A DNA stretch of 64,000 bases from a virus, in IMG/VR virus record IMGVR_UViG_3300015371_000015, positions 15,661 through 79,660 of that record; one strand, written 5' to 3'. Within the stretch, counting starts at the first letter, position 1; every line of letters starts with the position of its first letter. The notes under the pieces are model-generated. The model saw only the letters and a program-made list of their open reading frames with translations. It searched no databases and was not told where the DNA came from. The position numbers and the translations under genes are program-made. Shown one piece after another: positions 1 through 64,000 of this stretch.

Positions 1-1172
1 GAGTCAAGCTCGCGTCGACCAAGAAGGGTGTCGAGAACTTCCTGACTGGTTCGATGCTCGAGATTCGTCCCATGGCCATCAACAAGCTTCAAGGCCTGCG
101 TACTAAGATGAACACTGTAGATGAGTGGTTGTCTGGCGATCTACGTGAGGACGTTGTCAACGCGATCGAGCAGGGCGCATCCAAGGTGCCCGAGTACTTG
201 ATCGTCGCTATCAGCTCTGAGGGTACAGTCCGTAATGGTTCTGGCGACACCATCAAGCTTTCGCTGGCCGACCGCCTCAAGGGCGACTTCTATGACCCGT
301 TCACTTCGATCTGGCACTACAAGCTGGACGAGCTGGAGGAGGTTGGAGACCCGTCTAAGTGGCTGAAAGCTAACCCAAACCTGGGCATAACGGTCAGCTA
401 TGAGACTTATCAGCGCGACGTTCTGCAGGCCGAGAAGGCCCCCGCGACGCGGAACGACATCCTCGCCAAGCGCTTCGGCATTCCCATGGAGGGCTACACG
501 TACTTCTTCACATACGAAGAGACGCTGCCCCAGATGCGGATTGACGGCACCATCATTCCCATTGACACTCGCGGCATGCCGTGCACGATGGGAGCGGACT
601 TGAGCCAGGGAGACGACTTCTGTGCGTTTACCTTCCTCTTCCCATTGGCGAATGGGTCGTTCGCAATCAAGACTCGAAGTTACATCACACAGCTCACTTT
701 GGACAACCTCCCCGGCGCCATGTGGCAGAAGTACCAAGAGTTCATTCAAGAGGGCTCTCTCATCATCATGGACGCCACGGTCCTAGACATGCTCGACGTG
801 TTCGACGATCTCGACGCGTTCATTGTCAAGATGGACTACGACGTCAGGGCCATGGGCTTCGACCCATACAACGCCAAGGAGTTCGTCAACCGTTGGGAGC
901 AAGAGAACGGTCCGTACAACATCGAGAAGGTTCAGCAGGGCGCACGAACTGAGTCGGTTCCGCTTGGCGAGCTCAAGAAGCTTTCCGAGAACCACATGCT
1001 TCTGTTCGACGAGGTCTTGCTGACTTTCTGCATGGGCAACGCGATCACCATCGAGGACACCAACGGTAACCGGAAGCTGTTGAAGCGCCGGCATGAGGAG
1101 AAGGTTGACAACGTCGCCGCCCTCATGGACGCGTGGATCGTCTTCAAACTACACAAGGAGGAGTTCGAGTGA
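1..1172 (+). CDS. Terminase large subunit (5' truncated by window)
   Basis: Frame open from base 3; Walker B-like TVDEW, KANPNLG, RNase H-like GADLSQGDD and terminal KVDNVAALMDA; precedes portal. Confidence 0.93.
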   Translation, partial: VKLASTKKGVENFLTGSMLEIRPMAINKLQGLRTKMNTVDEWLSGDLREDVVNAIEQGASKVPEYLIVAISSEGTVRNGSGDTIKLSLADRLKGDFYDPFTSIWHYKLDELEEVGDPSKWLKANPNLGITVSYETYQRDVLQAEKAPATRNDILAKRFGIPMEGYTYFFTYEETLPQMRIDGTIIPIDTRGMPCTMGADLSQGDDFCAFTFLFPLANGSFAIKTRSYITQLTLDNLPGAMWQKYQEFIQEGSLIIMDATVLDMLDVFDDLDAFIVKMDYDVRAMGFDPYNAKEFVNRWEQENGPYNIEKVQQGARTESVPLGELKKLSENHMLLFDEVLLTFCMGNAITIEDTNGNRKLLKRRHEEKVDNVAALMDAWIVFKLHKEEFE

Positions 1173-1196
1173 TGAAGACAGATGAAGGGGGTGACT

Positions 1197-2558
1197 ATGG
1201 CGCAGGCAGAGACACAGGGTAAGTCCCGCCGCGGAGTTATCGCTCGCGCGAGAGCAGCAATCCACGCGTTCAACTCGTTCACCGTAAACGAAGTTGCGGC
1301 AGCTCCGCCCCAGCAAATGGGCTACAACATGGGCCCTTCGGTGTGGGCACGCCCCGACCGTCCTCGCTTCCGTGTAAGCGGCGGTGAGCGCACGATCATC
1401 TCATCCATCTACACGCGCATGTCAGTCGACGCCGCCGGCGTTCGCATCGAGCACGTCAGGGTTGACGAGAACGGTCAGTATGTCGACACGATCAAGTCGG
1501 GTCTTCACAACTGTCTGAATGTCGAAGCCAACCTCGACCAGGGCGGACGTCACTTCCGTCAGGACATCGTGCTCACGCTTCTCCAAGAGGGTTGCATCGC
1601 GATCATTCCGGTCGACACGACGCTCAATCCGATGTCTGCTGGAAACTGGGACATCAAGACCATGCGTGTTGGAACCATTCTCGAATGGTGGCCTGAGTAC
1701 GTCAAGGTTCGGGCCTATAACCAGAAGACGGGTAAGCAGGAGGATCTCACTCTTCCTAAGACGATGGTCGCCATCGTTGAGAACCCGTTCTACGCAGTCA
1801 TGAACGAGCCCAACTCGACTCTTCAGCGTCTCATTCACAAGCTCAGCTTGCTGGACAACGTTGACGAAATCTCGAGCTCGGGCAAGCTCGATGTCATCAT
1901 CCAGGTTCCTTACTCGATCAAGTCTGAGTCTCGCAAGAACCAGGCTGAAAATCGTCGTAAGGAGATGGAAGAGCAGCTCGCCGGCAGTACGTACGGCATT
2001 GCCTATGCTGATGGGTCTGAGAAGATCACTCAGCTGAACCGAGCTGTGGAAAACAATCTTCTCCAGCAGGTCCAGTATCTGACGGAGAAGCTGTACAACG
2101 AACTCGGTATTACCGAGGACATCATGAACGGCACGGCCGACGATGTAACCATGCTTAACTACATCAACCGAATTATCGAGCCCATCATGGACGCCGTCGT
2201 GGAAGCGATGATCCGAACCTTCCTGACCAAGACTGCACGAACGCAGGGTCAGACCATGATGTACTTCCAGGATCCGTTCAAGCTGATTCCTATTAGCCAA
2301 CTGGCTGACGTTGTCGACGTATTCAGTCGCAACCAGATCGTGACGCCGAATGAGGTTCGCCCCGCACTGGGTCTCAAGCCCTCGAAGCAGCCTCAGGCAA
2401 ATCAGCTCGTTAACTCCAACATGCCCCTCAAGGATCAGGTTACCGATCCCAATGCACCGGATGGTTCACAAGACCCGAACGCAACAGACGGGACTAATGA
2501 CCCATTGGCGCAGGATGAGGCAAACCTTGATCGTACTATGGCAGATCTGGGGGTCTAA
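1197..2558 (+). CDS. Portal protein
   Basis: ~450 aa after terminase; HK97-type portal features (NCLNVEAN, ELGITEDIMNG, VTPNEVR). Confidence 0.88.
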   Translation: MAQAETQGKSRRGVIARARAAIHAFNSFTVNEVAAAPPQQMGYNMGPSVWARPDRPRFRVSGGERTIISSIYTRMSVDAAGVRIEHVRVDENGQYVDTIKSGLHNCLNVEANLDQGGRHFRQDIVLTLLQEGCIAIIPVDTTLNPMSAGNWDIKTMRVGTILEWWPEYVKVRAYNQKTGKQEDLTLPKTMVAIVENPFYAVMNEPNSTLQRLIHKLSLLDNVDEISSSGKLDVIIQVPYSIKSESRKNQAENRRKEMEEQLAGSTYGIAYADGSEKITQLNRAVENNLLQQVQYLTEKLYNELGITEDIMNGTADDVTMLNYINRIIEPIMDAVVEAMIRTFLTKTARTQGQTMMYFQDPFKLIPISQLADVVDVFSRNQIVTPNEVRPALGLKPSKQPQANQLVNSNMPLKDQVTDPNAPDGSQDPNATDGTNDPLAQDEANLDRTMADLGV

Positions 2559-3166
2559 TGGCAGTACAAGACTACGACCCGCAGAAGCGCCATGATAGGT
2601 ATGAGAGGACAAAGCAGCTGAAGGGCCGAGGCAAAGGCTCGAAAGCTACGTCTGCTAATCCGTCCCATCCTGCTAAGTCAGTACATCCTATTCGTGAACA
2701 GACTCAAGCTAGCCATGACCGGGTTATCCGTGTTAGAGGGAAGATCAAGAAGCTCGAGGGTGCGCTTTCAGAGGCACAGGCTGAGCTATCTACCCGGAGG
2801 CAAAAGAGTCGAGCGGCCAAGAAGGCAAGCTCCGATGGGAAATCTACTGCCGCTGAGAAGCAAGCTTCGCAGGAGTATCGGGACAAGCATAAGACAGAAC
2901 TCGCTAGCAAGTCCAAGAAGAGCAGTAGTTCTTCGAAGTCTGGCGGCGGGTCTAAATCTTCGAGCAGCAGCGTTGCTGACATGAGCACGAAAGCTCTAGA
3001 AGCTCGAGTTATCAAGATCAAGGGTGCCATTCGTGACGCCCGGCGATTGCTATCCAGTGCATCAATCGAGCACGGTCAGCTCATGCACTCAGCAATTGTT
3101 TCTGATCCAGATGTCAACGAACGCTTTGCTCGATTTAATTCAGCAGAAAGGGGTCCGTCAAGATGA
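2558..3166 (+). CDS. Basic Lys/Ser-rich coiled-coil protein, possibly virion-internal
   Basis: Coupled to portal and capsid genes by stop/start overlaps; low-complexity basic sequence. Confidence 0.6.
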   Translation: MAVQDYDPQKRHDRYERTKQLKGRGKGSKATSANPSHPAKSVHPIREQTQASHDRVIRVRGKIKKLEGALSEAQAELSTRRQKSRAAKKASSDGKSTAAEKQASQEYRDKHKTELASKSKKSSSSSKSGGGSKSSSSSVADMSTKALEARVIKIKGAIRDARRLLSSASIEHGQLMHSAIVSDPDVNERFARFNSAERGPSR

Positions 3167-5514
3167 CAGATGATGTCAAGCCGGATTTCAGTGGCTACGC
3201 CACCAAGAGCGACCTCCAGTGTGCCGATGGACGGACCATCCTTCGGGGCGCCTTTGCTCACCAGAACGGTGAGCGCGTTCCACTCGTCTGGGGGCACGGT
3301 CACGACCGCGCTACCAACGTGCTGGGGCATGTGCTTCTGGAGAACGTGGAGGATGGGGTTCGCGCGCACGCGTTCTTCAACAACACGGTCGACGGACAGC
3401 ACGCCAAGGAGATGGTCAAGCACGGTGACGTGCGGTGGCTTTCCATCTTCGCCAACCAGCTCAAGGAGAAGGCCAAGCAGGTTTCACATGGCTTCATCCG
3501 AGAGGTGAGTCTCGTCCTGGCTGGGGCCAACCCCGGCGCAACGATCGACAACCGACCCGCGGAGGAGTTCGCTCACGGGGACGATGGCGAGTATTACTAC
3601 GACGAGGCAGACATCACGACCGGTCTCGAGATCGAGGTGCCCGAGATGGCCCTTGCTCACGCGGCTGGTAGTGGTACCGCCACGAAGAAGGAGACCGACA
3701 GCAACTCAGGCAGTGGTAAGTCCCTGGAGGAGATCCTGGGCACGCTGAACGAGGAGCAGTCCAACGCGGTCGACTATCTTCTCAGCCAGGCGCTTACGCA
3801 CTCTGAGCAGAGTGCCGAAGCCGACAGTGACGCCGAGGACGAGGGCGATGCTGACGCTGGTGAGGCCGAGGGAGAGAACACTGAGGGCGCCGCCGGCGCT
3901 GAGGGTGAGGGCTCCGAGGGCAATGCTGAAGGCGAGAACGCCGAAGGCACCGACAACGCTGAGGGCTCGGAAGGTGACGGTAACGGCACCGAGGGCACCG
4001 AAGGCACTGACAACGCCGAGGGCGCTGAGGGCGACGGCAACGCCGCTGAGAGTGTCCAGAGCACTGACAATGCTGAAGGTACCGAGGGTACCGAAGGCGC
4101 TGAAGGAACCGAAGGCGGCAACGCCGAGGGCAACACCGCTGCTGGCGACAGTGTCCAGCACGACAACAACTCTCAGGAGGACAACAGCATGACGCACAAC
4201 GTGTTCGATCGGTACTCGGCGACCGGCGCCGCCGGCGCCACTGGCCCGACTGCTGCTCACACCCAGGTCAAGCTCGGTGAGGATGTCATCAAGGGCATCA
4301 TCGAGCACGCGGACGAGGTCGGCTCGCTCAAGAAGGCGTTCAAGGCCTTCATGCGTGACACCGGCGTCACCGTCGACGGTGAGCTGAAGCACGGCATCGA
4401 GAACATCGACTACCTCTTCCCCGACGCGAAGCTGCTGGACAACAGCCCGCAGTTCCTCTCGCGCCGGATGGAGTGGGTCGACAAGGTTCTCTCCGGTGTC
4501 CGGAAGCAGCCTTACGGTCGCATCAAGTCCGTCTCCGCGGACATCACGATGGAGGAGGCCCGCGCCAAGGGTTACATCAAGGGCAACATGAAGAAGGAAG
4601 AGTTCTTCAAGCTGTCCAAGCGCGAGACCACCCCGCAGACCGTCTACAAGAAGCAGGCGCTGGACCGGGACGACGTGATCGACATCGTCGACCTGGACGT
4701 CATCGCCTGGATGAAGGCGGAGATGAAGGTCATGCTCGACGAGGCCATCGCCGAGGCCATCCTCTTCGGTGATGGTCGCTCCAACGGTGACGAGGACAAG
4801 ATCCGCGAGGACAAGATCCGCCCGATCGCCACGGACGACGAGCTCTACGCCACCACGGTGAACGTCAACCTCGACGACTCCAACAGCTCCATCGAGGAGT
4901 TCGTGGACGTCGTGATCGACAACCGCCAGTACTACAAGGGCACCGGCTCGCCGACCTTCTTCACCACCGAGGCCACGGTCTCGAAGTTCCTGAAGCAGAA
5001 GGACGGCTTCGGGCGTCGGATCTACGACGACATCACCGACATCCAGAAGGTGCTGCGCGTCTCCGAGATCGTCACGGTCGAGTCGATGGAGCGCGTTCCG
5101 GACCTGGTGGGCATCATGGTCAACCTGGTGGACTACACCATCGGTACCGACCGTCTGGGCGCCGCGACGATGTTCGACGACTTCGACATCGACTACAACA
5201 AGCTGAAGTACCTGATCGAGACCCGCCTGTCGGGTGCTCTGGCCAAGCTCAAGTCGGCCCTGGTCTTCCGCTCGGTGCCGGCCGCTTCGGTCCTTCGTGA
5301 GCCCCTGGCTCCTGACTTCGACGGCACCACCGTGACGGTTCCGACCGTGACCGGTGTGGTCTACAAGGACGGGCAGGGTAACACTCTGACCACCGCTTCG
5401 CCGGTCGCCCTTGACCCGGGTGAGCAGCTCCACGTCGTGGCCACTCCTGAGGCGGGCTCGTACTTCGAGAACAACGCTGAGGACGAGTGGGACTTCGTGG
5501 GCGAAGAGGCCTGA
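3163..5514 (+). CDS. Prohead protease-major capsid protein fusion with acidic linker and C-terminal Ig-like domain
   Basis: N-terminal protease motifs (VPLVWGH, LSI, EVSLVLAGANPGA), EG/TEG-rich linker, HK97-like capsid region (AILFGDGR, FDIDYNKLKYLIETRLSG). Confidence 0.9.
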   Translation: MTDDVKPDFSGYATKSDLQCADGRTILRGAFAHQNGERVPLVWGHGHDRATNVLGHVLLENVEDGVRAHAFFNNTVDGQHAKEMVKHGDVRWLSIFANQLKEKAKQVSHGFIREVSLVLAGANPGATIDNRPAEEFAHGDDGEYYYDEADITTGLEIEVPEMALAHAAGSGTATKKETDSNSGSGKSLEEILGTLNEEQSNAVDYLLSQALTHSEQSAEADSDAEDEGDADAGEAEGENTEGAAGAEGEGSEGNAEGENAEGTDNAEGSEGDGNGTEGTEGTDNAEGAEGDGNAAESVQSTDNAEGTEGTEGAEGTEGGNAEGNTAAGDSVQHDNNSQEDNSMTHNVFDRYSATGAAGATGPTAAHTQVKLGEDVIKGIIEHADEVGSLKKAFKAFMRDTGVTVDGELKHGIENIDYLFPDAKLLDNSPQFLSRRMEWVDKVLSGVRKQPYGRIKSVSADITMEEARAKGYIKGNMKKEEFFKLSKRETTPQTVYKKQALDRDDVIDIVDLDVIAWMKAEMKVMLDEAIAEAILFGDGRSNGDEDKIREDKIRPIATDDELYATTVNVNLDDSNSSIEEFVDVVIDNRQYYKGTGSPTFFTTEATVSKFLKQKDGFGRRIYDDITDIQKVLRVSEIVTVESMERVPDLVGIMVNLVDYTIGTDRLGAATMFDDFDIDYNKLKYLIETRLSGALAKLKSALVFRSVPAASVLREPLAPDFDGTTVTVPTVTGVVYKDGQGNTLTTASPVALDPGEQLHVVATPEAGSYFENNAEDEWDFVGEEA

Positions 5515-5523
5515 TAGATCCCG

Positions 5524-5856
5524 ATGGCGCGCTTCTTCGGCAAAGTAGGGGTTGAACTACCCGGAACTAATGTCGACGGTGTGTGGACGGCACCGGTTGA
5601 AGAGCGTGACTATTACGGAGACGAGATCAGCGCATTGCGTTCGCTTGAATCGTCCGACAAGGTCAATGATGACTATCGGTTGCAGAACCGAATCAGCATC
5701 GTGGCCGACGTGGGCGTTGATCTCGTCTCCAAAATCAAGTACGTCTCGTTGCATGGGACTAAGTGGATCGTAAACTCAGTCGAGTACGATCGCCCCCGTC
5801 TCATCCTCTCGCTGGGAGGTGTATACCATGGCCCGACCCCGGATAATTCTCCATGA
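5524..5856 (+). CDS. Head-to-tail stopper/connector
   Basis: 110 aa after capsid; GTKWIVNSVE..RPRLILSLGGVY pattern; synteny. Confidence 0.7.
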   Translation: MARFFGKVGVELPGTNVDGVWTAPVEERDYYGDEISALRSLESSDKVNDDYRLQNRISIVADVGVDLVSKIKYVSLHGTKWIVNSVEYDRPRLILSLGGVYHGPTPDNSP

Positions 5857-6139
5857 GAAGCTAGCAATAGCTCTGGGCAACCGCGATGAAGTGCACTTCC
5901 AGCCTCCTGAGGATGCCAAGATGGGGGACCCATGCATTGTGTATGAGCGAGACGATGCTTCTATCGATTACGCGGACAATCTCCCGTATCGGGACGCGCT
6001 TCGCTATCAGGTCACGCTCATGACCAAGAATCCGGACAGCGACGTCTATAAGGAGCTTCAGAAGCTTCCTTACTGTCGTTTCCAACGGCACTTTGCGACG
6101 TCCGGTCTCAACCATGACGTCTTCGTGATTTACCACTAG
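5828..6139 (+). CDS. Tail terminator
   Basis: VHFQPP..PCIVYER..YADN..YQVT pattern; precedes major tail. Confidence 0.7.
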   Translation: MARPRIILHEKLAIALGNRDEVHFQPPEDAKMGDPCIVYERDDASIDYADNLPYRDALRYQVTLMTKNPDSDVYKELQKLPYCRFQRHFATSGLNHDVFVIYH

Positions 6140-6152
6140 GAGGAATCCAAGC

Positions 6153-7028
6153 ATGACTAAGCTCACTTGGGACCAGACCGGCCAGCGTCTCTACGAGACC
6201 GGCGTCGATCACGGTGTCCTGTACATCCCGGACGTTTCGGGTAACTACTCCGACGGAGTGGCCTGGAATGGTCTGACCACGGTCACGGAATCGCCTTCGG
6301 GCGCCGAGGCCAACGCCCTGTACGCCGACAACATCAAGTACCTGAACCTGGTCTCCGCGGAGGAGTTCGGCGCGACGGTCGAGGCGTACATGTACCCGCC
6401 GGAGTTCGGCCAGTTCGACGGCACGGCTATGCCCGTCGTCGGTCTGTCGGTCGGTCAGCAGGCTCGCAAGATCTTCGGCCTGTGCTACCGCACCCGCCTC
6501 GGCAACGATGTCGAGGGTTCGGACTACGGCTACAAGCTGCACCTCATCTACGGCGCCCAGGCGGCTCCGTCGGAGAAGGCGTACGCTTCCATGAACGACT
6601 CGCCTGAGGCGATCACGTTCTCGTGGGAGCTCACGACGACTCCCGTATCGGCCGGAGACGACCTCAAGCCGACCTCCCAGATCGTCATCGACTCCACTCA
6701 GGTGGACTCCGACACTCTGGCGGCTCTCGAGGTCATCCTCTACGGCTCGACCGGCGTGGAGCCCCGGCTTCCGCTGCCCGAAGAGGTCATCGGCATGTTC
6801 ACCGAGACGCTGCCGACCGTCGAGACCGTGGAGCCGAGCTACAACGCGGCCACCGACACCATCACCTTCCCCGACGTCACCGGAGTGATCTACTCGGTGG
6901 GCGGCGTGGACAAGGCGCCTGGTTCGACCATGGTCATCACCGAGGACACCGTTGTCGAGGCACGTCCGGCTGCCGGTTTCCGGTTCACCGAGACCTCGGA
7001 CAACGACTGGACGATCGAATACAGCTGA
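6153..7028 (+). CDS. Major tail (tube) protein with C-terminal Ig-like extension
   Basis: RBS AGGAGG; YETGVDHGVLY, AWNGLT, YADNIKY, GYKLHLIYG. Confidence 0.9.
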   Translation: MTKLTWDQTGQRLYETGVDHGVLYIPDVSGNYSDGVAWNGLTTVTESPSGAEANALYADNIKYLNLVSAEEFGATVEAYMYPPEFGQFDGTAMPVVGLSVGQQARKIFGLCYRTRLGNDVEGSDYGYKLHLIYGAQAAPSEKAYASMNDSPEAITFSWELTTTPVSAGDDLKPTSQIVIDSTQVDSDTLAALEVILYGSTGVEPRLPLPEEVIGMFTETLPTVETVEPSYNAATDTITFPDVTGVIYSVGGVDKAPGSTMVITEDTVVEARPAAGFRFTETSDNDWTIEYS

Positions 7029-7058
7029 TCGTCTGCGAACTAGAAAGGAGACCGGGGG

Positions 7059-7577
7059 ATGCTTCGGATTTCACTACCGCGGACAGAGTTTGTCAGCGAG
7101 CTCGAGTTGGAGCTGGAGCATTCCCTGGTCTCTCTTTCAAAATGGGAGTCAATGTACGAAAAGCCTTTCTACGGCAAAGAGGACAAGACACCCGAAGAGA
7201 CCAAGACTTACATTCGCCAGATGATTCTAACTCCAGATGTGCCTGACAACGTCGTGGAGCGCTTCAAGACCGAACACTACAATCAGGTTACTGAGTACAT
7301 CAACTCCAAGCAGACCGCTACATGGTTTTCGGAGATGCAGGAGCCTAAGCGTGGACAGCCGGAGGCCATTACGGCCGAGCTGATCTACTACTGGATGATC
7401 TCATTCCAGATTCCGTTCGATCCTTGCGAGCACTGGCACCTCAATCGTTTGATGACCTTGATCCGAATCGCTGGTATCAAGCAGGCCCCGCCTAAGAAGA
7501 TGGGCAAGGCGGAGTGGGCTGCCAAACAGCGTGCGCTGAACGAGCAACGACGTCAGCAGATGGGATCCTCCGGCTAA
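7059..7577 (+). CDS. Probable tail assembly chaperone
   Basis: Follows major tail; LEHSLVSLSKWES, ITAELIYYWM, WHLNRLMTLI. Confidence 0.6.
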   Translation: MLRISLPRTEFVSELELELEHSLVSLSKWESMYEKPFYGKEDKTPEETKTYIRQMILTPDVPDNVVERFKTEHYNQVTEYINSKQTATWFSEMQEPKRGQPEAITAELIYYWMISFQIPFDPCEHWHLNRLMTLIRIAGIKQAPPKKMGKAEWAAKQRALNEQRRQQMGSSG

Positions 7578-7593
7578 CCAGAAAGGGGTAACC

Positions 7594-8385
7594 GTGACTC
7601 GTTTGAACTGGAACAATCCAGAGGCTCGAATCTTCGAAGTGGGCCTAGACCGCGGTGTCCTCTACCCCAAGAGCGCTCCGGCAGTGGCTTGGAACGGGCT
7701 GACCGGCGTGGACGAAAACGGCGCTGAAAGCTCCAAGGTGTACTACCTGGACGGAAGGCCGTACCTGATCGTCCCTACGCCCAAGGAATACCAGGCCACT
7801 CTCAAGGCATTCACCTACCCCGATGCTTTCTCGGAGATCATGGGACTGGTGGAAGCCACCGACGGCATGTACGTAGACTCCCAACAGGGAGACGCCTTCG
7901 ACTTGTCGTACCGAACTCTGATCGGCGATGCGAATCAAGGGTTGGAGGCGGGCTACAAGATCCATCTTGTCTACAACGCAATCGCGGCCCCTCAGGGCAA
8001 CAGCTACAGCACTATGGGTAGTTCAGTGGATCCCTCGGAGTTCTCCTGGGACATCCAGGCGTATCCCATGCCTCTGGTTGGCTACCGCTCGACCGCGCAC
8101 GTCGTGATCGACACCCGTCATATGGACCAGTACAAGCTTGGAGAGATCGAGGAACTCCTTTACGGCACTGACGCCGCTGAAGCATCCATTCCCGAACCTC
8201 AGGTCGTCTTCGACACCCTGAACCACGGTGACGCGATCATCATCACCGACAACGGTGACGGTACCTGGGAGGCTTCTGGTTCCTACAAGAACGTGCACCT
8301 CATCGGAGACGGCATCTTCGAGATCGAGAACGTCAACGGCACCGACAACGGCGATGGTACCTTCACCATCAGTACTACGCTATGA
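7594..8385 (+). CDS. Second major-tail-like protein (paralog of 6153-7028)
   Basis: Shares GLDRGVLY, AWNGLT, GYKIHLVY, FSWDI motifs with the first tail gene. Confidence 0.82.
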   Translation: MTRLNWNNPEARIFEVGLDRGVLYPKSAPAVAWNGLTGVDENGAESSKVYYLDGRPYLIVPTPKEYQATLKAFTYPDAFSEIMGLVEATDGMYVDSQQGDAFDLSYRTLIGDANQGLEAGYKIHLVYNAIAAPQGNSYSTMGSSVDPSEFSWDIQAYPMPLVGYRSTAHVVIDTRHMDQYKLGEIEELLYGTDAAEASIPEPQVVFDTLNHGDAIIITDNGDGTWEASGSYKNVHLIGDGIFEIENVNGTDNGDGTFTISTTL

Positions 8386-8783
8386 GTCGGGGTTCAAACA
8401 CTGGCGTCGGCCTCACATTCAGTGGGAGCACCAAACGGACGCAGAAGTTCCTAGACGATCTTGCCTCTGGACGTACGGTGTTGGACGGCATCGAGGCACT
8501 TGCTCAACAGGGCGTGAACGCTCTGTCGTCCGCCACCCCCGTAGCCTCCGGTCAAACTGCTGCATCTTGGTCGTATGAGATCGAGCGCGGCAAGGGAGCT
8601 ATTCGCATATCTTGGATCAACACGCATGTCGTGAACGGCGTCAACATCGCCGTGATTCTACAGTACGGCCATGGAACTGGAACAGGAGGTTACGTCGCCG
8701 GAAGAGACTACATCAACCCTGCCATTAAGCCGATCATGGACAAGATCGCAGACGAAGTGTGGAAGAAGGTGACCAGCTCGTGA
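8382..8783 (+). CDS. HK97 gp10-like tail completion/neck protein
   Basis: ATPVASGQTAASW, LQYGHGT, DYINPAI. Confidence 0.75.
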   Translation: MSRGSNTGVGLTFSGSTKRTQKFLDDLASGRTVLDGIEALAQQGVNALSSATPVASGQTAASWSYEIERGKGAIRISWINTHVVNGVNIAVILQYGHGTGTGGYVAGRDYINPAIKPIMDKIADEVWKKVTSS

Positions 8784-11700
8784 GCAGCGTAGACGACCGC
8801 ATTGTCAACATGCAGTTCAACAACAAGCAATTCGAGTCTGGTGCCACCCAGTCCCGAAAGACCCTCATGGGCCTCGAAGGCGCGATCGCTAAGACCGGTC
8901 AGTCCAAGGGTATCTCCAATCTCGGCGCTGCGGCGACGGGTGTTGGTAAGAAGTTCTCTGTCATGCAGGTGGCTGGCGTCACTGCGGTGGCTACGATCGC
9001 CAACAAGGCGGTCAACGCCGGCCTCAGTCTCGTCAAGAGCCTGACGATCGACCCGATCCTCCAGGGTTGGGATGAGTACAACACCAACCTGAAGTCGATC
9101 CAGACTGTTATGGCGAACACCGGCAAGGGCATCAAGCCCGTCCAGGGCGCGCTTAAGCAGCTGAACAACTTCTCTGACCAGACCATCTACAACTTCTCTG
9201 AAATGGCCAAGAACGTCGGTACCTTCACGGCCGCCGGCGTCGGTCTGAAGCAGTCGGTCTCAGCGATCAAGGGTATCGCCAACATGGCGGCGCTGTCGGG
9301 CTCGAGCTCACAGCAGGCCTCTGGCGCGATGTATCAGCTCTCTCAGGCAATTGCTGCTGGGCGAGTGAACCTCCAGGACTGGAACTCTGTGGTCAACGCT
9401 GGTATGGGTGGTAAGAACCTCCAGAAGGCGCTGATCCAGACCGGTACTGCGATGGGCACGATCGATGCTAAGACGGTCAAGTGGGGCAAGAACATCAAGA
9501 TCGCTGGTCAGTCCTTCCGAGAGTCGATCTCGGCCAAGGGAGGCGCTGCGCCATGGCTTACTTCTGATGTTCTGACCAAGACCCTGGCTCTCATGGACGG
9601 TCGTCTCTCGAAGACGGCTATCACGGCCAACATCATGGCCAAGGGCCAGCACACCATGGCCGAAGCCACGAAGATGGCGGATGAGCAGATCAAGGCGCAG
9701 CAGAAGACTCTTGCGAAGCAGGGGTACAACAGGGAGCAGATCAAGTCCCTGACTTCTATGGCAGATCGGGCTTATCAGTCAGCGACCGTGGTCAAGACTC
9801 TGCCGCAGCTTATGGGCGTGGTGAAGGAATCGATCGGTTCGGTGTGGGCGAACGCCTTCTCTGCGATCGTCGGTAACTTCAACCAGTCCAAGAAGATGTG
9901 GACGGCTGCTGCAAACTCCATCTCGAACGTGATCAAGGGCTTCAGCATGAGGCTCAACAACGCGATCGTCATGTGGAAGAGAGGCATCGACGGGATCGGC
10001 GGAAGGTTCGCCGTCATCGAGGGCTTCAAGGCTGTATTCAAGACAATCGGCTCGATCCTTGGTGTGGTGGGCAAGGCCTTCCGCGATGCGTTCCCGCCTG
10101 GCGGCGAAAGCACTCTTGCCAAGATCTCGATCGGGTTCATGCACCTTGCTCAGGCACTCGTGCCTAGTGAGGCGACCTTGAAGAGCCTGCGAAGCATCTT
10201 TGGCGGCATCTTTGCTGTCCTGCACATCGGCGTCTCACTGGTCACTGGCATTGCTGCCGGATTCAAGGCGCTCTTCGGCGCTATGTTCGAAGGATCCGGA
10301 CAGGCTGGCGGCGGAGTTCTCGCTCTACTGGGCAGCGTCGGCGAGCTTCTGCTCAAGATCAATGAGATGCTCACCGGTGGCGGCAAGATGAAGGACTTCT
10401 TCGTCACTCTCGGCACCGCAATCGGCACGTCTCTGCATCCGGTGGTAGCCATCGTCAGCAGCGTTGTGGGAGCCATTGGCGCCCTTGGCGGTGTTGGTGG
10501 CGGACCTACAGCGTTCTTCGAGTCGATCCAGTCCTCCCTAGGTGGGCTTGCCGGCGTCGGAGACAAGGTCACCGCGGTGTTCACTTCCATCAGCGCATCG
10601 TTCAAGTCACTCGATCCAAGCAAGGTACAGGCTGCATTCGGCACGATCGGCAACATGGTCGGTCAGTTCGCCGGCGAAGGCGCCAAGATCGCTACCGGTC
10701 TCATCACTGGGCTGGTACAGGGTCTGGCTGGAGCAGCTCCTGCTATATTTGCCGCTATCGGCTCGCTTGGTTCATCGATCATCGAGGGCATCAAGAGCGC
10801 GCTTGGCGTGCATTCGCCCTCCTACAAGATGATCCCCGTCGGTGCTGGTCTGATTGCAGGACTGATCATTGGTATCTCTGGAGGCATCGGCGAGGCGCTC
10901 AGCGCTATGGGCACCATTGCCAAGAAGATGTTCCAGGGGTTCATCAACATGTTCAAGCAGCTCTTCAGCGGCATGAACTCGCTCGACATCGCGTCGATGT
11001 TCAACGCACTTCTTACCGGTGGTCTTCTGCTCAGCATGAAGAAGGTCTCAGACACCGTTCTGGACTTCAAGAAGATCATCAACGACGTGGTCGGCGGCTT
11101 GACCAACTCGCTCAAGGCGATGCAGCAGGGCGTCAAGGCTTATGCCATCAAGCAGATCGCAATCGGTGTCGCGCTCCTTGCGGCATCTGTTATCGCGCTG
11201 TCGTTCATCGACCCCAAGAAGATCGCTATCTCCATCGGTGCCATCGGTGCTATGGTGGGCATTCTGGTTGGGGCTATTGCCGCGCTCGGCAAGCTCGCCA
11301 AGGGCGAAGTGAATCTCGCTCTGATTGGTGCAAGCATGACGATGATTGCTGCGGCAGTCTTGACTCTTGCCGGCGCAATCGCAATCCTGGGCAACCTGGA
11401 CATGATGACGCTGGTCAAGGGCATTGGCTCTCTGGCGTTCATCATGGGCATTCTGACTGCGTCTTTGGCTTTGCTGTCGAAGGCGGGAAAGACGTCTCTG
11501 GGTGTTGGTCCGGCCGTTCTCGCAATGGCCGTGGCAATCAACATCATGGCGGTAGCAGTTGCTGCTCTGGGCATGATGGACATGAGTACTCTAGCCAAGG
11601 GGCTTGGCGCAATGGCCATCGGTCTGGGACTTATGGTCGGCGCGCTGATGATCCTTTCATCGGGAACATTGATGAAGCAGCTTGTAGCATCTGGTACAGC

Positions 11701-14104
11701 TCTGGTCCTTGTCGCTACATCGTTGACTATTCTTGCTGGCGTTATTGCTCTGTTCGGTAACATGGACATGGGCACGTTGGTCAAGGGCTTTGCTGCTATG
11801 GCCATCGGTCTGACTCTTATGACCGCATCGTTGATGCTCTTGGGCAATACTGGCCCGTTCGTGATTCTAGCGGCGGCTGGTATGGTCATGATGGCTAAGG
11901 CAATGCTGCTCATGGTCCCAGTCATTGGCATTCTCGGCAGCATGGACTGGGGAACTCTAGCCAAGGGCCTTGGTGCTGTCGCTATCGTGATGGCCATATT
12001 TGTCGCTGGCGTTGCAGCTCTTGGGGCTGTGGCTATGGTCGTCGGGCCTGGTCTAATCATGCTCGGCACCGCGCTATTGCTCGCAGGCGCGGGCATGCTT
12101 GCGTTCGGCACGGGCTTCGCGCTCATGGCGGCCGCTGGTACTGCTGGCGTGGCCGTGCTTACCGCAGCATTCGTGGCGTTTATGGGTCTTCTGCCTGCAC
12201 TGGCACAGCAGCTGGCTTCGGCCATTGTTGCGACTTTGGAGACGTTCGCTAAGGCGGCTCCACGCTGGCGTGCTGCGATGTCGACCATCATTAAGAACAT
12301 GATCGGCGTGCTGAGGGACAACATCCCGCAATTCGGCAAGCTGCTCAAGACCATGATCGCTACTGGTCTGTCCGTTCTTAAGTCGGCCGTGCCTCGGTTC
12401 ATCGAGACAGGGTTCACGATCATCGACAAGTTCCTGGCGAGCGTTGCGGCCCACGTGCCCAACATTGTCAAGTCGGCGGTCAAGATCGCTGTCAGCTTCA
12501 TGCAGACAATCGGTAATCAGGCAGGCAAGCTGGCTGATGCTGGCGCCAAGATGATCATCAAGTTCATCACGGCAACGGCCAAGGCTATCGACAACAACAG
12601 CAAGCAACTTGGAACGGCCGCAGGCAAGCTGGGCGTCGCCATCGTCAAGGGCATCGTCAAGGGCATCGGGGGCATCGCTCACGAGGTCATGGACGCGGCC
12701 GGCGAGCTGGCACAGAAGGCTATCAACAAGATCAAGGACAAGCTCAGTATCTTCTCGCCTTCGAAGGTGACCGAAGAGCTGGGTATGTACTTCGGCATGG
12801 GCTTTGCGCAGGGTATCGCTGGCCATCAGAAGCCGGTAAGCGATGCTTCGGGCTCTCTTGCTGATGCGTCCATCAACGCCATCGAATCGGCTCTGCTGAT
12901 TCAGTCCCCATCCAAGAAGGCTCAGTGGTGGGGCGAGATGATCGGTGCAGGACTGGCAGCTGGCTTGAAGAAGGCTAACATGCCTGCAGTTAAGTCTATG
13001 CTGGACTTCATTAACTCGATTACAGCCGCGGGCGATAGTACCGTGCTGTCTAGGTCGAGGGCTGCGGAGAAGGCAGAGGCCACCGCGGCAAAGTCAGCAG
13101 TTCGAGCAGACATCGCCAAGAAGCGTGCAGCAGCAGTCCCGGCGAAGAACAAGAAGGCCAAGAAGGCGGCAAACGCAGCAGCTACCAAGGCCGCTAATCA
13201 GGCCAAGAAGGATGCTGCAGCTGCAGCTACTGCTAATAAGTCTGTGGAGAATGCGATCGCTATGCGCGACGCGGACGCCAAGGGCCGAGGCGACATCTAT
13301 CAGAGTTACGCCACGTCGAATGCTGACAAGGCAACGAAGCTGTTGGCGAAGGCTGCGCAAGAGTCGGCTTCGGCCAAGGCACTTGCTAGAACCAATGCCA
13401 GGCTGGCAGCTCAGCTTCGCGCACAGGCGGTTAAGGATGCCAAGGCAGCCAAGACCGCGGCAGACAATGCTAAGAAGTACCAGCAGACGGCGCTGAATTA
13501 CTACGCTGTCGAGGTTAACGATCGCATCAAGGCCATGAGGGATGCTCAAGACGCGGAGGCGAAGGCAAAGGCCGATCAGGCTGAGCTGGACGCCGCGACA
13601 GATCCTCAGGCTAAGGCGGACATCCTCAACAAGAGGGCGGCTGCCAACGACGTGCTCGCAGCGCAGTACAAGGCCGACATGGAGACCTTGATTGCTCAGG
13701 CGCAAGCCGAGGCAGGAAAGAACGCCACGAAGGCCCTTGCTTTGCTTGATCAGGCGGATGCAGCTGCTGCGGCGGCTAAGGACGCTGCGGATCAGGCGGA
13801 ACAGCAGCGCAAGGATGCAGAAGCAGCACTGGGAACTGACACTACTAGCTCGGGCTCTGGTCCGGGCACCATCACGCCATCCGACGACGTGCTCGCACAG
13901 GCTGCGAAGATCGTCGACAACTACACGGCGTCGATGCAGCAGGCCGAACAGGCCGCTTTGGCTGACCAGCCTATCCAGCAGTTCGTCCAGAACAACTACT
14001 CTCCGGAAGCCTTGAGCGTTTCGGAGGTTTATCGACAGACCAACAACCTTATGTCGCTCGCCCAGCTCAAAATGGGAGGAATCAAGCGACCTGGAGACTC
14101 GTAA
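8780..14104 (+). CDS. Tape measure protein
   Basis: ~1770 aa Ala/Gly-rich with hydrophobic repeats and HSPS/FSPS/QSPS motifs; GTG start overlapping upstream stop. Confidence 0.93.
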   Translation: MSSVDDRIVNMQFNNKQFESGATQSRKTLMGLEGAIAKTGQSKGISNLGAAATGVGKKFSVMQVAGVTAVATIANKAVNAGLSLVKSLTIDPILQGWDEYNTNLKSIQTVMANTGKGIKPVQGALKQLNNFSDQTIYNFSEMAKNVGTFTAAGVGLKQSVSAIKGIANMAALSGSSSQQASGAMYQLSQAIAAGRVNLQDWNSVVNAGMGGKNLQKALIQTGTAMGTIDAKTVKWGKNIKIAGQSFRESISAKGGAAPWLTSDVLTKTLALMDGRLSKTAITANIMAKGQHTMAEATKMADEQIKAQQKTLAKQGYNREQIKSLTSMADRAYQSATVVKTLPQLMGVVKESIGSVWANAFSAIVGNFNQSKKMWTAAANSISNVIKGFSMRLNNAIVMWKRGIDGIGGRFAVIEGFKAVFKTIGSILGVVGKAFRDAFPPGGESTLAKISIGFMHLAQALVPSEATLKSLRSIFGGIFAVLHIGVSLVTGIAAGFKALFGAMFEGSGQAGGGVLALLGSVGELLLKINEMLTGGGKMKDFFVTLGTAIGTSLHPVVAIVSSVVGAIGALGGVGGGPTAFFESIQSSLGGLAGVGDKVTAVFTSISASFKSLDPSKVQAAFGTIGNMVGQFAGEGAKIATGLITGLVQGLAGAAPAIFAAIGSLGSSIIEGIKSALGVHSPSYKMIPVGAGLIAGLIIGISGGIGEALSAMGTIAKKMFQGFINMFKQLFSGMNSLDIASMFNALLTGGLLLSMKKVSDTVLDFKKIINDVVGGLTNSLKAMQQGVKAYAIKQIAIGVALLAASVIALSFIDPKKIAISIGAIGAMVGILVGAIAALGKLAKGEVNLALIGASMTMIAAAVLTLAGAIAILGNLDMMTLVKGIGSLAFIMGILTASLALLSKAGKTSLGVGPAVLAMAVAINIMAVAVAALGMMDMSTLAKGLGAMAIGLGLMVGALMILSSGTLMKQLVASGTALVLVATSLTILAGVIALFGNMDMGTLVKGFAAMAIGLTLMTASLMLLGNTGPFVILAAAGMVMMAKAMLLMVPVIGILGSMDWGTLAKGLGAVAIVMAIFVAGVAALGAVAMVVGPGLIMLGTALLLAGAGMLAFGTGFALMAAAGTAGVAVLTAAFVAFMGLLPALAQQLASAIVATLETFAKAAPRWRAAMSTIIKNMIGVLRDNIPQFGKLLKTMIATGLSVLKSAVPRFIETGFTIIDKFLASVAAHVPNIVKSAVKIAVSFMQTIGNQAGKLADAGAKMIIKFITATAKAIDNNSKQLGTAAGKLGVAIVKGIVKGIGGIAHEVMDAAGELAQKAINKIKDKLSIFSPSKVTEELGMYFGMGFAQGIAGHQKPVSDASGSLADASINAIESALLIQSPSKKAQWWGEMIGAGLAAGLKKANMPAVKSMLDFINSITAAGDSTVLSRSRAAEKAEATAAKSAVRADIAKKRAAAVPAKNKKAKKAANAAATKAANQAKKDAAAAATANKSVENAIAMRDADAKGRGDIYQSYATSNADKATKLLAKAAQESASAKALARTNARLAAQLRAQAVKDAKAAKTAADNAKKYQQTALNYYAVEVNDRIKAMRDAQDAEAKAKADQAELDAATDPQAKADILNKRAAANDVLAAQYKADMETLIAQAQAEAGKNATKALALLDQADAAAAAAKDAADQAEQQRKDAEAALGTDTTSSGSGPGTITPSDDVLAQAAKIVDNYTASMQQAEQAALADQPIQQFVQNNYSPEALSVSEVYRQTNNLMSLAQLKMGGIKRPGDS

Positions 14105-14118
14105 GAGAGGAGACTACC

Positions 14119-14946
14119 TTGCTAACGCGAATTGACGTCGACAGCGAGAACGCATTCTACATCCCGATTGCCGGCGCTACGCCGAAGGATAGTCTCATCG
14201 TCCAGAAGATTGAGGGTCTGAACCCACCGGATGTCACTCTGTTCATGGGTGATTACGCAAGAGACGGCGGGAACTACCAGGGGCGCAGGGTTGGGAACAG
14301 GAACGTGGTCATCACCTTCGACCTTAATCCCAACCCTGCGCTCGGGGAGACCGTAGATGGCCTTCGTGAGCTCCTTTACAAGGCCTTTCTGGATCCTCAG
14401 CCCGACGCCGACTACATCAAGCTGAACTTCCTCGATGACGCAGGACGTACAAGGTACGTGGTCGGCTACACGGAAAAGATCGAGACTTCACCCTTCGACA
14501 TTGACACCTCTGCGCAGGTGTCAATCATCTGTCCGGACCCCTACATCCGAGACGACATCAAGACGGTCAAGGCAGACCCTAGTGGATGGATCAACGTTCC
14601 ATTCAGCTACAAGGGCACGGCGGAGACGGGCTTTGAGGCGGAGATCTACATCACTGCGCCGACCGATACTCTCACGCTGGAGAACAACGGTCGCACTATG
14701 GTCTTTAACCGCTCGTTCTTTGCGGGCGACGTTATCAAGATCAACACCAATGCAGGTTCTCGTAGCATTACAGTTGCTCACGCCGGCGAACCCGTTAAGT
14801 CGATCGTTGCGAGCATGAGCGCTCTGTCCCCGTGGCTGCAGCTTCACTCCCAGAACAACAACATGAAGGTCTATGGAGAGCAGACGACCGATCTGGTCGC
14901 CGCAGTTCGCTCTTTGGGGTACACCCAGTCCTATTGGGGGATTTAA
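14119..14946 (+). CDS. Distal tail (Dit-like) protein
   Basis: Directly after tape measure; DGG..RR..RNVVI, ICPDPY motifs. Confidence 0.8.
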   Translation: MLTRIDVDSENAFYIPIAGATPKDSLIVQKIEGLNPPDVTLFMGDYARDGGNYQGRRVGNRNVVITFDLNPNPALGETVDGLRELLYKAFLDPQPDADYIKLNFLDDAGRTRYVVGYTEKIETSPFDIDTSAQVSIICPDPYIRDDIKTVKADPSGWINVPFSYKGTAETGFEAEIYITAPTDTLTLENNGRTMVFNRSFFAGDVIKINTNAGSRSITVAHAGEPVKSIVASMSALSPWLQLHSQNNNMKVYGEQTTDLVAAVRSLGYTQSYWGI

Positions 14947-16037
14947 TGGAGTTCCAGACACTCAACGAGGACTTCCAGGCAGAGCATGTCGTAGAGAACT
15001 ACGAGACTCTCATCTGGACCGAACGTTACTCAACCAACGGCGAGTTCCAAGCCACCTTCAACAACATTCCTGCCGGCCTAGCGCAGCTTCCGGAAGGCTC
15101 GTACGTCACTCTTCGTGAGTCGACGGTGCCCATGAAGGTCGAAACTCACAAAATCGAAAAGAAGAAGAACGCTGTCCCAGTATTGACTGTTACCGGTCGA
15201 ACCTGTGAGGCCTGCTGGCTTGAGCAGCGCCAAAGCGTTAAGGATCTGCCTAGCGCTGCGGGTCGCCCTGCGTGGACCATTACGGCAGACAAGCAATCAG
15301 ATGCTGCCTACAAGGCCATTCGCACCGTCATTGGAGATGAAGAGCGCTTCAAGGATGGCGTTTCGGTATTGGCCGCTATTGCTCCCTCGATCTCAGCTAA
15401 GCGAGCTATTCCACAGGCGAGTCTCATCTTGCCTCAGGATTACAGCACGTTGACAACGAATACTTACGAGATCAAGGCCGGCAATCTCTACACGGTAATC
15501 ATGGAGCTGATCACGGCGAATTTCCACGGCATTAAGTCGGTTCGCCCAAACACAAGCGACACTCGTGTAGACATCGAGATCTACAACGGCTCTGATCGAA
15601 CTGATGAGCTCGTCTTCGACGCACGATTCGATCAGATCGACGACGCCACATATTTGTTGAGTAAGCAAGGATCTTGCGACATTGCTCTTGTCTACGGTCC
15701 CAACGGTAGCCAGCAAGTCTTGAAGAATGCTACCGAAGAGCCGGAAGGTCTTGAGCGACGCGAGCTCCTGGTCGACGACTCAGGCTCTACGTCCGAAATC
15801 CGAACGAACCACGGTCTTGTCGAGCTATACAAGTACAACGCTACGGCGCTGTTCGACGGACAGATCGCTGAGCAGGTAGCTTCGGGCTACAACAAGGACT
15901 ACTTCCTTGGCGATTTGCTTAAGCTGACGGGACAGTACGGTCTTTCGCAGATCGTGCGGGTTGCTGAGTTCATTCGGTCTTCTGACAACACCGGAACAAA
16001 GGCATACCCCACGTTCGAGGCAATCACCACCTCATAG
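14946..16037 (+). CDS. Minor tail hub protein (ReqiPepy6 gp37-like)
   Basis: YETLIWTERYSTNGEF, GLERRELLVD, YNKDYFLGD, PTF. Confidence 0.82.
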   Translation: MEFQTLNEDFQAEHVVENYETLIWTERYSTNGEFQATFNNIPAGLAQLPEGSYVTLRESTVPMKVETHKIEKKKNAVPVLTVTGRTCEACWLEQRQSVKDLPSAAGRPAWTITADKQSDAAYKAIRTVIGDEERFKDGVSVLAAIAPSISAKRAIPQASLILPQDYSTLTTNTYEIKAGNLYTVIMELITANFHGIKSVRPNTSDTRVDIEIYNGSDRTDELVFDARFDQIDDATYLLSKQGSCDIALVYGPNGSQQVLKNATEEPEGLERRELLVDDSGSTSEIRTNHGLVELYKYNATALFDGQIAEQVASGYNKDYFLGDLLKLTGQYGLSQIVRVAEFIRSSDNTGTKAYPTFEAITTS

Positions 16038-16053
16038 AAAGGGGGGTCGTCGA

Positions 16054-16317
16054 GTGAGTCATAGGCAGGAGGGGCCAAAACTTCCCCGTAAGCTCGACCC
16101 TCATACCGTTCAGCTCATTGTGAAGATTTTTCGAGACATGGCGATCTTCATTCTCGGCGCATATGGGTTCGTCCACGAATTATCACGAACCGGCGCTGAG
16201 CGTCCACAAATCCTGATCTTGTGCGGCATGATGATGGGTCTGCCGCTGATCATCCGGGGGGACGAGAAGAAACAAGAGGAGGTGAAACCAGATGACAGCA
16301 GCAAGGCCGCTTCCTAG
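16054..16317 (+). CDS. Small membrane protein (lysis region)
   Basis: Two hydrophobic segments; start uncertain. Confidence 0.5.
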   Translation: MSHRQEGPKLPRKLDPHTVQLIVKIFRDMAIFILGAYGFVHELSRTGAERPQILILCGMMMGLPLIIRGDEKKQEEVKPDDSSKAAS

Positions 16318-16440
16318 GCGTGCGCTTGAGTGCGTCCATCGGGTTCACCGGAAGTATTACAACACTACCAACTACATCGCGATCATGGTCACGATTCTCG
16401 TGATCCTGCAGATCTGGTGGATGTATGGAGGAGGGCATAG

Positions 16441-16860
16441 ATGAATCATCGTGCTAAGCAGCATTGGCTGAAAGAGTTCTTGAACAAGTACCCACAGGCC
16501 ATTGCATACTTAGGCCTTGGTTTGATCTTGGTTCTGATCTTCACTCTCCAGACCATTAGCAACCACAATACGTTCAAGAGTCTGTGCGTTTCCGGCATCG
16601 ATTCTCGAAACGTAGATCGGGATCAGACGCAGCGAATTTACAACCTCGCTGTCAGCACGCTTCCGAAGAACAACGAGGGTCTTACTAAGGACCAGATCAA
16701 GCGACTCAATGCTTACGTGAAGCAGGTTCAAAAGTTTCGCGATGAGTCTTTCGCTACGATCAAGCCGTCGGAAGCGTGTAAGCCTTTCGTCGATGACGAT
16801 GTGGTCACGCCGGAGCAGTGGGCGAAAGAACACCCGCCCAAGCCGCTCAACGAATCCTAG
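16441..16860 (+). CDS. Membrane-anchored protein
   Basis: N-terminal TM helix; RBS GGAGG. Confidence 0.6.
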   Translation: MNHRAKQHWLKEFLNKYPQAIAYLGLGLILVLIFTLQTISNHNTFKSLCVSGIDSRNVDRDQTQRIYNLAVSTLPKNNEGLTKDQIKRLNAYVKQVQKFRDESFATIKPSEACKPFVDDDVVTPEQWAKEHPPKPLNES

Positions 16861-16868
16861 GAGCATAC

Positions 16869-17312
16869 ATGGCAAACCCCGAGCCGGTTAACGGCGCACA
16901 CAAGGCTGAAGAGGTCGGAAACCCTCTATTCAGCGGGCCTGTCTACGACAAGCTCAAGTTCATCGCCCAGGTAGTCCTGCCTGCGGTTGCTACCTTCTAC
17001 ATCACGGTGGGCAATCTGTGGCATTGGCCAGAGCCTGAGAAGGTGTCAGGCACGATCATGGCCTTCGACTTCCTGCTGGGTGTGATCCTGGGGATTTCAT
17101 CCAACCAGTTCAAGGCAATCGACCGCGCTCAAAAGGTCATCGAGCAGAATACCACTGCTGCCACGATCATCACCGACAGCGTGGATCCGGACACTGGGAT
17201 CCCCAACATCGGGCTGAAGATCACCCAGCCTTTGGAAGAGGTGTTGAAGTCCAACACCATCCGGGTGAAGGTCGACAACCAGCTACCTCCAGAGCATCAG
17301 TTACCAGGCTGA
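16869..17312 (+). CDS. Holin (Dp-1 holin-like)
   Basis: YDKLKFIAQVVLPA..GTI...FLLGVILGISS pattern, two TM helices. Confidence 0.8.
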   Translation: MANPEPVNGAHKAEEVGNPLFSGPVYDKLKFIAQVVLPAVATFYITVGNLWHWPEPEKVSGTIMAFDFLLGVILGISSNQFKAIDRAQKVIEQNTTAATIITDSVDPDTGIPNIGLKITQPLEEVLKSNTIRVKVDNQLPPEHQLPG

Positions 17313-17339
17313 AAACTTCAAAATGGGAGTGACGACTAA

Positions 17340-17633
17340 GTGCATGTAGAAGACATTCTCCGAATCATCAATCTCGTTCTCGCGATTCTCACGATTGTGT
17401 GGCTGGTAATCCGCCGGTTGCGAAATCGTGGAGATTACGGAAGAGGCTCTCTTCGACGCGACATCTGGACGTCATCGTTTTTGTGGTTCTTAGCCGCCAT
17501 CGTCGGTACCTACGAGCAGCTGTTCGATACGGGCACCTACTTCCGTGTCGTCTTTACTCTGGGAGCGATTCTGACAACGATCAGCATTCTCGCCAGACCG
17601 AACAAAGAGTGGGTTGATGGTACCCAGGGATGA
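17340..17633 (+). CDS. Membrane protein (3 TM)
   Basis: Hydrophobic segments; last gene of the structural/lysis block. Confidence 0.55.
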   Translation: MHVEDILRIINLVLAILTIVWLVIRRLRNRGDYGRGSLRRDIWTSSFLWFLAAIVGTYEQLFDTGTYFRVVFTLGAILTTISILARPNKEWVDGTQG

Positions 17634-17644
17634 TCTGTCCGCCT

Positions 17645-17673
17645 TCGCGCTAGAAACAAGTACTTAAATGAGA
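17645..17673 (+). promoter_or_regulatory. First of 24 copies of promoter-like motif TCGCG-N5-AACAA-N4-TNWRAT-GAGA
   Basis: Copies start at 17645, 18146, 18483, 18640, 18823, 20680, 21771, 23411, 25771, 37724, 41044, 41391, 46272, 46579, 46891, 47246, 47502, 47811, 48129, 48385, 49140, 49431, 49790, 55718; identical spacing, all + strand. Confidence 0.85.
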
Positions 17674-17700
17674 ACTATCCTCTAGCGAAAGGCACAGCCT

Positions 17701-18051
17701 ATGGACCCCGACCGCTTTGAAGCGATCCAGAACGGATTCCTCGACCAGATCGACCAGGAGCCGCTCGAAGCCGACAAGACCGCCACCATGATCAAGAACC
17801 TCGAAGCGTTCTCGAAGCTCCAGCCTCGCGTACCCGCGCCTGAGCCCGCAACCACTCCTCCCCTTCCGGAGACCAAGTGGGACCGGTTCAAGTGCGGCGT
17901 CGCGAAGGTCTGGGACAACGAGACGACCCGAGTCGCGATCAAGGCAGGCGCGTCTGTCGGCGGAGTGATCTTCGTCGGCTGGCAGACGATCCACAAGGAC
18001 CGCGTCATCGAACGTCAGGCGCTCGCGCAGGCCAACCAGCGCAGTCTGTAG
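17701..18051 (+). CDS. Hypothetical cassette protein
   Basis: After motif 17645; followed by terminator. Confidence 0.7.
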   Translation: MDPDRFEAIQNGFLDQIDQEPLEADKTATMIKNLEAFSKLQPRVPAPEPATTPPLPETKWDRFKCGVAKVWDNETTRVAIKAGASVGGVIFVGWQTIHKDRVIERQALAQANQRSL

Positions 18052-18060
18052 TTCCAAGAA

Positions 18061-18097
18061 GGGTGGGCCTCTGTGAAAACAGGGGCTTACCTTTTTG
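18061..18097 (+). terminator. Intrinsic terminator
   Basis: ggtgggcctctgt/acaggggcttacc stem followed by TTTTT. Confidence 0.7.
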
Positions 18098-18196
18098 TTC
18101 AGATCGAAAATCCCCCGGGGCAATTTTGCCGAAAACTTTTGTGAATCGCGTAGGTAACAATGACTAAAATGAGACACCTACCCCAAGGAGATTCCT

Positions 18197-18445
18197 ATGC
18201 AAGACGAGGACCTTAGCACCCTCGCGTACTGGAGTGAAATGCTCACCAAGACCGTCAAGCGTCTGGAGCCGTACCAAGAGAAGCTGATTCAGATCCCGAT
18301 CGAGACCTTCACCTACGAAGATCACGTGAGGCTGCGTCATATCCTCCTGGACATCCAGGTCGAGACCGGCCTTCTCGAGCGTGACATCCAGAAAGCGAAG
18401 AAGCGCAAGCCGCCCACCTTCCTGCAACGCCTCTTCAACAAGTAG
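18197..18445 (+). CDS. Hypothetical cassette protein
   Basis: Motif 18146, RBS AAGGAG, downstream GGGTTAGGGTTT hairpin. Confidence 0.7.
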   Translation: MQDEDLSTLAYWSEMLTKTVKRLEPYQEKLIQIPIETFTYEDHVRLRHILLDIQVETGLLERDIQKAKKRKPPTFLQRLFNK

Positions 18446-18506
18446 CACATCAAGCCCGCCCCGCAAGGGGTTAGGGTTTCGCTCGCGCTGGAAACTGCTA
18501 CTAAGA

Positions 18507-18621
18507 TGAGACCCAGAACCCACCGAAGTTCTGGCCTAGCCTTACTGCCGTATTAAATCGTCCCGAACGATCCAGAACACAAGTTCCTAAGTGCGCTTTA
18601 AGAGTGGGCGCACAGGTCTCA
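18507..18621 (+). ncRNA. Candidate multi-hairpin small RNA
   Basis: tgagacc/ggtctca terminal stem enclosing four hairpins; follows motif 18483; no RBS-ORF. Confidence 0.5.
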
Positions 18622-18690
18622 ACTGTTCATATTTTTCTCTCGCGCTGATAACAACTACTGTAATGAGACCATCCCAGTTTAGGAGCCACC

Positions 18691-18777
18691 ATGATCCGTC
18701 GAACCGTGTTCGTCATCGTCTTCTACGAAGGCGTGCCGACGCTCGTCATCGCCACGATCTACATCCCCCTCTACTGA
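18691..18777 (+). CDS. 28-aa hydrophobic peptide
   Basis: Motif 18640, RBS AGGAG, terminator hairpin. Confidence 0.55.
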   Translation: MIRRTVFVIVFYEGVPTLVIATIYIPLY

Positions 18778-18878
18778 CCCACCACCTTAGCCCATTTCCC
18801 CTGGGCTTAGGTTTTGGCGGCCTCGCGAGTAAAACAATCACTGTAATGAGATACCAACCCATCCCTCAAGGAGAAATC

Positions 18879-18971
18879 ATGCACATCGTCTTCAAGATCC
18901 TGCTCGTCCTCGCCGCCCTGCTCGGACTGGCCGGACTCGTGAAGTTCATCGTGAACCGCCTCGAGAGCTGA
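18879..18971 (+). CDS. 30-aa single-TM peptide
   Basis: Motif 18823, RBS AAGGAG, terminator hairpin. Confidence 0.6.
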   Translation: MHIVFKILLVLAALLGLAGLVKFIVNRLES

Positions 18972-19075
18972 ACCCCTCGGCCCTAGCCCATTGCACCCTC
19001 CAAGCCACATCGCAATGGGTTAGGGTTTAGCTTTTTCCCACCATCCCACAAGCACCACCTAACAAGGAGACATAC

Positions 19076-19519
19076 ATGAACGACCAGCCCATCCCGACCC
19101 CCGCCCTGACCGAGCAGCTTCGGAAGGTCAAGAACCACCGCTACTTCAAGGCCGCGATCATCGGCGTCGCCGCAGCCGGCGGTGCGTTCCTCGCTGTCCG
19201 TGCCTCGCTCAAGCAGATCACCGATGACGTCCACCACATGGCCGGTCACGTGCACAACCTCGACCACAACGTCTACAACGAGGCCAGCCACGTCATCGAC
19301 GAGATCCACGCTCAGCAGCGCCTGCGCAACACCAGCCGTCGTACGATCGACATGGCGATGCACGCCAACGCCGACTTCGACTACTACCCCGGTCTCGGGG
19401 TGCGCTACGCCTCGATCGAGCAGGCGGACAAGGCCGAGCGCAAGTGGCTGGAGCGTCAGCAGGAGATCGAGTCGGGCAACGTCACGCCCATCTCCAAGAA
19501 CAAGAAGAAGGCGAGCTGA
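19076..19519 (+). CDS. Hypothetical membrane-anchored protein
   Basis: RBS AAGGAG, one TM segment. Confidence 0.7.
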   Translation: MNDQPIPTPALTEQLRKVKNHRYFKAAIIGVAAAGGAFLAVRASLKQITDDVHHMAGHVHNLDHNVYNEASHVIDEIHAQQRLRNTSRRTIDMAMHANADFDYYPGLGVRYASIEQADKAERKWLERQQEIESGNVTPISKNKKKAS

Positions 19520-19760
19520 TCATGCAGAACTACGCAGTGACGACCTATGTCACCGCCCCGAGTGCTGAGCTGGCGGCGCAGGCCATCGCTCAGGCGCAGA
19601 CCACCCAGCAAGTCGTCGTGCCAGTCACCATCGGGGCTCAGTCCGTGGAGCCCACGTGGATGGAGATCGACACCACAGTCGTGGACAGGATCGTGCGCAA
19701 GGTCATCGCCGGCGTCGCCATCTACTACATCAGCAAGTCGCTGAAGAAGTGGGCGAAGTC

Positions 19761-20258
19761 ATGAGCGGCGAGGGTCTGAGGGCGCTTCAGGAGGCCCTGG
19801 TCAAGTGGGTTCGACTCGAGCGCAAGCCCGAGACCCCCGAGGTCGAGACCAAGGACGTCGGTGGCGTCCAGGTCACCACGGTCATGGCCTTCCCGGAGGC
19901 GAAGGAGGGTGAGCGTCACGCTGACCTTCATTTCATGCTCGCATCCAAGGACGAGTCCTTCCCCACCAAGGAAGAGCTCATCGCCACGGTGCAGGCAGCC
20001 ATCGGCGAAGGTGAGTTCGTGACCATGGAGGCGCAGCGTCTCGCCGGCGGCCTCTCCTACATCGATCTAGGCGGATGGCTGGGTTCCCAGGACCTGGCCG
20101 TTCGTCTGATCGGTGCCATGGAGTTGGCTGAGATCGGACCTGCCATCACGCCTGCCACTCTCGGGATCACAGGCACACAGGCCAACGAGCTGGCCGGCAT
20201 GGGGATGGTCATGATGACTCCCTATGACGGGTGGACGCCGGCCGAGGTCAAGGCGTAG
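19761..20258 (+). CDS. Hypothetical protein
   Basis: ATGA overlap with upstream ORF; typical codon usage. Confidence 0.6.
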   Translation: MSGEGLRALQEALVKWVRLERKPETPEVETKDVGGVQVTTVMAFPEAKEGERHADLHFMLASKDESFPTKEELIATVQAAIGEGEFVTMEAQRLAGGLSYIDLGGWLGSQDLAVRLIGAMELAEIGPAITPATLGITGTQANELAGMGMVMMTPYDGWTPAEVKA

Positions 20259-20265
20259 GTACGAA

Positions 20266-20679
20266 ATGGGCGAGCGCATCGATCGATTCAAGTCCACGAT
20301 CAAGGTTGCTGAGGTCAAGGCTCATATCCAACGCAACCAGAAGGCATACATCACCGGTGGTGTGTGTCTGGCCATCGGCGTTCTCGGGACGCTGGCGGCA
20401 GCCAAGAACAACAGCACTACGGTGATCAGCAGCATCGAAGGCAACCGGAACAACTTCGTCGGAACGGCGGAGCACGTCACGGTCGTTGTTGCCGAGCTTG
20501 AGCGACGAGGTCACCCGGGCAACGTCGTGCGTTGTCTCGAGACGGGCGAAGTGTTCGCCAGTCAGAGGCGCGCCGCAGAGATGCTCGGCGTCAACCCAGG
20601 AGAGATCTCGAAGCAGCTGCGCGGTCTGACCGATAAGGCCGGCGGCTACACCTTCGAGAATCTCGGCGAGGCTGCCTAG
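20266..20679 (+). CDS. Protein with C-terminal NUMOD1-like helix-turn-helix
   Basis: VRCLETGEVFASQRRAAEMLGV..ISKQLRG...GGYTF. Confidence 0.7.
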   Translation: MGERIDRFKSTIKVAEVKAHIQRNQKAYITGGVCLAIGVLGTLAAAKNNSTTVISSIEGNRNNFVGTAEHVTVVVAELERRGHPGNVVRCLETGEVFASQRRAAEMLGVNPGEISKQLRGLTDKAGGYTFENLGEAA

Positions 20680-20700
20680 TCGCGAAAAGAACAAGCACTA

Positions 20701-20843
20701 AGATGAGACCCCTCTTACTTGGACGATCATTGCGATAGTCCTATGCCATCAAGACGATCATTGCGATAGTCGAGCGATCATTGCGATAGCAGGCATGCCC
20801 AACGGTCATTGCGACAGTTCGGTAAGTGAGAGGGGTCTCATCT
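20701..20843 (+). ncRNA. Candidate sRNA with four repeated C-ATTGC-G hairpins inside a 15-bp terminal stem
   Basis: agatgagacccctct/agaggggtctcatct; repeats at 20722, 20753, 20774, 20801 with compensatory changes. Confidence 0.65.
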
Positions 20844-20891
20844 CTTGGACTTACATCAAGTGAATTATTTTTTCTATCAGCAAGGAGCATC

Positions 20892-21308
20892 ATGAGCAAC
20901 GATATCGAGGACTTCTTGGCCACCCGTGACCAGTTGTCGAAGGAGTACGAAGGCATCGGTCTGAGGATCGATGAACTGCAGGCCGAGCTCAACGACCTCA
21001 AGGCCCGCAAGCGCCTTCTGGACAAGGCATTCGGCGTGCCCGTCAAGAAGACGGCGAGGAAGAAGCCGGCTGCCAAGAAGGCCGCACCCAGGGGCGGAAG
21101 CACGCCCAAGGACGACCCCAACGTCGAGCGTCTGGTCGAGCTGCTGAAGGGGTCTCCCACCATGGGGAGGGACGAGATCGCAACCCACTTCCCCAAGCTG
21201 GACAGCAAGGGCCTGGGTCTGCTGCTGAGCAAGTGCAAGAAGCGCGGTCTCATCGACAACGCCGGCGGTAAGCGGCACCCGGCATGGTTCGCTGTGGAGC
21301 AGGCATGA
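20892..21308 (+). CDS. Putative nucleoid/DNA-binding protein (coiled coil, KKPAAKK linker, winged-helix-like C-terminus)
   Basis: RBS AAGGAG; histone-like basic linker. Confidence 0.6.
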   Translation: MSNDIEDFLATRDQLSKEYEGIGLRIDELQAELNDLKARKRLLDKAFGVPVKKTARKKPAAKKAAPRGGSTPKDDPNVERLVELLKGSPTMGRDEIATHFPKLDSKGLGLLLSKCKKRGLIDNAGGKRHPAWFAVEQA

Positions 21309-21892
21309 TCATTCCTGCTGAACATCGTGACCACTGGATGGAGCCGAAGAACATCTCTCGCAAGCGTGACAAGAGCGAGAAGTTCTGCGAGTCCTGTGGC
21401 GTGGCGATTCCCTTCCATGACCGGAAGTGCTCCTTCCTCAAGGGCCAGACTCGGTGACGGTCGGCATCCCGTGGGGAGAAGACCTCGAGCGTGATTGCTT
21501 GGAGATGCGCAAGTTGGAGTCGTGGGGCCTCTTCGCCAGGGGTCACCACGACGCCACTTGCACTCTCCACCATATGAAAGGATCGACCATGACACCGGAA
21601 GAAGCACCGATCGGAACAGTCTGTCACATCGGCCCTCCCAGGAACGGGAAGCTCGCTCGCAAGGAGCCCGATGGCAAGTGGATCTACCTCAGAGCCGATG
21701 GTGGCGAAGTCGATTACGACGATGCTCACAAGTCCATGACCGTCGCCTTCATGCCTCAGGGCTGAAAAACTCGCGGTCAAAACAACGACTGTAATGAGAG
21801 AGAAGAAGCCAGTAGTCTGGCCTACGCCTATAAGCGTAGCTTCTCTTTTTGTCTCGCTATATTTCAACAATCGCTCACGAAAGGGCAACCGA

Positions 21893-22720
21893 ATGAAGTT
21901 CGACATCGCCAAGGGGATGAAGGCTGCGAAGTCCCTCATCACCGCCAACTCGCCTGTCTTGCTGACCGGTGCATCCATCGCCGGCATCGTTGCGACGGGC
22001 GTCCTCGCTGCCAAGGGCGGCTACAAGGCGCGAGGTATCGTCGACGAGGAGCGCATGCGTCGTGTGGCTTCCCCGGAGCCTCCGTTCGACACCTTCGCCG
22101 AGTACTACAAGACGTACGTGGAGAAGGCGCCGGACCTGACCTTGCAGGAGAAGGTCAAGCTGACTTGGCTCTGCTACGCCGCACCTGCGGTGACTGGTGT
22201 GACCGCGATTAGTTCGACCGCTGGTGTGCACCTGATCCACACCAAGCGGCATGCTGCCCTGGCTGGTCTGTACGCCATGACCAGCGCCAAGCTCGATGAC
22301 GTGAGCGAGAAGGCCGAGGAGCTGCTCGGTCCGAAGAAGGCACAGGAGCTGAAGAACGAGATTTCCCAGAAGGCGGTCGACCGTGACGGTCCGATCGTCA
22401 ACACAGAGGTCATGATCACTGGCGACGGCACGGCTCTGACCCATGACCAGGGAACCGGTCGATGGTTCATGAGTTCGGTCAACAAGATCGAAGCGGCCGT
22501 CAACGAGGTCAATGCTGAGCTGGCCAACAACTCCGGCGCAGTCTGCCTCAACGACCTGTACGACAAGCTGGGCATGGAGCCCGTCGAGCTCGGCAACAAG
22601 GTCGGTTGGTCCGGCACGCTGATCACGGCCAAGTTCGGTGAGGTGAGGGCCTCGGACGGACAGGTGGCCAACAGCGTATGGTTTCAGCCCGCACCCTCGT
22701 TCGGTTACAACAAGCGTTGA
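21893..22720 (+). CDS. DUF6353-like phage protein
   Basis: NSPVLLTGASIAGIVATGVLAAK; LNDLYDKLG..GNKVGW. Confidence 0.7.
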   Translation: MKFDIAKGMKAAKSLITANSPVLLTGASIAGIVATGVLAAKGGYKARGIVDEERMRRVASPEPPFDTFAEYYKTYVEKAPDLTLQEKVKLTWLCYAAPAVTGVTAISSTAGVHLIHTKRHAALAGLYAMTSAKLDDVSEKAEELLGPKKAQELKNEISQKAVDRDGPIVNTEVMITGDGTALTHDQGTGRWFMSSVNKIEAAVNEVNAELANNSGAVCLNDLYDKLGMEPVELGNKVGWSGTLITAKFGEVRASDGQVANSVWFQPAPSFGYNKR

Positions 22721-23466
22721 CGAAGCGGACGAGGCCTGGCATCAGCTGATCGAAGAAGGGCATGCGCTCGAGGAGAACCGTCGGTGGCGGCGAAAGCTCC
22801 TCGGGCGTCACGCTCGAAACATCGAAGAGCTCATGAGTGAACAGCAAAGAGGTGAGCTCGACGCTGTGATCGGAGAAGTGTCTTTGTGGGATCCCTACAA
22901 GGCAATCGACGATCTGCACGAAGACATGTTTCCACGCGCGGAGGGGTGCTGGCCGTTTGCATAGGCTGGCGCCCCTCTGGGGCGTGCCCGCATCAAAGGA
23001 GTAAGGCGTATGGACGAAGAAGCACGTGAACTGCTGTGGAAGAGCATGGGACTCGCTATTCTCGGAGGCGCATTCGTCTTCATGTGGTGGCGAGGCCTCT
23101 ACGAGCTTCGGGAGAAGGAAGCGAGCTAGGCGTATGGACGAAGGACACATCAATACGAAGTTCGCTGTGTTCTGTTTGTCAGGTATTGCGGCCAATACGG
23201 CCTATTACCTACACATCCTCAACAAGCAAAAGCGCACAATTGCTGATCTCGCCAAGTACGGAGGCGAAGTAATCCGTGTTGCCGAGGAAGGACGCTTCAT
23301 TCTTGACAAGGTAATGGAGTGCGCCATCATGTCCGTCGAAGATGCGGCCCGAATCAACGACGACATCACCCTCTACAAGCACGATTGGGAGATGATGCAG
23401 GTCCCGGGTATCGCGGAGAAAACAAGCCTTTTAATGAGATCATCCCCTCACATCCAAGGAGAAAAC

Positions 23467-23739
23467 ATGACCGACCAGACCCCCGAGACCACTCCCGAGG
23501 TCCCGGTCCAGCCGTCCGAGCCCGCACCCAAGCCCTCGCGACTGCGCCAGTTCACCGCCAACCACCCGAAGATCGTCAACGCCGCCAAGCTCACCGCCGC
23601 GGCCGTCGGCATCGTCGCCGTGACCCGCGCCGTGACCAACGCGCAGCACAACAGGGAGCAGGTGCAGGCCGGCCTGGACCAGACCAAGGAGGGTCTCGAG
23701 ACCCTGTCGGACTCCGTCACCTCCACGACGGAGGACTGA
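23467..23739 (+). CDS. Hypothetical cassette protein (in frame with an upstream ORF from 23134)
   Basis: Motif 23411, RBS AAGGAG, terminator 23745-23790. Confidence 0.6.
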   Translation: MTDQTPETTPEVPVQPSEPAPKPSRLRQFTANHPKIVNAAKLTAAAVGIVAVTRAVTNAQHNREQVQAGLDQTKEGLETLSDSVTSTTED

Positions 23740-23835
23740 TCCAAGAGCCCTAGCCCATCGCCACCACCACGATGAGTTAGGGTTTTCTCTTCGCCGCTTA
23801 TCGCCACCTATCAGTTCAAAATGGGAGACAAATCT

Positions 23836-24384
23836 ATGAAGACTCGGCTCAACTACGCCATCCTCAACAACGGAGAGGTCAAGGAGGTCATCGATTCCTC
23901 AGTGGTTTTGGATGATGACTCTCACCACACCAAGATCGCATGGATCAACAGCCTGGTGGAGTCCAATCCAGGGTGCATCTTCTTCCTCGTGACCGACACC
24001 ACCGACATCTTCGAGGCTGAAGACGAGCCTGAGATCGAGAGCGTCTCGATGATGTTCGATGCGAACAGTCCCAACTGGGGTCCAGACCCGAAGTACGCCC
24101 TTTCCTTCCTCAAGGCTACGCAGAACCACATGAACAATGTGCTGCAGATCCGTGGATGGCTCGTGCTCAACGACGTGCTGGACGCTGTGGGACTAGAGCG
24201 CACGGCACAGGGCATGACGGTGGGCTGGCGTAGGGACGCAGACGAGGATGGAACCGGAGACGGCTTCATCGACTTCGGACTCGACAGCGAGGACGAGTAC
24301 ACGCTCGCCTTTATTCGTGGAGAAGAGAGCACCGTGCTGTTGGACTTCAACGTCGACGGCGACATATCAAGCAAGGTCTCTTAG
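23836..24384 (+). CDS. DUF6353 C-terminal-domain paralog
   Basis: FLKATQNHMNNVL..LNDVLDA..GDGFIDFG..FNVDG shared with 27004-27894. Confidence 0.7.
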   Translation: MKTRLNYAILNNGEVKEVIDSSVVLDDDSHHTKIAWINSLVESNPGCIFFLVTDTTDIFEAEDEPEIESVSMMFDANSPNWGPDPKYALSFLKATQNHMNNVLQIRGWLVLNDVLDAVGLERTAQGMTVGWRRDADEDGTGDGFIDFGLDSEDEYTLAFIRGEESTVLLDFNVDGDISSKVS

Positions 24385-24414
24385 GCCTTCTACAAGCAAA
24401 AAGGAGTAACTATC

Positions 24415-24861
24415 GTGAGTGTTCGTTCTGAAGCTCGCAGGGACGCTGAGGAGTACGCTCGGGCCCAGATGTATTACGGAGATGGCGCGGGCACCAGGCG
24501 AAAGCTGATCGATGCCACCGTCACTTCCAAGATGATGAAGGACCCCATCTACGCCACGTACTTCCGTCAGGAGTACGCCAAGCAAGACATGGGGGAGCAC
24601 GCCATGCGCGCACGCAAGGAGCGGGAGCGTCGTGATCACAACAGCGCGATCATGCGCAACGCCAAGGGTCTGGCCACCGGCAACATCAACCAGGTCAGCC
24701 CTGTCGTGCTCTTCGTCGTGGTGGGCGCAGCCATCGCACACAAGACCGGTCTGGACAAGAAGGCTCTCGACGAGCTGAAGGTCCAAAAGCACCGGTTTGA
24801 CCTGTGGCGAGACAACCGGAGGCGTAAAAGGCGCCACCTCAAGCCAGTGAAAGAGGCTTAA
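24415..24861 (+). CDS. Hypothetical protein
   Basis: RBS AAGGAG; GAGTRRKLI motif. Confidence 0.7.
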   Translation: MSVRSEARRDAEEYARAQMYYGDGAGTRRKLIDATVTSKMMKDPIYATYFRQEYAKQDMGEHAMRARKERERRDHNSAIMRNAKGLATGNINQVSPVVLFVVVGAAIAHKTGLDKKALDELKVQKHRFDLWRDNRRRKRRHLKPVKEA

Positions 24862-25235
24862 TGAACCAAGATGAGTTCGAAGAGGTCTTCGAGCACATGA
24901 TCGGGGCGTCGCGAGACGTTCTGGTCGAGAAGGCTCGGGAGTATGCCAACGACGGCGACCGCATGCACAACTTCAAGCGTGCGGCAGGTCTGAGTGGGCG
25001 TACTCCCGAGCAGATGTGCTGGGGCTTCAACATCAAGCACCTGGTCAGCATCACTGACATGGTTGAGAGCGGGGAGTCCTACCCCGAAGAGAAGTGGGAC
25101 GAGAAACTAGGAGATGCTCTCAACTACCTTATCCTCCTGAAGGCCTTGATCACCGAGGCTAACGCACCAGACCGTATCGCCCTCCACGATGGAACGGGCA
25201 CCGTCATTGCTACGCACGAAGCGCAAGGAGAATAG
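24861..25235 (+). CDS. Alpha-helical nucleotide-modification-associated (Nmad1/DUF1599-like) protein
   Basis: KAREYA..NFK, EKLGDALNYLILL. Confidence 0.5.
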   Translation: MNQDEFEEVFEHMIGASRDVLVEKAREYANDGDRMHNFKRAAGLSGRTPEQMCWGFNIKHLVSITDMVESGESYPEEKWDEKLGDALNYLILLKALITEANAPDRIALHDGTGTVIATHEAQGE

Positions 25236-25757
25236 GTGTACCAGATCAAGGTTCCCTACAAGAACTACAACAACCAGCCCAAGACCCGCACCATCAGCTT
25301 CAACCTCGAGACTCGTGAGATCATGAAGCTCCTCGAAGAGTTCTACGTGGCCTTCCAGTGGCAGGAGCAGGCCCGCGAGGAAGAGGTCCGGGAGTACACG
25401 CCGGCTGAGACCGTGGTCTTCTACAACGCCTTCGAGGCCATTCTGTTGGCCGCCTACGGTGTGGTCAGCGCAGACGGGGAGCGCTTCGAGAAGACCGGAC
25501 GCTTCGAGTTCGAGGAGTCCAAGGTGTTCGCCGCGGTCATGGACATCTTCATCCAGGACCCTGCGCGTACCAACGAGCTCATCAACGGCATTCTGCCTGA
25601 GGGTCTCGACAAGCTCATCAAGTCCTCTGAGGGCAACATGCAGAAGATGATCGAGAACCCCGACACCCCGGACTACATCCGTCGCGAGGTCGAGCGACAG
25701 CTGGCCCAGTCCCGAGCTGCCGCGGAGGGCATCGCCCCGGGCACGGAGCAGGCGTAG
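25236..25757 (+). CDS. Conserved phage protein (tail assembly chaperone-like)
   Basis: Y..YN..FNL, AYG..S.DGERFEK, F..GILP pattern. Confidence 0.55.
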   Translation: MYQIKVPYKNYNNQPKTRTISFNLETREIMKLLEEFYVAFQWQEQAREEEVREYTPAETVVFYNAFEAILLAAYGVVSADGERFEKTGRFEFEESKVFAAVMDIFIQDPARTNELINGILPEGLDKLIKSSEGNMQKMIENPDTPDYIRREVERQLAQSRAAAEGIAPGTEQA

Positions 25758-26056
25758 GTACGGCTGGGTCTCGCGAAGAAAACACCTCATTAAATGAGAG
25801 CCTATCCAGTGCTCACTTTTATCACTAGGAGCATCGAATGAAACTCGGAAAGTATCAGGTCCTCTCAGGGCTTCTCGTGCTTGCGTCTTGGTACGTGGGC
25901 TCGAAGAAGGAAGAGGAGGACATCCGCGAAGCTGTCAGCGAAGAGCTCGATAACCGCGGGCTGTCGAAGCCGCGCGAGACCCAGTCGTAACCAAACCCCA
26001 ACCAAGTGAGAGCGGCCGTAACGGCTACTCTCCTTTTCTCTCGAAAGGACTCTCGC

Positions 26057-26770
26057 ATGACAAGCGAGCCCGTAGGCAACGGACCTCGACAGGAAGCCGT
26101 GCCCAAGAACTCCATGAAGGATCAGGAGGAGCGCAAGAAGCGCACTGTCGCTAGCGCAGCGCCTAGTTCATCGGCGCCAACTCCTGAATCAGAGCGGGAG
26201 CCGGCAACCAAGATCATCTCTGGCGAGGTCACGACCCGAAAGCCTGCGTGGTGGCGGCGACTGGGACGTAGCATCTTCGCCGAAGACGTGTCTTCGATTG
26301 GTAGCTACCTCTACGACGACCTGTTCATCCCCACCATTCGTAACGCGCTTCGTGAGTTCGGCGTCGGCGCGATCGATAGAGCCATCTACGGTGCCAAGAT
26401 GGGCCCCCGACGCATGGGCGCCCCAGGCATCATGGGTCTGAGCGGACAGGTCAGCAACATCAGCACCCGGTATGACCGGATGACAGAAGGACAGCGAGTC
26501 GTCTCTAGGGAGGCTCGTGAGCGTCACGACTTCAGCGAGATCGTCTTCCCCGACAGGGAGGAGGCCATGATCGTCCTCGAGGGCCTTGTTGCCCGTATCG
26601 AGCGCTTCCGTGTAGCCACGGTGCGTGACTTGTACAACCTATGCGGCGTCTCGAACGCCGATTTCGCCGCAGGAGGGTACGGCTGGACCGACCTGAACAC
26701 TGCTGCCATCCGTCAGCGCTACGGCGGCTGGCTGCTGGATCTGCCCGAACCTGAGCCGATTCGCAACTAG
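26057..26770 (+). CDS. Conserved phage protein
   Basis: REEAMIVLEGL..ATVRDLYNLCG..YGWTDL..LDLPEP. Confidence 0.7.
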   Translation: MTSEPVGNGPRQEAVPKNSMKDQEERKKRTVASAAPSSSAPTPESEREPATKIISGEVTTRKPAWWRRLGRSIFAEDVSSIGSYLYDDLFIPTIRNALREFGVGAIDRAIYGAKMGPRRMGAPGIMGLSGQVSNISTRYDRMTEGQRVVSREARERHDFSEIVFPDREEAMIVLEGLVARIERFRVATVRDLYNLCGVSNADFAAGGYGWTDLNTAAIRQRYGGWLLDLPEPEPIRN

Positions 26771-27003
26771 GAGAAAACTTCAAAATGGGAGTAGAAGTGA
26801 GCCGCATCGCAATCGTCATGAGTGCTTGCAGATGCAAGAGACATGGCGCCGGGCTCAATGAACCATGCTGGGTGCTTCCTGCCCGCGACGGGCAGCAGAA
26901 CAATGCCGCTGTATGCGGTAACCGTGTCAAGAGCGCCGGCTTCAACGGCGGCTACCACGGACCAGCCGAATCCTCCACCGGAAACCACAAGTAAGGAACA
27001 CAG

Positions 27004-27894
27004 ATGAAGTTCGTACCAAACTCAGTGTCTCGGCTCGCTAGCCGTGGAGCACTCCAGGTGAGTGCCAAGAGCCCCACCATTCTCGTCGTCTCCGGTGTCG
27101 TAGGACTCGGGGCGGCTGCGGTCATGGCCGCACGTGCCACTCGCAAGATCGACCCCGTGATCGAGTCTCACCAGAAGGAGCGGTGGGACATCAAGGCGCA
27201 CATGCCGGCGACGCAGGTGGAGAAGAAGGAGCAGCAGCGCAAGCTGTTCGACCTCTACATGAACACCGGATGGGAGCTGGGTAAGATCTACGGCCCCACC
27301 ATCCTCGTGGGCTCGCTGTCCGCGGTCTCGGTCCTCTACGGTCACCGGATCCTTCAGCGTCGCCACGCGGCGTCCCTGGCGGCGTACTCCAGCCTGTTCG
27401 AGCTGTTCACCTCCTACCGCAAGCGCGTTGCGCAGACGGTGGGTGAGGAGAAGGAGCGGGCCATCTACGACGGTGCGACGCTCCAGTACGTCGAAGACCC
27501 AGACCACAAGGGTGAGTACAAGCTCGAGCCGAAGTTCCCCGACGAGGCGGAGGTCACGTACTTGCGTCCCTGGTTCGGCCCCGACAACCCGAACTGGGTC
27601 AACGACCCGATCTCCACGTTCTCCTTCCTCAAGGGAGTCCAGCAGCACATGAACAACGTGCTGAACACCCGCGGCTACGTCTTCCTCAACGACGTGCTGG
27701 ACGCTCTGCGCTTGCCTCAGGTCAAGCAGGGACAGGTGGCCGGCTGGCTGCTCAAGGACGTAGGGGAGGGTGACGGCTTCATCGACTTCGGCCTCTACAG
27801 TGACGACCCGCACACGGTCGCATTCCGCGACGGCATGTCCAAGACCGTTCAACTCCACTTCAACATCGACGGCAACATCTACGACCTGCTCTGA
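27004..27894 (+). CDS. DUF6353-like phage protein
   Basis: SPTILVVSG..AARAT, YRKRV, RGYVFLNDV, FIDFG, FNIDGNI. Confidence 0.75.
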   Translation: MKFVPNSVSRLASRGALQVSAKSPTILVVSGVVGLGAAAVMAARATRKIDPVIESHQKERWDIKAHMPATQVEKKEQQRKLFDLYMNTGWELGKIYGPTILVGSLSAVSVLYGHRILQRRHAASLAAYSSLFELFTSYRKRVAQTVGEEKERAIYDGATLQYVEDPDHKGEYKLEPKFPDEAEVTYLRPWFGPDNPNWVNDPISTFSFLKGVQQHMNNVLNTRGYVFLNDVLDALRLPQVKQGQVAGWLLKDVGEGDGFIDFGLYSDDPHTVAFRDGMSKTVQLHFNIDGNIYDLL

Positions 27895-27925
27895 CCGCCC
27901 ACCATGCACGATCGTTAGGAGAATC

Positions 27926-28741
27926 ATGCAGCGCAACAAGCTCATTGCCGTGGGAGCTGGTCTCTTCGGCTACGGAGTGTTCATCGGGTGGTCAGTTACC
28001 GCGGATCTGCTCAACAAGAAGCACAAGGAGCACACCGAGACGCTCCTGGACCTTGTGGAGTTCCAGTCCCGTGTCATCGAGGAGAAGCAGGCTCTGCTGG
28101 AGTCGATCCCCCTCACGGATGAGGAGCTGGAGCAGATCCAGTCCGACAACAGGCAGATGCAGGCTGAAGATGCTGCCGTAGGTACGACTCCCGAGGGAAC
28201 GGTCGCATATTCGGATGCAGATGAGACTGTCGAAATCGAAAATTCCCCGGCGGTACCTCCTGGAGAAACAATCCAGGAAACCAGGGCAAAGCTCCTGGAA
28301 AAGATCGATCCGTACATGCCGGACGATTCGACCGCACACGAGTTTGACCGTGTGGTACGACTCAATGACATCGCGGATCAGACTCCACCTTTCATCATCC
28401 CCGAGTCTGACTATCAGATCGAGGACGTCGACGGCGAGAAGTACGAGAAGATCGCCGTGACTTACTATCCCAACGAACGCGTCCTTGTCTACGAGGAGGA
28501 CGAATCAGAAGTCGAAGACATCAACGCCGTCATCGGATGGGAGAACCTCAATAGCTGGGGCGACCGATCCGGCGACCCGAACGTCGTCTTCGTCCGCAAC
28601 CATCGCATCCGCGCTGACTACGAGGTCATCCGCGATGAGGAAAACCGACCGCCTGCCCATGTCATCTACGGCATGGACAAGGAACAGTTTGCAGTGGAGA
28701 AGGCGGCCAACACACTGCGATTTCGACCGGAGGACATGTGA
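27926..28741 (+). CDS. Conserved acidic phage protein with N-terminal TM
   Basis: PPFIIP, VTYY, VFVRN..DYEV. Confidence 0.7.
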   Translation: MQRNKLIAVGAGLFGYGVFIGWSVTADLLNKKHKEHTETLLDLVEFQSRVIEEKQALLESIPLTDEELEQIQSDNRQMQAEDAAVGTTPEGTVAYSDADETVEIENSPAVPPGETIQETRAKLLEKIDPYMPDDSTAHEFDRVVRLNDIADQTPPFIIPESDYQIEDVDGEKYEKIAVTYYPNERVLVYEEDESEVEDINAVIGWENLNSWGDRSGDPNVVFVRNHRIRADYEVIRDEENRPPAHVIYGMDKEQFAVEKAANTLRFRPEDM

Positions 28742-29316
28742 TCGCTCTCGAAGACCTGTACTTCGAGTGGCTGTTGACATGCATCGATCCTGATGGAGTG
28801 ACGGAGGGGGTCGGCTACTTGGCTGGCCTCCTCCATCGCTGTGAATTCGAACGTCGAGTGGGTAACGACATCAACCGAGCCGTTGACGGCGCCGATCTGA
28901 GAAAGGAGTTCTTTGCTCAGTTCCCGTCGGCTACGTTCGACCCGGCTGAAGTCGAGACTCTTTCGATGAAGGAATGCACCTGGCTCGAGATGCTGATCGC
29001 GCTCTCGCGACGCCTTGACTACCTGTATGACGGTGGCGTTTTCTCTCGATTCGTCGAGATGGTAAACAACATGCGACTTGGCGAGATCGCCGGGTTCGTG
29101 CCGTACAGGTCAAGGCAGACCGTAGAGCTAGATCAGCGGTATGTCGACACCGTTACAAGTGCAATAGACAACAACAAGTTCAGACCAAATGGCCACGGAG
29201 GGATATTTCCCCTTCGCCACCAGCACCGAGTGGACCAGAGGAGGGTAGAAATCTGGGAACAGTGCGGCCTTTACTTCAGTGAGAAACTAGGACTAGAAGA
29301 GGGGGTGTATCACTAA
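28738..29316 (+). CDS. Conserved phage protein
   Basis: YFEWL, NRAVDG.DLR, LEMLIAL, GHGGIFPL, VEIW. Confidence 0.7.
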   Translation: MIALEDLYFEWLLTCIDPDGVTEGVGYLAGLLHRCEFERRVGNDINRAVDGADLRKEFFAQFPSATFDPAEVETLSMKECTWLEMLIALSRRLDYLYDGGVFSRFVEMVNNMRLGEIAGFVPYRSRQTVELDQRYVDTVTSAIDNNKFRPNGHGGIFPLRHQHRVDQRRVEIWEQCGLYFSEKLGLEEGVYH

Positions 29317-29318
29317 AG

Positions 29319-32300
29319 GTGGACTTCTACCACATCAGAACCAAGCGAACGAAGGAAGGCCTTTACGTATACCCCGACTTCATTGTTCAGAGCTCGCAAG
29401 ATCTTCTCGTCAAGGGCGGTGGCTTCTACGCCGTCTGGGACGAGGAGAAGGGCCTCTGGTCGCGCAATGAGATGGACGTTGCCCGGATGGTCGACAAGGA
29501 GCTGTATGAGAAGGCGGATGAGCTAGACGCCATTCCCTTGCTTATGAGCAGCTATGAGTCGACCAGCTGGAAGACGTGGAAGCAGTACGTAGGCTCGCTT
29601 GATGACTCAGACGTCGACCTTGACCTGTCTCTCACCTTCGCCGACGCAGTTCCAGATAGAAAGCGCTACGCCTCTCGCAAGCTCCCATATTCCCTGACGG
29701 ACGCACCTTGTCCTGCTTGGGATGAGCTTGTGGGAACTCTGTACAACCCCGAGGAGCGAGAGAAGATCGAGTGGTCCATTGGCTCGATCATTGCTGGTGA
29801 CTCTAAGACGAACCAGAAGTTCCTGGTCTTCTATGGCCAGAGCGGATTCGGTAAGTCGACGATCCTGGGGATTATGGAGAAGCTCTTCGAGGGATACTAC
29901 ATTCCCATCGACATGAAGGCCCTGGGTATGGCGAGCAACTCGTTCGCCATGGCCGGATTCAAGAACAACCCGCTCCTTGCCTTGCAGCATGACGGTGATC
30001 TGAGTCGGATCGAGGACAACACTCGTCTGAACTCCATCGTCAGCCACGAAATGATGGCTATCAACGAGAAGTTCCGCTCTGAGTACTACACCAGGGCTTA
30101 CGCTTTCCTGGCATTGGGCACCAACGAGCCTGTGAAGATCACAGGTTCAAAATCAGGCATCATCCGGCGTCTGATCGACGTTCACCCTTCGGGCATGCTG
30201 CTCCCGAATCGTCACTATCACGCAATGCTCTCGCAAGTCGATTTCGAGCTAGGCGCCATCGCAAATCACTGCCTTGGCGTCTACTACAAGCTCGGAAAGA
30301 ACTACTACTCCGGCTACAAGCCCACGCTGATGATGTATGAGACCGACGTCTTCTACAACTTCGTCGAGCACGCCTACGACCTGTTCTACACACAGGACGG
30401 AGTCACGCTTGATCGAGCATGGCACTTGTACAAGGAGTTCTGCGAAGACTCAAAGATCAAGGTCGGGAGCATTCTGCAGAAGAACCAGTTCCGAGCAGAG
30501 CTTCAGAGCTACTTCGAACGCCTAGACGATAGGGCAACCGTTGATGGACATCGCGTCAGGAACTATTACTCCGGTTTTAAGACTCATCGGTTCATGAAGG
30601 TCGACGACACTAAGGCGATCTCTCTGACCCTCGATGAAACGACCTCGTTGCTGGACGAAGTGCTCAAAGACCAGCTTGCGCAGTATGCAAATGACGAGGG
30701 AACGCCGAAGTTCAAGTGGGAGAACGTCAAGACCCACCTGCATCAGCTTGATACGACGAAGCTTCACTACGTCAAGATGCCTGAGAACCATATTGTCATC
30801 GATTTCGACCTCAAGGACGAGCACGGAGTAAAGTCTAGAGAGCGGAATCTGGAGAAGGCCGCTGAATGGCCGCCCACCTACGCTGAGTACAGCCAGGGTG
30901 GTGCGGGTATCCACCTTCACTACATCTATGACGGACCTCATGACGTCGCCGATCTCAAGCCCTTGCACGAAGAGGGCATCGAGGTCAAGACCCTAGTGGG
31001 TAACGCCTCCCTTCGACGACGCTTTACGAAGGCTAATGGCATCCCCATTTCCACTATTACCAGCGGCCTGGCCGTGAAGGAGAAGCCTATGCACGACCCA
31101 ACGGCTATGGGTAATGAGAAGATCTTGCGCTCTCAGATCATCAAGAACCTGCGCAAGGAAGTTCACCCGTCCACGAAGTCCTCCATCGACTTCATCAAGC
31201 ATCTCTTGGATGAAGCAATCGAGCAGGGATATTCGTTCGACGTGAGCGATCTCTACCCAGACACCCTCGCTTTCGCCATGGATTCAACCAACCAGGCGCG
31301 TTACTGCATGGACCGTGTCAAGGAGATGACGTGGCAGAGCGAAGACATGGACTTGAAGACTCAGTCCGATGATGACCGACTGGCGTTCTACGACGTCGAG
31401 GTGTTCCCCAACCTGTTGGTCATTTGCTGGAAGTTCATCGGAGAAGAGGCCTCCACGGTCAAGATGATCAATCCGACCCCCGACCAGGTGCAGGAATTGC
31501 TGCATCTCAAACTCGTGGGGTTCAACTGCCGTAGGTACGACAACCATATTCTCTACGCGCGGGCAAATGGCTACTCGATTGAGCAGCTGTACGAACTATC
31601 CCAGCGGATCGTCGAGCACAACGACCGGTCTGCCATGTTCGGTGCGGCGTACGACGTCAGCTACACCGATATTTACGACTTCTCCTCGAAGAAGCAGAGC
31701 CTGAAGAAGTTCGAGATCGAGCTTGGGCTCAAGCACTCCGAGCTGGGCTTGCCGTGGAACGAACCGGTGCCCGAAGAGAAGTGGGACCTGGTTGCGGACT
31801 ATTGTGTGGACGATGTCATCGCAACCGAAGCAGTCTTCGAGGCCCGCAGGGCAGACTTCACAGCACGGCAGATCCTTGCTGAGCTCTCCGGTCTCTCTGT
31901 CAACGCCTCGACGCAACAGCACACCGCTCGGATCCTCTTCGGCAAGGAGAAGCGTCCCCAGAGCAAGTTCATCTACACCGACCTGTCGCAGATGTTCCCG
32001 GGCTACAAGTTCGATTTCGGCAAGTCCACCTACCAAGGGGAGGAAGTCGGTGAAGGCGGTTACGTGTACGCTGAGCCGGGTGTGTATACAAACGTTGCAC
32101 TGTTGGATGTGGCGTCAATGCATCCTACAAGTATCGAGCTCCTCGAGCTCTTCGGGCCCTACACCCAGAAGTTCACCGAACTCAAGCAGGCCCGTATCTC
32201 AATCAAGCGAGGCGACTTCGATTCAGCCAAACGGATGCTGGACGGTCGACTCACGCCATATCTCGAGGACGAAGATCAAGCGGAAGCACTGAGCTACGCT

Positions 32301-33044
32301 CTGAAGATCGTCATCAACATTGTCTATGGCCTCACCTCGGCCAAGTTCGAGAACGCGTTCCGCGACCCTCGTAACAAGGACAACATCGTCGCCAAGCGCG
32401 GCGCCCTATTCATGATCGACCTCAAGAAGTTCGTGCAGGAGCGCGGCTTCCAGGTCGTCCACATCAAGACCGACTCGATCAAGATCCCGAACGCAACACA
32501 GGAGATCATCGAGGACGTCATGAAGTTCGGCGAGAAGTACGGCTATGAGTTCGAGCATGAGGCAACTTATGACGAGTTCGTGCTGTTCAACGACGCCGTT
32601 TATATCGCCAAGACTGACGATGGTCTCTGGCACGCTACGGGAGCTCAGTTCCTGCACCCGTATGTCTTCAAGACTCTGCTGAGTGGTGAGGAGATTACTT
32701 TCGATGACCTTGGTGAGACTCGGAACGTCGTCAAGGGTGAGATCTACATCGATAAGGAGGGTGAGCGCCGGTTCATCGGAAGAATTGGTCGCTTCATCCC
32801 CATCACTCCCGGGCATGGCGGTGGAACTCTGCTGCGCGTTGCTGACGTTACCTTCGAGAATGAAGAAGGCCAGCGCGTCACGGAGAAGCGTGCATACGCA
32901 GTCACCGGCACCAAGGGGTATGAGTGGCTCGAAGCAGAGCAGGTCCTGAACCTGGATCTGCAGGAGCACATCGACTACTCCTACTACGACAGCCTGGTCG
33001 AGAAGGCCAAGAACAACCTGCAAGCGGTCGGTTACCCGATCTGA
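29319..33044 (+). CDS. SF3 helicase/primase - family B DNA polymerase fusion
   Basis: Walker A GQSGFGKST; primase-like IDFD and GIHLHY; exonuclease FYDVEVF; PolB motifs DVASMHP, KIVINIVYG, HIKTDS. Confidence 0.9.
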   Translation: MDFYHIRTKRTKEGLYVYPDFIVQSSQDLLVKGGGFYAVWDEEKGLWSRNEMDVARMVDKELYEKADELDAIPLLMSSYESTSWKTWKQYVGSLDDSDVDLDLSLTFADAVPDRKRYASRKLPYSLTDAPCPAWDELVGTLYNPEEREKIEWSIGSIIAGDSKTNQKFLVFYGQSGFGKSTILGIMEKLFEGYYIPIDMKALGMASNSFAMAGFKNNPLLALQHDGDLSRIEDNTRLNSIVSHEMMAINEKFRSEYYTRAYAFLALGTNEPVKITGSKSGIIRRLIDVHPSGMLLPNRHYHAMLSQVDFELGAIANHCLGVYYKLGKNYYSGYKPTLMMYETDVFYNFVEHAYDLFYTQDGVTLDRAWHLYKEFCEDSKIKVGSILQKNQFRAELQSYFERLDDRATVDGHRVRNYYSGFKTHRFMKVDDTKAISLTLDETTSLLDEVLKDQLAQYANDEGTPKFKWENVKTHLHQLDTTKLHYVKMPENHIVIDFDLKDEHGVKSRERNLEKAAEWPPTYAEYSQGGAGIHLHYIYDGPHDVADLKPLHEEGIEVKTLVGNASLRRRFTKANGIPISTITSGLAVKEKPMHDPTAMGNEKILRSQIIKNLRKEVHPSTKSSIDFIKHLLDEAIEQGYSFDVSDLYPDTLAFAMDSTNQARYCMDRVKEMTWQSEDMDLKTQSDDDRLAFYDVEVFPNLLVICWKFIGEEASTVKMINPTPDQVQELLHLKLVGFNCRRYDNHILYARANGYSIEQLYELSQRIVEHNDRSAMFGAAYDVSYTDIYDFSSKKQSLKKFEIELGLKHSELGLPWNEPVPEEKWDLVADYCVDDVIATEAVFEARRADFTARQILAELSGLSVNASTQQHTARILFGKEKRPQSKFIYTDLSQMFPGYKFDFGKSTYQGEEVGEGGYVYAEPGVYTNVALLDVASMHPTSIELLELFGPYTQKFTELKQARISIKRGDFDSAKRMLDGRLTPYLEDEDQAEALSYALKIVINIVYGLTSAKFENAFRDPRNKDNIVAKRGALFMIDLKKFVQERGFQVVHIKTDSIKIPNATQEIIEDVMKFGEKYGYEFEHEATYDEFVLFNDAVYIAKTDDGLWHATGAQFLHPYVFKTLLSGEEITFDDLGETRNVVKGEIYIDKEGERRFIGRIGRFIPITPGHGGGTLLRVADVTFENEEGQRVTEKRAYAVTGTKGYEWLEAEQVLNLDLQEHIDYSYYDSLVEKAKNNLQAVGYPI

Positions 33045-33338
33045 TAGACGTGGAAGGCGGGTCTAGACCCCCCGAGCTGGGCCCGTCTTCCGCCTATATT
33101 TCTACACAAAAGGGGACATAATGTCGTTGGTTTTGACCACAGAAGACAATATCAAGATCCATCTCGAGAAACCGGAGAAGAACTACACCGAAAAGACCAT
33201 GGTACTGACTGTCCCTGGGCCTGTGGTCACGCACCCAGATCGACCCGATGAGAAGAAGCCGGACCTGATTCTGAAGGTCAACCTGTCCCCGGGCGACCTC
33301 GCCCACCTCAAGCACATGCTCAGTTCGTAAGGAGCACC

Positions 33339-34148
33339 ATGGAAGAGAACTATCTTGCGTTGTTGAAGCATATCCGCGACGACGGCGTTGACAAGACCGA
33401 CCGCACCGGCGTAGGGACGCGCAGCATCTTCGGTGCTCAGCTCCGCTTCGACCTGTCCCAAAGCTTTCCGCTCCTGACCACCAAGAAGATCTACACCCGA
33501 GGAGTGCTCGGCGAGCTGTGCTGGCTGATCCGTGGCGAGACCAACATCCGTTGGCTGCAGAACAACAACGTCCATATTTGGGACGAGTGGGCAGACAAGA
33601 ACGGCGACCTCGGGCCCGTCTACGGTGCTCAGTGGCGAGGATGGCGCGGTCACAGGGGCGAAGAGATCGATCAGCTTCAGGAAGCAGCCAACCTCATCCG
33701 TCGGCAGCCCGATTCCAGGCGCATCTGCGTCTCGGCGTGGAATGTCAGCGAACTTGAGGACATGGCGCTCATGCCGTGCCACGCGTTCTTCCAGTTCGAG
33801 GTCCACGACAACAAGCTTTCCTGCCACATGTACCAGCGTAGCGCGGACGTCTTCCTCGGCGTGCCGTTCAACATCGCTTCGTATGCGGCGCTGACTCACT
33901 ACATGGCCTGGAACACCAAGACCGAGTTGGGCGACCTGATCATCTCGTTCGGAGACGTCCATATTTATAACAACCACTTCGACCAGGTGGACCTGCAGCT
34001 CACTCGCCGGCCCCGTCTGTTCCCGCACCTGGAGTACAAGCCAGGCAAGAAGCCCGAATCACCCATTCTGGACAAGCCGGAGATTGAGGACTTCGTCCTG
34101 ACCAACTACTCCCCCTACCCATCTATCAAAGCGGAGGTCGCTGTATGA
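33339..34148 (+). CDS. thyA: Thymidylate synthase
   Basis: DRTGVGT, FPLLTTKK, GPVYGAQWR, MALMPCH, YQRSADVFLGVPFNIASY, HIYNNH. Confidence 0.97.
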   Translation: MEENYLALLKHIRDDGVDKTDRTGVGTRSIFGAQLRFDLSQSFPLLTTKKIYTRGVLGELCWLIRGETNIRWLQNNNVHIWDEWADKNGDLGPVYGAQWRGWRGHRGEEIDQLQEAANLIRRQPDSRRICVSAWNVSELEDMALMPCHAFFQFEVHDNKLSCHMYQRSADVFLGVPFNIASYAALTHYMAWNTKTELGDLIISFGDVHIYNNHFDQVDLQLTRRPRLFPHLEYKPGKKPESPILDKPEIEDFVLTNYSPYPSIKAEVAV

Positions 34149-34552
34149 GCCAAGCCGACCATGTCGAGACGCTCGACACTCCCATGCCGGTATATTTGCC
34201 GGGGCAATCTCGAGACTGGCATCGGTACTCGGGCATCGCCAAGATCAGCAAGACCGGCGACATCGTCATCAAGCTGATGGACAAGCGTGCAGCAGTCGGT
34301 CTGATCGACATGGCGCTTGAGAAGAATCTCCTCGCGGTCTCCTTCGACTACAAGCTGAGCGAAAAGCAGGTCGAGGAGCTGAATCAGAGGTACACCAAGA
34401 AGATCGTGTCCCGAGTGGGAGCACATCCTATCCAGGCTGACGGTAAAGACGTAGGTACGGCCTATTTCTTCACTGACGGCACCATCCAGGTCAAGCTTGA
34501 CGGCAACGACCTGACCTACACCATCGACTCAACCCAGAAGAAGGACGTATGA
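34145..34552 (+). CDS. Hypothetical protein
   Basis: Coupled to thyA by overlap. Confidence 0.65.
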   Translation: MSQADHVETLDTPMPVYLPGQSRDWHRYSGIAKISKTGDIVIKLMDKRAAVGLIDMALEKNLLAVSFDYKLSEKQVEELNQRYTKKIVSRVGAHPIQADGKDVGTAYFFTDGTIQVKLDGNDLTYTIDSTQKKDV

Positions 34553-35016
34553 CACTGCAGCGATTCCGCCACGTACCTAACGAGATCGTGGCTGTTCAGT
34601 ACACCGGCAAGAACGCGGGCGAGATCATCGACATCTTCGGCCTTGGCAAGATCTCTGAGACTGTCAGCGCGGTCGATGACGAGAATGTGCTGGAGTTCGT
34701 CACGGCGCACGGAGACGTCGCTTACGCCCGCTCCGGCGACTGGGTCGTCCCCGACTCCAAGCCGGACACGTTCTACCCCATCTTGGGAGAGGTCTTCGAA
34801 GACACTTATCTCGAGGTGGGCGAGGATGCGCCCAAGGAGACTCTGTCCATGCCGTGGCCGCGCATCGTCACGGGTCAGCCGGTGACCGCAGCCATGCTCA
34901 AGGAGGCTTGGACGGAGTTCATGACGCCTCTGCAGGAGGCTGGTCGTGGCTCGGAGCCGAATGTCCAGGTCATGCTCGCGGTCCTCCGTCACGTCTACGG
35001 CGGAATGCAGGGTTAG
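34549..35016 (+). CDS. Conserved phage protein
   Basis: AVQYTG.N, GDWVV..FYP..VFEDTY pattern. Confidence 0.65.
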   Translation: MTLQRFRHVPNEIVAVQYTGKNAGEIIDIFGLGKISETVSAVDDENVLEFVTAHGDVAYARSGDWVVPDSKPDTFYPILGEVFEDTYLEVGEDAPKETLSMPWPRIVTGQPVTAAMLKEAWTEFMTPLQEAGRGSEPNVQVMLAVLRHVYGGMQG

Positions 35017-35027
35017 GAAGGAGCTAG

Positions 35028-35612
35028 ATGACAGACCTTAGTGATGGCTTCGGTGACGATCTATCGATCGAAGAACGAATCATCGCTAACGAACGGCTGC
35101 TGAAACTCAAGGCAGCTGAGCGAAACAGAATCCCTGAATTCTGGGACGACGTGTTGCAGGAAGGCCGCATCGTCCAATGGCAAGTCATGGAGAAGAGACC
35201 CGAGGCTGCGCCTGCCTATATTTCCGCGTCCATGTCAAATCGGATACAGGAAGTGATCAATAGACAGACGTGGACCGGGTATGAGTCAAGACACGGACGT
35301 CCTACGGATCCCATCCGACGCAAAGACCGAGACTCATTCGATGATCCTGACTTCCACACCGTGGCAAGCGCTGCCGAGACCTTAGACAAGGTCATATTTG
35401 CTTACCACCACGGAGAGATTCTACAAGCTCTCAACTCGCTCACTGAGCGACAGCGAGAGTACGTATATTTGCGATTCTGGCAAGGCCTGACCAATCCAGA
35501 GATCGCTGCACGCTTCGAGATGTCCAGATCGGCTGTCGAGCGTGAATGGAACACCAAGACCAAGCCTGCTCTACTCGAGCAGCTGGAACACTTGCACGAA
35601 CTAGTGGGTTGA
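35028..35612 (+). CDS. Sigma-70 region 4 (ECF sigma-like) protein
   Basis: ALNSLTERQREYVYLRFWQGLTNPEIAARFEMSRSAV. Confidence 0.8.
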   Translation: MTDLSDGFGDDLSIEERIIANERLLKLKAAERNRIPEFWDDVLQEGRIVQWQVMEKRPEAAPAYISASMSNRIQEVINRQTWTGYESRHGRPTDPIRRKDRDSFDDPDFHTVASAAETLDKVIFAYHHGEILQALNSLTERQREYVYLRFWQGLTNPEIAARFEMSRSAVEREWNTKTKPALLEQLEHLHELVG

Positions 35613-35857
35613 GAGGGGGATATATGTGGCGGCGAAACAAGATCAACGCAGAAGAGGTCCAGGCTCTTCTTGATCAACTCGATGTGAAGCTTGCAAACGT
35701 CAAGTCGGCAACGGAGGCGCTCAATCGAGCCGCCATTGCTTCTGGTACGGCGGAAAAGCAGCTGAAGGCGACTATCGAACGTGCTGAAGCGGCGAACGCA
35801 AGGCTGAGGCGTAGTACTCAGGGTCGGTAACAACTATCTATCGAGGAGATCATCTAC

Positions 35858-36397
35858 ATGACAAAGGACGTCGTCAATCGCCCGTTGCGGGGCATCGCAT
35901 ATCACGAGGCTGCGGTGCACTACAACAAGGAGATGGCGAAGGTGGCCCGGGCACTGGCCAAGTCCGAGGATACTCCAGACAAGCAGCTTGCACGTGCTGC
36001 TCGTGATCTGGCGAACTCCGACGAGGTATCGGACAAGGAGGTCAAGCGTTGGTGTAACTCCGTTGCGAAGCAGCACGAAGAGGCTGCTCGTGAACAGGAG
36101 CGAAGTCTGCGAGCCATCGCCAAGCAGCACGACGAGCACGTGGTCGTACACGAGCGAACACTGCGAAAGCTTCGAAAGAAGAAGCAAGAGAAGAAGCCGT
36201 ACAACAAGAACAAGCCGCGCAAGACAACCGCCGGCCCCAAGCCCGGCCCTCCGCCGAATCGGAAGGAGGTGCCGAGTGTGCACGACAAGAACCAGACTCC
36301 TGCTCGGCCCATCCCCCGTGATCCGCGGTTGGGTCGAAACCCTGCTGCCCGAACTGGCGTAGGGACGAACATCGAGAAGCAGGAGGCTTCAGCATGA
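35858..36397 (+). CDS. Hypothetical basic protein
   Basis: RBS GAGGAG; ORF overlapping next start. Confidence 0.6.
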   Translation: MTKDVVNRPLRGIAYHEAAVHYNKEMAKVARALAKSEDTPDKQLARAARDLANSDEVSDKEVKRWCNSVAKQHEEAAREQERSLRAIAKQHDEHVVVHERTLRKLRKKKQEKKPYNKNKPRKTTAGPKPGPPPNRKEVPSVHDKNQTPARPIPRDPRLGRNPAARTGVGTNIEKQEASA

Positions 36398-36882
36398 CCG
36401 AAAGTCCAGATCGCCCCGGGTGGATTCCCAAGCTGGAGATTGCAGACGCCCAGATCAAGTGGGTGTTCTCGCACTTCGACGGACGTGAAGACACGTTCAA
36501 CCAGGAAGGCGACCACAACTTCACTGTCATCATCCCCGAGCGTGAGGCGCTCGAGCTCAAGGAGCAGGGATGGTCGATCCGTGAGGTACCGGGGTACGAA
36601 GAGGGCGACCCGCCGGAGTTCCTCCTCAAGGTCAAGATCTCCTCGCGTTTCTTCGACGAGCTGAAGATCTACCTCATCAAGAACAACCGCAAGTACCGCG
36701 CTGAGAAGCGTGACCTTGCAGACATCAAGCGCTCGACGACCACCAGGATCGATCTGGTCATCAAGCCGTCTCGATGGACCCACGGCAACAACTCGGGCGT
36801 CACCGCCTACGTCGAGGAGCTGTACGCTCACATCGAGCAGTCGCGCTTCGCCGACATGTACGACGACCTGGAGACCATCTGA
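36394..36882 (+). CDS. Single-stranded DNA-binding protein
   Basis: FSHF.G....FN.EG..NF, GVTAYV, acidic C-terminus. Confidence 0.72.
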   Translation: MTESPDRPGWIPKLEIADAQIKWVFSHFDGREDTFNQEGDHNFTVIIPEREALELKEQGWSIREVPGYEEGDPPEFLLKVKISSRFFDELKIYLIKNNRKYRAEKRDLADIKRSTTTRIDLVIKPSRWTHGNNSGVTAYVEELYAHIEQSRFADMYDDLETI

Positions 36883-37152
36883 TGCGACGCAATCAGGGTA
36901 CTCAGGCAAAGGACCGCACGCGCTCCCGTCGCTTTCGAGCCGGTAGCCGTCGGAACAAGAAGCTGAGGAACGTAGGTTCTTTCGGCTCGGACCGGAGGGC
37001 ATAAGCGATATGCTCGTCTGGGTCTATTACTCCAAGGATGGTCATTCTTGGGTATCTCAAACCTCGGAGGAGGAGGCGCAAGTAGCGTCTGAAACTCAAC
37101 CTTCTCACATCTATTTCTTCGCGGAGCTTGACGAGCTACAGGCAGCATAGCC

Positions 37153-37398
37153 GTGGCGCAAGCCTACGCGATTCGGGTTACGCCGAGCAACTTCGGCGCC
37201 ATATCAAGTGAGAACCCCTATTTCAACCTTGAAGAGCTCCATGAGTGGCTAGACGCCCACGGCGACGGATATTTCATCAGAGATGAAGACCACGAGCCGT
37301 TCGATAATGTGTACATGGACATGACAATCTTCGAGGAAATTTATCGGTTTGAGGGCTACCGCCCCGACCAAATGTTCCACCCCATCACATTCAAGTGA
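37153..37398 (+). CDS. Hypothetical protein, apparent paralog of 48437-48700
   Basis: By-eye similarity (AI..T, NL..L, YF, Y.F/Y.Y). Confidence 0.55.
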   Translation: MAQAYAIRVTPSNFGAISSENPYFNLEELHEWLDAHGDGYFIRDEDHEPFDNVYMDMTIFEEIYRFEGYRPDQMFHPITFK

Positions 37399-37410
37399 AC
37401 AGGAGACACC

Positions 37411-37632
37411 ATGAGCGAGGACAACAAGTACGACGAGGTCGAGAAGGCCTCTGCTCCGCCGCAGCCCGAGAACCCCCTGGGTGAGGCCACGGATCCGGCG
37501 GCCACCGTCGGTGACGCGGTCACCAATCCCTCGGCGGTCGAGGACGCTCCGGACCCCGAGCAGGCTGCTGCGCCGGTCGAGGACGCGCCGGACCAGCCCA
37601 CGCCCGAGTCGGGTAGCTCCGACGAGAGCTGA
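37411..37632 (+). CDS. Acidic Pro/Ala-rich disordered protein
   Basis: RBS AGGAG; VEDAPD repeated twice. Confidence 0.6.
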   Translation: MSEDNKYDEVEKASAPPQPENPLGEATDPAATVGDAVTNPSAVEDAPDPEQAAAPVEDAPDQPTPESGSSDES

Positions 37633-37745
37633 CATGTGAGCATGGGGGATCGGGATTAAAAGAACCAAGATTGGGGCCGGTACCCGCCTCAGCGCCCGGT
37701 CCCCCGTGTGCATATTTCAGAACTCGCGCGAAAAACAACTTCTAT

Positions 37746-37843
37746 AATGAGACGTACTGAAGCCAATCAGTTCAAATGTCGTAAGAAGCCAACTACCGAG
37801 CTATCCCTAGCTTAACTGTAGGTTGCGAAGACGACGTCTCATT
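37746..37843 (+). ncRNA. Candidate hairpin sRNA or structured leader
   Basis: aatgagacgt/acgtctcatt terminal stem with internal hairpins; follows motif 37724. Confidence 0.5.
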
Positions 37844-37876
37844 CTTTGTTTCACTCCCACCACCTAAGGAGACAGC

Positions 37877-38134
37877 ATGGCACTTCCCGATGGAACCGGC
37901 CGCGCCGGTCGCATGATGGCCAACATGAGCTCGCTTAACCTCGGGCGACTGATGAAGGCCCTGATCGATCCCGATCGAAAGCTCAGCCCTGCGGAGAAGC
38001 ACCTCGCCGAGTACGTCATGGACGAGATCGTCCCGGGCACTCGCACTGCAGAGCACCCGAACTACAAGCACAAGGGCGACGGCAAGCCCGGGGTGAAGAA
38101 GACCAAGGAGCACTCTGGTCGACGAGCAGCCTGA
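37877..38134 (+). CDS. Hypothetical protein
   Basis: RBS AAGGAG; first gene of the RNA island. Confidence 0.65.
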   Translation: MALPDGTGRAGRMMANMSSLNLGRLMKALIDPDRKLSPAEKHLAEYVMDEIVPGTRTAEHPNYKHKGDGKPGVKKTKEHSGRRAA

Positions 38135-38135
38135 C

Positions 38136-38950
38136 ACTCGACTGAGCGAGTCTAAATAGGCCTTAAGCTCAGAGCGGCCCTCTTCGGAGGGTGTGGACTG
38201 TCTGGCGAGACAGAACTTTCTCAGCGAAACTGATCTGGCATACCGGAATCCGGCGTGCTTGCGGGAGTAGGTGTACAACTGAGGATTGGTTAAACAAAAA
38301 CACGTGGTGGCAAGTTCGAGGCAGCCCTGGAGTTGGCCGCTAAGCAGTCGGGTCTCCAGCCCTCTCGGTCTCTGACTCTTCATAGAGAAGAACCGAGGCA
38401 CTACCACCGCTCGCCCAGCACCTGAGGCGTGCAATAAACGGGGTGGCCCCAGTATCAGGCCATGTCAAAAGGCACCCCACCTTGACGTATGTCATATTTG
38501 TTAGAGACCTAGGAGGTGAGAGCGATGCAAGCCCGAGGGTTGTAATCACCCTCCTACAAGTCAACATAGTCTTGGTCATGGCAAGGACCCCCATTACGAT
38601 GGTAAGGCCCCTCCCATGATCATATTCGCATGGAGGCACTACACTCCGTGCGGCAAACCCGTCCCCTACAAACACCCAAGCTTCCGCATAGACGGTCATG
38701 AACGTAAAAGCGGACTGCTGAACTCTAGTGAGCCCAGACAACCTGCGTAGCGGCTTTATGTGGCGCCATCAGGAATCTGCAAGCCTAGAGCAACTGGAGC
38801 GGCCCATAGTGGCCTGGTTACAAATGCACGAGACAAGCACACCGGTCAGGTTAATGTATCCATATTCGTTGTGAATCACTGGACTAAACTGAACCGCGTA
38901 CATGAGGTGAGCTGCCACCATGGTTGATTCCAAGCGCAGTGAAGTTTAAG
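38136..38950 (+). ncRNA. Candidate large (~800 nt) structured ncRNA, or cluster of ncRNAs
   Basis: No credible + strand ORF; dense hairpins (ccctc-ttcg-gaggg, ctgtc/gacag, gtggtgg/ctaccac, ggggtg/cacccc, taggagg/ctccta, ctctag/ctagag, taaact/agttta). Confidence 0.6.
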
Positions 38951-38955
38951 CATTA

Positions 38956-39086
38956 CCCGTTCGGGTCGAATGCAGTCGGTTAACTTGAGTTATTGGTTCG
39001 AGTCCAATATGCCTTCTTTGAGGGCATTGGCGCAATTGGCAGCGCAAAGTACATAAAACCCGGCAGCACCCTTACATCCGAACGGG
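38956..39086 (+). ncRNA. Y RNA 1 (YrlA-like; permuted T arm, acceptor hairpin, D arm)
   Basis: cccgttcgg/ccgaacggg stem; GGGTCGAA/ACATCC; T loop TTCGAGT; D arm TGGCGCAATTGGCAGCGC; directly upstream of Ro60. Confidence 0.88.
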
Positions 39087-39115
39087 CTTCATCTATCCCA
39101 CGCAGAGGAGAACGC

Positions 39116-40888
39116 ATGACCACGACTGACCCGTACGCGGGTTTCGGTACGCGACAGACCCACCAGCAGCACCGTGCTCCCGACCGACCGGAGCAGGTCA
39201 AGAACAACGCCGGCGGCTACGTCTTCCAGATCGATCCCCTGACCCAGCTCAAGCGGTTCCTGACCATCGGGACCGTCGGGGGATCCTACTACGTCGGCGA
39301 GAAGGAACTGACCCGTGAGAACGGTGAGATGATCCTGAGCTTCACGCGCAACCCCACCACGCACGCCCAGCTCGTCGACACCATCGTCGAGATCAGTCTC
39401 GCGGGCCGTGCACCCAAGCAGAACCCCACGCTGTTCGCCTTGGCCATCGCGTGCCAGCACGGCGACACCGCTTCCAAGCAGTACGCGCGCAAGCAGCTCA
39501 CGAAGGTCGTCCGCACCGGTACCCACCTGTTCCTCTTCGTGGGTTACGTCCGGCAGTTCGGTGGCTGGAATCGTGGCATGCGGCGTGCAATCGGTGCGTG
39601 GTACTCCGAGAAGGACCCGGACAAGCTGGCCTACCAGCTGATCAAGTACCGGCGTAGGAACGACCTCACCCACCGTGATGTCTTGCGGATGGCTCACCCG
39701 AAGATCAAGATGGACGAGGTCAACGAGCGGATCGCCATGCTCGATGCCGCGTTCCGGGCGAACGAGGACGACCCGAACACCAAGGAGCTCATGGCGGATG
39801 CTCTTCGGGCTCGCAACGAGCGGCTGAAGCTCCGGTCGAACATCGACTGGACCATCAAGTACCAGAACCGGGACTACTCGGCGCTGGAGGGTGGAACCTC
39901 GAAGATCATCGAGGCGTTCGAGGCCTGCTGGCGTGAGCCGGAGAACATCCCGGCAATCATCAGCGACAACCCGGGGCTCCCCTGGGAGGCCTTGCCGGAC
40001 GAGGCTCTGACCAAGGTGGAGACGTGGGACCGGCTGCTGGACAACGGCATGCCCATCCACGCTCTGCTGCGTCAGCTCCCCCGTCTGACCAACCTCGGGA
40101 TGCTGCCTCCGATGGGGGCCGGGCGTACGGACGATGTCATCCACCAGCTCCTGAACCGTGAGGCGCTGGAGAGGGCTCGGATGCACCCGATCAACGTCCT
40201 GGTGGCGCTCAAGACCTATGCCTCCGGGCAGGGCGAGCGCAACCACTGGTCGCCGAACACCAAGATCATCGACGCGCTGGACGAGATGTTCTACCGCTCG
40301 TTCGGTTTCATCGAGCCCACAGGCAAGCGCATCTTGCAGGCCTGTGACATCTCGTACTCGATGATGGGAGCGAGGACCTTCGGTGGGAAGAAGCCTTTCC
40401 CGCTCTCACCGGCTGAGATCACCGGTGCGATGGCGTTGGCGACGGCTCACATCGAGCCCAACCACCACATCGTCGGGTTCTCCTCGCTCTCGGGGCAGAA
40501 CAACCGGGATCCGCGGGACTCGAAGCTGATCGACCTCAACATCAGCAAGCGGCAGCGCATGGACGACGTCATCAACACGATGTACAACCGGACCTTCGGT
40601 GGTACGGACGTCGCGCTGCCCATGGTCGCCGCCTTGGAGCACGGGTGGAAGATCGACACGTTCGTGATCTACACGGACAACGAGACCTGGCACGGGGATA
40701 TTCATCCTCACCAGGCGCTCGAGCGTTACCGCCGGCAGACCGGAATCGACGCACGCCTCGTGGTGTGTGCGATGTCTGCCTCCCACTTCAGTGTGGCCGA
40801 CCCGAAGGACCCCCGTCAGCTCGACATCAGCGGCTTCGACAGCGCGATGCCTCAGCTGATCTCGGAGTTCTCGGCCGGCAACATCTGA
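39116..40888 (+). CDS. rsr: Ro60/TROVE-domain RNA-binding protein (Rsr ortholog)
   Basis: QVKNNAGGYVF, LKRFLTIGT.GGSYY, RTGTHLF, YQLIKY..R..THRDVLR.AHP; vWA MIDAS DISYSM, GGTD, YTDNETW; GFDS; RBS GAGGAG. Confidence 0.96.
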   Translation: MTTTDPYAGFGTRQTHQQHRAPDRPEQVKNNAGGYVFQIDPLTQLKRFLTIGTVGGSYYVGEKELTRENGEMILSFTRNPTTHAQLVDTIVEISLAGRAPKQNPTLFALAIACQHGDTASKQYARKQLTKVVRTGTHLFLFVGYVRQFGGWNRGMRRAIGAWYSEKDPDKLAYQLIKYRRRNDLTHRDVLRMAHPKIKMDEVNERIAMLDAAFRANEDDPNTKELMADALRARNERLKLRSNIDWTIKYQNRDYSALEGGTSKIIEAFEACWREPENIPAIISDNPGLPWEALPDEALTKVETWDRLLDNGMPIHALLRQLPRLTNLGMLPPMGAGRTDDVIHQLLNREALERARMHPINVLVALKTYASGQGERNHWSPNTKIIDALDEMFYRSFGFIEPTGKRILQACDISYSMMGARTFGGKKPFPLSPAEITGAMALATAHIEPNHHIVGFSSLSGQNNRDPRDSKLIDLNISKRQRMDDVINTMYNRTFGGTDVALPMVAALEHGWKIDTFVIYTDNETWHGDIHPHQALERYRRQTGIDARLVVCAMSASHFSVADPKDPRQLDISGFDSAMPQLISEFSAGNI

Positions 40889-40900
40889 GTACGTAGAGAA

Positions 40901-41040
40901 GCAGGGCCGGGTCGAAGATGATCGGTTAACTGGATAACATTGGTTCAATCCCAATCCAGGTCTGGGCCCACAAGCCTGCCTGGCTCGCCACTTCGGTGGC
41001 AGATGAAAACATCCGGTCGTCACCCCACATCCGGCCCTGC
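40901..41040 (+). ncRNA. Y RNA 2 (T arm, acceptor-like stem, cUUCGg hairpin in D position)
   Basis: gcagggccgg/ccggccctgc; GGGTCGAA..ATCGGTTA; attgg-ttcaatc-ccaat; ACATCC. Confidence 0.85.
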
Positions 41041-41082
41041 CTCTCGCGTAGCAAACAACCTCCATAATAGGAGGTACCTATC

Positions 41083-41343
41083 ATGCCAAATCCCGACCGC
41101 CCGTTCAAGATCAGTGACCATGCCCGAACCAAGATGAGTTTGCGCGCGATTACGAAGGACGAAGTGTTCGACACCATCCTCGCCTACGAGAAGACAGACA
41201 AGAAGAGTAACCAGAAGCGTTATTTCAAAGGACGTCTTTGCGTAGTCGTGGGAGAAGGTCGCACCTTCGACACCATCATCACCGTGCTCCTCAACGAGTT
41301 CGACACATGGACTGATCACCACGCAAGAGATCGCAAGAAGTAG
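41083..41343 (+). CDS. DUF4258-like small protein (predicted RelE/colicin-like RNase fold)
   Basis: ISDHARTKMSLRAITKDEV...LCVVV...IITV pattern; own motif 41044, RBS AGGAGG, terminator 41349-41383. Confidence 0.65.
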   Translation: MPNPDRPFKISDHARTKMSLRAITKDEVFDTILAYEKTDKKSNQKRYFKGRLCVVVGEGRTFDTIITVLLNEFDTWTDHHARDRKK

Positions 41344-41412
41344 TACCCAAGCCTCACCCCGTTTCCACAAGGGGTTAGGTTTCGCTGCGGTCGCGAGGAA
41401 AACAACGCTTGT

Positions 41413-41465
41413 AATGAGAGGTAGGGTAGTAATACCCGGTAACCCGCCAGTTACGACCTCTTATT
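41413..41465 (+). ncRNA. Three-way-junction hairpin after motif 41391 (leader of the Y RNA cluster)
   Basis: aatgagaggt/acctcttatt enclosing gggta-gtaa-taccc and gtaac/gttac. Confidence 0.45.
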
Positions 41466-41488
41466 TCTTTGTCTCGGCTTGACTTAAA

Positions 41489-41625
41489 CAGCTCTGGGTC
41501 GAAGATGCATCGGTTATCAAATTGCCAGGGAGAAATCCCACCCCCCTAGATAGGCTAATTACCTATCGACTTACTGATCACACTATTAGTAAGCAAACCG
41601 GTCATCACCTCTACATCCAGAGCTG
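41489..41625 (+). ncRNA. Y RNA 3 (divergent three-hairpin payload)
   Basis: cagctctgg/ccagagctg; GGGTCGAA, ATCGGTT/AACCGGT, ACATCC. Confidence 0.83.
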
Positions 41626-41635
41626 CCTAAATTTC

Positions 41636-41709
41636 GATGCGGGTCGCTAGTCTTCGGTTATCAAACTCTCAATTTGAAGCCATCCGGAGACGTCAACCAC
41701 ATCCGCATC
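41636..41709 (+). ncRNA. Y RNA 4 (minimal; displays anticodon stem-loop Glu-CUC)
   Basis: gatgcgg/ccgcatc; gtcttcgg/ccggagac; tcaaa-CTCTCAA-tttga. Confidence 0.82.
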
Positions 41710-41717
41710 ACCTAAGA

Positions 41718-41822
41718 CGGACCTTGGGCTATAGCAGGCGGCCCTTGGACGAAGGCCTCTAGGATACCGTCCAGAAGAGGACCAAGGCCGGTCGGGATGA
41801 CCTCCCGCGGTATCCAAGTCTG
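41718..41822 (+). ncRNA. Unclassified structured RNA between Y RNAs 4 and 5
   Basis: cggac/gtctg, cggcc-ttgg/ccaa-ggccg, tggacg/cgtcca, cctct/agagg, ggataccgt/gcggtatcc. Confidence 0.45.
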
Positions 41823-41835
41823 CCCCCTAAGCTTC

Positions 41836-41976
41836 AGCGACGTGGGTCGAAAGAGAATCGGTTAACTTTCCTCTCAAGAAAAAGACCCGGGTTCGAATCC
41901 CGGCGGGTGCATAGCACCTGTAGTTTAGTGGCCTAAAACTCAAAACATCGGTCCTCACCACTACATCTACGTCGTT
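41836..41976 (+). ncRNA. Y RNA 5 containing a complete circularly permuted tRNA-Glu(CUC) mimic
   Basis: Anticodon arm tttc-CTCTCAA-gaaa; T arm ccggg-TTCGAAT-cccgg; acceptor cgggtgc-ata-gcacctg; D arm gttt-agtggccta-aaac. Confidence 0.9.
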
Positions 41977-41985
41977 TAGTTTTGT

Positions 41986-42126
41986 GTCAGAGCGGGTCGA
42001 ACTGGAATTCGGTTACCTCTGCGGAAGGAGTATTGTCGGTTCGAGTCCGGCCGTCCCCGTTAGGGGATGTAGTGTAATTGGCAACACGCTAAAATCCCGG
42101 AATCCTCCCTTTACATCCGCTCTGAC
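41986..42126 (+). ncRNA. Y RNA 6 containing a circularly permuted tRNA mimic with Arg-GCG loop
   Basis: cct-CTGCGGA-agg; T arm gtcgg-TTCGAGT-ccggc; acceptor cgtcccc-gtta-ggggatg; D arm gtgt-aattggca-acac. Confidence 0.88.
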
Positions 42127-42141
42127 CCATATTTGCACAAC

Positions 42142-42224
42142 CCTGTTCGGGTCGAATTGAATCGGTTATCATTCGACTGCTAATCGGAAACCGACGCCGG
42201 TTCAAACCCCTACATCCGAACAGG
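42142..42224 (+). ncRNA. Y RNA 7 (minimal; displays anticodon stem-loop Ser-GCU)
   Basis: cctgttcgg/ccgaacagg; ttgaatcgg/ccggttcaa; ttcga-CTGCTAA-tcgga. Confidence 0.85.
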
Positions 42225-42250
42225 TCTAATCAAGTGATCAAAGGAGAATC

Positions 42251-42727
42251 ATGTCCGACCCCTACAAGGAGTTCGACCGCAATGCCCGGAGGAGCGCCCC
42301 ACGTGTGCTTCTCTGGTCTGTTGTTGCAGTGCTCGGCGTTCTTGCTCTCATCGCCGTGGTGATGGGCATCAAGTACGCAACCGCCAACTGGCGGGGAGCG
42401 GCAGACCAGCGTGAAAAGACCGTCGCAAACGGCAACTACCGTATTGCCAGCTACGACGCGTTCTTCGACAAGTGCAATGAGATCGTCGCCAAGGAAGCCA
42501 TCATCGCCGACTTCCAGAAGCAGTACGAGGACGCTGCGCCAGGTAAGCCCAAGCAGGACGCGCTCATCAACCTGAACGCGATGAAGAACACCCGTATCGA
42601 GATGGTCCAGGACTACAACTCGGATGCCCAGAAGGCTGGCACTCGAGCTCTGTTCCGCTCCGACGACCTGCCCTACCAGATCAGCATCCCTATCAATCCT
42701 GAGGAGCCAACCAAGTGCGCAGCTTGA
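42251..42727 (+). CDS. Membrane-anchored protein
   Basis: RBS AAGGAG, N-terminal TM. Confidence 0.75.
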   Translation: MSDPYKEFDRNARRSAPRVLLWSVVAVLGVLALIAVVMGIKYATANWRGAADQREKTVANGNYRIASYDAFFDKCNEIVAKEAIIADFQKQYEDAAPGKPKQDALINLNAMKNTRIEMVQDYNSDAQKAGTRALFRSDDLPYQISIPINPEEPTKCAA

Positions 42728-43326
42728 TCAAGAAGCACCCCAAGTGGAAGAAGTTCCTGATCGCCATTCCAGCGGTCTTCGTTCTGCTCGCCACCCAGGC
42801 GGAGAGCTGTGACGGCAGCACGCCGGATCCCGACAAGGGCGCCGGCAAGGAACAGACCACGAAGCTCGAGCAGCAGGACACGGTCATCGAGAAGCAGCCG
42901 GCAGAGATCATGCCGTACTCCCCGACTCGCAACACCATCAAGTCCTGGGGCAAGTACTGGTCGGTGCCGGGTCGTCTGGCCTACACCTACATCACCGATG
43001 GCCCCAACGACTTCTCGGGCGGATACTACGTGTTCGTCGGCCCGCCGGTGAGCATGTGCGTCGGCCTGACCAGTCCGGTCAAGAAGGTGCCCGTGGACAT
43101 GGGCGAGTTCGGGGGAGAGACCTACGTCCCCGCGCCTGGCATCGACACGGCCTACGGCGGTGGTGACTGCTCGAACTTCTACGGCATCGATGCGGTGACC
43201 AAGCTGCCGATCGGATTCTCGGTTGGTATGGGGCAGAACATGCAGTACTTCCCCCAGCCCAACCTCCGCTACAAGGCTGAGCCACTCGGCGAAGCCACAT
43301 TCGAATCCGCCAAGAAGGGACGCTGA
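42724..43326 (+). CDS. Putative lipoprotein/exported protein
   Basis: Signal-like N-terminus ending AESC; overlaps upstream stop. Confidence 0.65.
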   Translation: MIKKHPKWKKFLIAIPAVFVLLATQAESCDGSTPDPDKGAGKEQTTKLEQQDTVIEKQPAEIMPYSPTRNTIKSWGKYWSVPGRLAYTYITDGPNDFSGGYYVFVGPPVSMCVGLTSPVKKVPVDMGEFGGETYVPAPGIDTAYGGGDCSNFYGIDAVTKLPIGFSVGMGQNMQYFPQPNLRYKAEPLGEATFESAKKGR

Positions 43327-43327
43327 G

Positions 43328-43744
43328 ATGTCGAAGAGCAATCCAGGGGCCAAGGTCGTTCTCCAACTGACCGACAGCCAGGTCAAGATCCTCGCTGAGG
43401 CCGCCAAGATGGGGGTTCCAGAGATGATCGTCCGTCTGGTGGCCATCAGCTCGGTCACCAAGTTCGGCATGTTCGCACTCGGTCGGCTCTGGCCCTCCAA
43501 GCAGCAGCCGGAGATCCACCTCACGCAGTACGTCAACGGGACGAACGTGGACCCGAAGACGGTCGCCGACTACACCAGGGACCTCATCAAGAAGGGGGTT
43601 GCCGATGTCGCCACCGGCGCTGCCGAGAGGGTGGTCAAGGGCGAAACCGTGGATGAACCACGGCAGAAGTCAGGTCCGTCAGGAGGTCTTCCCGATGTCG
43701 GCCTGCAGATCCCGCAACAGCCGGAGGGCAACGGCGGGAAGTAG
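43328..43744 (+). CDS. Hypothetical protein
   Basis: ORF with typical codon usage. Confidence 0.6.
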   Translation: MSKSNPGAKVVLQLTDSQVKILAEAAKMGVPEMIVRLVAISSVTKFGMFALGRLWPSKQQPEIHLTQYVNGTNVDPKTVADYTRDLIKKGVADVATGAAERVVKGETVDEPRQKSGPSGGLPDVGLQIPQQPEGNGGK

Positions 43745-43807
43745 TACCTGGGGGCCCTGTTAGCAGGCAGGGAATAGGTGGCCCTGATGCGCCACGCGCT
43801 GCCCCTG

Positions 43808-43890
43808 GTACCTACGTAAGCTCAGTGGTAGAGCTCTCCATGGTGTCTCCACGTAGGAGGGTCCCGGGTCCGATTCCCGGCGTAGGTACG
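43808..43890 (+). tRNA. Atypical tRNA-like element (abnormal anticodon arm, no encoded CCA)
   Basis: gtacctacg/cgtaggtac; D arm gctc-agtggta-gagc; T arm ccggg-TCCGATT-cccgg; ctcc/ggag stem closing a 16-nt loop. Confidence 0.6.
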
Positions 43891-43898
43891 AACCTGGA

Positions 43899-44117
43899 CG
43901 TTAGAACTGGGTACTAATGAATGACGCGTAATTGTAGCGGTACGCAAGTATGAACCTCAGTTGGCCACGGCGCGTTGGTCTTCTAACGGGCTGAGTCTTC
44001 ATATTTGTAAGGGCAGGGCGCTGGGCAAATCCGGTGGAACTTTCGTGGATCAGTGACCGTGGTTTGCTGCCGAGGCGGCTGATCATCACACGTCTGCGGT
44101 GAACCCAGCGCTCTGTC
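43899..44117 (+). ncRNA. Two further structured elements
   Basis: cgttagaa/ttctaacg with possible ctcag/ctgag pseudoknot; ggcagggcgctggg/cccagcgctctgtc terminal stem (44012-44117). Confidence 0.45.
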
Positions 44118-44143
44118 ATCCCATATTTGCAAAGGAGTCTTGA

Positions 44144-44368
44144 GTGTCATTCTTAGGAGAAGGTCTCTTCGGAGATTCCGGACCCAGCGGATTCGGTACG
44201 CAGTTCGGCAAGCAGCCAGAAGAGAAGGGCGTAGCCTGGGAAGCCAAGGAGATCGACGGCAAGCTGTACGTCTCCCTTGAGCAAGTCCTGGAGCTGCTGG
44301 AGAACAACAACATTCTTCCCAAGATGCGGGAGCGTCTTCGGGCACGAACTCAGACAACGCAGGGTTAG
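44144..44368 (+). CDS. Hypothetical protein
   Basis: RBS AAGGAG. Confidence 0.55.
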   Translation: MSFLGEGLFGDSGPSGFGTQFGKQPEEKGVAWEAKEIDGKLYVSLEQVLELLENNNILPKMRERLRARTQTTQG

Positions 44369-44528
44369 TACGCCGGACCCGAGACCTGGCTGGAAAGCCT
44401 TGCGTTGTCTGTCTGGTCGCCATTGTCACGTGGCGGCTTTGGGGCTGGAACAATTTCAAGTGGCCGGGATAGGATCTCATAATGGCCAGCCCACACATAT
44501 TTGCACCACCTAATCAAAGGAGAACAGC

Positions 44529-45146
44529 ATGAAGCGCATCAGCGCACTTATCGCCATGGTGGCGTTGGTCCTCAGCGGCCTCGTCTTCGTGGCACCCTCG
44601 GCTTCGGCCAAGGTCGACAAGAGGCCCTGCGTCTCGAGAGCGGAGTTCCGAGCGGTCCACCGCGGCATGACCCAGACCCAGGTCAAGAACGTCTTCGACA
44701 CCTGGGGCTACCAGATCAACCGCTGGGACGACTACGTCGAGGACGGCTACTGGGAGTCCACCTACTACCCCGACGGGTACTACGACTCCTACGACTGGGA
44801 CGGCAACGGCGTCATCACCCCGGACGAGACCGAGTGGATCGACAGCGGGTTCTGGTACGACGAGTGGGTCGACACCAGCTACTGGCTGACCGATACCTTC
44901 CGTACCTACAAGAAGTGCAAGGCCAAGAACTTCGACCGGGGTCGTGGACGAGTTGCCATCAACTTCGACAACTACTCGAGTCCATATTCTGGCTTGAGGC
45001 TGTTCTCCAAGTTCCGCAACAACCCTTGGACGGCATGGGCTCGCACCTTCGCTGAGGACAAGGCGAAGCCGAAGTCGCACACGCCGAAGAACACGCCGGC
45101 ACCACACGCGGGACTCAAGAACACCCGCATCAACAAGACGGGCTGA
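44529..45146 (+). CDS. Secreted protein, BLIP/SmpA-like N-terminus with Tyr/Trp/Asp-rich insert
   Basis: Signal peptide ending ASA; EFRAVHRGMTQTQV; EF-hand-like DWDGNGVITPDE. Confidence 0.65.
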   Translation: MKRISALIAMVALVLSGLVFVAPSASAKVDKRPCVSRAEFRAVHRGMTQTQVKNVFDTWGYQINRWDDYVEDGYWESTYYPDGYYDSYDWDGNGVITPDETEWIDSGFWYDEWVDTSYWLTDTFRTYKKCKAKNFDRGRGRVAINFDNYSSPYSGLRLFSKFRNNPWTAWARTFAEDKAKPKSHTPKNTPAPHAGLKNTRINKTG

Positions 45147-45304
45147 GCCTCAGCCTGCTCCTGTCATTTACTCCTTTGATCCAGGAGTAGGCGGGAGCTC
45201 AGTCACTGGTCGCCCTAGTACACGGCGGCTTTGGGGCGGGACACAGTAGTGTATGTGCCCACGGGTAAAGACCCGCCCACTCCCACCACCTATCAGGAGA
45301 CAAA

Positions 45305-45586
45305 ATGCAAGTGCGTGTAGACACACTATCCGTCGAGCAGCGAGCTGCCTTGTATGAGATGACCCTCGATCTCATGACGCAAGGAGCCATGTGGACGCTG
45401 GACCCCGACAACCAGGAGCTTCTTCGGGAGCGTTCGTTGCGAGCCAGCGAAAACACCACCGTAGCCGATATCTTCCGTGACCTCATGGGAGATTTCCCGC
45501 ACAGGACGGCCGACCTCAAGCCGTCCACCTTCAACGACTTCCTCATGACACTCGACACAACACCCACCAAGGAGACACAAGCATGA
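45305..45586 (+). CDS. Hypothetical protein
   Basis: RBS AGGAG. Confidence 0.6.
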   Translation: MQVRVDTLSVEQRAALYEMTLDLMTQGAMWTLDPDNQELLRERSLRASENTTVADIFRDLMGDFPHRTADLKPSTFNDFLMTLDTTPTKETQA

Positions 45587-46062
45587 CGGACTACATCAGC
45601 CAGGTCGAGCTCGGCAAGCTCTACAAGGACCGGCGCACCGGACTCGAGGGTCACGCGGTTGCGGTCGCCTTCCAGCCCCACGGATGCGTGGAGATCTGCC
45701 TGGAGTACATGAAGGACGGCGAGCCCAAGCGCATCTACATGAACGAGCTGCGCCTCGTCACGCCCAACGACGCCGAGCTCACTGGCGATCACGTCTACAC
45801 CTCCGAGCTCATCCAGGGCCACGAGTACGAGGACATCGAGACCGGCATCCGGGGCTGGTGTTCCATCGTCGAGTTCCACGAGAACATGGCCACTCGCGGC
45901 ATCCTGCGCAAGCTGGAGTCCAAGAAGGGCGACTCGGTCAAGTACAACTCCATCGACGAGTTCCTGCTCAAGGACATCACCGCCCAGGCACCCGAGCCGG
46001 TCAAGGACTCCTCGGGCAAGAAGTCGCCGGTGCGTACGGACATCACGCACTTCCAGCGGTGA
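45583..46062 (+). CDS. Protein with internal tandem domain duplication
   Basis: ELGKLYKDRRTGLEG vs IQGHEYEDIETGIRG. Confidence 0.7.
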   Translation: MTDYISQVELGKLYKDRRTGLEGHAVAVAFQPHGCVEICLEYMKDGEPKRIYMNELRLVTPNDAELTGDHVYTSELIQGHEYEDIETGIRGWCSIVEFHENMATRGILRKLESKKGDSVKYNSIDEFLLKDITAQAPEPVKDSSGKKSPVRTDITHFQR

Positions 46063-46271
46063 CACAGACTTCCGTCAAAAGGCGGGAGAACAAACACAGG
46101 CTACTTCATCTGTGTTGGTAAAAGTGGGGGGCACTAACTTCCCAAAGTGATGGACCACCGTTTATACTAGGTCCCTAGAGTGCCCTGCGAGCAAAAGCGT
46201 GCTGGGGGCGGGTTCCAATGCCTGCCTCCAGCGCGTGCTTCGCGGGGCAAACACTCATCCATATTTTTGTC

Positions 46272-49200
46272 TCGCGTTCAGAACAACGCCTTTAATAGGA
46301 GTACCTACCCCAAGGAGATTCGAATGAACAAGAGAAGATTTCTGATCGCTGCCACTGCAGCCATCGTCGGAGTCATCGTCCATCGGAACCTCAAGACCAG
46401 CACGCCCACCGTCCTGGAGCCCCCGGAACTTTCCCCGGAGCTTCAGAAGTGGGTGGACTACGTCGACGAGTACCCGAACCTGGAAGACGACCCGAAGATC
46501 GCACGCGCCATCGAAGTCCTCAACGAGACCGAAGACCCCGAGTAGTACCAAGCCCGCCCCGAAAGGGGTTAGGGTTTCTCGCGGATATTTCAACGGCTTA
46601 GATGAGATACCCATCCAGAAGGAGTAACACAATGACCAAGATCGTTGCTTTCTGCCTGATCCTTGCCGCCCTCGTCATGGGCACCCGCTACGTCAACGAA
46701 GTGGTCGACCAGTACAACACGCTGTCCCCGACCGCCAAGATCTACACGTACACGTGGTGCCAGAGTGACATCGGCGTCAAGGACTTGCAGGACCACATCG
46801 ACTGCGCCATCCTCAACGTCCTCTGATCCATCCAAGCCCGCCCCGTTTCCACAAGGGGTTAGGGTTTCGCAACTGCTTATATTTTTGCCTTCGCGGTGCT
46901 AACAACGGCTTAAATGAGACTATCCCATCTACCAAGGAGACAACTATGTTGCCCTACGAGATCAAGCCCTTCGCCGACCACCACAGAGAAGAGCTGGAGA
47001 AGGTACACAAGTTCCTTGACCTCATCCACCAGTCCTTCACGTCAAACGTCGTTGGCATCAGCGCCGAAGACGTACTGGCTGAGATGGACCGAGTTCAGAA
47101 CGCTCGTGAAGCCCTTCGCCGGTTCGAGATCTGCATGGCAGACGAAGTCCAGCAGAAGATCCGCATGCGCGACCGCTGGTTCGAAGCCACTGGCAAGAAC
47201 AAGCCGTAGCCTCAGACCCGCCCCTATATTCTAGGGGTTAGGGTTTCGCGAGTGAAACACCGCCTTAAGTGAGACCCTATCTAAGGAGACACCATGCCTA
47301 CACCCAAAGTGCACTGGCGTTGTGCCAACGTCGATGAACCCACGTGCATCATTCCCAATCCAAATCGGGAATACATCACGACGGACGACCCGACGAAGGT
47401 CACTTGCAAGAAGTGCATCAACGGCATATTCTTCCCGAACCACAGGGAGATTCGAAATTACTGAGCTAGGCCCTTTCGAGGGCTTAGTTTTTGCTCTCTG
47501 ATCGCGTAGGAAACAATGCATATAATGACACCTACACCATTCAGGAGACCACAATGTTCAACGACGTTTGCGGTAACTGGACCGTCTACCACAGCCTCGC
47601 CGTTTCGCTCTTCGTCGGAATGAGCATCTTCACCGGTAGCAGTGTGCTGATCGCCATCAACGAATGGCTCGCACGCCGCGCCGACAAGAAGCTCGCCAAG
47701 AAGAACGAGCAGCAGCCCGTGGTCGTCGACCCCGACACCGCCTACAACCACGCCATTCACGGCATCTGACATGTAGACAACCCGCCCCAGCATATCTAGG
47801 GGTTAGGGTTTCGCGTAGGTAACAACTCCTTAAATGAGATACCCATCCATAAGGAGAAGCCAATGAACATCTTCGACCTCTTCATCGCCTACATCCAGCT
47901 ACTGAGCCACGTGTTCCCGTACGCCGTCGTGTTCTGCCTGGGGTACTTCTTCTGCGACCACCAGTCCAAGAAGCAGTCCCGCCAGAGCAAGCGCCACGCC
48001 GTCGACGCATACGTCGCACAGTTCCCGGCTGTCAGCCGCCGAGAAGCCAAGAAGCTCATCACGTCCGACCCCATCCAGTAGTACCTCAGCCCTGCCCCAG
48101 CATTTCTAGGGGTTAGGGTTTAGTCTCCTCGCGGAGGGAACAACTCATATAATGAGATCCCATCCATTCTACGAAGGAGACCACAATGACACGCACGACC
48201 ATTCGCACCGTCGGTCGTGGCGCCAGCCAAGTGATCACCGGAACCGTCAAGAAGTTCCTGTGGTTCGTGCTGGGCGTCGCGCTCGCCGCTGCGTTGCTCG
48301 GAAGCCTCGTCATGGGCGTCATCATCAAGAACGTCTGATCCCAAGCCGTAATCCGCCATTCCCCCAGCGGGTTACGGTTTAGTTTCGCGCCTGAAACAAC
48401 GACTTAGATGAGACCCTATCCCAAAGGACATCATCTATGCACGCCATCCTCATCACCGAAGAGTCCATGCCCAAGATCATCAGCCGGGAACGAGCCCACC
48501 TCAATCTACAAGACCTAGTATTTCTGCAGACTTGTATCGGCAAAAACCGATATTTCGTCAGCGGGTACTACGACGGTAGGGGGAGGCTCGGCACCTGGAT
48601 GATGATGCCACAGCATGTTCTCGATAAGTCCTATGAGTACGACCCCGCCAAGATCCAAACCGATTGGGACCAGATCATCCGCAAAACGCCCAGCCCCTAG
48701 CCCAGGGGTTAGGGTTTCATTCATATCCGCATCAAAGGAGTAACACAATGTCCGATGAAACACCCACCAACGACGAGCCGACTCGCGAGCCGGTTCCCGA
48801 CTTCCACGCACCGAGAGACATGTCCAGGGGAGAATCCATATTCTTCTTCGGGTTCATCGCTGCCGCTGCCGCGACCATGGGCGCCATCGTCGTCTCTGCG
48901 ATCAAGCAGGAGAGGCGCGAGGAGGAGGCCTACCAGCTTGCTCAGCAGCAGAAGCGGGAAGCCAAGCAGGCGCTCGAGACGTGGGTCAACGACGAGCAGA
49001 ACGCCGGCAACAACATCTACAAGCTGGATGACGGGCGCTTCCTGGCCGTCGACCGGCAAGCTCCTCAGACCACCCACCTGCCGCGGGAGATCGTGGAGAC
49101 GATCCAGAACCGGAACGTCGTCTAGGCGTAGGGACGGGTTCGCGCATATTTCCACTCCTTATATGAGAGATCCCACCAAGGAGGTTTTATGTGAATGACC

Positions 49201-50020
49201 CAGAACTCCCATACGCCATAGCATTCCTCATCTTCGGAATCGCATTCTTCCTGCTTGTGATGATCCTGATATTCGTCGACTACCATCGAAAAGAAGATCG
49301 GAAAGATTCACGAGCAAGAGAGTTCGGCTTCGAAGGGAGCATGCTTCAGAAGGAGGCAGAGTCCTACAAGCCCAAGTGAGTGATCCAAGCCTTGGCCCCT
49401 CAGCACATACGAGGGGTTAAGGTTTCGCTCTCGCGCATAAAACAAGCCCTAAAGTGAGATACCATCCCACACTAGGAGTACCGCCATGGAATTGCCCTCG
49501 ACCCACGTCGCGCTTCCGCAGGACGTTTACGCCGAGCTCCAGGACACCGCCTACGGGCAGACCTCCACCCCCGCCGAGCGCATCGCCGGTACCGTGCAGA
49601 CCACCATCGTCTTCGCGGCACTGGCCGGTGCTGTCACCGGTGGGGCGTGGGGGATCGCCAAGGCGATGGACTGGTTCGAGGAGAAGAACTTCCAGCGCAA
49701 GCAGCGTGAGAAGGAGTACGCCCGCAACACCAAGTGACCGAAAGGTCATCTCAGAGCCTAGCTCTCCCAACGGGGAGTTAGGTTTTCTCTCGCGCATATA
49801 TCCACTCCTTATATGAGAGATCCCAACCCCAAGGAGTACCCATGAAGACCATCAAGAAGGTCATCGGCACTGCGCTCACCTACTACGCCCTCATCTACAT
49901 CGGCAACGTGGTAGCGCAGCTGTTCATGAACCTCGTGAGCCGGTTTCGTCACCACCCTGGAGACACCGAACTCTGACAACCTAACGGCCCCGGAAACGGG
50001 GCTTAGGGTTTAGTTTTTGC
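46272..50020 (+). repeat. Array of 12 small-ORF cassettes (promoter motif, RBS, ORF, terminator hairpin)
   Basis: ORFs 46324-46545, 46632-46826, 46946-47209, 47294-47464, 47554-47769, 47863-48081, 48186-48338, 48437-48700, 48748-49125, 49191-49379, 49486-49737, 49842-49976; 11 have the TCGCG motif upstream and 11 a GGGTTAGGGTTT-type hairpin downstream. Confidence 0.88.
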
Positions 50021-50245
50021 TACATAGTATGCACGTACATACTAAGGAGACATTTTGGACGAATGGAACGTCTTTTCCGACTCTCCCGATCCGGAACTTG
50101 AGCACAAACTCGGCGAACCCATCAAGGTGGAGAAGCTGTGTGAGTGCGGAGACCAGATCGCGGGACACGATCGCTTGGGGTGCATGAGTCGCGGGTGCCC
50201 TTGCAAGAAGACACTGCATGAATTGACCTACAGGGAGAAGAAAGC

Positions 50246-50554
50246 ATGAGCACTGCCACGCCGACGACCATCTTGCCGGACACTGACACCGATATTTCGG
50301 AGTTGGTAAATCCGTACGAGAAGACTGATGATCCACAGTGGCGTACTCACATCATCAATCCGCCGGCCAACCTCCATATTTGGGAGCCGGGTATGTCCAT
50401 GAAGGACGTGCTGCACGTTGCGCGCTCTCAGAGGCTCGAGGTAGTTGCGCTCTGTGGCTTCCGTTTCATCCCTGTTCACGACCCCGAGGACTTTGATGCT
50501 TGTGAGGAGTGTATGAGACTCGCTGGCGAGATCATGTCGAGCATGGGGGAGTGA
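50246..50554 (+). CDS. DUF3039-like zinc-binding protein
   Basis: H...VVALCG..F.P..DP....C.EC. Confidence 0.7.
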   Translation: MSTATPTTILPDTDTDISELVNPYEKTDDPQWRTHIINPPANLHIWEPGMSMKDVLHVARSQRLEVVALCGFRFIPVHDPEDFDACEECMRLAGEIMSSMGE

Positions 50555-50729
50555 GTCATGGCGCGTAGGCCGAAAGGACGACAGGTCCACGGAGGGGCAC
50601 CAGAAGCGCCTAGCAGTCTGCACGACCCGCAATACCGCAACAAGAAGCGAGAAGAAGACCGTCGGCTGCAAGAGCAGTACGACCAGAACTGTGGCCCCGT
50701 AACGGTCCGCAAGATTGGAGACACAGAAG

Positions 50730-51026
50730 ATGGCACGTGATCGCAAGTACGGACAGGTGGAGCTCGAGCACGGCAACTTCAAGGACGACGAGCTGATCTT
50801 CGTCTTCCGCGCGAGCGACCTGAACTTGCCTGAAGTCCTCTACAGCTACATGCAGCTGTGCATGCAGAAGGGATCGCCCAAGTACCACATCGACCAGATC
50901 ACCGAGGCCTACAACGAGGTCAAGAAGTACCAGGAGGAGAACGCACAGGACGTCCATATTCCGACGAGCCAGGGCTTCAAGCGCCGGCAGAGGGAGGCAG
51001 AAAAGGATGGGAATCGAGGGGCTTGA
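50730..51026 (+). CDS. Conserved phage protein
   Basis: DE..FVFRASD..P.VL..Y pattern. Confidence 0.65.
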   Translation: MARDRKYGQVELEHGNFKDDELIFVFRASDLNLPEVLYSYMQLCMQKGSPKYHIDQITEAYNEVKKYQEENAQDVHIPTSQGFKRRQREAEKDGNRGA

Positions 51027-51095
51027 GGTACTGAAGGACGAACCCGATATTTCAACCGCCAAGCAAGATCCAGAAGAATCAGTGAGGGAGACAGC

Positions 51096-52241
51096 ATGAC
51101 TGTAGTAACTGACACCGCAGCAAAGATCAACGCCCACAACGGCAAGGTCACCGAAGTCATCGGGGATAAGGATGCCCTGACCCTCGAGCTGGCCCAGCAG
51201 GTCGACGACAGCGTGCAGGCGATCACGGCCAAGACCGAGGCGCTGACGACCACCCAGCACGAGCTGGAGGTCATGACGCAGAACCGCAACACCTTGCAGA
51301 CCCAGTTCAACGAGTACAAGACCAAGTACCCGCCGACGACCCAGCCGCCTGTAACACCGCCGACGACAGCCTTCAAGACCAAGTTCGGTCTGGGCGGTGG
51401 GAACGTCCAGCGCACGGGCATCGACCTGGACCGGCGCTACTACGGCCCGAGCGACAAGGCGAAGGCGATCGCCGACGTCAACACCAACGAGGGCAAGGGC
51501 ATCACCACCTGGCTCTCCTTCAAGTGCCCCTTCAGCTGGTCTCGCATGGCTGCCGGCGAGGGCAACGCCTGGGCCAAGGACCTGTTCACGGGTCTGATCA
51601 ACGAGGTCAAGCCGGCTCAGGATGACGCCGACAAGATCGACGAGGTCTGGGTTTCCATTCACCACGAGCCTGAGGGCGATGACGACGAGGACCTGTGGCG
51701 TCAGTTCCAGGGTCAGCTCGCGCCGCTGGTGCCCGGGGGTCCTGCTGGGCCGCTGAAGTACTTCCTCACCACGACTGGGTGGGGTCAGGAGTTCAACGCC
51801 AACCGCGTTGCCGAGGAGGTCGACTGGGAGACCAACCTCTTCCCGACCGACCAGGCCAAGTTCATCTACGGCATCGGCTACGACGCTCCGTACAACACCT
51901 ACGGCAAGATCTACAAGGCCGGCGTTGCCACTGGCGAGGTGAACAACAAGGTCACCGACCCGTTCATCTACGTGGACGCTCTGGCTCGCCGCGGTGTGCA
52001 GTTCGGAGTCGAGGTCGCCATCGGCGAGTGGGGATATTCCGACGAGATGTTCGCCAAGGACGGCGGACTCTGGGCTCAGCAGGTGATGGACCGGTGCCGG
52101 AACAACCCCATCAAGCAGCTCCGGGGCGCGGCATATTTCGACACCAAGCTGAACAGCTCGCACAGCTGGTACCTCGGAGACGCGACGTCAGCCAAGCGCA
52201 AGCACCACATGGGGCTGATCGCTGCTCGTCGGGCAGCGTAA
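51096..52241 (+). CDS. Glycoside hydrolase (GH26/clan A-like) with N-terminal coiled coil and Pro/Thr linker
   Basis: HHEPE acid/base motif, GIGYD, AIGEWG nucleophile motif, AAYFD. Confidence 0.7.
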   Translation: MTVVTDTAAKINAHNGKVTEVIGDKDALTLELAQQVDDSVQAITAKTEALTTTQHELEVMTQNRNTLQTQFNEYKTKYPPTTQPPVTPPTTAFKTKFGLGGGNVQRTGIDLDRRYYGPSDKAKAIADVNTNEGKGITTWLSFKCPFSWSRMAAGEGNAWAKDLFTGLINEVKPAQDDADKIDEVWVSIHHEPEGDDDEDLWRQFQGQLAPLVPGGPAGPLKYFLTTTGWGQEFNANRVAEEVDWETNLFPTDQAKFIYGIGYDAPYNTYGKIYKAGVATGEVNNKVTDPFIYVDALARRGVQFGVEVAIGEWGYSDEMFAKDGGLWAQQVMDRCRNNPIKQLRGAAYFDTKLNSSHSWYLGDATSAKRKHHMGLIAARRAA

Positions 52242-52419
52242 TGCCAGCCTCTCTCGGGGAGGATGTACAACACGTAATCAGCGCTGGGAACGGGGTGCCT
52301 CTCTGTCAAATGCCGGAGGGGGCCCTGTTCTTCGGCCTGATGTTCGAAAAAGGAAAGTTCGAACTGCAACTCTGCCCCGAATGCGAAGCCATATTCGAAT
52401 CGCTGAAAGAAGTGATGTC

Positions 52420-52668
52420 ATGACAACTACGATGGACAACGAAGAGCCGGACCTGACGGTCACAGACGCCAAGGAGTACTTGAGGACTGAGGGTCTTAAG
52501 AACTTCGAAGAGCGTCTTGCAACCCGTCGGGAAAGGCTGGGGCAGGCTTGGTTCAACAGCCTGCCAGTGGACGACCAGGACAAGCTCCGAGGGTCGCTCT
52601 ACGACCCCTTCCACAAGACCAAGTGGGCCGATATTCTCAAGGCCCTTCGCTTCCTGTTGGAGAACTGA
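52420..52668 (+). CDS. Hypothetical protein
   Basis: RLGQAWFNSL..DPF pattern. Confidence 0.6.
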   Translation: MTTTMDNEEPDLTVTDAKEYLRTEGLKNFEERLATRRERLGQAWFNSLPVDDQDKLRGSLYDPFHKTKWADILKALRFLLEN

Positions 52669-53066
52669 TGCCCGAAGTCGAGCGTATGGACGATGAGGCG
52701 ATTCGGGAACTGGCTCGAAGGATTGTCATCAACGAGGTTTATGCCGCCTGGACCCCAGAGCAGCTGGACTACTCGTTCTCGATGATCCTCATGCTTGGCG
52801 GGCACACGATGACGCCTGAGTTTGCCGAGTCGATTGGCTTGGTTTACGAGGAGACGCACAAGGCCAGCGACCGTGCGGTCAATGGTCACCCGGTGTTCAT
52901 GTCGTGCAGGTACGCGCACGCTGATGACCGACACAAGATCATGTTCGAGGTCCTCAAGATGCAGCACGCGATTGGCTCGCTGACGGACGAGCAGATGGCC
53001 AAAGCTCAAGCAGACTGGGATCGACTACAGCAGCACATCAAGGAGAGTGAGGCAACTGATGGATGA
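52668..53066 (+). CDS. Hypothetical protein
   Basis: Coupled ORF. Confidence 0.6.
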   Translation: MPEVERMDDEAIRELARRIVINEVYAAWTPEQLDYSFSMILMLGGHTMTPEFAESIGLVYEETHKASDRAVNGHPVFMSCRYAHADDRHKIMFEVLKMQHAIGSLTDEQMAKAQADWDRLQQHIKESEATDG

Positions 53067-53559
53067 GGATCTGATCACCAACGTGCCGGTCCTATATTTG
53101 GACTTCGACGGCACCGTACGAAAGGGCTTCGACGAGCTCGGTTACTTCGTCAACGATGCTTCCCAGGTCGAGGTCTTCCCTGAAGCTCGGAAGCTCATTC
53201 GTGAGTGGAAGGACAAGGGCGGCCGCGTCGTCGGCGTGACCAACCAGGGTGGTGTCGGGCTGGGCCACGTATCGATGATCGCCATGAAGGGGGCTCTGAA
53301 GGAGACCAACCGTCAGTGCGACGACCTCTTCGATCGCATCATGGTCTGTCCGCACAAGCCCACTTCGAAGTGCGACTGTCGCAAGCCCAAGACCTTCATG
53401 GTGCTCAAGGCCGTGGTTGAGATGGGCAAGTTGCACCCGGGGGAGAATTACCCGGTATCAGATGCCCTATTTGTGGGTGATCGACCCGAAGATCGGGCTT
53501 GCGCAGAAGCGTGCTCCATATCCTTTATGGACGCTGCTGAATGGAGGGCGATGGCGTAA
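53059..53559 (+). CDS. HAD-IIIA phosphatase (GmhB/HisB/PNK-phosphatase-like)
   Basis: LDFDGT, TNQGG, CPH, C.CRKP, VGDR.ED. Confidence 0.88.
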   Translation: MDEDLITNVPVLYLDFDGTVRKGFDELGYFVNDASQVEVFPEARKLIREWKDKGGRVVGVTNQGGVGLGHVSMIAMKGALKETNRQCDDLFDRIMVCPHKPTSKCDCRKPKTFMVLKAVVEMGKLHPGENYPVSDALFVGDRPEDRACAEACSISFMDAAEWRAMA

Positions 53560-54295
53560 TGCACTGGCGTGATGAGCCTCTGACCAAGGGAGAGATGCAC
53601 GATGCTCTCATCAACGCTGCACACGAGGTAGAAGCCAACGTGAAGGCGCTGAAGGAGAGCTTCAAGCTCGTTCCTGGATTCTCGAGGATGGCCAAGCCCA
53701 TCGTCAAGCTGACTGTCGATATTCTTCGAGGAACGGCTAAAGCAATCTCAGGAGGTAAGTAGTGGCCTGTAAGCCCAAATGCATCTGCAAGTGCGACCAC
53801 AGCGGATGCGAGTGCTGGGATGGGATCGGCTTCGCCCAGCTCCAGCGCGAGATGAGCGACAAGATCAACACTGATCTGAAGGAGACATCATGACCTGGCT
53901 CGACGTGCTCAAGATCGCGGTGCTGATATTCATGGCCATGTGTGCCGTGTGCGTCTGCATCTCGATGTACAACGACGGTAAGGCGCAGTCGACCTTCATC
54001 GTCAAGAACGGCCGCTATCCTCGAAAGCACGAGAAGGACCCGGACGTCAAACTCGAGGCCGTGCAGTGAGCTATATTCCTCGGAAGACAACACTGCTCAC
54101 GGAGATCGAAGACAGTCTCGAGGTCATCAACGAGGCGATGGACGAAGTCCGCAAGTCCACTGAGCCTGGTAAACCATTCGAGGGGTTGCGACCAGAAGAG
54201 CTCAAGGACGCACAAGGTCGCCCGCTCCTGGCCGAGCTGGTGTCAACGAAAGCTCAGCTCATTCTCGCAGAAGCGATGTTAAGTAAGGAGGGTTA

Positions 54296-55105
54296 GTGGA
54301 CAACCAGTTCTGGAATTACCTCATCACAGCGGTGGGGCTTTTCGGGTTTTACCTGGCTGGCAAGAAAGTATGGTGGTGTTGGTATGTCAACATCATCAAC
54401 CAGGTCTTGTGGTTCACCTACGGGTGGGTCACCGATCAGTGGGGGTTCGTATTAGGTACGTTCTTCTACACGTTCGTCTTCGTCAAGAACGCCATATCTT
54501 GGACGAAGGAGCACAATCGAACCAAACGCAACATCGCGCCAAACCCGCTTAAGAACATCATTCCGCATGACCCAAGTCCAACAGTCAGCTTCCGTTTCGA
54601 TGCCAGTGGCTTCCAAGAGGGAATGCTCTTGACACAGCAGGCAATGGACGGGCTGGTCGACCGCTTCGAGCATGGACCGAAGCGTTGGCGCTGGCTGCCT
54701 CTGTGGATTCGTAAGCGGATATTCAAGAAGCCCCCGGCAAAGTGGGGGCAGTCTGGACCTCAGATCGGTGAGGTTACCAGCATGGAAGAAGATGGCAACG
54801 GTATCAGAGCCACCATGACGATCGATCGCTCGACTGTTGCCGGACAGGCAGCCTGGGATGCGATCAGTTCGCCCGGGCCGTTCAGCATATCTGAGCAAAG
54901 GCGTAGGGACGCGCTTGCGAACTACGGGTTCGACTCGGCCACATGCATCAGCACCACTACATGGCAAGGTCGAGAGGTGGCTTGCGAAACAGATGATCAT
55001 CCGCACGGCATGCATCATCAAGCTATCCTCGCCGACATGATGCCGCCGCTTCAAGTGTTCTGGGACGACCATGGTGGGACCACCGCGGAAGAATTGAACG
55101 ACTAG
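54296..55105 (+). CDS. PnuC-like membrane N-terminus fused to a soluble domain
   Basis: Three Trp-rich TM segments (LAGKKVWWCW). Confidence 0.6.
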   Translation: MDNQFWNYLITAVGLFGFYLAGKKVWWCWYVNIINQVLWFTYGWVTDQWGFVLGTFFYTFVFVKNAISWTKEHNRTKRNIAPNPLKNIIPHDPSPTVSFRFDASGFQEGMLLTQQAMDGLVDRFEHGPKRWRWLPLWIRKRIFKKPPAKWGQSGPQIGEVTSMEEDGNGIRATMTIDRSTVAGQAAWDAISSPGPFSISEQRRRDALANYGFDSATCISTTTWQGREVACETDDHPHGMHHQAILADMMPPLQVFWDDHGGTTAEELND

Positions 55106-55145
55106 TCCCCCGGAGCTATTTTCTCATTTCGTTTATAGGAGACAA

Positions 55146-55610
55146 GTGAACAAGAAGAACATTCTGAAGTATGGAATCCGCGTCGCCGTCACCGGCATTG
55201 TGGCATTCCAGCAGTACACCATCATTCTGACCGAGCGCCAGCGCAAGGCCGAGAAGCAGAGGGCAGACGTCATCTCTGCCATGTACGGATCGCTGGTGGA
55301 CTTCGTCGGCATCGACGCCTACAACGCCTGGGAGGCACGCATGGAAGAGCTGTACCCGTTGGACGCAGACAACAAGGAGCCGACTGCTCCTTCGCCTGAG
55401 GTTGTGCCTGCACCGGTTGAGGAAGAGTCCGGTCAGGACCCGGCCTTCGACCCCGCGCAGCTGCCTGAGCCGGTGAGTGAAGACGAGGTCGAGGAGCTCG
55501 AGACTGGCGAGGCCATCGAGATCGCCGCGCCCATCGACGATATTCCCGAGGAGAGTGATGACCAAGCCGACAGCACGGACGAAGAAGCGCCGGCGGAACG
55601 GGAAAACTGA
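55146..55610 (+). CDS. Hypothetical protein with acidic tail
   Basis: RBS AGGAG. Confidence 0.6.
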   Translation: MNKKNILKYGIRVAVTGIVAFQQYTIILTERQRKAEKQRADVISAMYGSLVDFVGIDAYNAWEARMEELYPLDADNKEPTAPSPEVVPAPVEEESGQDPAFDPAQLPEPVSEDEVEELETGEAIEIAAPIDDIPEESDDQADSTDEEAPAEREN

Positions 55611-55797
55611 TCCGGCCTATTGCCCTAGGTGTGGGCATGACAAGTTCGCAATGACGGGCAGCAAGAGCTCTCTCAAACGCGAATGCGACAAGTGCAAGCA
55701 CACCTGGCCGGCCTGATTCGCGGGTGAAACAACCGCTTAGATGAGACCCAGACAACGGGTCTTCTCTTTGTCTTTCCATATTTAGGAGCTGATTCAG

Positions 55798-56220
55798 ATG
55801 GACGAAAAGAAGCAGGTGATCAAGGCCTTTGGCGAGGTCACCGGCCGAACTCCTGCGAACCTCAACGCGATTTTGAAGATCTTGGCGCACCCCGACATCA
55901 TCACTCAAGCCCGCGCATATCTACAGGCCAACGACACAACCGATGCCTGCCAGAAGTACCAACCGCCGTGGAACTGCCTGATGGAGAGCGAGGCCAATGC
56001 TCAAAACTTCAGCCCTGGTTGGGCCCGAGAAATACACGAGGTCATGGAGAACTGGTGCGTCAACTGTCGTGACCGTCTTATCGGGGAAGATCCCGGCGAT
56101 ATTGTCATCATGGACGAAGACTGGCTCGAGACAGATGACCTTCCAGGAGGAAAGAATGACGTTGGGGACAACCCATGGCGCTGCAGCGGACTCGACTTTG
56201 ACGCTGATTGCGGGGCGTAG
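55798..56220 (+). CDS. Hypothetical Cys-containing protein
   Basis: After motif 55718; RBS AGGAG. Confidence 0.55.
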   Translation: MDEKKQVIKAFGEVTGRTPANLNAILKILAHPDIITQARAYLQANDTTDACQKYQPPWNCLMESEANAQNFSPGWAREIHEVMENWCVNCRDRLIGEDPGDIVIMDEDWLETDDLPGGKNDVGDNPWRCSGLDFDADCGA

Positions 56221-56617
56221 CGTGGGATTCCTGTCGTTCCAGTACGAGAGCGCAGGGGCATATTTGGACTTCCTGTCCATCGACATGGCAATGCTCTGCA
56301 ATGTCGAAGCAACGATGCCGGGTCTAGGAGATGGCTCGGGGTTGCTGCGTGCGGTCTGCGCATTTCTTGATCGAAACAACATGTCGTGCATGCTGTACGT
56401 CCGGTCCGATGGCCCTGAGGGGTGCATGGACAATGCTCAACTTATCAAGTGGTATGAGAAGTTCGGCTTCAAACTTCAACCCACACACCCGGACCTTCCC
56501 ACTCAGATGGTCCGTCACCCACAGGAGACACACTATCATGGCAAAAACCGTAAAGCCCCTCGACCAGGTAGTCGACGAGGCAACTCTTCGTTTAGCCGCT
56601 GGTATCGCGGTACCTAA
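56156..56617 (+). CDS. GNAT-like acetyltransferase
   Basis: GLGDGSGLL acetyl-CoA loop; LIKWYEKFGF. Confidence 0.65.
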   Translation: MTLGTTHGAAADSTLTLIAGRSVGFLSFQYESAGAYLDFLSIDMAMLCNVEATMPGLGDGSGLLRAVCAFLDRNNMSCMLYVRSDGPEGCMDNAQLIKWYEKFGFKLQPTHPDLPTQMVRHPQETHYHGKNRKAPRPGSRRGNSSFSRWYRGT

Positions 56618-57203
56618 GGAGCTCATCGTTGAGTCGTATGATGCTGGTCAATTCATCACCCCGCGATCGGTCCAGGACTTTCTGCGGCTCTTCAGCTACA
56701 AGCCCAACTGGATCTTCGGCTGCTTCCCTAGGGGTTATGCTGGATTCCCGTCACCGGAGAATCAGAACTCGGGGATCTGGGTCAAGATCGAGATGTACGT
56801 GGAGAACAGTCGCCCATCATTCAAGCCGTGGGACTTCAACCGGATGCAGGACGACGCTCACCGCGATCTCGACCGGTACTACGACGACATGAGGTATGAC
56901 TACCGCGCCATGATCAGGCCTCCTCGCACGCCTCAGCTGCTTTCGCCTCGAACCGAGGTGCAGCCGGTGGGCGGGGACTTCGAGGTGCCGGCGCTCATAT
57001 CTTGCGAAGCGGAGTTCTTCGACTGGCTGCAGTACGCCATCACCTATGTGGAGAACCATGAGCGGGATGAGTGGTTCAAAGTCAGGGGTCTGGTGCCGTT
57101 CGACCCGCACAACCCGCAAACCCCCATGCTCAACCCGAACGACTGGAACTGGGAGGCCTACAAGAATGAGAGAAGGCGAGTGCGCGCCGGCAAGCTCGTG
57201 TAG
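56538..57203 (+). CDS. Hypothetical protein
   Basis: RBS AGGAG; SYKPNW..E.HERDEWF..FDPH. Confidence 0.65.
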   Translation: MAKTVKPLDQVVDEATLRLAAGIAVPKELIVESYDAGQFITPRSVQDFLRLFSYKPNWIFGCFPRGYAGFPSPENQNSGIWVKIEMYVENSRPSFKPWDFNRMQDDAHRDLDRYYDDMRYDYRAMIRPPRTPQLLSPRTEVQPVGGDFEVPALISCEAEFFDWLQYAITYVENHERDEWFKVRGLVPFDPHNPQTPMLNPNDWNWEAYKNERRRVRAGKLV

Positions 57204-57617
57204 CTGCATCGGGCACTACTTCCCTGGGGTTTCGCACATCGCGCCCTGCTGCGACACACCCCATATTACCCAAGAAGAATTCGACAAGTCCGTGCAATGG
57301 AAGCACGACGTATTGGAGCTGATGTCAGATGATGGAACTAGCGCCGGTGCAGGCGGAGAAGGGTCCGAAGGGAAGGCTACTGGTCCCAGCGGGCTTCATT
57401 GAGTGGGGTGAGCACCTTGAGGCATGGCAGGCCTACTCGAAGCTCTACCCGGGACAGAGTGCTGAGCAGATCGCTGTGGCGGGAGGCTTCGGCTGGAACG
57501 AGCTGGTCCGATATTTGACTCGAGCGCCGAGAACGTGGCGGCCCAGAGACCCGAAGCTGGCGGAGGAGTACGAGCCGCCGGCTGGCAAGGTCGGGCTCTG
57601 ATGGAAGTGAACGATCC

Positions 57618-58133
57618 ATGAGCTTCCGCATCATCGTTACCGGTTCTCGGGACTGGGACGATCCGGAGACTGTCTTGGATGCTCTCGACTCATATCTTGT
57701 GCATGACGACGTAGTGCTGTTGCACGGAGGTGCCGAGAGCGGAGTCGACCCGGTAGTGGACAGGTATGCCAGGCAGCTGGGTTGGGAGGTCAAACCTTAC
57801 CCGGCTAACTGGGACCTGTTCCGCGGGCTAGCTGGGCAAATGAGGAATCTTGAGATGGTTGTTGATGGGGCTGATGCTTGTCTGGCTTTCGTCAAGGACC
57901 ATTCTCGAGATGCCTCGCTGTGTGCTTACTACGCACGCATGTCCCATATCCCTACACGTGTCTGGGCACAAGACGGTGAACACGATTGGAGCTACTTGCT
58001 CTGTCAGGAATACCTAGAGTTCGGCGATATTTACTTCTACTGCACCAAGGAGGCGGCTGATAAGCACACAGAGCATGAGGGTAAGGGTGAGGACGATGAA
58101 GGCAAGGCGTACTTCATAAGCTGGAAAGACTAG
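57618..58133 (+). CDS. SLOG-family (YspA/DUF2493-like) protein
   Basis: IIVTGSRDW, LHGGA.SGVD, PANW, AG.MRN.EMV, CLAF. Confidence 0.82.
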   Translation: MSFRIIVTGSRDWDDPETVLDALDSYLVHDDVVLLHGGAESGVDPVVDRYARQLGWEVKPYPANWDLFRGLAGQMRNLEMVVDGADACLAFVKDHSRDASLCAYYARMSHIPTRVWAQDGEHDWSYLLCQEYLEFGDIYFYCTKEAADKHTEHEGKGEDDEGKAYFISWKD

Positions 58134-58144
58134 GGAGTTGAAGC

Positions 58145-58588
58145 GTGGGCAATAACCTTAGGATCTACACGGACGGATCCTGTCTCGGAAACCCTGGCCC
58201 TGGCGGCTGGGCATGGGCGATCGATGAGTACGACTTCTGTTGGAATTCAGACCCCGCCACGACCAACAACCGGATGGAGCTCATGGCCGTCCTCAAGGCG
58301 TTGGTACGAAACGTCGGAACAGATCTCACCATCGTCTCGGACTCGGCTTACGTCGTCAGCTGTTTCCGGGACGAATGGTGGGCGGACTGGACCGTCGATG
58401 GTTTCAAGCGCAAGACCCATGAGGCCGTAGCGAACTGGGACCTCTGGGAGCCAGTACTGGCTATTTCTTTGTTCGGTGAGGACGAAGTGACCTATGAGAA
58501 GGTCCGCGCCCACTCCGATGACTACATGAACGACTTTGTGGACGATCTCGCGCGCAAAGCATCCAACTACGCAAGGAGAGGCATCTGA
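58145..58588 (+). CDS. rnhA: Ribonuclease HI
   Basis: IYTDGSC.GNPGPGGW, TTNNRMEL, SDSAYV, N.DLW, V.AH..N..VD.LA. Confidence 0.92.
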   Translation: MGNNLRIYTDGSCLGNPGPGGWAWAIDEYDFCWNSDPATTNNRMELMAVLKALVRNVGTDLTIVSDSAYVVSCFRDEWWADWTVDGFKRKTHEAVANWDLWEPVLAISLFGEDEVTYEKVRAHSDDYMNDFVDDLARKASNYARRGI

Positions 58589-58964
58589 TGGAGTTCACCG
58601 AAGAAGACGTCGTGACGCTCGACAAGGCCGTTCAGGTCAGAGCTGACGCAGGTGAGATGGCTGATGAGTCAGGATTCCGTAAGGTGCTCAAAGAAGAGAT
58701 CAACCATATCCTCAAGGCGAAGCAGTGAGTTGATGATCGTCAAATGCGAAGCGCTGTACGAATCGGAAGTAGGCAAGCTTGACTCGAAGGACCTTGTTTC
58801 GTGGCTTAAAGCTCTACCTGCGGGGCATCGGCTTCACTACGATATTCCCCAAACTCACGGTCGATTCTATCTCAAGGCTACTTGGGAAGAGATAAGGCCG
58901 GCACCACCACTCGTCATTTACACCGATCCTCCCGCTCGGAGGTGGTATCAAAGGAGCTGATTAG

Positions 58965-60128
58965 ATGAAGCAGAGCACGGCCGATATTCTCGATGAGAGC
59001 AAGCGGCTGGATGACCAGATCAAGTGGCAGCTGTTCACCATGGACCAAGACGCCCAGCTGTGGGGCGAAAGCGATGTGAAGTGGAAGCCTGGTGATCCAC
59101 TCGGTGACTACAGCGTGCTGTCAGGCTATGAGGGCAACGCAGAGCACTGGATCCCACACAACCAGGACACCACCCGCCCGATCTACCAACTCATCGATGA
59201 CATCACAAACGTCAAGGAGTACTACAACTACTACAACCGTTGTCGTACCTGTAAGACCTGGTGGGCGGGCACTAAGCCGTGCTGGGTGTGCGGGGTATAT
59301 TCTCCGCCAATGACAGATGCCTGGCGCCGACTGAACTACATCTGCGTCTGCAACGGTCTGGTCAAGAGTGAAGAAGAGATCGACCAGATGCTCATCGAGG
59401 CCACTGAGCGGGCTGAGCGGGCAAGGCAAGAGCGGCGTAAGAAGGTCCTGGAGATGAGCAAGAACATCTCTAAGGCAGCGCAAGAGGCTGGTCGCTCTAT
59501 ACAACGCTTCGGCGATCACGCTGCCAACGTCATGGTCGACTTCGAGACGGTGGGCTTTGTTGGTAGCGAGGGCTTCCGCATCATGGAGTACGGGATCACG
59601 CATGAGCCAGACGGGGACGAGACGAGAGACAGGCGTAGGGACGCTTGGAGAAGAGCTCAGCTCGAGATGTACCGGATGGCTATGGTTAACGGGGTCGTGC
59701 ACATCAACTGGCCTCGGCAATCCGGTCGCAGGTCGTTCGAATCGCTCGTTGTCGATGAGTGGATCAGACCTACTCCGTTCAGCAGGAGCCGGTTCTTCGA
59801 CCCTATCGGTGAGGCTATCAAGAAGAAGCCCTTCAAGATGCCTGAGCTCTTGCCTCTCTATATTCCCAGTGAGAAGTACGAGCTTGAGGTGCTGCCGCGT
59901 CGTACTCGCATTCTGATCAGTCGCTACGCATTCGGCCAGGTGCCCAAGCCTGCGCCCATCAAGGAGCCTATCATCAACAGGCCGAACTACGAGCTTGAGA
60001 GATGGCTTCGCCAAAACAACCAACACCCAGAGCAGCAAAGGAGAGAACGTGAAGTACGCAGCCCTCGTGGTCGTCGCGATGCTGACCCTAGTCGGGTGCG
60101 GCAGCGGCGCGGAGGAAGAGCCCGGTAA
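58965..60128 (+). CDS. Hypothetical protein with CxxC..CxxC motif
   Basis: RBS AGGAG; 387-aa ORF. Confidence 0.65.
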   Translation: MKQSTADILDESKRLDDQIKWQLFTMDQDAQLWGESDVKWKPGDPLGDYSVLSGYEGNAEHWIPHNQDTTRPIYQLIDDITNVKEYYNYYNRCRTCKTWWAGTKPCWVCGVYSPPMTDAWRRLNYICVCNGLVKSEEEIDQMLIEATERAERARQERRKKVLEMSKNISKAAQEAGRSIQRFGDHAANVMVDFETVGFVGSEGFRIMEYGITHEPDGDETRDRRRDAWRRAQLEMYRMAMVNGVVHINWPRQSGRRSFESLVVDEWIRPTPFSRSRFFDPIGEAIKKKPFKMPELLPLYIPSEKYELEVLPRRTRILISRYAFGQVPKPAPIKEPIINRPNYELERWLRQNNQHPEQQRREREVRSPRGRRDADPSRVRQRRGGRAR

Positions 60129-60264
60129 CAACGAGCAGGACAGCAACGTCTCCACCATCAAGGAGGCTCACGTCAAACTCCAGGACGGACGAGATGTCAC
60201 CTGCCTGACCTTCAAGCGAGGTTATGGCGGGGGCATGTCGTGTGACTGGGCAAACGCGAAGTAG
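60049..60264 (+). CDS. Putative lipoprotein
   Basis: Lipobox LVGC after hydrophobic stretch; RBS AAGGAG. Confidence 0.65.
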   Translation: MKYAALVVVAMLTLVGCGSGAEEEPGNNEQDSNVSTIKEAHVKLQDGRDVTCLTFKRGYGGGMSCDWANAK

Positions 60265-60725
60265 AAGGAGCAACATGGCAAACGCAGCAATCATCGAAAC
60301 CAAGATCGAAGAGATGCGGAAGAACCTCAAGGACTCCATCGACTCCATCAGCTGGGGAGAGGGGCCGGCTCAGGACGCGCTGATGACGGTCTTGCCGATC
60401 TTCCAGGAGATCGTGGAGATCCAGAACCAGATCCTCGAGCTGGTCAAGACCAAGGCCTCGGATGCCGACATGCGCAGCCGGACCGACCCGCGACTCTTCA
60501 GCGGGCAGTGATCGTGGCGCAGACAGAAGTCAAGCAGGCAACATGTGGTAAGCAGCGTGTGCTGGAGTTTGTGGGTGTACCGATCCTTGAGATCCACTGC
60601 ACCCGCAACTCTTGGCACCCAAGCTCGGCTTCGCCCATGCTGCACTCCCACTACTGGTCAGGCTACATCGACGGGACGTATGTGACGGTGACCTGGCAGG
60701 ACGAGCCATATTCTGAGAGGAAGTC

Positions 60726-61112
60726 ATGAGACGAGTGTTCTGGGAGAAGGACGACTTCTTCCCATTCGGCGATGGGCGCATCGAGATGGACCCTGCTGTA
60801 GTCAGCTTCATGCCTGAGGGCAAGTACCCACTGACGTGGAACTACGGCACTGAGACAGACGCTCTGCTTGGGCACGCTACTGATATTCGTCTAGAGGATG
60901 GCGAGATGTCAGCTGAGCTTGTGTGGAATGAGACCAAGAACGCTCAATCTGCAAAGGACCTGCTTGAGCATGGCGACGTTCGTCTTGGTGGTTACTACAG
61001 CCACATCAAGAAAGTCAAGGACGGTGACGTCGATCGATGCACTGAAGGCACCCTGCGTGCCATATCTGTCATCATCAAGAATGGTGGTGCTAACCCAGGA
61101 GCGAAGGTCTAA
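60726..61112 (+). CDS. Prohead-protease-like paralog lacking catalytic residues
   Basis: Aligns by eye with the capsid N-terminus: PL.W, LGH, HGDVR, R..S....GANPGA. Confidence 0.7.
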   Translation: MRRVFWEKDDFFPFGDGRIEMDPAVVSFMPEGKYPLTWNYGTETDALLGHATDIRLEDGEMSAELVWNETKNAQSAKDLLEHGDVRLGGYYSHIKKVKDGDVDRCTEGTLRAISVIIKNGGANPGAKV

Positions 61113-61304
61113 TGGACATCTGCGATATTTGTGAGGGCGTAGGAGGCACACACGCCTTCTCCTGCCCCAAGGCGATCGAACAGGATCGAGAAGTAGCGGC
61201 CGGCCTTCGGTCGTTGAGGGCTGGTGCTGGATGGCAACCCTAGAGTGCACGTGTCGTGGCGGTCCGCATGGCGGGTACACCTGCCCTGGTTGTAGAGGAG
61301 GGTA

Positions 61305-62540
61305 ATGCTCACAGAAGGCAATCTACGGGAATTATTCCCTCATCAGGCGGAAGCCCTCCAGAGGATCAAAAACGGCTCTGTGGTGGCCGGAGGGGTCGGA
61401 TCGGGTAAGACCTCCACTGCACTAGCCTACTTCGTCCAGGGGCCCTTAGGAGGCGTTCTAGACCGTACTGAGCCTGTGCGCACGCCAAAGAAGCTGATTA
61501 TCATCACCACAGCGAAGAAAAGGGACGAATTGGACTGGGAATCGGAGGCTCTGCACTTCGGCATCTTCCGTGACCCAGAGCTCTCATATTCCCGGGAAGA
61601 GATGATTGTCGATTCCTGGAACAACATCAAGAAGTACGTCAACACAGAAGGTGCTTTCTTCATCTTCGATGAGCAACGACTGGTGGGTAGCGGTGTATGG
61701 GTCAAAGCATTCCTGAAGATAGTCAAGACCAACGAGTGGATTTTGCTCACGGCTACGCCAGCGGATACCTGGATGGACTACGTGCCTCTGTTCATCGCGC
61801 ATGGCTTCTATCGGAACAGGACCGATTTCGTAGAGCAGCACGTAATCTGGACATTCCATGGGAAGTACAGGAAAATTCGTGGCTTCTATGGGGCCAGGTA
61901 CTTGCGCGCATATCGCGATGCGATCCTAGTGGAGATGCCGTTCGATCGTCACACGACCAGACACGTAAACACTGAACCAGTTGAGTACGATGTCGAGCTG
62001 TTCGAACAGGTATGGAAAAGGCGTTGGAACGTCTACACAAACGAACCACTTATCGACTCAGCTGAGATGCACCGGATCGGTCGCCAGGTCGTCAACTCTG
62101 ACCCGAGCCGGCTTGATGCGATTGAGAAGCTGGGTAAGCGACACCCGCGTCTGATCATATTCTATTCCTTCGACTACGAGCTCGAGGCGTTGCGAACATT
62201 GATGACGCGCATGGACATCGTGGTGGCCGAGTGGAACGGCCATAGGCATGAGCCTGTCCCGGAGACGGAGCGGTGGCTCTATCTTGTCCAGTACCAAGCA
62301 GGAGCAGAGGGGTGGAACTGCACAACCACGGACGCCATCGTCTTCTACTCCATCCCATATTCCCACAAGCTGTATGAGCAGAGCCAGGGTCGCATCGATC
62401 GTCTGGACACTCCGTACGAAGACTTGTGGTATTACGTCTTGATGAGTGATGCACGGATCGACAAGATCATCTGGCGTGCTCTCTCTCAGAAGAAGAACTT
62501 CCATGAAGGAAGAGTCGAGAAGTTCCAACCCGCAGCTTAA
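61305..62540 (+). CDS. SF2 (SNF2-like) DNA helicase
   Basis: GGVGSGKT, FDEQ, LTATP, AGAEGWN, Q.QGRIDR. Confidence 0.9.
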   Translation: MLTEGNLRELFPHQAEALQRIKNGSVVAGGVGSGKTSTALAYFVQGPLGGVLDRTEPVRTPKKLIIITTAKKRDELDWESEALHFGIFRDPELSYSREEMIVDSWNNIKKYVNTEGAFFIFDEQRLVGSGVWVKAFLKIVKTNEWILLTATPADTWMDYVPLFIAHGFYRNRTDFVEQHVIWTFHGKYRKIRGFYGARYLRAYRDAILVEMPFDRHTTRHVNTEPVEYDVELFEQVWKRRWNVYTNEPLIDSAEMHRIGRQVVNSDPSRLDAIEKLGKRHPRLIIFYSFDYELEALRTLMTRMDIVVAEWNGHRHEPVPETERWLYLVQYQAGAEGWNCTTTDAIVFYSIPYSHKLYEQSQGRIDRLDTPYEDLWYYVLMSDARIDKIIWRALSQKKNFHEGRVEKFQPAA

Positions 62541-62552
62541 GGAGCGATATTT

Positions 62553-62882
62553 GTGGCAGACAATCTGAAGGGCATTCCCTTCTCATCCGATGACGAGGGC
62601 ATTGACTTCCCACTCAAGGCGAAGCTCTGTGTGCTCCAGGCCCACAACGAGTTCGGCATCGGCACACCTCGGCGCAAGAAGATCGAGCCGCTGGACATCT
62701 CAGAGGTCTACATCGTCTGGTTCTCCTTCGTTCGGGGCAACTGGAAGGCCATGTTGTCCACCTCCCGGCCGGATGGTCGGATCTATGAGGTCTCCTACAA
62801 GAGGGAGAACGACGGGTCGGATGGGCCAGAGAGCTTGGTCGTCGACTCATACCTGAAGACCCACAACATCGTGATCGATTAG
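62553..62882 (+). CDS. DUF6275-like protein
   Basis: VYIVWF....NWKAMLST..PDG..YEVSY..D.Y.K. Confidence 0.75.
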   Translation: MADNLKGIPFSSDDEGIDFPLKAKLCVLQAHNEFGIGTPRRKKIEPLDISEVYIVWFSFVRGNWKAMLSTSRPDGRIYEVSYKRENDGSDGPESLVVDSYLKTHNIVID

Positions 62883-62910
62883 ATCACAACAGCGTAAGGA
62901 GCTGATATTT

Positions 62911-63180
62911 ATGGCCGGATCCTATGGACACGTCGTCAACAAGCACGGCGGCTTGATCAGTAACGAGAAGATGAACGGCATGCTCGAGAACGGCGGGGAT
63001 GTCTATGAGGCCGTCGAAGAGATGTACGGCATGATCTGGTGGCTGGCAACCCAGATCGCCAACGAGCAGTTCGGAGCTGCTGCCGACCCGGCCTTGTATG
63101 TCGATGCTGCTCAGACCGAGTACAAGACGGGTCTCGCCGAGTCCCCCACCAAGCGCTTCAAGAATGATCAAAGGAGCTGA
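62911..63180 (+). CDS. Hypothetical protein
   Basis: RBS AAGGAG. Confidence 0.6.
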   Translation: MAGSYGHVVNKHGGLISNEKMNGMLENGGDVYEAVEEMYGMIWWLATQIANEQFGAAADPALYVDAAQTEYKTGLAESPTKRFKNDQRS

Positions 63181-63400
63181 TTCACATGCTGCAAGCCGAG
63201 GAAATCCACGTCGATCGATGGGAGGTCTTCACCATCATCGATGTCAATGACGTGCCACGAAGGAAGCTGATCTCCAAATTCACACGAGTCAAAGGCCGAT
63301 GGCTCATGCATGTGGAGGCCGGCATCTGGTATTCCCAGGGCACTGTTCGTGAGCTGAACGACCTCTTCACCAAGCTGGTCTTGAAGGGAACGCTGAAGTA

Positions 63401-63718
63401 ATGGGCTGGCCCAAGCTGAAGTCCATTCTCATTCTGGTGCCTGCTGATCTTGATGAGGGGCTGCCTGAGAAAGGGGTTACGGCATTCCGCAACTTCGGTG
63501 AGTACACGCGTCAAGAGATGTATGACGCAGCTGGCCGTTGGCTAGATGCCCACCCCGGCGCCATGGTCATGTACGACGATGACCAGCTCACTCCTGATGA
63601 GCCGTCATGGAATGAGGAAGAGGGGATCGTCGTCGATGGCCTCTACGTGCCACCACACATGCTGCACGCACCAAAGGGAGGAATCAAGTGGGGCGTACGG
63701 AAGAAGAAACCTACCTAG
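63401..63718 (+). CDS. Hypothetical protein ending in an LH..KG.KWGVRK motif
   Basis: Coupled ORF. Confidence 0.55.
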   Translation: MGWPKLKSILILVPADLDEGLPEKGVTAFRNFGEYTRQEMYDAAGRWLDAHPGAMVMYDDDQLTPDEPSWNEEEGIVVDGLYVPPHMLHAPKGGIKWGVRKKKPT

Positions 63719-64000
63719 GCGTACCCGTCATCGATGGTCGAGTCGCATGGGGGCTCGGTTATCAACTATTCCTCTTCGATTACGCTGTACGCCAGCGCGT
63801 TCGAGAATACGCAAACACACTAACACAAGGAGACAACATGACCGTGGACTACCACGAGCACACCGACGGCGAGAGCACCGGCCCCATCCACCACGAGCGA
63901 CCGCCACAGCGCACCGCCATCGTCCGAATCGACGGACTGCCCGTGGGCTGGGCCAAGGTAACTCAGGGACCGCCGGAGATCGGCGTACGCATCAGCCAGA

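What the first reader, a model, noticed from the sequence alone, without database searches (positions are those of the whole stretch)
20701..20843. Small element with four covarying hairpins presenting the same C-AUUGC-G loop
Seen: a perfect 15-bp terminal inverted repeat encloses gac-g-atc-ATTGC-gat-a-gtc twice, gc-g-atc-ATTGC-gat-a-gc, and aac-g-gtc-ATTGC-gac-a-gtt. The fourth copy has compensatory changes in both stems and keeps the G.A mismatch. It follows a promoter-like motif. Known: CsrB/RsmZ-type sRNAs and phage pseudo-ToxI repeats use repeated hairpins to sponge proteins. Inference: a multivalent protein-sponge RNA, or an ssDNA/iteron element. It lies between two putative DNA-binding protein genes.
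Basis: partly seen in the sequence, partly recalled or inferred. Interest (0 to 1): 0.72.

Follow-up and report, generated by a model that had tools for sequence, protein, structure and literature searches.

The report
Phage small RNA displaying repeated AUUGC hairpins
This is very probably a gene for a ~140-nt phage small RNA, with its own phage promoter, that clamps its two ends together and displays four copies of one hairpin with an invariant AUUGC loop; it is in no RNA catalogue searched, belongs to a wider set of similar cassettes in related actinobacterial phages, and its binding partner is unknown.

Summary
Window 20701-20843 has a 20-nt inverted repeat (15 bp perfect) around four 19-nt imperfect hairpins with the loop ATTGC. 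The motif occurs nowhere else in the 79.7-kb phage genome.

The "promoter-like motif" is real. It is one of 22 same-strand copies of a 29-nt phage promoter consensus (0 on the reverse strand).

Homologous cassettes occur in at least 9 related phages, including cultured Arthrobacter phage Qui. Each has the promoter, a closing helix starting at GAGA, 2-4 ATTGC hairpins and, in lower-GC relatives, a T-run. The loop is invariant. The apical 3 bp and the closing helix covary completely, and a non-Watson-Crick spot sits 3-5 bp below the loop. All cassettes lie beside a gene for a membrane-anchored protein with a NUMOD-like HTH domain.

Relatives keep the same scaffold in the same slot with other hairpin modules. 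Two carry a complete cassette in frame inside that gene.

There is no Rfam match and no paper was found.

Best reading: an independently transcribed small RNA that displays several copies of a loop-specific binding site, as a decoy or scaffold. The RNA-gene part is about 0.8 likely; the sponge function about 0.4-0.5. A dsDNA iteron or operator reading is disfavoured. No expression data exist.

The parts
20266..20679 (+). Associated gene: 137-aa protein with an N-terminal hydrophobic helix, a disordered linker and a C-terminal NUMOD-like HTH domain (phrog_27818)
   Evidence: Pfam PF22083 at 2.7e-7 and phrog_27818 at 6.5e-20. In the AF2 model the C-terminal domain has pLDDT above 90 and matches the I-HmuI DNA-binding domain 1u3e. 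A homolog lies within about 700 nt of 10 of the 11 ATTGC cassettes found; for the eleventh, L384, adjacency is apparent only.
20680..20708 (+). Phage promoter consensus TCGCGAAAAGAACAAGCACTAAGATGAGA
   Evidence: 22 forward, 0 reverse and 0 control copies in this genome. 32 forward and 0 reverse copies in Arthrobacter phage Qui. Other copies sit about 20-30 nt upstream of RBS plus start codons.
20701..20720 (+). 5' arm of the closing helix; it overlaps the last 8 nt of the promoter motif, and the GAGA starts at 20705
   Evidence: Every relative has a closing helix that starts at (AT)GAGA and has a different distal sequence.
20722..20740 (+). Hairpin 1: GAC-G-ATC ATTGC GAT-A-GTC
20753..20771 (+). 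Hairpin 2, identical to hairpin 1
20773..20791 (+). Hairpin 3: GC-G-ATC ATTGC GAT-A-GC
20801..20819 (+). Hairpin 4: AAC-G-GTC ATTGC GAC-A-GTT, with two compensatory pair changes
20824..20843 (+). 3' arm of the closing helix
20865..20873 (+). T-rich run (TTATTTTTT) 22 nt after the helix; not a canonical terminator here, and the RBS and ATG of the next gene follow at 20882 and 20892
   Evidence: In lower-GC relatives the T-run directly follows the closing helix.

Best explanation
The element is a gene for a small structured RNA of a lytic-type actinobacteriophage. A copy of the phage's own 29-nt promoter consensus (20680-20708) drives transcription on the + strand. The RNA starts at or next to the conserved GAGA. 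Its first 16-20 nt pair with its last 16-20 nt to form a closing helix. In lower-GC relatives this helix is followed at once by a U-tract, so it also serves as the intrinsic terminator. It would also stop transcripts coming from the upstream gene.

Inside the clamp the RNA displays four copies (two to four in relatives) of one hairpin module. The module has an invariant AUUGC pentaloop on a 3-bp apical helix, and below that a non-Watson-Crick spot, usually with an A on the 3' side. The loop never changes while every helix covaries, and the module is multiplied. The inferred mechanism is therefore sequence-specific recognition of the displayed loop by a factor that is bound in several copies. 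That makes the RNA a multivalent decoy, sponge or scaffold for a host or phage RNA-binding factor.

Shown: the anatomy, the conservation, the covariation, the promoter recurrence and the synteny. Inferred: transcription, the exact ends, the binding and the partner.
For: Anatomy and non-randomness.

Promoter:
- 22 forward and 0 reverse copies in this genome, and 32 forward and 0 reverse copies in phage Qui. Most precede an RBS and ATG at about 20-30 nt.

Homologous ATTGC cassettes:
- L060/G001 has two. Others are in L077/G002, L088/G003, L155/G004, Arthrobacter phage Qui (MN183282 85729-85870), L264/L210 (two), L277 and L384.
- All are predicted to fold as a clamp plus ATTGC-loop hairpins.

Hairpin covariation:
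- For 23 hairpins, 77.6% of positions are paired against 63% in shuffles. The covariation score is 0.427 against 0.206 (0 of 500 shuffles reach it), and slid controls collapse.
- With 8 further hairpins, the apical 3 bp are 95.7% paired. The pair types are C-G/U-A/A-U, U-A/G-C/A-U and A-U/G-C/C-G, while the loop columns are invariant.

Strand and termination:
- T-runs follow the closing helix in relatives, and the closing helices show 13 G.U against 3 A.C.

Other:
- No Rfam family matches.
- One HTH paralog can be followed by three cassettes with different modules, which argues against one-to-one dsDNA recognition.
Against: - There is no expression evidence. No RNA run holds this phage.
- The transcription start is not mapped. 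If the TAnnnT element is a standard -10 hexamer, the start would lie about 7 nt downstream and part of the 5' arm would not be transcribed.
- In the window itself there is no canonical terminator after the helix. The RNA may therefore also be the leader of the 20892 mRNA.
- No partner was identified. No phage ORF is specific to the genomes that carry ATTGC cassettes.
- Within the hairpins, G.U wobbles (about 8) do not outnumber A.C/C.A mismatches (about 10). The strand assignment therefore rests on the promoter, the T-runs and the closing helices.
- The 8 extra hairpins were picked with a filter that required the three apical pairs.
- The constant neighbour is a DNA-binding-type protein.
Confidence: 0.5

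Rival explanations
1. A purely cis-acting transcript-architecture element at an operon junction. The long helix terminates or insulates the upstream operon and stabilises or processes the transcript, for example as an RNase III substrate. The inner hairpins are filler and there is no trans-acting partner.
For: The closing helix is followed by T-runs in relatives. In several members pairing extends into the promoter's last 3-5 nt, which only transcripts from upstream would contain. The next promoter often follows at once. Promoter-plus-stem-loop cassettes are known in T4-type phages (PeSL; a lead from note e1-5644250, not checked here).
Against: A terminator or stabiliser does not need an invariant 5-nt loop kept across phages whose neighbouring protein is only 30-45% identical. 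It also does not need 2-4 copies of that loop, or a conserved mismatch position.
Confidence: 0.2
2. Double-stranded DNA sites (iterons, a centromere or operators). The repeated TCATTGCGA core is bound by the neighbouring membrane-anchored NUMOD-like HTH protein, for example to tether or regulate phage DNA.
For: 10 of the 11 ATTGC cassettes lie next to such a gene, and the eleventh (L384) apparently does. Its C-terminal domain matches the DNA-binding domain of I-HmuI. The layout of four 19-bp units, each with dyad symmetry, resembles lambda ori iterons (from memory).
Against: - The arms differ in sequence between copies and between phages but stay complementary, which duplex recognition does not select for.
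- Variants with GAC-ATTGC-GTC, CGT-ATTGC-ACG and TTA-ATTGC-TAG keep only the 5-nt loop.
- The spacings of 31, 20 and 28 nt (25 and 26 in L060) are not in helical phase.
- One paralog is followed by three cassettes with different modules.
- The positive-inside rule would put the HTH domain outside the cell (inference from the sequence).
Confidence: 0.12
3. A base-pairing regulator or RNA sponge. The AUUGC loops pair with GCAAU in another RNA. One possibility is a codon-like UGC pairing with the anticodon loop of tRNA-Cys; another is an mRNA.
For: An invariant short loop on variable stems is also the pattern of kissing-loop and seed-type RNAs. The loop contains UGC preceded by U (direct reading of the sequence).
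Against: The complement TCGCAATGA is not enriched in the phage: 21 hits against 16.6 expected at one mismatch or fewer. There is no set of GCAAT-loop hairpins in any of six related genomes. The window has no tRNA genes. Five nucleotides is a very short seed. Host RNAs could not be searched.
Confidence: 0.1
4. A mobile or recombination-prone DNA cassette, MITE-like or PeSL-like. Its inverted ends and hairpins act at the DNA level, in insertion or modular shuffling, and the RNA has no function.
For: The same slot holds different modules in relatives. Complete cassettes sit in frame inside the linker-coding part of the HTH gene in two phages. The 29-nt promoter repeats give many sites of homology.
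Against: There is one copy per genome and no target-site duplication. The 'terminal repeat' differs in every phage apart from the promoter-derived GAGA. The invariant loop and the stem covariation point to selection on a folded single strand. Mobility and RNA function are not mutually exclusive.
Confidence: 0.08

Closest known systems
CsrB/RsmZ-type protein-sponge sRNAs
   Same: One small RNA carries several hairpins that present the same short loop motif, which suggests multivalent capture of one RNA-binding protein.
   Different: The loop is AUUGC, not (A)GGA. There is no CsrA/RsmA context. The RNA is phage-encoded. Its 5' and 3' ends are clamped in one long helix. It has no Rfam match.
Y RNAs / bacterial YrlA bound by Ro60 (Rsr)
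   Same: The overall design is similar: the 5' and 3' ends pair in a long helix that closes a module-bearing domain. This phage also encodes a Ro60 homolog at 38993-40885, and earlier notes report Y-RNA-like units nearby.
   Different: It matches no Y-RNA or YrlA model in Rfam. It has no tRNA-like domain. The interior consists of repeated identical hairpins. A link to Ro60 was not tested.
ToxI / pseudo-ToxI (type III antitoxin RNA repeats)
   Same: It has tandem repeated RNA units, sits next to a protein gene, and phages are known to use this kind of RNA.
   Different: The units are short hairpins at irregular spacing, not 34-36-nt head-to-tail repeats. There is no ToxN-like endoribonuclease gene. 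The neighbour is a membrane-anchored HTH protein.
Operator hairpins of ssRNA-phage coat proteins (MS2, PP7) and lambda boxB
   Same: It is a short hairpin whose loop sequence, together with an unpaired purine a few pairs below the loop, would be the recognition feature (comparison from memory).
   Different: The loop sequence is different. There are four copies in a separate sRNA of a dsDNA phage. No cognate protein is known.
PeSL (promoter-early stem-loop) cassettes of T4-type phages (Arbiol et al. 2010; a lead from an earlier scan note, not read here)
   Same: Many copies of a conserved phage promoter are coupled to stem-loops between small genes, so they are modular units that can be shuffled.
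   Different: Here the promoter is followed by a gene-less unit of 100-160 nt with repeated conserved-loop hairpins enclosed by a helix.
Lambda ori iterons
   Same: There are four units of about 19 bp, each with internal dyad symmetry.
   Different: The arm sequences are not conserved. The spacing is not phased. The element is not in or beside a replication initiator gene. It lies in a promoter-to-terminator context.

Membership tests
CsrB/RsmZ sponge RNAs | Multiple GGA / ANGGA motifs in hairpin loops | tested here: not met
   All four loops are AUUGC. No Rfam CsrB/Rsm hit was found even at E up to 10.
CsrB/RsmZ sponge RNAs | Binds and titrates CsrA/RsmA | not testable with these tools
   This needs binding assays.
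ToxI-type type III antitoxin | Head-to-tail repeats of equal length, processed by an adjacent ToxN-family endoribonuclease | tested here: not met
   The spacings are 31, 20 and 28 nt. The neighbours have no ToxN/AbiQ-like family. No Rfam hit was found.
Y RNA / YrlA | A match to the family covariance models (Ro-binding helix, tRNA-like module) | tested here: not met
   No Rfam match over the element at E up to 10, or in the whole window at gathering score.
Y RNA / YrlA | A helix formed by the 5' and 3' ends closes the RNA | tested here: met
   The closing helix is 16-20 bp here and is present in every relative.
Iterons / dimer-binding palindromic operators | Half-site (arm) sequence conserved among the copies bound by one protein | tested here: not met
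   The arms differ between copies and between phages while staying complementary.
Iterons / dimer-binding palindromic operators | Helically phased spacing | tested here: not met
   Spacings are 31, 20 and 28 nt in the window and 25 and 26 nt in L060.
MITE-like mobile element | Several copies per genome, with terminal inverted repeats of shared sequence and target-site duplications | tested here: not met
   There is a single copy in the genome. The flanks ACTA and CTTG are not duplicated. The arms differ between phages.
Intrinsic (Rho-independent) terminator | A G+C-rich helix followed directly by a U-tract | tested here: inconclusive
   This is met in lower-GC relatives (Qui, L155, L077, L264, L277). 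In the window the T-run lies 22 nt after the helix and the scan finds no terminator.
New family proposed here: closed AUUGC-hairpin cassette | The phage promoter consensus is followed by a closing helix that starts at GAGA and encloses two or more AUUGC-loop hairpins with a sub-apical non-Watson-Crick spot, beside a gene for a protein with a transmembrane helix and a NUMOD-like HTH domain | tested here: met
   Window. Eleven cassettes in at least 9 phage genomes.

The most novel reading that the evidence does not exclude
A clade of actinobacteriophages carries an arsenal of 'closed' small RNAs. The clade includes relatives of Quivirus, Pepyhexavirus and Deejayvirinae, plus uncultured soil phages. 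Each RNA is made from the phage's own promoter, is clamped by a 5'-3' helix, and displays 2-4 copies of one hairpin module. Many module types are exchanged between phages: AUUGC, CGUUAAGG, GUGYAAAAG...CACAC, CCGAUAAGG and others. The cassettes cluster behind paralogs of one membrane-anchored HTH gene and even sit in frame inside its coding sequence. This would be a diversifying system of multivalent RNA decoys or aptamers aimed at host RNA-binding or RNA-cutting factors, and the window's element would be one member.
Probability: 0.3. Interest if true: 0.85.

Novelty: new variant of a known kind. Interest (0 to 1): 0.7.

Why it matters
Few structured non-coding RNAs of phages have known functions. 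This one has unusually clear comparative support: an invariant loop, helices that covary completely, and its own promoter and terminator. It matches no Rfam family and no paper found in the library searched.

It appears to be one member of a modular set of multi-hairpin RNAs in phages of soil Actinobacteria. If these RNAs are decoys or scaffolds, they would add an RNA layer to phage-host conflict beyond anti-CRISPR RNAs and pseudo-ToxI.

A cultured phage and host carry the same RNA (Arthrobacter phage Qui on A. globiformis NRRL B-2979), so the hypothesis can be tested directly.

Tried and rejected
- **Rfam.** Scans of the region, of eight related loci and of the whole window gave no family for the element.
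- **blastn against cultured phages.** The 1.2-kb neighbourhood gave nothing. The element alone hit only Qui and Paella.
- **Single 15-mer scan of viral contigs.** It returned 55 single hits, consistent with chance.
- **Two-core pattern scans.** Most hits belong to an unrelated, abundant repeat (GTCATTGCGAG...GAAGCAATC) in which ATTGC lies in a stem. These were filtered out.
- **Downstream protein 20892-21308.** No relatives were found in viral contigs.
- **Expression.** No RNA holder was listed. DNA contigs from four rhizosphere metagenomes are identical over the element, so they give no micro-variation.
- **T7-type RNA polymerase.** The PF00940 search was uninformative because its control also found nothing.
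- **PDB sequence search of the HTH protein.** Only spurious hits came back.
- **Phylogenetic profile of phage ORFs.** No gene is specific to the genomes that carry ATTGC cassettes.
- **Antisense or kissing partner.** The complement is not enriched, and there are no GCAAT-loop hairpins and no tRNAs.
- **Anticodon-loop mimicry.** Rejected by inspection: there is no U33 or purine 37, and the alternative register is not supported by covariation.
- **K-turn and IRE.** Each is only a superficial resemblance, judged from memory.
- **CRISPR-repeat mimic (Racr-like).** Judged unlikely, because the loop is conserved across phages of 45-58% G+C. It could not be tested against host arrays.
- **Literature searches.** Nothing relevant was found.

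Full report
**Setting.** The window is bases 15661-79660 of a 79,660-bp IMG/VR virus record estimated to be complete. It is a siphovirus-type genome of 57.6% G+C, found in rhizosphere metagenomes. Its core genes are terminase, portal, a capsid-protease fusion, tape measure, primase-polymerase and DUF6353 proteins. It shares them with Gordonia phage Gravy (Deejayvirinae), Arthrobacter phage Qui and four uncultured contigs, G001-G004. Nearly all genes lie on the + strand.

**Observation.** The description is accurate. Arms 20701-20720 and 20824-20843 are 20 nt long and 95% complementary, with a perfect 15-bp part. They enclose four 19-nt imperfect hairpins at 20722, 20753, 20773 and 20801. The fourth hairpin changes two base pairs on both sides and keeps the G.A mismatch. 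The 14-nt core occurs four times against 0.41 expected and nowhere else in the genome. The RNA fold is far more stable than shuffles (z = -5.7).

**The promoter is real.** The 29 nt ending at the 5' arm (20680-20708, TCGCGAAAAGAACAAGCACTAAGATGAGA) belong to a consensus with the form TCGCG-N4-AAACAAC-N3-CT-nnAAT-GAGA.
- It has 22 forward, 0 reverse and 0 control copies in this genome.
- Arthrobacter phage Qui has 32 forward and 0 reverse copies.
- Most copies lie 20-30 nt upstream of an RBS and start codon.
- The box spacing does not fit a canonical sigma-70 -35/-10 pair, and the second position of the "-10" is not a conserved A. The motif therefore looks like a phage-specific promoter.

The type of polymerase or factor was not resolved (one search was uninformative). 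The start site is not mapped either. The closing helix always begins at (AT)GAGA, and in relatives the U-tract follows the helix. The RNA must therefore include GAGA for the terminator to form. This places the start at or just before GAGA, which is an inference.

**Homologs.** A 45%-identical homolog of the upstream gene in contig L060/G001 is followed by the same kind of element. It has the same promoter, a perfect 21-bp closing helix of different sequence, and three hairpins that all carry TC-ATTGC-GA. Pattern and protein-guided searches then found cassettes in these places:
- L077/G002, L088/G003 and L155/G004;
- Arthrobacter phage Qui (MN183282 85729-85870) and its relative Paella;
- metagenome contigs L264/L210 (two cassettes) and L277;
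- a second cassette in G001, and L384.

All are predicted to fold as a clamp enclosing ATTGC-loop hairpins. In the lower-GC members the closing helix is followed directly by T6-T8, and often by the next promoter.

**Covariation.**
- In 23 hairpins the loop columns ATTG are invariant. 77.6% of stem cells are paired against 63% in shuffles. The covariation score is 0.427 against 0.206 (0 of 500 shuffles reach it), and slid controls fall to 22-43% paired.
- Positions 4-5 below the loop are unpaired in about half of the hairpins (G.A, A.A, A.G, C.A, A.C, a bulged A, or a small internal loop). This is a conserved irregularity, not noise.
- Variant cassettes keep the loop on completely different apical helices: GAC/GUC, CGU/ACG, GUU/AAC and UUA/UAG. 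All three apical pairs therefore show double changes, with 95.7% paired.
- Caveat: those eight extra hairpins were found with a filter that required the three apical pairs. Their tandem arrangement inside promoter-closed cassettes was not part of the filter.

**Strand.** The closing helices of 26 cassettes hold 13 G.U and 3 A.C oppositions on the promoter-sense strand. Within the hairpins the wobble counts do not discriminate between the strands. The strand assignment rests on promoter orientation, T-runs and the closing helices.

**Neighbourhood.** The upstream gene encodes a 137-aa protein. It has an N-terminal hydrophobic helix and a disordered linker. Its C-terminal domain is a NUMOD-like beta-beta-HTH-beta fold that matches the DNA-binding domain of I-HmuI. 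At least 172 homologs exist.

Ten of the eleven ATTGC cassettes lie within about 700 nt of such a gene, usually downstream and once upstream. The eleventh, L384, apparently lies upstream of one too. G001 has three paralogs, and G003 and Qui have two each. Each paralog is followed by one to three cassettes.

**A wider class.** In relatives the same slot and scaffold carry other modules in 2-3 tandem copies:
- CGTTAAGG loops in L324;
- GACTG-ATCTAC-CAGAC, with an A.A mismatch, in L325;
- GTGYAAAAG...CACAC in L325, L326, L327 and Qui 46566;
- CCGCCGATAAGG in L319;
- GCCATTGGG and CCTTTATGAGG in ReqiPepy6;
- several more in G001.

A different single-copy interior occurs in Gravy, ReqiPepy6 and L190.

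In G003 (17465-17869) and G002 a complete cassette, with promoter, clamp, two hairpins and T-run, lies in frame inside the linker-coding part of the HTH gene. There the promoter's TATAATGAGA is read as (L)IMR.

One paralog can precede three different modules, and the arm sequences are not conserved. A one-to-one duplex-DNA recognition by the HTH protein is therefore unlikely. The reason for the tight synteny remains unexplained.

**Mechanism.** I commit to a small RNA gene whose product displays several copies of a loop that is read sequence-specifically, most likely by a protein bound in several copies (a decoy, sponge or scaffold). The RNA-gene part is about 0.8 likely and the sponge function about 0.4-0.5.

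The rivals are these:
- a purely architectural terminator, insulator or processing element;
- duplex sites for the neighbouring protein;
- a loop-pairing RNA, for example UGC against the tRNA-Cys anticodon loop;
- a DNA-level mobile cassette.

No partner emerged. No phage ORF tracks the ATTGC module. The complementary sequence is not enriched. The window has no tRNA genes.

In the window no canonical terminator follows the helix, and the next gene's RBS lies 39 nt downstream. The RNA may therefore also be the leader of that mRNA.

**Comparison and novelty.** The element works like a CsrB- or Y-RNA-style multivalent, end-clamped RNA. It fails the defining features of CsrB/Rsm, ToxI, Y RNA, iterons and MITEs (see the membership tests). 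No Rfam 15 family matches and the literature searches found nothing.

**Limits.**
- There are no transcript data.
- Host genomes could not be searched.

Noticed in passing
window 38136-38198 (+): A pistol self-cleaving ribozyme (Rfam RF02679; 60.8 bits against a gathering score of 34.5; E = 1.3e-8). It lies at the start of the ORF-free region upstream of the Ro60 gene.
   Followed up: no
window 38993-40885 (+): A phage-encoded Ro60 homolog (TROVE plus Ro60 vWA domains; E = 8e-39 and 5.5e-51). Earlier notes report Y-RNA-like units around it. I confirmed only the protein domains.
   Followed up: partly
whole genome; in the window e.g. 18146, 18483, 21771, 37724, 48129, 49431: A 29-nt phage promoter consensus (TCGCG-N4-AAACAAC-N3-CT-nnAAT-GAGA) with 22 forward and 0 reverse copies. 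The related consensus in Arthrobacter phage Qui has 32 forward copies, many about 300 nt apart in front of small genes. The spacing does not fit a canonical sigma-70 promoter.
   Followed up: partly
window 18508-18622 and 37749-37841 (+): Two further gene-less units that start at a promoter copy and are closed by a helix from GAGAC... to ...GTCTC (fold z = -2.8 and -2.5). They are probably other small RNAs of the same scaffold with different interiors.
   Followed up: partly
G003:C1:17465-17869 and G002:C1:9219-9677 (- strand; L077 gene): A complete cassette (promoter, closing helix, two repeated hairpins, T-run) lies in frame inside the linker-coding region of the gene for the protein with a transmembrane helix and NUMOD-like HTH. 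It gives peptide repeats such as RDSIV...RDSIV and GIQGVPESGIRGVPDG.
   Followed up: partly
G001:C1:6038-6500 and 24422-24900; Qui MN183282 46566-46750; L324-L327; L197:1865-2200: Arrays of one to three cassettes behind each paralog of the HTH gene. Each cassette has 2-3 copies of its own hairpin module; many module types were seen.
   Followed up: partly
many loci, e.g. L078, L087, L111, L145, L152: An unrelated, very abundant repeat family in viral and metagenome contigs (GTCATTGCGAG...GAAGCAATC, with ATTGC pairing with GCAAT). It shares the 9-mer TCATTGCGA by chance and swamps simple pattern scans.
   Followed up: no
L198:1310-1420 (Gordonia phage Gravy) and L197:1340-1450 (Rhodococcus phage ReqiPepy6): A conserved, apparently structured non-coding stretch of about 110 nt upstream of the HTH gene (CTTGGCAAGGGT...CCGGATGCCAAGCTTAAACGACA). 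It has no Rfam match.
   Followed up: no
window 21794-22720, 23821-24381, 27004-27891: Three paralogs of DUF6353 (PF19880) membrane proteins. In relatives a DUF6353 gene often lies directly after the cassettes.
   Followed up: no
window 20892-21308 and L190:2002-2290: The gene after the cassette has a similar C-terminal motif in the window (GLIDNAGGKRHPAWF) and in L190 (GLIENRGRGGRWSEWY). It is possibly a winged-helix domain. No family was found.
   Followed up: no

What the first reader, a model, noticed from the sequence alone, without database searches (positions are those of the whole stretch)
38136..38950. ~800-nt ORF-poor, hairpin-dense region upstream of Ro60: candidate giant structured ncRNA
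Seen: the longest non-coding stretch in a tightly packed genome, made of nested helices (ccctc-UUCG-gaggg; ctgtc/gacag; tcag/ctga; gtggtgg/ctaccac enclosing ctggag/ctccag and ctcggt/accgag; ggggtg/cacccc overlapping gtcaa/ttgac as a possible pseudoknot; taggagg/ctccta; ctctag/ctagag; taaact/agttta) and ending 5 nt before Y RNA 1. Known: phages carry large ornate RNAs such as GOLLD and ROOL, often near tRNAs. Inference: a member of such a class, or a new one, co-transcribed with the Ro/Y system.
Basis: partly seen in the sequence, partly recalled or inferred. Interest (0 to 1): 0.78.

Follow-up and report, generated by a model that had tools for sequence, protein, structure and literature searches.

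The report
Pistol ribozyme heading a non-coding leader
The flagged gene-free stretch of this soil phage opens with a known self-cutting RNA (a pistol ribozyme); the remaining ~750 bases are non-coding, match no known RNA family and fold no better than ordinary genes, so a giant ornate RNA is not supported.

Summary
As a whole it is not more structured than chance.

- **Pistol ribozyme.** The first 63 nt (38136-38198) are a canonical Pistol self-cleaving ribozyme (Rfam 60.8 bits, gathering score 34.5). It starts two bases after the stop codon of an 85-aa gene. The predicted cut is G38193|U38194.
- **The other ~750 nt.** They have no Rfam match at E<=10, so GOLLD, ROOL, OLE, introns, tmRNA and RNase P are all negative. 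No homolog was found anywhere searched, and there are no Y-RNA or gene relics.
- **Folding.** The z-score is -2.1, inside the range of eight coding controls from the same phage (-3.7 to +2.1). A real GOLLD scores -4.9 and this phage's Y-RNA array scores -5.7.
- **Best reading.** The ribozyme cuts the 85-aa message away from a Ro60/Y-RNA precursor that begins with a long, lineage-specific untranslated leader.
- **What keeps a functional RNA possible (~0.3).** In the nearest relatives the 318 nt after their Pistol evolve more slowly than synonymous sites. In another phage a Pistol sits just upstream of GOLLD.
- **Not run.** Covariation could not be tested, because no diverged homolog could be fetched.

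The scan has noted Pistol-headed phage ncRNAs before on other DNA.

The parts
37620..37730 (+). Long imperfect hairpin directly after the stop codon of the upstream 73-aa gene. Probably the terminator or processing hairpin that closes the previous transcription unit.
   Evidence: MFE -56.9 kcal/mol, z -5.7, 0 of 200 shuffles as stable. The functional role is inferred.
37731..37752 (+). Promoter-like motif AAAACAA-N5-T(A/G)TAATGAGA. It is one of four + strand copies in the window (18830, 21778, 37731, 41398).
   Evidence: 4 matches against 0.11 expected from shuffles. A similar motif follows the post-Pistol region in L021. Promoter function is inferred.
37877..38134 (+). 85-aa gene of unknown function, with an AAGGAG ribosome-binding site. 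Its TGA stop lies one base before the Pistol.
   Evidence: Codon score 0.44 and GC3 0.78. One 72%-identical homolog exists (P0002). No Pfam or PHROG hit.
38136..38198 (+). Pistol self-cleaving ribozyme. P1 is 38136-39/38148-51. The pseudoknot pairs 38142-47 with 38167-72. P2 is 38159-62/38195-98. P3 is 38177-82/38187-92 with a UUCG loop. The predicted cut is between G38193 and U38194.
   Evidence: RF02679 scores 60.8 bits against a gathering score of 34.5, over the full model 1-68. P1 pairs 4/4 and the pseudoknot 6/6; 40 of 41 phage pistols also pair 6/6, in 13 different pairings. The cut-site rule comes from PMC4604425.
38198..38213 (+). 6-bp hairpin (CUGUCU-GGCG-AGACAG) that starts 4 nt after the predicted cut, i.e. 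at the new 5'-OH end of the downstream RNA.
   Evidence: Present in the MFE and centroid folds. A protective role is inferred.
38199..38660 (+). Proximal non-coding part with moderate local folding. It includes a possible three-way junction (38304-38407) and hairpins at 38433-38471 and 38573-38653.
   Evidence: z -2.3 for 38194-38660, 2 of 100 shuffles as stable. Single elements score z -1.2 to -2.2. No Rfam hit.
38510..38556 (+). The only element that clearly beats shuffles: a hairpin that pairs a perfect Shine-Dalgarno-like UAGGAGGUGA with UCACCCUCCUA. It encloses an AUG (38525) and a 6-codon ORF.
   Evidence: MFE -22.0 kcal/mol, z -3.9, 0 of 200 shuffles as stable. Its meaning is unknown.
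38661..38952 (+). Distal non-coding part without folding signal. It acts as a spacer running into Y RNA 1.
   Evidence: z +0.96, with 170 of 200 shuffles folding at least as well. Local z values are +0.3 to +1.5.
38956..39086 (+). Y RNA 1 (YrlA-like, with a tRNA-like module), 29 nt before the Ro60 start codon.
   Evidence: RF02553 scores 35 bits, E 1.6e-5, below the gathering score of 69. It carries the scaffold GGGTCG..TCGGTTA...ACATCC shared by seven units.
39116..40888 (+). Ro60 (TROVE plus vWA domains) gene.
   Evidence: PF05731 E 5.8e-39 and PF25045 E 4.8e-51. 43-46% identity to actinophage Ro-like proteins.

Best explanation
The flagged stretch is a composite, not one giant RNA. A transcript starting at the promoter-like motif at 37731 encodes an 85-aa protein. 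Two bases after its stop codon it folds into a Pistol ribozyme that cuts itself between G38193 and U38194.

By the established chemistry of this class, the upstream message then ends in a 2',3'-cyclic phosphate with the compact ribozyme at its 3' end. The downstream RNA starts with a 5'-hydroxyl, four bases before a small hairpin.

That downstream RNA is the precursor of Y RNA 1, the Ro60 message and Y RNA 2. It begins with about 750 nt of untranslated, lineage-specific leader. The proximal ~460 nt of the leader hold ordinary local hairpins, one of them strong and sequestering a Shine-Dalgarno-like sequence. The distal ~290 nt are unstructured spacer.

The ribozyme therefore uncouples the fates of the small-protein message and the Ro60/Y-RNA precursor, and gives the precursor a defined, decay-resistant 5' end. 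The leader itself belongs to no known RNA family and shows no sign of an ornate fold.

What is shown: the ribozyme match, the absence of coding signal, the absence of known-family matches, and the ordinary folding energy. What is inferred: transcription as one unit, actual cleavage, and the stabilising effect of the new ends.
For: **Pistol**
- 60.8 bits against a gathering score of 34.5, over the full-length model.
- P1 pairs 4/4, the pseudoknot 6/6, the junction is the 2-nt GU, and P3 has a UUCG loop (rules from PMC4604425).
- The pseudoknot covaries between the window (CUGAGC/GCUCAG) and relatives L021/L005 (CAGGGC/GCCCUG).

**Placement**
- A Pistol directly behind a + strand ORF recurs: in 16 of the 41 motif hits tabulated (window not counted; one hit is spurious) the upstream ORF ends within 23 nt of the motif.

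**Non-coding**
-, plus no family hits and no homolog of the minus-strand ORF.

**One transcription unit**
- The promoter-like motif occurs at 37731 and 41398 only.
- A strong hairpin at 37620-37730 closes the previous unit.
- No terminator-like site on the + strand between 37000 and 41500.

**Not an ornate RNA**
- No Rfam match at E<=10.
- z -2.1 against coding controls of -3.7 to +2.1, and positive controls of -4.9 and -5.7.
- The distal third scores z +1.0.

**Lineage-specific**
- No nhmmer or blastn match in 50,697 phage records, 34 Pistol-bearing viral loci or 46 Ro60 metagenome loci.
- The local alignment to the relatives' post-Pistol region is no better than shuffles.

**Pistols in Ro60-linked RNA clusters, three lineages**
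- This phage.
- L005/L021.
- Gordonia phage GMA2, where the Pistol abuts tRNA-Trp about 850 nt after a Ro60 homolog.
Against: - 750 nt of useless leader is unexpected in a phage where most gaps are short.
- In relatives L021/L005 the first 318 nt behind the Pistol are more conserved than synonymous sites (4 substitutions against 11/147 four-fold sites in the adjacent gene, p=9e-4). Post-Pistol RNA can therefore be under selection.
- In viral contig L075 a Pistol lies 361 nt upstream of the Rfam GOLLD domain, with no ORF of 80 aa or more called on that strand between them. A Pistol can head a true giant RNA.
- Nothing here shows transcription or cleavage.
- Folding energy is a weak test: some functional RNAs do not stand out by it.
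Confidence: 0.5

Rival explanations
1. The proximal few hundred nucleotides behind the Pistol (roughly 38194-38660, or the whole 750 nt) are a stand-alone functional non-coding RNA of a new, lineage-specific class. The ribozyme releases it at its 5' end and Y-RNA processing releases it at its 3' end. It works with the Ro60/Y-RNA system, for instance as a Ro60 ligand, decoy or scaffold.
For: - It sits inside a roughly 6.5-kb RNA-rich zone with seven Y-RNA-like genes.
- A Pistol heads GOLLD in L075.
- The relatives' post-Pistol 318 nt are constrained, p=9e-4, and the proximal/distal split matches the window: proximal z -2.3, distal z +1.0.
- The + strand folds better than the - strand.
- Earlier notes of this scan report Pistol-headed phage ncRNAs on other DNA (unchecked).
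Against: - The folding z lies within the coding controls and far from the GOLLD and Y-array controls.
- The conserved piece in the relatives has no folding signal, z +0.16. Substitutions between L021 and L005 do not favour predicted pairs: 3 kept, 3 broken.
- There is no sequence or motif similarity between the window's region and the relatives' region.
- The better fold of the + strand is seen in coding windows as well.
Confidence: 0.3
2. The 750 nt are non-functional DNA: remains of decayed genes or a mosaic recombination joint in a fast-evolving accessory module. They are carried along only because they are transcribed between functional elements.
For: - No coding, structural or homology signal.
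- The same slot in the relatives holds unrelated sequence plus extra genes: 124-, 157- and 132-aa ORFs.
- GC content (about 0.54) is below that of the neighbouring genes.
Against: - tblastn with the relatives' neighbouring proteins finds no relic in the stretch.
- There is no Y-RNA scaffold relic and no tRNA relic.
- Phage genomes usually lose idle DNA.
- The sequence is identical in contigs of several rhizosphere runs from 2012, 2016 and 2018. That gives no information on selection either way.
Confidence: 0.17
3. The stretch encodes small proteins: the + strand ORFs of 44-58 aa, or the minus-strand ORFs of 133 and 213 aa.
For: - ORFs exist.
- A gene caller called a 119-aa version of the minus-strand ORF on an 839-bp contig of the same phage.
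Against: - Codon scores range from -0.25 to +0.11, against 0.44-0.50 for real neighbours, and GC3 is 0.49-0.62 against 0.78-0.86.
- No frame shows coding signal in sliding windows.
- No Pfam or PHROG hit and no homolog among 5.8 billion proteins.
- The 213-aa ORF overlaps the real 85-aa gene on the other strand.
- All confident neighbouring genes are on the + strand.
Confidence: 0.03

Closest known systems
Pistol self-cleaving ribozyme (Rfam RF02679; Weinberg 2015; Harris 2015, PMC4604425)
   Same: The first 63 nt match the full model: P1, P2, P3, the 6-bp pseudoknot, the 2-nt GU junction at the cut site and the conserved core (UAAAUA, UUAAGC, GAGCG). They lie in a phage, directly behind a gene, as in many other phage copies.
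   Different: The host context is a high-GC actinophage-like genome, whereas the class is described as mainly Firmicutes and environmental (PMC4604425). It heads a Ro60/Y-RNA cluster and is followed by ~750 nt without a gene, rather than by the next ORF about 40 nt on, as in the L067, L074 and L078 copies. Cleavage has not been tested.
GOLLD RNA (Rfam RF02032) and ROOL RNA (Weinberg 2017, PMC5737381)
   Same: These are large non-coding RNAs in phages, found near tRNA or other RNA genes. I found one GOLLD lying 361 nt behind a Pistol on the same strand in viral contig L075.
   Different: No CM match at E<=10, whereas the L075 GOLLD scores 215.9 bits. The folding z is -2.1 against -4.9 for GOLLD. 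No homologs exist to show a conserved ornate fold.
Bacterial and phage Ro60 with YrlA-type Y RNAs (Chen et al. 2014, PMC4201824)
   Same: The stretch lies immediately upstream of a YrlA-like Y RNA and Ro60, on the same strand.
   Different: The stretch carries no Y-RNA scaffold (GGGTCG..TCGGTTA...ACATCC) and no YrlA or tRNA match. I did not read the listed paper, so I cannot say whether long leaders or ribozymes at Ro60 loci have been described.
Ribozyme-punctuated phage operons and ribozyme-headed phage ncRNAs
   Same: A self-cleaving ribozyme sits at a gene boundary in a phage operon, where it would cut a long transcript and set the 5' end of what follows.
   Different: Here what follows is a long orphan leader plus a Ro60/Y-RNA cluster, not a conserved 150-200-nt folded RNA or the next gene.

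Membership tests
Pistol ribozyme (RF02679) | Covariance-model score at or above the curated gathering score | tested here: met
   60.8 bits against 34.5, model positions 1-68 of 68, E 1.3e-8 over the 64-kb window.
Pistol ribozyme (RF02679) | Three stems P1, P2 and P3 | tested here: met
   P1 ACUC/GAGU pairs 4/4. P3 GCCCUC/GAGGGU has 6 pairs with a UUCG loop. P2 GGCC/GGAC has 3 of 4 pairs (sequence).
Pistol ribozyme (RF02679) | [quoted passage not shown] | tested here: met
   CUGAGC (38142-47) pairs with GCUCAG (38167-72), 6/6. 40 of 41 phage pistols pair 6/6, in 13 different sequence combinations. There are two double changes relative to L021/L005.
Pistol ribozyme (RF02679) | [quoted passage not shown] | tested here: met
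   G38193-U38194 lies between P3 (ends 38192) and P2 (starts 38195).
Pistol ribozyme (RF02679) | Mg2+-dependent self-cleavage giving 2',3'-cyclic phosphate and 5'-OH ends | not testable with these tools
   Needs in vitro transcription of about 38100-38260.
GOLLD RNA (RF02032) | Match to the conserved 3' domain model | tested here: not met
   No match at E<=10 in relaxed scans of 1601 and 901 bases. The positive control L075 scores 215.9 bits.
ROOL, OLE, HEARO, raiA, group I/II introns, tmRNA, RNase P (Rfam 15) | Match to the family covariance model | tested here: not met
   All 4227 Rfam families were scanned. Only Pistol and YrlA (outside the stretch) appear at E<=10. ARAGORN finds no tRNA or tmRNA.
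YrlA-type Y RNA | Scaffold of outer stem, GGGTCG(AA), TCGGTTA, insert, ACATCC and outer stem, as in the phage's seven units | tested here: not met
   A fuzzy search finds all seven units but nothing better than a 3-mismatch chance hit inside 38199-38950.
Large ornate structured RNA (generic) | Folding energy well below shuffles and below same-genome coding sequence | tested here: not met
   z -2.1. Coding controls range from -3.7 to +2.1. GOLLD scores -4.9 and the Y array -5.7.
Large ornate structured RNA (generic) | Conserved structure supported by covariation among homologs | tested here: inconclusive
   No diverged homolog could be obtained. The metagenome contigs are identical.

The most novel reading that the evidence does not exclude
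The Pistol releases a new class of several-hundred-nucleotide phage RNA that works with Ro60 and the Y-RNA array, for example as a ligand, decoy or scaffold. The unrelated-looking but constrained post-Pistol RNA of relatives L021/L005 would be its functional counterpart. Pistol-headed long RNAs, GOLLD included, would then form a recurring phage design.
Probability: 0.2. Interest if true: 0.75.

Novelty: new member of a known kind. Interest (0 to 1): 0.35.

Why it matters
The natural role of pistol ribozymes is still unsettled. Here one sits at a clean boundary between a small protein gene and a Ro60/Y-RNA cluster.

Pistols also occur in Ro60-linked RNA clusters of two other actinophage lineages, and one lies directly upstream of a GOLLD RNA. 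Together these give concrete, testable settings for the idea that pistols set the 5' ends of phage non-coding RNAs.

For the scan, the result is mainly corrective. The 'giant structured RNA' is a known 63-nt ribozyme plus an orphan leader whose structure is unremarkable.

Tried and rejected
**Homolog searches that found nothing for 38199-38950**
- blastn 'distant' against 50,697 phage records. Only the Pistol matched, in Gordonia phage GMA2.
- nhmmer and blastn against 46 Ro60 metagenome loci, 3 viral Ro60 loci and 34 Pistol-bearing viral loci.
- The phage's own genome and two related viral records.
- Earlier scan notes by place.
- A Smith-Waterman comparison with the relatives' post-Pistol region is no better than shuffles, and the MAFFT alignment is uninformative beyond the Pistol.
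- Back-translated scans of viral contigs and genome contigs found no relative.

**Sequencing runs**
- No RNA holder is listed.
- Contigs from four rhizosphere runs are identical to the window wherever they truly match, so they give no variation for covariation or selection tests.

**Ideas rejected**
- Decayed Y RNAs.
- tRNA or tmRNA relics.
- Pseudogene relics of the relatives' neighbouring genes.
- An attP site: the phage has no tyrosine or serine integrase.
- A link to a phage-encoded RtcB: none is present.
- Small or minus-strand proteins.
- Complementarity between the stretch and the seven Y units. One unit beat 100 shuffles with duplexfold, but the duplex is full of large loops and the result does not survive correction for seven tests.
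- Antisense matches to the rest of the genome: nothing longer than 12 exact bases (one 16-base match at 94%), as expected by chance.
- A weak look-alike of the promoter motif at 38886-38908 needs an indel and has a poor -10 element, so I do not count it.

**RNAalifold caveat**
- RNAalifold on L021+L005 showed no broken pairs. This is an artefact of fitting the structure to both sequences: single-sequence folds give 3 pairs kept and 3 broken.

Full report
**What is there**

The window is 64 kb of a 79.7-kb uncultured virus record. Its genes run on the + strand. Its Ro60 is 43-46% identical to the Ro-like proteins of Microbacterium, Gordonia and Mycobacterium phages. Near-identical sequence occurs in contigs of several rhizosphere metagenome runs.

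The local map is as follows.
- A 73-aa gene ends at 37632.
- A very stable hairpin spans 37620-37730 (z -5.7).
- A promoter-like motif lies at 37731-37752. It is one of four copies in the window, against 0.11 expected by chance.
- An 85-aa gene occupies 37877-38134.
- The flagged stretch runs from 38136 to 38950.
- Y RNA 1 occupies 38956-39086.
- Ro60 occupies 39116-40888 (TROVE and vWA domains).
- Y RNA 2 follows, then a DUF4258 gene, then a second copy of the promoter motif at 41398, then five more Y-RNA-like units.

**Check of the observation**

The stretch is non-coding.
- Codon log-odds trained on the phage's own genes stay at or below 0.16 in all six frames across 38135-39115. They are 0.6-1.0 in the flanking genes.
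- Each ORF inside scores no more than 0.11, with GC3 of 0.49-0.62. Its neighbours score 0.44-0.50 with GC3 of 0.78-0.86.
- No ORF has a Pfam or PHROG match.
- The 133-aa minus-strand ORF has no homolog outside this phage among 5.8 billion proteins.

The claim that the stretch is unusually rich in structure does not hold.
- Without the ribozyme, the 752 nt fold with z -2.1 on the + strand and -0.6 on the - strand.
- Eight coding windows of the same length from the same phage give z from -3.7 to +2.1, with a mean of -1.35.
- Two positive controls behave very differently. A true GOLLD RNA scores -4.9 and this phage's own Y-RNA array scores -5.7.
- Split in two, the proximal 467 nt give z -2.3 and the distal 292 nt give +1.0.
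- Taken element by element, only the hairpin at 38510-38556 beats all 200 shuffles (z -3.9). It pairs a Shine-Dalgarno-like UAGGAGGUGA with UCACCCUCCUA around a 6-codon ORF.

**The part that can be named**

Rfam places a Pistol self-cleaving ribozyme at 38136-38198. It scores 60.8 bits against a gathering score of 34.5 and covers the full model.

The defining features described by Harris et al. (PMC4604425) are all present.
- P1 pairs 4 of 4.
- A perfect 6-bp pseudoknot joins the P1 loop (38142-47) to the P2/P3 junction (38167-72).
- P3 has six pairs and a UUCG loop.
- P2 pairs 3 of 4.
- The 2-nt GU junction places the cut between G38193 and U38194.

Among 41 phage copies collected with a core pattern, 40 keep all six pseudoknot pairs, using 13 different sequence combinations. 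The window and its relatives L021/L005 differ by two double changes.

The ribozyme starts two bases after the stop codon of the 85-aa gene. The same placement, with a + strand ORF ending within 23 nt of the motif, is seen in 16 of the 41 other motif hits tabulated (one of them spurious). In several of those loci (the L067, L074 and L078 copies, among others) the next ORF starts about 40 nt after the ribozyme. A long gene-free tail is therefore not typical of pistols.

**The rest of the stretch**
- Two relaxed Rfam scans (E<=10) return nothing but the Pistol and, outside the stretch, the Y RNA. GOLLD, ROOL, OLE, introns, tmRNA and RNase P are therefore excluded as far as their models reach. ARAGORN finds no tRNA or tmRNA.
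- The Y-RNA scaffold shared by the seven units is absent.
- tblastn with the proteins that occupy the equivalent slot in relatives finds no relic.
- The phage has no integrase, so an attachment site is unlikely.
- No homolog of the stretch was found anywhere I could search.

**Relatives**

The closest Ro60 loci are two metagenome contigs, L005 and L021. Their Ro60 is 55-57% identical to the window's, and they are about 95% identical to each other.
- They also carry a Pistol directly behind a gene, though a different gene. It is followed by about 450 nt without ORFs, and then by a copy of the promoter-like motif.
- Their post-Pistol sequence cannot be aligned with the window's. The best local alignment is no better than shuffles.
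- Between L021 and L005, the first 318 nt behind the Pistol carry 4 substitutions (1.3%). Four-fold degenerate sites of the flanking genes differ by 7.5-21%. Fisher's p is 9e-4 against the adjacent gene.
- The next 137 nt differ by 8%, which looks neutral.
- That conserved piece nevertheless has no folding signal (z +0.16). The substitutions do not prefer to keep predicted pairs: 3 kept, 3 broken in single-sequence folds.

Post-Pistol RNA in this group can therefore be under selection, but not visibly for a stable fold.

**Two further contexts**
- In Gordonia phage GMA2 the Pistol abuts the 3' end of tRNA-Trp inside a tRNA array. It lies about 850 nt after Orf59, which is a Ro60 homolog (38% identity, E 7e-121) annotated as hypothetical.
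- In viral contig L075 a Pistol lies 361 nt upstream of the Rfam GOLLD domain (215.9 bits) on the same strand, with no ORF of 80 aa or more called on that strand, and a tmRNA further on. I found no paper in the held library that links GOLLD with pistol.
- Among the other Ro60 loci fetched, none has a Pistol, so the link is not general.

**Most likely mechanism**
- One transcript starts near 37755.
- The Pistol cuts it at G38193|U38194.
- The 85-aa message keeps the folded ribozyme and a 2',3'-cyclic phosphate at its 3' end.
- The Ro60/Y-RNA precursor begins with a 5'-OH, four bases before a 6-bp hairpin (38198-38213).
- The ends follow from the established chemistry of the class (PMC4604425; PMC8782182). 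Their effect on stability in an actinobacterial host is inferred.
- The ~750-nt leader is lineage-specific, with ordinary local hairpins in its proximal part and an unstructured distal part.

I put 0.5 on this reading, 0.3 on the proximal part being a functional RNA in its own right, 0.17 on idle DNA and 0.03 on hidden small proteins.

**Limits**
- Transcription and cleavage are not shown. No RNA run is listed for this sequence.

**Novelty**

The ribozyme is a new member of a known class in a new setting, heading a Ro60/Y-RNA cluster of an actinophage-like virus. Earlier notes of this scan report pistols heading phage non-coding RNAs on other DNA (unchecked by me), so the theme is not new to the scan. 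The giant-RNA claim itself is not supported by any test I could run.

Noticed in passing
L075:10630-11471 (- strand): A Pistol ribozyme (69.4 bits) lies 361 nt upstream of the Rfam GOLLD domain (215.9 bits) on the same strand. No ORF of 80 aa or more is called on that strand between them, and a tmRNA lies further downstream. The Pistol may set the 5' end of GOLLD. L082 and L053 carry the same Pistol sequence. No paper in the held library links the two.
   Followed up: partly
L051:1013-3560 (Gordonia phage GMA2, KR063281.1): Orf59, annotated as hypothetical, is a Ro60 homolog (38% identity, E 7e-121). An unannotated Pistol abuts the 3' end of tRNA-Trp, between tRNA-Trp and tRNA-Gln in the tRNA array.
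   Followed up: partly
L021:2627-2944 and L005:2024-2340: The 318 nt behind the relatives' Pistol differ at only 4 sites (1.3%), while four-fold sites of the flanking genes differ by 7.5-21%. This is a constrained non-coding element, yet it has no folding signal (z +0.16) and no Rfam match.
   Followed up: partly
window 18830, 21778, 37731, 41398 (+ strand): A 22-nt motif, AAAACAA-N5-T(G/A)TAATGAGA, occurs four times against 0.11 expected. Each copy is likely a phage promoter. A similar motif follows the post-Pistol region in L021.
   Followed up: partly
window 37620-37730: A 111-nt imperfect hairpin (-56.9 kcal/mol, z -5.7) lies directly after a gene's stop codon and directly before the promoter-like motif. 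It is probably a terminator or processing site. Rfam gives it a spurious weak microRNA match.
   Followed up: partly
window 38956-42224: Seven Y-RNA-like units share the scaffold GGGTCG..TCGGTTA...ACATCC. One lies before Ro60, one after it, and five lie in a 740-nt array that folds with z -5.7. All are below Rfam's YrlA gathering score.
   Followed up: partly
L021:3115-3230: The 5' leader of the 157-aa gene holds three successive hairpins with near-identical loops, CCG(U/A)UAAGGUAG. This may be a repeated protein-binding site.
   Followed up: no
window 41083-41343 and L021:1386-1667: A DUF4258 gene accompanies the Ro60/Pistol module both in the window and in the relatives (41% identity over 51 aa), but at different positions relative to Ro60.
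   Followed up: no

What the first reader, a model, noticed from the sequence alone, without database searches (positions are those of the whole stretch)
38956..42224. Phage Ro60 with an array of seven Y RNAs: constant scaffold, swappable tRNA-derived payloads
Seen: seven elements (38956-39086, 40901-41040, 41489-41625, 41636-41709, 41836-41976, 41986-42126, 42142-42224) flank a TROVE/Ro60 gene. Each has a terminal stem of different sequence that still pairs, a conserved GGGTCG(A)...ACATC(C) helix with a bulged C, and a second covarying stem ending in CGGTTA; the inserts differ. Known: Ro60/Rsr binds a bulged-C helix in Y RNAs; bacterial YrlA RNAs have a permuted tRNA-like domain and occur in some phages; in Deinococcus a Y RNA tethers Rsr to PNPase; to my knowledge loci usually carry one or two Y RNAs. 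Inference: this is a modular RNA-programmed system in which one Ro60 ring presents a repertoire of tRNA mimics to different host proteins.
Basis: partly seen in the sequence, partly recalled or inferred. Interest (0 to 1): 0.95.

Follow-up and report, generated by a model that had tools for sequence, protein, structure and literature searches.

The report
Phage Ro60 with seven Y RNAs
A soil phage carries the gene for the ring-shaped RNA-binding protein Ro60 flanked by seven small RNA genes that share one conserved "handle" but carry different tRNA-like inserts. This is a large example of a widespread arrangement in phages and bacteria of the Actinomycetota that I could not find described in print.

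Summary
Seven elements sit at the stated coordinates, all on the Ro60 strand. They share a two-helix scaffold: a terminal stem of free sequence, an invariant GGGU(C)G/CAUCC helix with a bulged C, mostly GNCGAA, and a second stem ending in UCGG-UUA. The inserts differ.

The scaffold is a real, covarying RNA family. I found it beside Ro60 genes in cultured actinophages, IMG/VR contigs and Actinomycetota chromosomes. These are YrlA/YrlB-type Y RNAs, although Rfam's YrlA model scores them below threshold, here and in every related locus tested.

Seven copies is not unique:
- Bacterial loci carry 1-4.
- Cluster C mycobacteriophage Catera and Microbacterium phage FuzzBuster carry 3.
- A Mycobacterium abscessus prophage carries 6.
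- The two nearest relatives of this phage carry at least 9, interleaved with real tRNA genes.

"tRNA-derived payloads" holds fully for Y1, Y5 and Y6 and partly for Y2. Y4 and Y7 carry only an anticodon-arm-like hairpin, and Y3 carries other hairpins.

The proposed role, one Ro60 ring presenting different tRNA mimics to different host proteins, is untested. No RNA data were available.

Earlier notes from this scan report similar Ro60-plus-RNA arrays on other phage DNA. I found no paper describing arrays of this size.

The parts
37724..37752 (+). Promoter-like phage motif TCGCG..AACAA..ATGAGA, the nearest one upstream of the Pistol / Y1 / Ro60 block
   Evidence: 19 copies in the window, all on +, against 0.97 expected. 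Its function as a promoter is inferred.
38136..38198 (+). Pistol self-cleaving ribozyme, a conserved upstream neighbour of Ro60 in this phage clade
   Evidence: Rfam RF02679, 60.8 bits (gathering 34.5). Pistol also lies 1.4-2 kb upstream of Ro60 in relatives L299 and L315, 41 bits each.
38956..39086 (+). Y1: handle plus a closed-acceptor tRNA-like module (T arm, 8-bp acceptor-like stem, U-G linker, D arm), with no hairpin before the T arm. It ends 30 nt before the Ro60 start codon.
   Evidence: R1 118.6 bits. Rfam YrlA 35 bits over the full model, below the gathering score of 69. Fold z -3.3. P1/P2 pairs.
39116..40888 (+). Ro60/Rsr orthologue, 590 aa (TROVE + vWA)
   Evidence: Pfam; PDB 1YVP, 9NEN and 2NVO; 354 phage records hold relatives annotated 'Ro-like RNA binding protein'.
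40901..41040 (+). Y2: handle plus a T arm, a long bulged hairpin and a cUUCGg hairpin in place of a D arm (YrlB-like class). It starts 13 nt after the Ro60 stop codon.
   Evidence: R1 109.5 bits; fold z -4.9. Orthologues a1 (L299) and b1 (L315) have an identical P1 and a covarying T stem.
41083..41343 (+). 86-aa DUF4258 ORF lying inside the array; not a conserved partner of the system
   Evidence: Pfam PF14076 1.6e-6, 28.8 bits (cut-off 25). No homologue within about 4-6 kb of Ro60 in 171 other loci. Only a 41%-identical partial match about 2.5-3 kb upstream of Ro60 in L299/L315.
41391..41465 (+). Second promoter-like motif (41391-41419) followed by a three-way-junction hairpin and a U-rich tract, 24 nt before Y3
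   Evidence: z -2.2. Whether it drives or terminates transcription into Y3-Y7 is unresolved.
41489..41625 (+). Y3: handle plus three hairpins (GAAA tetraloop hairpin, 5-bp stem with 7-nt loop, 9-bp hairpin); no T or D arm
   Evidence: R1 104.5 bits; fold z -6.0.
41636..41709 (+). Y4: mini form, handle (GUCGCU variant of the motif) plus one 5-bp hairpin with the 7-nt loop CUCUCAA
   Evidence: R2 63.3 bits. Orthologues a6/b8 keep C-U...A-A in the loop, vary the middle triplet (CUC/ACA/AUA) and covary in the stem.
41836..41976 (+). Y5: handle plus hairpin with loop CUCUCAA, 4-nt linker, T arm, 7-bp closed acceptor-like stem, UA, D arm
   Evidence: R1 83.8 bits; Rfam YrlA partial 27.2 bits. Orthologues a7/b9 have loop CUCACAA.
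41986..42126 (+). Y6: handle plus short hairpin with loop CUGCGGA, T arm, 7-bp closed acceptor-like stem, UA, D arm
   Evidence: R1 101.5 bits; Rfam YrlA partial 24.5 bits. Orthologue a8 is 77% identical with compensatory changes in P1 and the acceptor-like stem.
42142..42224 (+). Y7: mini form, handle plus one 5-bp hairpin with loop CUGCUAA
   Evidence: R2 67.2 bits. Its orthologue a9 in L299 has the same P1 and the same loop but a complete tRNA-like module.

Best explanation
The locus encodes a phage Ro60 ring protein and seven Y RNAs of the actinobacterial YrlA/YrlB type.

Each RNA has two parts. The first is a constant Ro60-binding handle. It consists of a terminal stem P1 ending in the invariant GGGU(C)G/CAUCC helix with a bulged C, the GNCGAA motif, an asymmetric C-rich internal loop, and stem P2. 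P2 corresponds to the 'anticodon stem' of published YrlA and ends in UCGG followed by UUA. The second part is a variable effector module:
- Y1, Y5, Y6: a complete tRNA-like body with a closed acceptor stem.
- Y2: a T arm plus other hairpins.
- Y3: three unrelated hairpins.
- Y4, Y7: a single anticodon-arm-like hairpin.

Most likely the RNAs are transcribed with Ro60 and its neighbours as precursors and cut out by the host's tRNA-processing enzymes. Each is then bound by Ro60 on its handle. The effector module then tethers or gates the ring towards host RNA-metabolism or tRNA-binding proteins. PNPase is the precedent. Several RNAs would give one protein several specificities.

Shown here: the sequence anatomy, the covariation, the exclusive genomic association with Ro60, and homology of layout to loci in close relatives of M. 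smegmatis, where Rsr binding was demonstrated in print. Inferred: transcription, processing, Ro60 binding and any partner protein.

The confidence of 0.7 is for the identification as Ro60-partner Y RNAs. The tether-with-several-partners function alone I would put near 0.35.
For: Seven copies of the handle lie only at the Ro60 gene, all on its strand.

Across 78 family members from phages, 89.4% of cells pair, against 66% in shuffles and 34-42% with slid partners. 20 of 21 pairs show compensatory changes. The pair formed by the Y of GYCG covaries without a single exception (CG 60, UA 18).

The same handle lies directly upstream of Ro60 in Actinomycetota chromosomes. This includes Mycolicibacterium wolinskyi, with a 150-nt unit plus a 121-nt unit. 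That is the layout published for M. smegmatis YrlA and YrlB, which were immunoprecipitated with Rsr and are processed from one precursor (PMC4201824).

The GNCGAA motif of that paper is present in 6 of 7 copies (motif). Y1, Y5 and Y6 match the Rfam YrlA T/AS/D core and have 7-8-bp acceptor-like stems, the feature that made M. smegmatis YrlA an RNase P substrate.

In the nearest relatives the units are interleaved with genuine tRNA-Met and tRNA-Lys genes. Spacers of 9-15 nt between Y3/Y4, Y5/Y6 and Y6/Y7 fit co-transcription and processing.

Precedents for the tether role: Deinococcus Rsr-Y RNA-PNPase (PMC4201824) and Thermus phage phiLo Ro60, which binds two Yrl RNAs and host PNPase in vitro (PMC12135203).
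Against: There is no expression or binding evidence. No RNA run holds the locus.

Rfam YrlA scores are below the gathering threshold (35, 27 and 24.5 against 69). The metazoan Y_RNA family gives no hit even at E 10.

No sigma-70-type promoter was found. The promoter-like motif before Y3 is followed by a terminator-like hairpin, so the transcription units are unresolved.

No PNPase, RtcB or other obvious partner gene was found among the 20 neighbouring ORFs scanned.

Y3, Y4 and Y7 lack the T/D elbow that the YrlA structure paper proposes as the effector-binding site, so a single tRNA-elbow-binding partner cannot explain all seven.
Confidence: 0.7

Rival explanations
1. The array is a set of Ro60-stabilised decoys or sponges. 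The tRNA-like bodies and the isolated anticodon-arm-like hairpins imitate particular tRNAs and soak up host tRNA-directed nucleases or other tRNA-binding defence factors. These could be anticodon nucleases or VapC/MazF-type toxins, which are abundant in Actinomycetota. Ro60 mainly protects and positions the decoys. This is compatible with their being Y RNAs; it differs in what the modules are for.
For: The first hairpin of the insert has a 7-nt loop with the anticodon-loop signature (pyrimidine, U, NNN, purine) far more often than shuffles: 25 of 78 long forms and 14 of 87 short forms, against about 1.9 expected and a maximum of 7-8 in 200 shuffles.

Among orthologues, C-U and A-A flank a varying middle triplet while the stem covaries (Y4: CUC/ACA/AUA; Y5: CUC/CAC).

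Y7 has lost the whole tRNA body of its orthologue but kept the loop CUGCUAA.

In M. abscessus prophages, 3 of the 4 differences among five otherwise near-identical 148-nt orthologues lie in this loop. The same three loop variants recur on two backgrounds.

This phage has no tRNA genes of its own.

A preprint reports that the Ro60-like gp130 of phage Bas63 counters the ppl defence system (PMC11482910).
Against: No nuclease or defence target is identified. Many loops do not fit the pattern. Loops of Y6 and Y7 are fully conserved between relatives, not diversifying. The sequences are related, so the shuffle test overstates significance. In published YrlA this hairpin occupies the variable-loop position and may simply be a relic of the ancestral tRNA. 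The ARAGORN test of a 'complete tRNA' was non-discriminating.
Confidence: 0.2
2. The elements act mainly in cis as processing and stability punctuation for the operon's transcripts, or as autoregulatory Ro60 binding sites on its own mRNA, rather than as free trans-acting RNPs with partner proteins.
For: Y1 ends 30 nt before the Ro60 start codon and Y2 begins 13 nt after its stop codon. The other units fill intergenic space between ORFs. A self-cleaving Pistol ribozyme is a conserved upstream neighbour. In relatives the units sit among tRNAs, which are classic processing punctuation.
Against: Five units in a row with no ORF between them (Y3-Y7), and 9 in relatives, exceed any punctuation need. 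Payload structures such as acceptor-like and T stems covary between orthologues, which points to selection on the excised RNA. M. smegmatis YrlA/YrlB accumulate as discrete Rsr-bound RNAs.
Confidence: 0.07
3. The array is a decayed remnant of a phage tRNA gene cluster, made of rearranged tRNA pseudogenes with no present function.
For: Ro60 genes of related actinophages sit in or beside tRNA clusters. T- and D-arm sequences are present. No functional tRNA is called in this genome.
Against: The handle is conserved with compensatory changes over hundreds of loci. Orthologous units are retained between phages whose Ro60 proteins are only 55-57% identical, with covarying stems. The permuted order (T arm before D arm) is constant.
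Confidence: 0.03

Closest known systems
Mycobacterium smegmatis Rsr with YrlA and YrlB (Chen et al. 2014, PMC4201824)
   Same: Same phylum-level family. Tandem RNAs lie on the Ro60 strand next to the gene. They share the GNCGAA motif in the 5' strand of the terminal stem, a long form with T arm, 7-bp closed acceptor-like stem and D arm, and a shorter second RNA. The published RNAs are processed from one precursor. My models find a 150-nt unit plus a 121-nt unit in the same position in M. wolinskyi.
   Different: Two RNAs there, seven here (nine or more in the nearest relatives). Here one unit is upstream and six are downstream of Ro60, with an ORF inside the array. There are extra insert classes: mini forms with a single hairpin, and Y3 with non-tRNA hairpins. 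[quoted passage not shown]
Salmonella YrlA/YrlB in the rsr-yrlBA-rtcBA operon; Rfam RF02553; YrlA crystal structure (bioRxiv 10.1101/312249)
   Same: Ro60-binding stem continuing into an 'anticodon-stem' helix. Conserved UA after that helix (UUA here). T arm 5' of D arm. Closed acceptor-like stem.
   Different: The Rfam model scores only 24-35 bits against a threshold of 69 and finds nothing in 10 related actinobacterial or actinophage loci. There is no RtcB/RtcA nearby. Salmonella YrlA has no anticodon-loop-like hairpin; Y5 and Y6 have one before the T arm, and in Y4 and Y7 it is the whole insert.
Deinococcus radiodurans Rsr-Yrn1/Yrn2-PNPase (RYPER) and Thermus phage phiLo Ro60 with Yrl1/Yrl2 (PMC12135203)
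   Same: Ro60 plus several adjacent Y RNAs (four small RNAs upstream of rsr in Deinococcus, two in phiLo). The Y RNA acts as a tether to an exoribonuclease. phiLo shows that a phage Ro60 binds phage-encoded Y-like RNAs and host PNPase in vitro.
   Different: Those RNAs are fewer and, per Chen 2014, arose independently of YrlA. No PNPase link is shown here.
Vertebrate Y RNA families (two to four distinct Y RNAs per species; PMC4201824 introduction)
   Same: One Ro60, several Y RNAs sharing the Ro60-binding bulged helix and differing in the loop module.
   Different: Rfam's metazoan Y_RNA model gives no hit. The inserts here are tRNA-like. The genes form a tight operon-like array.
Phage Bas63 gp130, a Ro60-like protein next to a tRNA block (PhageMaP preprint, PMC11482910)
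   Same: Phage Ro60-like gene beside a run of tRNA-like genes. The authors guessed that some annotated tRNAs are Y RNAs. It is the only functional phenotype I found for a phage Ro60-like protein (counter-defence).
   Different: A distant phage of E. coli. Its RNAs were not characterised. I did no sequence comparison with it.

Membership tests
Bacterial/phage Y RNA of YrlA/YrlB type | Encoded within about 4 kb of a Ro60/Rsr orthologue, on the same strand | tested here: met
   All seven lie within 1.4 kb of the Ro60 ORF on the + strand. The same association holds in phage, prophage, metagenome and bacterial loci.
Bacterial/phage Y RNA of YrlA/YrlB type | Long stem formed by the 5' and 3' ends, carrying the conserved Ro60-binding sequence GNCGAA(N0-1)G in the 5' strand | tested here: met
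   P1 and P2 are present in 7 of 7. GNCGAA is present in 6 of 7 (Y4 has GUCGCU). The strict N0-1-G spacing holds in Y1, Y2, Y3 and Y5 only. Covariation across 78 relatives.
Bacterial/phage Y RNA of YrlA/YrlB type | tRNA-like domain: T arm, closed acceptor-like stem, D arm, in that order (defines YrlA; YrlB has only a T arm) | tested here: met
   Met by Y1, Y5 and Y6 (alignments). Y2 has a T arm only (YrlB-like). Y3, Y4 and Y7 have none, so they are Y-RNA-like by handle only.
Rfam RF02553 (YrlA) | Score at or above the curated gathering threshold (69 bits) | tested here: not met
   Best 35.0 bits (Y1), then 27.2 (Y5) and 24.5 (Y6); no hit for the others. The model also misses all units in 10 actinophage and actinobacterial Ro60 loci, so it does not cover this clade.
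Bacterial/phage Y RNA of YrlA/YrlB type | Accumulates as a discrete small RNA bound by Ro60 | not testable with these tools
   No RNA run holds the locus. Binding needs a bench test.
Ro60/TROVE protein | TROVE (HEAT-repeat ring) plus C-terminal vWA domain above Pfam cut-offs; homology to solved Ro60/Rsr structures | tested here: met
   PF05731 134.9 bits and PF25045 173.4 bits. 1YVP 9.3e-95, 9NEN 2.4e-87, 2NVO 1.7e-77.
Canonical tRNA genes | Contiguous cloverleaf recognised by ARAGORN or by Rfam RF00005 at threshold | tested here: not met
   ARAGORN finds 0 tRNAs in the window and in the rest of the genome. Rfam tRNA reaches 21.4 bits against 29 on Y5. Computationally un-permuted Y5 and Y6 are called tRNAs, but so are controls with a shuffled anticodon-arm segment.
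Metazoan Y RNA (Rfam Y_RNA) | Match to the Rfam covariance model | tested here: not met
   No Y_RNA hit in 37.5-43 kb even at E up to 10.

The most novel reading that the evidence does not exclude
Phage and prophage Ro60 loci of Actinomycetota encode evolving repertoires of five to nine or more Ro60-anchored tRNA and anticodon-arm mimics. Their 'anticodon' triplets diversify under an arms race with host tRNA-directed immunity. In that reading, Ro60 plus the Y-RNA array is a programmable anti-defence RNP rather than an RNA quality-control device.
Probability: 0.15. Interest if true: 0.85.

Novelty: new variant of a known kind. Interest (0 to 1): 0.6.

Why it matters
Ro60 and Y RNAs are conserved from bacteria to humans, yet what the variable half of a Y RNA recruits is known in only a few cases. 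Phage arrays of 5-9 or more Y RNAs share one handle and carry distinct, conserved inserts. They offer a natural series of "one protein, many adaptors" in which to ask what each insert binds.

Cultured, genetically tractable relatives carry the same family:
- Microbacterium phage FuzzBuster: 3 units.
- Mycobacteriophage Catera (cluster C1): 3 units.
- M. abscessus prophage prophiGD43A-5: 6 units.

The question is therefore directly testable.

The work also shows two annotation gaps. Rfam's YrlA model misses the whole actinobacterial clade. Units can also be mis-annotated as tRNAs, as with tRNA-Thr in prophiGD43A-5.

Tried and rejected
1. ARAGORN on computationally un-permuted inserts. Y5 is called tRNA-Glu(CUC) and Y6 tRNA-Arg(GCG). 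With enumerated junctions, controls in which the putative anticodon-arm segment was shuffled were called just as often across 90 elements. The test does not discriminate, and I do not claim 'complete tRNAs' from it.

2. RNA evidence. No RNA holder was listed among 22 runs. Laying contigs of four DNA runs gave identical sequence and no variants or joints of use.

I used a scaffold-only model from 15 short forms instead.

4. R2 with filters off on the window aligned only 6 units, and locally, so I counted P2 pairs by script.

6. An exact-motif scan of viral contigs gave one hit per locus and no near relatives.

7. DUF4258: a PDB sequence search gave nothing meaningful, and tblastn found no homologue near Ro60 in 171 loci. 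I rejected it as a conserved component.

8. The 126-nt gap between Y4 and Y5 is not significantly structured (z -0.7), so I rejected it as an eighth unit.

9. Alternative local pairing of GYCGA with UCGGU (a D-arm-like hairpin) was rejected. The Y covaries perfectly with the 3' strand (78 of 78), not with the invariant G.

10. attP or integration-site and mobile-repeat readings were rejected. No integrase turned up among the ORFs I scanned around the locus, and the copies are about 50% identical with compensatory changes, not recent repeats.

Their counts are lower bounds.

Full report
**What is there**

The window is the right-hand 64 kb of a 79,660-bp IMG/VR virus record that CheckV rates complete. 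At 39116-40888 (+) lies a 590-aa Ro60 orthologue. Pfam gives TROVE 5.8e-39 and Ro60-vWA 4.8e-51. PDB sequence matches are Xenopus Ro60 at 9e-95, human Ro60 at 2e-87 and Deinococcus Rsr at 2e-77.

Shuffles predict 0.01. It occurs nowhere else in the genome. One element (Y1) ends 30 nt before the Ro60 start codon. Y2 starts 13 nt after the stop codon. Y3-Y7 follow after an 86-aa ORF, with spacers of 9-15 nt inside the Y3/Y4 and Y5/Y6/Y7 groups.

**Anatomy of the shared handle**

The parts are:
- A terminal stem P1 that differs in sequence in every copy yet forms 9-11 standard pairs.
- The invariant GGGU, then a bulged C, then G paired with CAUCC on the 3' side.
- GNCGAA in six of seven copies (Y4 has GUCGCU).
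- An asymmetric internal loop: 1-3 nt on the 5' side and 5-7 C-rich nt on the 3' side.
- A second stem P2 of 8-9 pairs, with a covarying outer half and a constant UCGG/CCGG inner half, followed by UUA.

Every element folds better than its shuffles (z -2.9 to -6.0). A covariance model built from the seven copies (R1) finds all seven with filters off at 47.7-118.6 bits. Nothing else in 36-45 kb scores above 7 bits.

**The inserts**

- Y1, Y5 and Y6 contain a T arm, a 7-8-bp acceptor-like stem closed by a 3-4-nt loop, a two-base linker (UA in Y5 and Y6, UG in Y1) and a D arm. This is the permuted order that defines YrlA. Rfam's YrlA model aligns to them but only at 35, 27 and 24.5 bits, against a gathering score of 69.
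- Y2 keeps a T arm, followed by a long bulged hairpin and a cUUCGg hairpin.
- Y3 has three hairpins and no T or D arm.
- Y4 and Y7 are 74 and 83 nt and carry a single 5-bp hairpin with a 7-nt loop (CUCUCAA and CUGCUAA).

"tRNA-derived payload" is therefore fully justified for three units, partly for one, and debatable for three.

ARAGORN finds no ordinary tRNA gene in the window or in the remaining 15.7 kb.

**Is the handle a real RNA family?**

I fetched these Ro60 loci:
- Eight cultured actinophages.
- 80 IMG/VR contigs.
- 80 Actinomycetota genomes.
- 46 metagenome contigs.

I built a second, scaffold-only model R2 from 15 short-form units of several phages. Both models hit almost only the Ro60 strand, usually in tandem directly upstream of the gene. 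The exceptions are a few minus-strand hits about 1.5-3 kb upstream of Ro60 in the Promicromonospora loci and one related genome.

On 78 distinct members:
- 89.4% of cells form standard pairs, against 66% when partners are shuffled and 34-42% when partners are slid by 1-3 columns.
- 20 of 21 pairs show changes on both sides.
- The Y of GYCG pairs with its 3' partner in 78 of 78 sequences (C-G 60, U-A 18).

That alignment was fitted to the model, which favours the structure, but the slid control and the exception-free covariation are hard to explain otherwise. The bulged C and the following G are invariant in the seed.

**Link to experimentally known Y RNAs**

Chen et al. 2014 (PMC4201824) defined the GNCGAA(N0-1)G motif. 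They predicted YrlA-like RNAs near Ro60 in 254 bacteria and 22 phages. In M. smegmatis they showed that a ~147-nt YrlA and a second RNA, YrlB, lie upstream of rsr, co-precipitate with Rsr and are processed from one precursor. YrlA's 7-bp acceptor-like stem was cleaved by RNase P and received CCA.

My models find a 150-nt unit followed by a 121-nt unit directly upstream of Ro60 in Mycolicibacterium wolinskyi, and single long units in M. chubuense and M. chlorophenolicum. This is the same layout. I therefore file the window's elements as members of this actinobacterial YrlA/YrlB-type family by homology.

Rfam's RF02553 does not cover the clade. At its gathering score it finds nothing in ten actinophage or actinobacterial Ro60 loci.

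**How unusual is seven?**

The union of R1 and R2 hits (E <= 0.01) over 91 phage or viral sources gives these copy numbers per locus:

| Copies | 0 | 1 | 2 | 3 | 4 | 5 | 6 | 7 |
|---|---|---|---|---|---|---|---|---|
| Loci | 14 | 14 | 27 | 12 | 11 | 10 | 2 | 1 (this window) |

- FuzzBuster and the cluster C1 mycobacteriophage Catera have three.
- Gordonia phage Sixama has about five, mostly interleaved with tRNAs.
- The M. abscessus prophage prophiGD43A-5 has six in tandem in a 1.4-kb stretch with no annotated protein gene. One of them is annotated tRNA-Thr(tgt).
- Chromosomal loci of Nocardia and Cellulomonas reach four.
- The two nearest relatives of this phage's Ro60 (55-57% identity; metagenome contigs L299 and L315) carry at least nine units each. 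All are downstream of Ro60 and are interleaved with genuine tRNA-Met(CAT) and tRNA-Lys(UUU) genes.

All counts are lower bounds.

**Orthology of units**

Units in the window have clear orthologues in L299 (a) and L315 (b): Y2 = a1 = b1, Y4 = a6 = b8, Y5 = a7 = b9, Y6 = a8, Y7 = a9. Stems in both handle and insert change by compensatory substitutions, for example P1 and the acceptor-like stem of Y6 against a8.

The inserts are thus conserved, individually selected members rather than freely shuffled cassettes. Remodelling does occur, however. Y7 shares its P1 and its loop CUGCUAA with a9, but a9 has a complete T/acceptor/D body that Y7 lacks. The T-arm-plus-hairpins class (Y2) and the mini class also recur in unrelated phages.

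**The anticodon-loop-like hairpin**

In many family members the first hairpin after UUA has a 7-nt loop of the form pyrimidine-U-NNN-purine-A.
- Long forms: 60 of 78 have a hairpin with a stem of at least 3 bp and a 7-nt loop (shuffled mean 34). Of these, 46 have U at loop position 2 (shuffled 8) and 25 have the full Y-U...R pattern (shuffled 1.9, maximum 7 in 200).
- Short forms: 14 of 87 show the full pattern, against 1.8.

Among orthologues the flanking C-U and A-A stay while the middle triplet changes (Y4 CUC, a6 ACA, b8 AUA; Y5 CUC, a7/b9 CAC), with covarying stems. In five near-identical 148-nt orthologues from M. abscessus prophages, three of the four differences fall in this loop. The same three variants (UGU, UCU, UGCU) recur on a second sequence background.

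Against over-reading this:
- The sequences are related.
- Many loops do not fit.
- Y6 and Y7 loops are fully conserved between relatives.
- The published YrlA structure places this region in the variable-loop position.
- A published origin model derives YrlA from a tRNA dimer, which would leave the first tRNA's anticodon arm exactly here as a relic.
- My ARAGORN 'un-permutation' test was non-discriminating.

**Surroundings**

All genes run on the + strand. Those identified include a 1,241-aa primase-polymerase, thymidylate synthase, a single-strand annealing protein, a helicase and a sigma-factor-like protein at 35028-35609. I found no RtcB, PNPase or RNA ligase among the 20 ORFs scanned.

A motif TCGCG..AACAA..ATGAGA occurs 19 times, all on +, against about 1 expected. 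One copy lies at 37724, ahead of a small ORF, a Pistol ribozyme (38136-38198, 60.8 bits) and an ~750-nt ORF-free stretch leading to Y1. Another lies at 41391, followed by a three-way-junction hairpin and a U tract just before Y3. Pistol is also present upstream of Ro60 in L299 and L315.

The 86-aa DUF4258 ORF between Y2 and Y3 has only seven close relatives in the protein collection. It is not found beside Ro60 elsewhere, so I treat it as an insertion, not a component.

**Mechanism**

Best supported is that these are Ro60-partner Y RNAs, made as precursors with neighbouring genes (and with tRNAs in relatives) and excised by tRNA-processing enzymes. Ro60 binds the handle, and the insert acts as an adaptor or gate. 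This follows established knowledge of Rsr-Y RNA-PNPase in Deinococcus and Salmonella, and the in vitro phiLo Ro60-Yrl-PNPase complex (PMC4201824, PMC12135203).

Shown here are the anatomy, the covariation and the genomic association. Transcription, processing, binding and partners are inferred.

The main rival for function is a decoy role against tRNA-directed host nucleases. It rests on the loop data above, the lack of phage tRNAs, and a preprint in which a Ro60-like phage protein counters a defence system (PMC11482910). Cis-acting punctuation and decayed tRNA genes are unlikely.

**Novelty**

Phage Ro60 genes with predicted Y RNAs are known (22 phages in 2014; two RNAs in phiLo in 2025). Three full-text searches and seven papers read turned up no description of arrays of five to nine units, of their insert classes, or of the anticodon-loop-like hairpin. 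Two reviews that might cover this were not held.

Earlier notes of this scan report similar Ro60-like-protein-plus-RNA arrays (4-11 units) in other phages. I did not test those. I rate this a new variant of a known kind: a real and rich example, but on a continuum and not the largest of its clade.

Noticed in passing
window 38136-38198 (+); L299 2964-3023; L315 3567-3626: A Pistol self-cleaving ribozyme lies 1-2 kb upstream of Ro60 on the same strand in this phage and in both nearest relatives. It is followed here by an ~750-nt ORF-free stretch up to Y1. It may cut the operon transcript ahead of the Ro60/Y-RNA block.
   Followed up: partly
window, 19 sites from 17645 to 55746 (+), e.g. 37724-37752 and 41391-41419; ORF 35028-35609: A fixed-geometry motif TCGCG-N5-AACAA-...-ATGAGA occurs 19 times, all on the + strand (about 1 expected). 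A phage sigma-factor-like protein (PHROG sigma factor hits, 1e-6) is encoded at 35028-35609 and could be its reader.
   Followed up: partly
window 41083-41343 (+): An 86-aa DUF4258 protein is encoded inside the Y-RNA array. Only seven close relatives (72-81% identity) exist in the 5.8-billion-protein collection, and it is not linked to Ro60 in other loci. Its function is unknown.
   Followed up: partly
L180 (Mycobacterium phage prophiGD43A-5, MW584167) 1427-2311: Six tandem Y-RNA-like units fill a stretch upstream of the Ro-like gene that has no annotated protein gene. The record's 'tRNA-Thr(tgt)' (locus 1581-1659) lies inside the second unit and looks like a mis-call. A BrnT-like toxin/antitoxin pair sits just upstream.
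   Followed up: partly
L023, L026, L038, L042, L043, L048, L092, L180 (M. abscessus prophage arrays), first long unit: Among otherwise near-identical orthologous units the 7-nt loop after UUACC varies (CUUGUAA, CUUCUAA, CUUGCUAA, AUUGUAA). The first three of these variants recur on two different backgrounds. In one background, 3 of 4 differences in 148 nt fall in the loop.
   Followed up: partly
L299 7576-7649 and 9197-9270; L315 7539-7612; L015 (Sixama) 6004-6425: In relatives, genuine tRNA genes (Met-CAT, Lys-UUU) and, in Gordonia phage Sixama, a tmRNA sit between or next to Y-RNA-like units. This suggests mixed tRNA/Y-RNA operons. The window's phage has no tRNA gene at all.
   Followed up: partly
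L012, L013, L014, L015, L180, L028, L104, L107, L118, L022: Rfam's YrlA model (RF02553) at its gathering score detects none of the units in ten actinophage or actinobacterial Ro60 loci. The public model does not cover this clade.
   Followed up: yes
window 42142-42224 vs L299 8623-8769: Y7 looks like an internal-deletion derivative of a full tRNA-like unit. MAFFT aligns its P2 3' strand (CCGGUUCAA) with the 5' half of the orthologue's T arm.
   Followed up: no
L299 7943-8191 and 7238-7432; L315 7970-8218 and 7206-7400: Two small ORFs (82 and 64 aa, no Pfam match) occupy matching gaps inside the arrays of both relatives. This recalls the ORF inside the window's array.
   Followed up: partly
window 41710-41835: The 126-nt gap between Y4 and Y5 has no handle motif and does not fold better than shuffles (z -0.7). 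Its role is unknown.
   Followed up: yes
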